A DNA stretch of 13,565 nucleotides from Candidatus Hadarchaeales archaeon (GCA_038851565.1 JAWCKV010000025.1:1-13565), one strand, 5' to 3'. Shown: positions 1-13,565, counted from the stretch's first letter. The notes: generated from the letters alone by a model not told the origin. Translations and numbers: made by a program.

Positions 1-44
1 CGCCTCGGCTGGCAATCGTCCTTTTTGATGACAGCTATTCTCAT
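1..44 (-). CDS. 5' end of ABCE1/RLI1 ribosome recycling ATPase (partial, runs off window)
   Basis: Reverse strand from ATG at 44 reads MRIAVIKKDDCQPR, matching the archaeal ABCE1 N-terminus pattern MRIAV..xDxCxPxxC (start of the Fe-S domain). An SD-like GGGTGG lies just upstream on the minus strand. Only 14 codons are visible. Confidence 0.7.
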   Translation of the reverse strand, partial: MRIAVIKKDDCQPR

Positions 45-94
45 CTGCCCACCCTAGCCAAAGTTTTGGAGCGCTCAATTTACCTTTTTGGTCT

Positions 95-110
95 CGCTAA
101 AGTTTTAATC
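95..110 (+). promoter_or_regulatory. BRE/TATA promoter of the tRNA gene
   Basis: CGCTAAAG followed by TTTTAATC (103-110), about 22-29 nt upstream of the tRNA 5' end, which is typical archaeal spacing. Confidence 0.55.
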
Positions 111-131
111 TATCAGCGAGATTCTCGTTCG

Positions 132-223
132 GGGCCCGTGGCGCAGCATGGTTAGCGCGTTCGGCTGATAACCCGATGTCGGATACCGGAAGGTCGAGGG
201 TTCGAATCCCTCCGGGCCCACCA
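132..223 (+). tRNA. tRNA-Ile(GAU) with 14-nt intron at canonical position 37/38 (171-184) and encoded CCA
   Basis: Acceptor GGGCCCG(132-138)/CGGGCCC(213-219); D stem GCGC/GCGC; anticodon stem TTCGG(160-164)/CCGGA(186-190); anticodon GAT at 167-169; T arm GAGGG-TTCGAAT-CCCTC; discriminator A220 and CCA 221-223. A bulge-helix-bulge forms around the intron. Confidence 0.95.
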
Positions 224-231
224 TTTTTTTT
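224..231 (+). terminator. Oligo-T terminator after tRNA
   Basis: Run of 8 T immediately after CCA; archaeal intrinsic terminators are U-tracts. Confidence 0.7.
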
Positions 232-262
232 ACATAATCGAGCCTCATTTTGGATGGATTAA

Positions 263-1027
263 ATGAAGCTTGTCATAGCGTCCAGAGATGATCCCGCAGC
301 CATGAACATAGCGTCGCATGTCGAGGACCTCATCCGTTCACGGGGGGAACACAACTTACGCCTCGCCAGAGTTTCTGGAGACGTCACAAAATTATCCGGG
401 CTCCCTGAGGAGGCGGATGAGGTCATAGTGGCCTCGAGGCATGTGGCCGAGTCCGGCAGGCGGTCCCTGACCGTTCACGTTCCAGGGAATCCTGAAGAGG
501 GCATCTTCGCGGTTGCATCTCCGTGCACGGTGTGGAAAGCGCTCAGGGCTCTGGCACGTGCAAGGGAGGAGCTGGAGCTCCCGCACACGGTTTCGCTGGA
601 GGCCACGCATCACGGCCCATGTGATCTCGAGGTCCCGGTGACTTTTGTGGAAATAGGCAGCATTGCCGAGCACTGGTTGGATCGCAGGGCCGGAGAGGCG
701 GTTGCGCTTGCCATAATTGAAGCGGCCGCGGATGGAAAAATTTTGAGGAATGCGGTCGGTTTTGGCGGACCGCACTACGCCCCGAGACATACCGATGTGG
801 CGCTTAAAACGGATGTTGCGCCCGGGCACATCTTTCCCGGATATTCAAATTTTAATCGCGCGGCAATCGAAGCTGCGGTAAACCGCACTGCAGGCGGAGT
901 GGAGTTTTTTGTCGTTGACTGGAAGGGACTGAGCGCAGAGCAGAGAAAAATATGCATGAGCTCGGCGGAGGATCTTGGTGTGAAAGCGGTTCGGGCGGGT
1001 GAGCTGATGCCACAACCAAAAGTTTAA
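263..1027 (+). CDS. dtdA: D-aminoacyl-tRNA deacylase (archaeal DTD2 type)
   Basis: Motifs SxxDPAxxNI, SRH...SLTVHxxGN, SLEATHHGP, FVEIGS, GFGGPHYAP and DWKGL; conserved position upstream of ftsZ. Confidence 0.92.
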   Translation: MKLVIASRDDPAAMNIASHVEDLIRSRGEHNLRLARVSGDVTKLSGLPEEADEVIVASRHVAESGRRSLTVHVPGNPEEGIFAVASPCTVWKALRALARAREELELPHTVSLEATHHGPCDLEVPVTFVEIGSIAEHWLDRRAGEAVALAIIEAAADGKILRNAVGFGGPHYAPRHTDVALKTDVAPGHIFPGYSNFNRAAIEAAVNRTAGGVEFFVVDWKGLSAEQRKICMSSAEDLGVKAVRAGELMPQPKV

Positions 1028-1030
1028 ATC
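1016..1030 (+). promoter_or_regulatory. Probable BRE/TATA promoter for the ftsZ operon, overlapping the dtdA stop codon
   Basis: CCAAAAG-TTTAAAT (TTTAAA at 1023-1028), about 40 nt before the TTG at 1066. Confidence 0.55.
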
Positions 1031-1065
1031 AATACTGATGAAAGTCTCTGAAGAGGATTGATATC

Positions 1066-2199
1066 TTGAAAGAAATACTTGGTGCGGTTTTCACTCCGGA
1101 GACCGGGTTCTCAATGGGCAAGCCCGGGATAGCCCCCGAAAGGACGGAGAGGCCCAGGCCAAAGTCGCTGGGCAATGAGGATCTGGAGCAGATACTGCAT
1201 CAAGCCAAGACCAGGATAGCGGCGGTCGGATGCGGCGGAGCCGGGTGCAACACGATCTCCAGAATAGTCGAGGTTGGAATTCAGGGCGCCGAGACGCTTG
1301 CGATAAACACGGATGCTCAGGATTTGCTTTACACTGCCGCGGACAGAAAGATACTGATCGGTAGAGAGCTCACCGGGGGGCTCGGAGCCGGAAATGATCC
1401 TGAGAAGGGAGAATCTGCGGCCAGGGAGGACGAGGCGACGATAAAGGACCATCTTTACGGAATGGATCTGGTTTTCATAACGTGCGGTCTCGGCGGAGGG
1501 ACCGGGACCGGTTCGGCTCCGGTTGTGGCGGAGATCGCAAAAAAGCTCGGCGCGCTGACGGTCTCTGTGGTAACGCTCCCATTCTCCGTCGAAGGAAACA
1601 GGAGAAGGGCGAACGCGGAGTGGGGTCTGGAAAGGCTGAAGGCGGTATCCGATACAGTGATAGTTATTCCGAACGACAAGCTCCTGCAGCTGGCACCGGA
1701 CCTCCCGATAGGTGCATCCTTCAAGGTTTCGGATCAGCTCCTGATGGACGCCATAAAGGGCATAACCGAGATGATAACAAAACCGGGGCTGGTGAACCTG
1801 GATTTCGCTGATATACGGGCGGTGCTGCAGGGAGGTGGGATCGCGATGATAGGGATAGGTGAGTCGGACAGCTCAAACAGGGCGGCAGAGGCTGTTGAGG
1901 AGGCGCTCAACAGTCCGCTGCTGGACGTTGACATCACCGGAGCGAGGGGAGCAATTCTCAACGTTGTCGGGAGTTCGGACATGACGCTTGACGAGGCGGA
2001 ACGCATAGTTGCGAGGGTGTCCGAGAGCCTTGACCCGCAGGCGAACGTGATATGGGGTGCTCAGATATCCAATGACATGATGAACTCAGTTCGGGTCCTC
2101 GTGGTTGTTTCGGGAGTAAAATCACCGTACGCTCTCCGTCCCGAGGAGAGGGCGCCGAAGAAGCCCGCGGATTTCGATCTCGGTCTGGAGGAACTTTAG
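1066..2199 (+). CDS. ftsZ: Cell division protein FtsZ (FtsZ1 type)
   Basis: [24 protein letters not shown], tubulin signature GGGTGTG, PNDKL and NLDFAD; adjacent to secE. The TTG start is uncertain (alternative ATG at 1114). Confidence 0.98.
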
Positions 2200-2370
2200 T
2201 TGAGGGAGTTCATTCAGAACTGCAGGAGAATGCTTCAGGTAGCAAAAAAGCCAGGCCGTGAAGAGTACTCCCAGGTCGCAAAGGTGACCGGGCTGGGCAT
2301 CCTGCTGCTGGGTTTTGTTGGTTATGTGATAATGATTATAAACTGGGCGATACAGGAAGTTCTGGCTTGA
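2200..2370 (+). CDS. secE: Protein translocase subunit SecE/Sec61-gamma (56 aa, not in ORF track)
   Basis: TTG start after SD GGAGG (2187-2191). Translation MREFIQNCRRMLQVAKKPGREEYSQVAKVTGLGILLLGFVGYVIMIINWAIQEVLA has the KKP..EE(F/Y) motif plus one transmembrane helix. Canonical position between ftsZ and spt5. Confidence 0.93.
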   Translation: MREFIQNCRRMLQVAKKPGREEYSQVAKVTGLGILLLGFVGYVIMIINWAIQEVLA

Positions 2371-2380
2371 GGCGAGCCTT

Positions 2381-2845
2381 ATGGAGGATCAGAGAATTCG
2401 CATATTTGCTGTCAGGACGACTATAGGACAGGAGAAAAACTCCGTGGACATGATGATCAGCCGGGCCAAGGATTCGGGAATTCCAGTAAAGCTGGCAATG
2501 GCCGTACCGGGGGAGATCAAGGGATATGTGTTCGTCGAGGCGGCGGACAAGGTCAGCGTCGAGCAGGCAAGGGCGGGGGTAAAGCACGCGAGAGGGGTGG
2601 TGGCAGGAGAGGTACCGCTAAGCGAGCTTGAGCAGTTCCTTGCGCCCAGACCGTCGATAACCGGGATGGAGGTGGGAGACGTGGTGGAGCTGATTTCAGG
2701 ACCCTTCCGCGGCGAGAGGGCCAGGATCATAAGGGTGGATGAGGGCAAGGAGGAGCTCACCGTGGAGCTTTTTGAGGCAACCGTTCCGATTCCGGTCACG
2801 GTCAGGGGTGACGCTGTGAAGGTGATTCAAAAGAAGGAGGGATGA
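2381..2845 (+). CDS. spt5: Transcription elongation factor Spt5 (NusG homolog)
   Basis: NGN domain (FAVRTTIGQEK, KGYVFVEA) and KOW motif (GDVVELISGPFRGERARI). Confidence 0.97.
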   Translation: MEDQRIRIFAVRTTIGQEKNSVDMMISRAKDSGIPVKLAMAVPGEIKGYVFVEAADKVSVEQARAGVKHARGVVAGEVPLSELEQFLAPRPSITGMEVGDVVELISGPFRGERARIIRVDEGKEELTVELFEATVPIPVTVRGDAVKVIQKKEG

Positions 2846-3138
2846 CGTTGAAGGCGAAGGACGTGAAACCTAACATGCGCAGGATTGATCTCGAGCTTTC
2901 CATAGTGGAGATTGAGGAGCCGCGCTCGTATGTCAGAAGAGACGGAACACAGGGCAGGGTGACCACGGCGATAGCAGAGGACGATTCAGGAAGAATAAAG
3001 CTCTCCCTCTGGGACGCCGAGATAGACAGGGTTAAGGTCGGAGACAGGGTTAAGGTGACAAACGGTTACGCCAGGACCTTCCGGGATGAGGTTCACGTCA
3101 GTGCTGGCATTTACGGCAAGCTAGAGGTTATAAAGTAA
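2842..3138 (+). CDS. Single OB-fold ssDNA-binding protein (crenarchaeal SSB / RPA OB-like)
   Basis: KDVKPNM...DDSGRIKLSLWD...GDRVKVTNGY..F resembles the Sulfolobus SSB OB fold (LKPNM, DETGRVKLTLW, IENAW..F). ATGA overlap with spt5 and SD GGAGG upstream. Confidence 0.82.
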   Translation: MTLKAKDVKPNMRRIDLELSIVEIEEPRSYVRRDGTQGRVTTAIAEDDSGRIKLSLWDAEIDRVKVGDRVKVTNGYARTFRDEVHVSAGIYGKLEVIK

Positions 3139-3191
3139 TCCAGCGTATCTCTTTTTATCTACTCCTGAAAAGATGTGGAGGGGCGATAGGA

Positions 3192-3677
3192 TTGACTTCA
3201 AAAATAAAGGTGCTCGTTGAGGGAGGGAAGGCGTCTCCCGGCCCACCCCTAGGTCCGGCGCTCGGACCTCTAGGAGTTAACATAGGACAAGTCGTCGCAA
3301 AGATAAATGAGAAGACAGCCCAGTTCTCCGGAATGAAGGTACCTGTCACGGTAATAGTGGACAAGGACAAGAAGGTCGAGGTCGAGGTCGGATCTCCACC
3401 AGTTTCTTCGCTGATAAAAAAAGAGATCGGACTTGAAAAAGGAGCAAAAACCGCGGGAAAAGAGGTCGTGGGGGACATCAGCTTCGTTCAGGTGGTGAAG
3501 ATAGCCAGGATGAAGCAGAGTGGGTCTCTGGCCAGAAACATAAGGAGCGCGGTGATGGAAGTTCTGGGCACCTGCGTGAGCACTGGCGTCACCGTGGACG
3601 GTAAGGACCCAAGGGATGTCCAGAATGAGGTCATGGAAGGAAAGAGGGATGAGGAGATGAGGGAAAATGCAGGTTGA
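3192..3677 (+). CDS. rpl11: 50S ribosomal protein uL11
   Basis: GGKASPGPPLGPALGPLG and EVLGTCVSTGVTVDG; TTG start preceded by GGAGGGG. Confidence 0.97.
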   Translation: MTSKIKVLVEGGKASPGPPLGPALGPLGVNIGQVVAKINEKTAQFSGMKVPVTVIVDKDKKVEVEVGSPPVSSLIKKEIGLEKGAKTAGKEVVGDISFVQVVKIARMKQSGSLARNIRSAVMEVLGTCVSTGVTVDGKDPRDVQNEVMEGKRDEEMRENAG

Positions 3678-4317
3678 GAAATTTTTGGAACTTGTGAAGC
3701 AGATGCGGTCAAAATCGGAAAAGAGGAAATTCGAGCAGTCGGTTGAGATGACTCTCATGATAAGGGGCATTGACACCAAAAAACCTGAAGGGAGAATTTC
3801 CGGTGAGGCAATGCTCCCGCATCAGCCCGGCAGACCGGCAAAGGTGGCCCTTTTTGCGGACGGTGAACTCGCAAGAGTCGGAAGGGATTCAGGGGTGGAC
3901 ACGGTGCTGTCCAGAGACGATATAGGAAGATTGGGTGATGAAAAGCGGGAGCTCAGAAAGCTCGCTGAGGAGCACGATTTCATACTCGCCCAGGCAGACA
4001 TGATGGTCGCAATAGGGAAATCCCTCGGAAAGGTTCTGGGTCCTAGGGACAAGATGCCCAGACCGATTCCTCCTACGGCAAATCTGAAGCCGCTGGTGGA
4101 GCGCATGAGGAAGACCGTGAGATTCAGGGCAAGGGACCAGCAGGCGATCAGCGTCAGGATCGGGACAGAGGGTATGTCCGACGAGCAGCTGGCTGAGAAT
4201 GCGCGTTCGGTGTTCGAGGCGGTAAAGCAGAAGGTGGAGGAAAAGAAGGGCGAGATAAAAAAGGTGACCCTAAAGACCACGATGGGAAAACCGGTAAAGA
4301 TGGGGGTGGAAGAGTGA
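3667..4317 (+). CDS. rpl1: 50S ribosomal protein uL1
   Basis: KRKFEQSVE, LPH, LGKVLGPRDKMP, LAENA and KTTMGK motifs; canonical position. Confidence 0.97.
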   Translation: MQVEKFLELVKQMRSKSEKRKFEQSVEMTLMIRGIDTKKPEGRISGEAMLPHQPGRPAKVALFADGELARVGRDSGVDTVLSRDDIGRLGDEKRELRKLAEEHDFILAQADMMVAIGKSLGKVLGPRDKMPRPIPPTANLKPLVERMRKTVRFRARDQQAISVRIGTEGMSDEQLAENARSVFEAVKQKVEEKKGEIKKVTLKTTMGKPVKMGVEE

Positions 4318-5294
4318 TCTCAGCAAGCGGTGCAAAGATTCCTGATTGGAAGATAGGAGTAGTCGAGGAACTGAAGGATCTTTTCTTAAAGTATCCGGTT
4401 GTTGGAGTTGCCGACATATCCGAGGTACCCGCCCGCCAGTTCCAGCAGCTGAGGCGCAAGCTCGGAGACGATATGAGGATAGTTGTGGCAAAGAACACCC
4501 TCATCGCCAGGGCAGTTGATGGGGTCTCATCTGAGAAGCCGAAGCTTTCCGAAATCAAGAAATTCCTGAGCGGTCAGGTCGCCCTCGTGTTTTCAAATGT
4601 CAATCCGTTTAAGCTTAACAGGATCCTCAGAGAAAACAGGGTAAACGCGCCTGCCAGGGTCGGGTCAATTTCTTCTAAAGATGTGGTGATCCCAGCGGGA
4701 GAGACCGATTTCTCACCCGGCCCCATGGTGGCGGAACTCCAGCGGGTCGGGCTTAAGGCGAGGATCCAGGCGGGTAAGGTCGTTATACTCGAGGAGTGCA
4801 GGCTGCTGAAGGCGGGTGACGTGATAACAAAGGAGATCTCAGATACGCTGGCAAAGTTCGGAATACTTCCTGTTGAACTCGGCGCGAGGATGAAAGCCGC
4901 GTATGAGGACGGACTGACGTTTTCGGGAGAGGTGCTGGACTATGACGAGGCCAAGGCAGTCGAGCAGCTCAGGGCCGCATGGACGAGTTCGTTCAACCTG
5001 GCGCTCAACATCGAGTACCCGACAGGTGAAACAGTATCGCTGCTGCTGGCAAAGGCCCACTCGAGGGCGATCTGCCTCGCGGTGGCGGAGCATCTCCCTG
5101 TTGGAGAGGTTATGCACTGGGTACTGGCGGAAGCGCATCGGAAGATGCTTTCACTCGCGTTTTCGGCAGGCGGAAGGAACAGCAAAGCGCTGGACCCGGA
5201 GCTCTCCGGCATGTTGGGAATGGCCACCGAAGACGTTAAAAAGGAGGAAGCAGAGGAAAAAAAGCAAGAGGTTGAAGGAGGACAGCAGAACTGA
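4314..5294 (+). CDS. rpl10: 50S ribosomal protein uL10 / aP0
   Basis: IPDWK..V, Q.RRKL, KNTL..RA, NPFKL and GETDFSPGP; archaeal insertion domain and helical spine present; GTG start overlapping the rpl1 stop. Confidence 0.96.
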   Translation: MISASGAKIPDWKIGVVEELKDLFLKYPVVGVADISEVPARQFQQLRRKLGDDMRIVVAKNTLIARAVDGVSSEKPKLSEIKKFLSGQVALVFSNVNPFKLNRILRENRVNAPARVGSISSKDVVIPAGETDFSPGPMVAELQRVGLKARIQAGKVVILEECRLLKAGDVITKEISDTLAKFGILPVELGARMKAAYEDGLTFSGEVLDYDEAKAVEQLRAAWTSSFNLALNIEYPTGETVSLLLAKAHSRAICLAVAEHLPVGEVMHWVLAEAHRKMLSLAFSAGGRNSKALDPELSGMLGMATEDVKKEEAEEKKQEVEGGQQN

Positions 5295-5315
5295 CGCTTA
5301 CCGGAGGTGTGATGA

Positions 5316-5630
5316 ATGGAATACGTGTACGGAGCACTTGTGCTGCACTCTGCGGGAAAGAAGGTGGACGAGGAAGGGCTACGTAACGTTCTGAAGGCAG
5401 CAGGCATAGAGGTCGACGAGGCAAGGGTTAAAGCCCTGGTGTCTGCGCTTGAGGGCGTCAATATAGATGAGGCTATAAAGGGCGCAGCCCTGCCGGCTGT
5501 GGCAGCCCCGGCAGCACCGGCCGCTCAGGCTCCAGCGGGTGAAAAGAAGGAGAAGAAAGAGGAGAAGAAGGTCGAAGAGGAAAAGAAGGAAGAGGAAGCC
5601 CTGGCAGGACTGGGCGCCCTTTTCGGCTGA
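5316..5630 (+). CDS. rpl12: 50S ribosomal stalk protein P1 (aL12)
   Basis: [12 protein letters not shown]-terminus, Ala/Pro hinge, EEKKEEE tract and C-terminal LAGLGALFG; strong SD GGAGGTG. Confidence 0.98.
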
Positions 5631-5683
5631 GACCCGCGTTTTCCGCATCGGTTAAATCTTTTACCCAAGGCGAGTATATCTGG

Positions 5684-8440
5684 TTGGCGGTGCAGGCCTT
5701 GGCGGAAAGCATATACAGAGTTGAGCTTTTCAGGCGCAGGGGATTTGAGAGAAAGAAGTGCGAGGGATGCGGCAGGACTTTCTGGACGCTCGATCCGGAG
5801 AGGAGAAGATGCGGGGATACCCCATGCGTTGAGTACGGCTTCATAGGGAACCCGCCGACCAAGAGGAGACGCACGCTTCAGGAGATGGAGAGACTTTTTC
5901 TCGGTTTCTTCGGAAAGAGGAGTCACAGCGTGATAAAAAGGTATCCGGTCGTCGCTAGATGGAGGGACGACATATTTCTGACGATAGCATCGATAGCCAA
6001 CTTCCAGCCATGGGTGACCGGAGGTCTCGCGCCACCCCCGGCCAACCCGCTCGTTGTAAGCCAGCCGAGCATACGCCTGAAGGACATTGACAACGTCGGA
6101 CGGTCCGGAAAACACTTCACGCTTTTCTTCATGGGAGGACACCACGCATTCAACACCAGGAGCGAGAGGATATACTGGAACGATGAGACCGTGTCTCTCT
6201 GCCACGGTTTTCTCACAAGAGGGCTCGGCATAGACGAGGACGAGATAACATACGTGCAGGACTTCTGGGAGGGAGGAGGGAACGCCGGGGAGGACTTTGA
6301 GGTAAATGTCAGGGGACTTGAAGTCGCAACTCTGGTGTTCATGAGGTACGCCATCGGCAACGGAACCAGGACCCCCCTTCCCCTTAAGATCGTGGACACC
6401 GGATACGGTCTGGAGCGCCTCTCGTGGATCACTCAGGGCACACCTTCATGCTATGAGGCGATATTCCCGAAGGAGGTTAGGATGATAATGGATATGGCCG
6501 GAATAGAGCGCCCTCCCGCCCATGTTCTTGCTGAGAACTCAAAGCTTGCTGGAGTGATGGATGTCGGGAGCGGGCGTGACCTCAGGATGCTGAGAGAAAG
6601 GGTAGCGGAAAAAACCGGCATGACCGTAGATGAGCTTGAAAGGATGCTTGCACCGGTCGAGGCAGTTTATGCAGTGGCAGACCATCTCAGATGTCTGGCG
6701 TTCATGTTCGGTGACGGCGTAACTCCGAGCAATGTCAGGGAGGGCTATCTGGCGAGGAGCGTTCTCAGGCGCGCGCTGTGGCAGATGAGGGTGCTCGGTC
6801 TAAAAAAGCCGCTCTCCGAACTGATGGAGTTCGAGCTGGAGCGGCTGGCGGAGAGCTTCCCGGAGTTCAGGGAGAAAAGGGAGCACATAATTGAGGTCGT
6901 GGACAGCGAGGAGCGCAAATACGTCGATGCGGTTTCCAGGGGGACGAGGATGGTAGAGAGAATTGCAGTGGAGGCGCGGTCGAGGGGGGGCGGAATACCG
7001 GTTGAGAAGCTTGTGGAGCTCTACGACAGCCAGGGCCTCACCCCGGACATAGTGAAGGAAGTTGCTGAGAGGATGGGGGTCGGGGTTGAGGTGCCAGAGG
7101 ACTTTTACTCCATGGTTACGAAATCCCAGAGCAGGCCGAGGCATGTCGCCGGCTCGGTTAAAGAGATCCCGCAGGACAGGATTAAAGGGCTGCGCCCGAC
7201 GAGGCTTATCTTCTACGATTCGCCCAAGACCTCGGAGTTCAGGGCCAGAGTTGTGAGGACCTTCGATGATTACGTTGTCCTCGACCGGACGGCTTTCTAC
7301 CCGGAGGGTGGAGGGCAGCCGTCCGACACTGGATTTCTTGTTGCGGACGGGTTCAAGACAAGGGTTGTTGAGGCGGTGAGGTCGGGAGACATAGTTCTGC
7401 ACCGGGTCGAGCAGAACCGGTTCAGAAAGGGGCAGATCGTCAGAGGATTCCTTGACTGGGAAAAGAGAAGGTCGCTCATGATGCACCACACGGCCACTCA
7501 CATACTACTGGGGGCGGCCAGAAGGGTCCTAGGCCCGCACATCTGGCAGCAGGGAGTCCAGAAGGGCGTTGACAGAACAAGGCTGGACATCTCCCATTTC
7601 AGGAGAGTATCGGATGATGAGCTGAGGAGGATAGAGAGGCTTTCAAACCAGGTTGTGATCGAAAACAGGCAGGTTAGGACGGCGTGGATGGGACGGAATG
7701 AGGCCGAGAAGAGGTACGGATTCGATCTCTACCAGGGAGGCGTGGTCCCTGGAAGGATGATAAGGGTGGTGGAGGTAGATGGCTGGAACACCCAGGCCTG
7801 TGCCGGAACCCACTGCGAGAGCACGGGCGAGGTCGGGCTGATAAAGGTGATAAGGACCGAGCGCATTCAGGACGGAATCGAGAGGATTGAGTTCGCATCA
7901 GGTCTCTCCGCACTTGACATAGTGAGCGGCTGGGAGAGGGAACTGAAAAAGGCCGCGGAAGCTCTCAGGACATCTCCGGATGGAGTTTCATCTGCGGTCG
8001 GAGAGCTGTTCGGGCAGTGGAAGGAGTCGCAGAAGAAGATAGAGGCTTTCAGGGAGAGAATGGCGGGCTGGCTCTCAGAGGTTTTGATCGGTCGGGCGAT
8101 AATGGTCGGTGATTTCAGGGTCGTGTGCGAGGTGGTTGAGGGGGCGGGACCCGAGGAACTCATCAAGCTGTGCTCGGCCCTGACTGATGATAAGGACGAT
8201 GTCGTGGCGCTGCTCGCCTCAGCTGAGGGGGGAAGGGCGAACCTTGCCGCGATGGCTGGTGCAGCGGCGGTCAGGGCTGGGGTCAACTGCGGATCGATAA
8301 TCTCTGAGATTTCCAGGATCGTCGGAGGCGGCGGGGGCGGAAGAGACAACATGGCACAGGGCGGCGGACCCGAAGCGAACATGTTAAAAGCTGCCGTGGA
8401 TAAAGCATTTGAACTGATCAGGCGCAGCCTGCAGGGGTAA
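5684..8440 (+). CDS. alaS: Alanine--tRNA ligase (archaeal type)
   Basis: N-terminal CxxC..FWT..CGDxPC, YPVVARWRDD, DTGYGLER, ADHLR, LYDSQG, editing domain HTATH...CAGTH and C-Ala GGGGGR..AQGGG. Start is TTG 5684 or GTG 5690. Confidence 0.98.
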   Translation: MAVQALAESIYRVELFRRRGFERKKCEGCGRTFWTLDPERRRCGDTPCVEYGFIGNPPTKRRRTLQEMERLFLGFFGKRSHSVIKRYPVVARWRDDIFLTIASIANFQPWVTGGLAPPPANPLVVSQPSIRLKDIDNVGRSGKHFTLFFMGGHHAFNTRSERIYWNDETVSLCHGFLTRGLGIDEDEITYVQDFWEGGGNAGEDFEVNVRGLEVATLVFMRYAIGNGTRTPLPLKIVDTGYGLERLSWITQGTPSCYEAIFPKEVRMIMDMAGIERPPAHVLAENSKLAGVMDVGSGRDLRMLRERVAEKTGMTVDELERMLAPVEAVYAVADHLRCLAFMFGDGVTPSNVREGYLARSVLRRALWQMRVLGLKKPLSELMEFELERLAESFPEFREKREHIIEVVDSEERKYVDAVSRGTRMVERIAVEARSRGGGIPVEKLVELYDSQGLTPDIVKEVAERMGVGVEVPEDFYSMVTKSQSRPRHVAGSVKEIPQDRIKGLRPTRLIFYDSPKTSEFRARVVRTFDDYVVLDRTAFYPEGGGQPSDTGFLVADGFKTRVVEAVRSGDIVLHRVEQNRFRKGQIVRGFLDWEKRRSLMMHHTATHILLGAARRVLGPHIWQQGVQKGVDRTRLDISHFRRVSDDELRRIERLSNQVVIENRQVRTAWMGRNEAEKRYGFDLYQGGVVPGRMIRVVEVDGWNTQACAGTHCESTGEVGLIKVIRTERIQDGIERIEFASGLSALDIVSGWERELKKAAEALRTSPDGVSSAVGELFGQWKESQKKIEAFRERMAGWLSEVLIGRAIMVGDFRVVCEVVEGAGPEELIKLCSALTDDKDDVVALLASAEGGRANLAAMAGAAAVRAGVNCGSIISEISRIVGGGGGGRDNMAQGGGPEANMLKAAVDKAFELIRRSLQG

Positions 8441-8441
8441 T

Positions 8442-11300
8442 TTGATGGACTGGACGGCAATCGATGCGAGGTGGCAGGAGGAGTGGCGCAGGTCGAGAGC
8501 ATTCGAGGCGGCTCCGGACAGCAGAAAAAAGTTCTACCTGACCGTGGCATATCCTTACGTGAGCGGCCCGATGCACATAGGTCACGGGAGGACCTACACG
8601 GTCCCTGACGTGATTGCCCGGTACAAGCGCATGAGGGGATTCAACGTCCTGTTTCCGATGGCGTATCACTTCACCGGTACCCCCATAGTGGGCGCTGCGA
8701 AGAGGGTCGCTAGGAGGGACCCTGATTTCGTCAGGGTTCTCGTGGAGAGGTACGGGATACCAGAGTACATGCTTGAGGATTTTGAAAATCCGCACTACTA
8801 TGCAAACTACTTCGCCAGGGAGAGTGACCTGAGCTACCGCAAGGGGATGGAGCTGCTGGGACTTTCCATAGACTGGCGCAGGGAGTTCACGACGATAGAT
8901 CCTCACTACAGCAGTTTCGTGACATGGCAGTACAACAGGCTCTGGAGGGATGGGCTCATAGTCAAGGGGAGGCACCCGGTAAAGTGGTGTCCCGGCTGCG
9001 GAAACCCGGTCACCGATCATGACCTGCTCGAGGGAGAGGGCGTTGAGATAGTGGAGTTCACACTTTTGAAATACCGCATGGGTGATCTGGTTCTGCCGGC
9101 TGCCACCCTGAGGCCGGAAACCGTTTTCGGCGTCACGAATCTCTGGCTCAACCCGGAAGTAAAGTACGTGCGTGCGGATGTTGATGGCGAGAAGTGGATA
9201 GTGTCGGAGCAGGCCCTTGAAAAGCTACGCTTTCAGGGGCACTCCGTCGGCGAGGCGGTGGAGTGGAAGATTGAGTTCGGAGAGGTTGAGGTTCCGCTTA
9301 CTCACAAGAAGGTGCCGATCCTTCCGGCCAAATTTGTTGATCCAGATAACGCCACCGGTGTGGTCGGGTCGGTTCCCGCTCATGCTCCATATGACTACAT
9401 CGCCCTGCTCGAACTGCAGCGTGAGGGGGTTCAGGCGGCAATGGGTCTGAGTCCCGTCCCCCTGATTGAGGTGGATGGGTACGGTGAGGCACCTGCAGCA
9501 GATGTGGTGAAGAGGATGGGCATAGTTTCCCAGCAGGACGGAAAACTGGATGAAGCGACGCTCGAGGTCTATCGCGCTGAGTTCGCGAGGGGGAAGATGA
9601 TGGAGTGGGTCCCGAAGTTCGGAGGCATGCAGGTATCGCGCGCCAAGGACGAGGTAAAGGCGGAGATGATCAGATCAGGTGAAGCCGCGACGATGTATGA
9701 GTTTTCATCGAAGCCGGTGAGATGCAGATGCGGCAGCAAGGTGATGGTTAAGGTTGTTGAGGATCAGTGGTTCCTGAACTATGCAGACAGCGACTGGAAG
9801 TCCAGAGTCAGAAAGTGTATCGAGGGCATGCATCTCGTCCCTCCGGAGAGCAGGGCGCAGTTCGAGCACACTGTGGAGTGGCTGAAGGAGTGGCCGTGCA
9901 CAAGAAAGATAAGCATGGGCACACCCGCTCCTTGGGACCGTGAATGGATAATAGAATCGCTGAGCGATTCCACGATCTACATGGCATACTACACGATTTC
10001 ACACATACTCAAAACCGTGGAGCCGGGAAGGCTTACGGACGAGGTGTTCGATTACGTTTTCCACGGAAAGGGCGACCCAGAGCAGATCTCCAGGTCAACC
10101 GGCATAGAGAGGGACAAACTGGACGCGATGAGGCAGGAGTTTTCGTACTGGTACCCGCTTGACTACAGAATGTCCGCGAACGAACTCATTCCGAACCATC
10201 TCACTTTCCACGTGTTCCATCACGTTCAGATATTTCCGGATCTCTGCCCGAAGGGAATCGTGAGCTTCGGAATGGCGATACTTGAGGGGCAGAAGATGTC
10301 CTCCTCCAAGGGCAACATAATCCCGATAAACGCGGCCGTCAAAGAGCACGGAGCAGACGCGGTCAGGCTTTACCTGCTTTCGGTTGCAGAGCCCTGGCAG
10401 GACATGGACTGGAGGTCGGGAGAGATAGTCGCTACAAGAAAGAACATTGAAAAGTTCTACTCATTGGCCGAGGAAATAATTTCTATGCCTGGAGAGGGCG
10501 TGCCACGCTTTTCCCAGCCGGAGCGCTGGATGATGGGAGCGCTGCAGAAGCGGATAGTTGAGGTGACCAACGCGCTGGAGAACTTTGAGACGAGGAAGGC
10601 TATTCAGAGCGCATTTTTCTCATTAATGCAGGACCTGAGATGGTACATGAAACGCGCCGCCGATGCCGACGCGAGAACATACGTCTGCAAAAAGGTGCTC
10701 AACGTTTGGCTTAGGCTGATGGCACCGTTCATTCCGCACGTGTGTGAGGAGCTGTGGAGCATGAGCGGCGGCGAAGGTCTCATCTCGCTCTCCAGCTGGC
10801 CTGAGCCAGAGACAGGGCTGATGGACAGAAATGCCGATCTGGCAGAGAGATATCTGGTAGATCTCATAGATGACATCTCGAAGATAAGGAAGACCATGAA
10901 AAAGAAACCCTCAAAGGTCTGCATATATGTTGCACAGGACTGGAAATGGAACGCATACAGAATAGCCGTCGCGCACGTAAGGGCCGGCAAGGTTGATCTC
11001 GGAAGGCTTGCGAGGGATGTTGAGGAAAGACTCAGGCTGAGGCTTTACAGAGAGGACCTTTTCAGGTTCCTGAAGCTCCTGGTTGATGAGATCAGGGAAA
11101 CTCCGGAGGAGGAGCTCGATTTGAGGTGCGCCAGGGAGGTCGATGAGTTCCGCTTCCTGATAGATTCGGTCTGGTTCATCGGCAGGGAGATTGGCGTCCA
11201 TGACGTTCAGGTCTGGAAGGCGGACGATCCAAAAAGGTACGATCCGCAGGATAGGTCACGGATGGCCGTGCCCTTCAGGCCCGCAATTTACATAGAGTGA
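8442..11300 (+). CDS. leuS: Leucine--tRNA ligase (archaeal type)
   Basis: YPYVSGPMHIGH (HIGH), CP1 editing motifs ATLRPET and SVPAHAPYD, IESLSDSTIY, KMSSSKGN and C-terminal PFRPAIYIE. Start is TTG 8442 or ATG 8445. Confidence 0.98.
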   Translation: MMDWTAIDARWQEEWRRSRAFEAAPDSRKKFYLTVAYPYVSGPMHIGHGRTYTVPDVIARYKRMRGFNVLFPMAYHFTGTPIVGAAKRVARRDPDFVRVLVERYGIPEYMLEDFENPHYYANYFARESDLSYRKGMELLGLSIDWRREFTTIDPHYSSFVTWQYNRLWRDGLIVKGRHPVKWCPGCGNPVTDHDLLEGEGVEIVEFTLLKYRMGDLVLPAATLRPETVFGVTNLWLNPEVKYVRADVDGEKWIVSEQALEKLRFQGHSVGEAVEWKIEFGEVEVPLTHKKVPILPAKFVDPDNATGVVGSVPAHAPYDYIALLELQREGVQAAMGLSPVPLIEVDGYGEAPAADVVKRMGIVSQQDGKLDEATLEVYRAEFARGKMMEWVPKFGGMQVSRAKDEVKAEMIRSGEAATMYEFSSKPVRCRCGSKVMVKVVEDQWFLNYADSDWKSRVRKCIEGMHLVPPESRAQFEHTVEWLKEWPCTRKISMGTPAPWDREWIIESLSDSTIYMAYYTISHILKTVEPGRLTDEVFDYVFHGKGDPEQISRSTGIERDKLDAMRQEFSYWYPLDYRMSANELIPNHLTFHVFHHVQIFPDLCPKGIVSFGMAILEGQKMSSSKGNIIPINAAVKEHGADAVRLYLLSVAEPWQDMDWRSGEIVATRKNIEKFYSLAEEIISMPGEGVPRFSQPERWMMGALQKRIVEVTNALENFETRKAIQSAFFSLMQDLRWYMKRAADADARTYVCKKVLNVWLRLMAPFIPHVCEELWSMSGGEGLISLSSWPEPETGLMDRNADLAERYLVDLIDDISKIRKTMKKKPSKVCIYVAQDWKWNAYRIAVAHVRAGKVDLGRLARDVEERLRLRLYREDLFRFLKLLVDEIRETPEEELDLRCAREVDEFRFLIDSVWFIGREIGVHDVQVWKADDPKRYDPQDRSRMAVPFRPAIYIE

Positions 11301-11307
11301 ATTTCGC

Positions 11308-11955
11308 ATGAGGGAAATGGTCAATCCGGTTAAAGACCTCCGCTTTCTTCTAAACAGGGGTTATCCGAGGGAATCAGCGGTGAACTTCGTCTCGAATCAC
11401 TATCGCCTGCCGCTCATTAAGAGACACCTTCTTTCCCGCTGCGTTTTTTCAGAGAGTGAGGCGGTGGACCACACCAGAAGAAGAGTGAATGCATCCCATG
11501 TGCGCGGAAAATCGCTCGGGGTGGACGGATACAATGTTCTCATAACCACCGAGAGCCTCATCTCCGGTGAGGACGTGATAATCTGCGATGACGGTTTCGT
11601 GAGGGACCTCAGGGCGATTTTCGGCAAGTACAGAATTTCAGAAAAAACAGCTCCGGCTCTGCGTGAGTTGATGAAGGCGATAGTAAAATCAGGGGCGCGC
11701 AGGGTTTCCGTGCTCTTCGACAGGCAGGTCAGCAGGAGCGGTGATCTGGCATCGATTACCAGGAGGTTAATGTTTGAGTCGGGAGTTTATGGAGATGCGT
11801 TTGCTGTGGGCGCGGTGGACCGCAGTCTCAGAGACTTTGAGGTGGTTGCCACAAGCGACTGTGCGGTCATAAGAAGATGCATGGCGGTCTGGGACATACC
11901 TGCCGAGATAGCCAAGACGAAGGGCAGGGTGCTGGACATCAGAAAGCTGTGTTAG
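11308..11955 (+). CDS. DUF434 family protein with C-terminal PIN-like domain
   Basis: DLRFLLNRGY...NHYRL (DUF434), VDGYNVLIT.E, DDGFVRDL, D..VSRSG and VATSD acidic PIN-type motifs. Confidence 0.8.
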   Translation: MREMVNPVKDLRFLLNRGYPRESAVNFVSNHYRLPLIKRHLLSRCVFSESEAVDHTRRRVNASHVRGKSLGVDGYNVLITTESLISGEDVIICDDGFVRDLRAIFGKYRISEKTAPALRELMKAIVKSGARRVSVLFDRQVSRSGDLASITRRLMFESGVYGDAFAVGAVDRSLRDFEVVATSDCAVIRRCMAVWDIPAEIAKTKGRVLDIRKLC

Positions 11956-12668
11956 ACGCCCGTGCTCTCCTTCGGGTATTTCGTATAGACGTATCTCAGA
12001 AGATCGGTAAGCCTCATCTCGCTGAATTTTTTTAGGTCATCAATCGCTTTCCTCGTCTCGGGCGGAAGGCTTGCATACGCTTTTCTTGCCTCCTTCTCTC
12101 CTTCCGGAGTCAGCTGGTATCTGCGCTCTATAACGCAGTCTCCGTGGATGGTCGACTCCTTGACCTCCCTCGATATCGATATATATCCCGCCCTCTCGAG
12201 GTCTATGGCGTCCTCAAGCACATCAGGCGAGTGCGGGCCGAACATGTATGGCGTGAAGTTATATGGAGTTTCTATTCCTTTCTCTCTTTTCATGAGAAAC
12301 AGGAGCTTCTGCAGGCGGGTGGCTCCGGATATTCTTCCGCCCATTGCATGTAAAAGCGACAGCAGAATCTTTCCGCGCCGCAGAACCTCTCCAGAGTTAA
12401 CCTTTCCCGCGGTTTCCAGAAAACTGCTTTCAACCCTCAGAATCCCGGCAATTTCTTTCCCCTTGTCTGTCAGCTTGAGCATCTTCCTGAAGGGCCAGGC
12501 TTCCCAGGTTTCCTCCTCAACGAGACCATCTTTCATCAGCTCCTGTATCCGCATCTCGAGAGTCTGGGCGCTTCCCCCAACTTCAGACAGGAGCTCACGT
12601 ATATACTTTGGACCTTCAAGAAGCCGCAGGAGGATATCGGCTCCCTTGCTCTTTCTAACGCTTCTCAT
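11952..12668 (-). CDS. Winged-HTH (HxlR/MarR-like) fused to YwgA/SocA(Panacea)-like domain; putative transcriptional regulator
   Basis: N-terminal ~80 aa ILLRLLEGP..IRELL...TL..RIQEL..DGLV...LTDKG is a wHTH. C-terminal GATRLQKLLFL...YNFTPYMFGPHS...YQLTPEG...LLRYVYTKYP matches the YwgA/DUF4065-like pattern. Confidence 0.75.
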   Translation of the reverse strand: MRSVRKSKGADILLRLLEGPKYIRELLSEVGGSAQTLEMRIQELMKDGLVEEETWEAWPFRKMLKLTDKGKEIAGILRVESSFLETAGKVNSGEVLRRGKILLSLLHAMGGRISGATRLQKLLFLMKREKGIETPYNFTPYMFGPHSPDVLEDAIDLERAGYISISREVKESTIHGDCVIERRYQLTPEGEKEARKAYASLPPETRKAIDDLKKFSEMRLTDLLRYVYTKYPKESTGV

Positions 12669-12677
12669 GGCGATGCT

Positions 12678-12696
12678 TGTTTCAGTTTTCGTAACA
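12678..12696 (-). promoter_or_regulatory. Putative operator A (TGTTACGAAAACTGAAACA on minus strand)
   Basis: Imperfect palindrome TGTTAC-N7-GAAACA between the minus-strand TATA and the ATG of the wHTH gene; 15/19 identical to operator B. Confidence 0.65.
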
Positions 12697-12710
12697 TAAA
12701 AGGATTACCG
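12696..12710 (-). promoter_or_regulatory. Putative BRE/TATA of wHTH gene (probably leaderless transcript)
   Basis: Minus strand CGGTAATCC-TTTTAT ends about 28 nt before the ATG at 12668; no SD precedes the ATG. Confidence 0.5.
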
Positions 12711-12746
12711 ATACGTGCTGGATATTACTCTGAGTTATCTGAAACA

Positions 12747-12762
12747 GGGAAAACTTTATTAG
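12747..12762 (+). promoter_or_regulatory. BRE/TATA promoter of nrdG operon
   Basis: GGGAAAA-C-TTTATTA (TATA 12755-12761), followed by SD GAGGTG at 12795-12800. Confidence 0.6.
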
Positions 12763-12766
12763 TCCG

Positions 12767-12785
12767 TGTTACGCAAAGTGTAACG
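12767..12785 (+). promoter_or_regulatory. Putative operator B (TGTTACGCAAAGTGTAACG)
   Basis: Palindrome GTTAC-N7-GTAAC 5 nt downstream of the TATA, covering the expected transcription start region. Confidence 0.65.
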
Positions 12786-12805
12786 TAACGTCTTGAGGTG
12801 GGTTG

Positions 12806-13522
12806 ATGAATTTCAAATATCTCCAGAGAGTATCCCTTCTCGATTATCCCGGAAAGATAGCTGCGATCGCGTTCGTCGGGGGCTGCAACTTCAGGTGCGG
12901 TTTCTGCTACAACCGTGACCTGGTGCTTGCTCCGGACGCGATTTCTTCCATAAGCGAGAGCGAGGTTCTCAGCTATCTGGAGTCAAAGAGGGACTGGCTC
13001 GATGGTCTTGTGATCACTGGGGGTGAACCGACACTTTACAGCGACCTCCCGGACTTTCTGGCTAGGGTTAAATCGCTGGGTTATTCCGTGAAGCTTGACA
13101 CGAACGGATCCAATCCGGATATGCTGGCGGCGCTCATTGAGAGGCATCTTGTCGACTACGTTGCCCTGGACATAAAGGCGCCACTCGATGACGAAAAATA
13201 CCATGAGATTGTCGGAAGCCAGTCCAACGGGGTTACGGGAAATGTGAGGAGGAGTGTGGAGATACTGATGTCCGGCAACGTTGATTACGAGTTCAGGACC
13301 ACGGTCATACCGGAACTCGGCAGAGAGGATCTGCTGAGGATAGCCGAGCAAATCAGGGGTGCTAGACGCTACTACCTGCAGCAGTTCGTGTCTAACGGAT
13401 CCCATTTGGACGCTAGGTATTCTTCGGAGAAACCCCATCCCATGGAGTTTCTGATCAGTGTGAAGTCCGAGATTGGAGGCCATTTCGGGACCTGTGGAGT
13501 GAGGGGGGTAAGACAGAGATGA
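12806..13522 (+). CDS. nrdG: Anaerobic (class III) ribonucleotide reductase activating radical SAM protein
   Basis: SLLDYPGK...GCNFRCGFCYN (CxxxCxxC), ITGGEPT, KLDTNGS, DYVALDIKAP, YEFRTT and LQQF are typical of the NrdG2-type activase. ATG 12806 is best spaced from the SD (TTG 12803 is the alternative). Followed by an ATP-cone gene. Confidence 0.9.
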   Translation: MNFKYLQRVSLLDYPGKIAAIAFVGGCNFRCGFCYNRDLVLAPDAISSISESEVLSYLESKRDWLDGLVITGGEPTLYSDLPDFLARVKSLGYSVKLDTNGSNPDMLAALIERHLVDYVALDIKAPLDDEKYHEIVGSQSNGVTGNVRRSVEILMSGNVDYEFRTTVIPELGREDLLRIAEQIRGARRYYLQQFVSNGSHLDARYSSEKPHPMEFLISVKSEIGGHFGTCGVRGVRQR

Positions 13523-13565
13523 GCGATATAATAAGGAAGGTAAGAAAACGAGACGGCACTATAGT
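13519..13565 (+). CDS. 5' end of ATP-cone protein, probably anaerobic ribonucleoside-triphosphate reductase NrdD (partial)
   Basis: ATGA overlap with the nrdG stop; reads MSDIIRKVRKRDGTI, containing the ATP-cone signature VxKRDG. Confidence 0.7.
   Translation, partial: MSDIIRKVRKRDGTI

Follow-up and report, generated by a model that had tools for sequence, protein, structure and literature searches.

Introduction

Several described regulators resemble parts of the system reported here. Crt1/Rfx1 of yeast is a winged-helix protein that recognizes X-boxes with GTTRC-like half-sites and leaves them upon DNA damage; the gap between its half-sites differs from that of the regulator described below. 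CapH and BrxR are controllers of immune operons. NrdR, a repressor of ribonucleotide reductase (RNR) genes, is rare in archaea (PMC9110341; this and the other PMC numbers refer to excerpts of the papers). HypR, a member of the HxlR/DUF24 proteins, binds an inverted repeat, and its Cys14 is conserved in DUF24 (PMC3351151). Fusions of helix-turn-helix domains to Panacea domains are known (PMC8832971), and Panacea has been proposed as the sensor in multidomain antitoxins (PMC10440598). Archaeal regulators that bind inside the promoter hinder TBP and TFB, and those that bind further downstream block recruitment of RNA polymerase (PMC5937170).

We describe a regulator gene that faces a class III RNR operon, nrdG-nrdD (nrdGD), in Hadarchaeales. 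The pair formed by the regulator and its operator is real and well conserved; binding and repression are predicted from sequence and models. The regulator likely binds both palindromes as a predicted dimer and represses its own gene and the facing operon, with an antitoxin-like domain as the likely switch. A literature search of open-licence PMC and bioRxiv text (supplements aside) found no description of this regulator, in agreement with the preliminary description of the locus, which had proposed it as new. The same search found no paper on NrdR replacement in archaea.

A regulator gene faces a class III RNR operon

The window, the whole stretch of 13,565 nucleotides analysed here, is contig C25 of an 823-kb genome that is 87% complete. 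The regulator gene (11952..12668, minus strand) encodes 238 amino acids, with an HxlR-type winged helix-turn-helix (wHTH) fused to a domain resembling the C-terminal part of DarG and Panacea (DarG-C/Panacea-like). These assignments come from the open reading frame, Pfam, a model of the protein (pLDDT 92) and fold matches. Facing it is nrdG (12803..13522, plus strand), the class III RNR activase, whose product matched the NrdG2 model TIGR02495 (206 bits; cut-off 131). An alternative ATG at 12806 may be used as the nrdG start, and a ribosome-binding-like GAGGTG lies at 12795-12800.

The start of nrdD, for an ATP-cone class III RNR (13519..13565, plus strand), overlaps the nrdG stop codon, and the contig end cuts its reading frame. 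A genome of the same genus agrees with the window at 727 of its final 728 bases, and there the contig (G001:C24) runs on from the window end into an interrupted, intein-like nrdD with an NRDD match. Because of this continuation we assign the reading frame from 13519 to the class III reductase gene; the ortholog at L071 has both ATP-cone and NRDD. This continuation and the NrdG2 match bear out the earlier view of the facing operon as class III RNR. An Rfam scan of 14 loci, including the regulator-nrdG locus, returned three tRNAs and no other family.

Two 19-bp dyads, identical at 15 of 19 positions, lie at 12696-12678 (minus) and 12767-12785 (plus), exactly as the preliminary description had placed them. 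Motif scans and matrix scores mark them as predicted operators. Operator 1, on the regulator side (12678..12696, minus), reads GTTAC-N7-GAAAC and abuts a TATA-like box. Operator 2, on the nrd side (12767..12785, plus), reads GTTAC-N7-GTAAC; an additional half-site, which overlaps it, comes next at 12785-12789. The distance between the two sites is 89 bp. We identified promoter elements from the sequence by their resemblance to the consensus. The regulator promoter (12696..12709, minus) has a BRE-like element at 12709-12704 and a TATA-like box at 12701-12696, where orthologs have an A/T box; the nrdG-nrdD promoter (12748..12762, plus) has a BRE-like element at 12748-12753 and a TATA-like box at 12755-12762.

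Both dyads had been described as directly 3' of a TATA-like box and over the expected transcription start. The first part holds on both sides and the second on the nrdG side only. Judged by the sequence and the usual promoter geometry, the nrdG-side dyad begins 4 nt past its TATA-like box and would extend to the expected start; the regulator-side dyad touches its box and would end a few nucleotides before the start.

The motif is scarce elsewhere. The window contains six strand-matches with at most one mismatch, four of them at the two dyads (0.57 expected from shuffles), and exact GTTAC-N7-GWAAC occurs in the 823-kb genome at the two dyad positions only. A matrix built from orthologous spacers, both dyads included, scored them at 24.5 and 22.7 bits; the next best site in the genome scored 12.1 bits.

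Domains of the regulator

Residues 1-90 (12399..12668, minus) form the wHTH, the predicted DNA-reading domain. This domain matched Pfam HxlR (PF01638) with 31.2 bits (cut-off 20.8), and its best fold match was HypR (Z 14.5, rmsd 1.5, 89 residues aligned), with HypR, YodB and QsrR ranging from Z 13 to 14.5. The HxlR profile was matched by 46 of 58 homologs, and G32, S33, T36 and R40 are conserved in 52-56 of the 58. The sole cysteine of the regulator is residue 178, and there is none in residues 1-90.

Residues 94-238 (11955..12389, minus) form an antitoxin-like domain, a predicted sensor or protein-binding module. When this domain was folded alone, the top match in two fold searches was the C-terminal part of DarG (7yk3). 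Comparison with the DarG chain of this DarTG structure gave Z 10.7, a moderate value for a helical domain, with rmsd 4.2, 135 of 145 residues aligned and TM 0.58-0.65. K121, G144 and P145 are invariant. Among 67 aligned relatives of the C-domain, 30 matched NF048014 (DarG) and 16 matched SocA_Panacea (PF13274). The window's own C-domain had no match to PF13274 at E<=0.01 and none to the DarG model; it did match PADLOC PDC-M19A (E 1e-15). The label 'YwgA-like', used for this domain previously, was returned by no library and is better replaced by DarG-C/Panacea-like. The regulator has no macrodomain. No ATP-cone was found in it by Pfam, the 25 families most often matched by the 58 homologs do not include one, and NCBIfam gave no match.

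Relatives of the C-domain also occur as standalone proteins. At four loci, three of them archaeal, they are translationally coupled to PIN toxins. Many bacterial relatives are coupled instead to variable hydrophobic proteins (membrane-protein genes); in an alignment of 28 bacterial partner proteins the starting methionine was the only conserved column, and PADLOC was blank for one of them, L079, and for two other proteins.

The gene pair and the motif are conserved in Hadarchaeales

We found 24 full-length orthologs in 61 genomes (the window's own included), all in the same order. Nineteen face nrdG, two face nrdD directly and three (genus g15) are unlinked; the linked ones are spread over four families. 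The divergent arrangement with nrdG/nrdD proposed earlier is thus present for 21 of 24, a count, like the others in this section, of genomes that are kin and not independent. Most close metagenome relatives with upstream DNA (7/8) are also linked to nrd, and the commonest phylum in the Atlas cluster of the protein is Hadarchaeota. The closest metagenome relative (L153, 79%) has one site and no nrd gene in the 210 bp available.

The pattern of the preliminary description, set on the window alone, matched all 20 of the other linked spacers. The test is not circular, because none of these spacers contributed to the pattern. The matches comprised 30 sites, all with a 7-nt gap; gaps of 3-6 and 8-12 nt gave none. 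In 500 shuffles of the spacers the mean was 0.03 sites and the maximum 2. The preliminary description had named a lack of RNR linkage and a lack of the motif in orthologous spacers as computable outcomes that would speak against it; neither was observed.

The regulator-side site lies 23-38 nt ahead of the regulator start, directly after an A/T box (with two mismatches in L019). A second site, at the nrd promoter, was present in 20 of 21 spacers, strong in 15 and degenerate in five (all of genus g13, 10-11 bits); L002 has none. In compact spacers the two sites are 30-39 bp apart (about 31 bp) and flank one shared A/T box. In long spacers the nrd-side site travels with the nrd TATA box, 85-139 bp from the first site. 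L021 departs from this, its strong nrd-side site being 5' of the TATA box.

This geometry bears on what the protein does at the two promoters. It might regulate only itself, nrdGD being affected merely through a short shared divergent spacer. The regulator-side site is indeed the more constant of the two, the nrd-side site being weak in 5/21 and missing in 1/21, and distant homologs (below) keep the self-site alone. However, the long spacers of L001, L012, L017, L018, L019 and L021 keep a strong, separate site at the nrd promoter, at least 74 bp from the first, and we regard autoregulation alone as improbable. Slightly more improbable, in our judgement, is that the protein represses itself and activates nrdGD. 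The N-domain's closest fold match, HypR, activates its target and probably represses its own gene (PMC3351151), and the strongest site is 5' of the nrd TATA-like box in L002, L019 and L021; but in most spacers, including that of the window, the nrd-side site is between the TATA box and the start codon, where archaeal regulators block polymerase. Repression in both directions is likely because both operators lie just 3' of TATA-like boxes, positions that agree with those used by archaeal repressors (PMC5937170).

The site goes with the regulator family

We compared genomes with and without the regulator gene. A TATA-like box followed by the site was found in all 24 genomes with the gene and in 3 of 32 genomes of the same order without it. 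One of these 32, G001, is uninformative because its sequence stops within nrdG. The three matches are close to the rate obtained with a reversed control pattern. None of 16 nrdD operons in 15 regulator-negative genomes had a site (best score 8.5 bits).

These genomes, too, are kin and not independent; distant homologs, with 32-43% identity, gave a separate test. Of 21 such homologs, 15 carry a dyad 5' of their own gene (p<0.05 against shuffles); the other six had no significant dyad. By a quick, midpoint-rooted tree the 15 represent about eight separate lineages (L182 is not on the tree; L153 is labelled RNR there by kinship, unconfirmed by the locus check). One distant clade uses an 8-nt gap between half-sites. 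An Asgard-group homolog has a weak dyad (6.8 bits). The test left out the near-duplicates L165 and L168, as well as L166 and L180, which have no upstream DNA; the anchors for L077, L174, L179 and L183 were placed by eye, three of the four off a start codon.

Judged by this distribution, the site belongs to the regulator protein family, because distant homologs beside unrelated genes keep a dyad at their own promoter. The dyads could in principle be owned by another, trans-acting factor, the neighbouring gene being incidental, and the matches in 3/32 regulator-negative genomes and a g15 regulator promoter without a site would fit such an owner. Yet those matches are at about the reversed-control rate, nrd promoters have no site where the gene was not found, and the site accompanies the gene both among unrelated neighbours and in other phyla. 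Since most distant homologs in those settings still carry the dyad, a trans-acting owner is very improbable.

The neighbours of distant homologs include BilA/C/D-like ubiquitin systems, type I restriction genes, integrase, terminase, thermosome and provirus genes. No distant locus had nrdD or nrdG, several of the contigs being short. As far as these neighbourhoods tell, the family is not RNR-specific and, beyond Hadarchaeales, resides at loci for defence, mobile elements and chaperonins. No wide archaeal RNR regulon emerged: the full fusion was found in 1/401, 1/301, 0/301 and 0/38 genomes sampled from other phyla; for the large samples, scoring covered the best 6-9 candidates per genome. Its occurrence beyond the order is sporadic, as expected of a mobile gene. 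Viral contigs gave one match, to the C-domain only. Homologs were drawn from a 50%-identity library, whose hits carry no genomic context.

The predicted regulon is local

The preliminary description had cast the protein as an analogue of NrdR. In favour of this, NrdR was found in 0/61 genomes, in a search that recovered it from 9 of 14 reference genomes. The analogy fails for control of all RNRs, since other RNR operons have no site. In genomes that carry the regulator, 11 nrdD operons unlinked to it were examined and none had one (the highest score was 3.1 bits; another two loci lacked upstream DNA), nor was there a site near the nrdJ-like gene of the window's genome, which we take to be class II from its motifs and its missing NRDD match. 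A second nrdD operon is present in many genomes. On this evidence the regulator is not a master RNR regulator; its predicted action is local to one class III RNR operon.

Some genera have additional candidate targets. A site lies just after a TATA-like box at top6B in 3/3 genomes of g16 (not in G008) and at a dtxR-like gene before feoB in 5/5 genomes of g13 (not in three others checked); the names dtxR-like and feoB are ours, presumed from the sequences. In g15, the only genus with a PIN-like neighbour of the regulator, that gene (DUF5615) is convergent to the regulator and has a site just after a TATA-like box in three genomes; there is no site at the g15 regulator's own promoter or at the nrdD promoter of the g15 genome G053. 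A wider regulon in the window's genome was rejected, as the next site reached only the 12.1 bits given above and top6B and dtxR were not found in this 87% complete genome. Single sites near a Ku-ligase, a Hef-like helicase, a dacZ-ligase and a cation-efflux gene showed no conservation beyond one or two genomes in our scans and were not counted.

Proposed mechanism and cue

We propose that the N-terminal HxlR-type wHTH reads each half-site and that a dimer bound just 3' of the TATA box would block loading of TFB and RNA polymerase. In compact spacers, with sites about 31 bp apart, the shared TATA box would be clamped from both sides. By repressing its own gene the protein would keep its level constant, and it would be released, freeing nrdGD, when its DarG-C/Panacea-like domain takes up a cue.

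The cue step is the weakest part of the proposed mechanism. No conserved ligand pocket was identified in the regulator. A protein partner or a nucleic-acid stress signal (replication or DNA damage) is our leading candidate, held with a little less than even confidence. A nucleotide is an unlikely cue, as is none or some other, and a metal or redox cue is a shade less likely still. A macromolecular or stress cue is favoured over direct dNTP binding because of the ancestry of the domain and the defence-island homologs.

The protein would be a true analogue of NrdR if its C-domain bound ATP/dATP or other dNTPs and so tied DNA binding to nucleotide pools, a reading that differs from ours in the signal alone. 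The fixed link to nrdGD, the absence of detected NrdR noted above and the genes for dCTP deaminase, ThyX and dCMP deaminase adjoining several loci are in its favour, and a conserved patch of T-R-x-x-K and G-P-x-S could bind phosphate. Against it, the protein matched neither the ATP-cone nor any other nucleotide-binding family, the site is missing from other RNR operons, the C-domain also exists by itself next to PIN toxins and membrane-protein genes, and the same fusion occurs at Bil-like and restriction loci. We consider dNTP sensing unlikely.

We further propose that the family consists of autoregulated repressors that control defence and mobile islands, and that in Hadarchaeales it came to be fixed at a single nrdGD operon, although the order of these events is unrooted. 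The regulator would have gained extra genus-specific targets (top6B, dtxR-feoB). We tentatively suggest, as a possibility that we hold with some doubt, that anaerobic dNTP synthesis in this archaeal order came under a domesticated sensor-repressor of defence islands, one derived from an antitoxin. The C-domain of this protein would sense replication stress, damaged DNA or a viral protein and de-repress class III RNR, together with topoisomerase VI in one genus.

Comparison with known systems

The findings supply a concrete regulator together with its 17-bp operator and predicted target, testable in vitro with one small protein and 140-bp DNA. They suggest exchange between core nucleotide metabolism and the regulation of defence or toxin-antitoxin systems, and offer a handle on what Panacea/DarG-C-like domains sense. 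Their reach is one uncultured order and one RNR paralog, with the familiar logic of a divergent autoregulated repressor.

Like NrdR as described in excerpts of PMC9110341, the regulator is predicted to use paired promoter palindromes to repress both an RNR operon and its own gene, and the sites in compact spacers, about 31 bp apart, resemble the three-turn spacing of NrdR boxes. Unlike NrdR, it has neither a Zn-ribbon (two CxxC) nor an ATP-cone and uses another motif; the spacing of its sites is set by the TATA box and ranges from 30 to 139 bp in place of a fixed three turns, and it covers one nrdGD operon and not all RNRs.

With the HxlR/DUF24 (MarR-type) proteins HypR, YodB and QsrR the regulator shares the fold of its N-domain and a Pfam HxlR match over the cut-off. 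It is not a thiol-switch DUF24 regulator: it has no N-terminal redox cysteine, and it differs also in its extra 145-amino-acid domain and archaeal promoter context. With Panacea/SocA and the C-terminal part of DarG it shares the C-domain fold and distant sequence similarity, and standalone archaeal relatives of this domain precede PIN toxins. In contrast to those systems, the regulator has no macrodomain and its predicted target is a housekeeping operon. No cognate toxin gene was found among the neighbours of the regulator in the window and nine RNR-linked loci, which are DUF434, ThyX, dCMP deaminase and other housekeeping genes.

In CapK-CapS (PMC13373217, in excerpt) a small repressor gene heads or diverges from defence operons, and distant homologs of our regulator similarly flank BilA/C/D-like and type I restriction genes. 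Compared with the system as presented in that excerpt, the regulator is a single fused protein, and no partner kinase or peptidase was seen.

Yeast Crt1/Rfx1 also represses RNR genes through several sites (PMC3245922, in excerpt); we claim no homology between it and the regulator. If the proposal of a domesticated sensor-repressor is true, the sensor role of a Panacea-like domain could be tested on a housekeeping target, and the system would give archaea an equivalent of the RNR control that DNA damage induces elsewhere, with no relation to NrdR.

The regulator and its predicted operator at the window and other loci

We found that the operator, the GTTAC-N7-GWAAC dyad predicted to be the regulator's target, is accompanied in several spacers by an additional half-site, offset by 5-7 bp, that overlaps or adjoins it (window 12785-12789; loci L008, L010-L013, L015, L016 and L018 of other genomes). 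This extra half-site may mark where a second dimer, or else the second wHTH-like domain, binds.

In genus g15, the regulator gene is convergent with a gene for a 105-aa DUF5615 PIN-like protein (L043:2281-2647, L044, L045), and the only site at these three loci lies in the promoter of the PIN-like gene. Here the same regulator protein may serve in a role like that of a toxin-antitoxin system. In two g8 genomes, a conserved, non-coding-looking stretch (L036:2500-2780 and L037:2327-2563) adjoins an operator-like site 5' of a cation-efflux gene; we found no Rfam or tRNA match for this stretch.

The remainder of the window (263-11955) looks like ordinary housekeeping genes. These include genes for AlaRS, a class I tRNA synthetase and DUF434/DUF5616, and what we take from the sequence to be ftsZ-like, Spt5-like and ribosomal protein genes. 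The DUF434 gene is convergent with the regulator gene both in the window and in 4 g9 genomes.

Hadarchaeales nrdD genes

Owing to intein-like insertions, the NrdD proteins linked to the regulator at three loci (L068, on contig G001:C24 of a same-genus genome; L234; L236) reach lengths of 1079-1662 aa. In a further set of Hadarchaeales nrdD genes, the reading frame opens with a Zn-ribbon, made up of two CxxC-like pairs, that replaces or precedes the ATP-cone (L264, L262, L273 and L059; also L260-L266, L269, L061, L063 and L056-L058). Their promoters contain tandem GTAG or GTAAT repeats immediately 5' of the start codon. Possibly, these reductases repress their own genes via the fused Zn-ribbon.

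Relatives of the regulator and of its C-terminal domain

Standalone DarG-C/Panacea-like domains, related to the regulator's C-terminal domain, are coupled to a ~190-aa hydrophobic protein in a two-gene unit widespread in bacteria (L078-L149 and A4). Almost all of these hydrophobic partners had no Pfam match. The unit is a candidate uncharacterised toxin-antitoxin or defence pair. In P0102, P0129 and P0135, the same C-terminal domain forms a fusion with a type I restriction specificity subunit.

Archaeal-looking ubiquitin-JAB-E1 operons resembling BilA/BilC/BilD occur at L164/L165 and L176-L178. Distant regulator homologs lead, or diverge from, these BilA/BilC/BilD-like operons, one of which adjoins an integrase.
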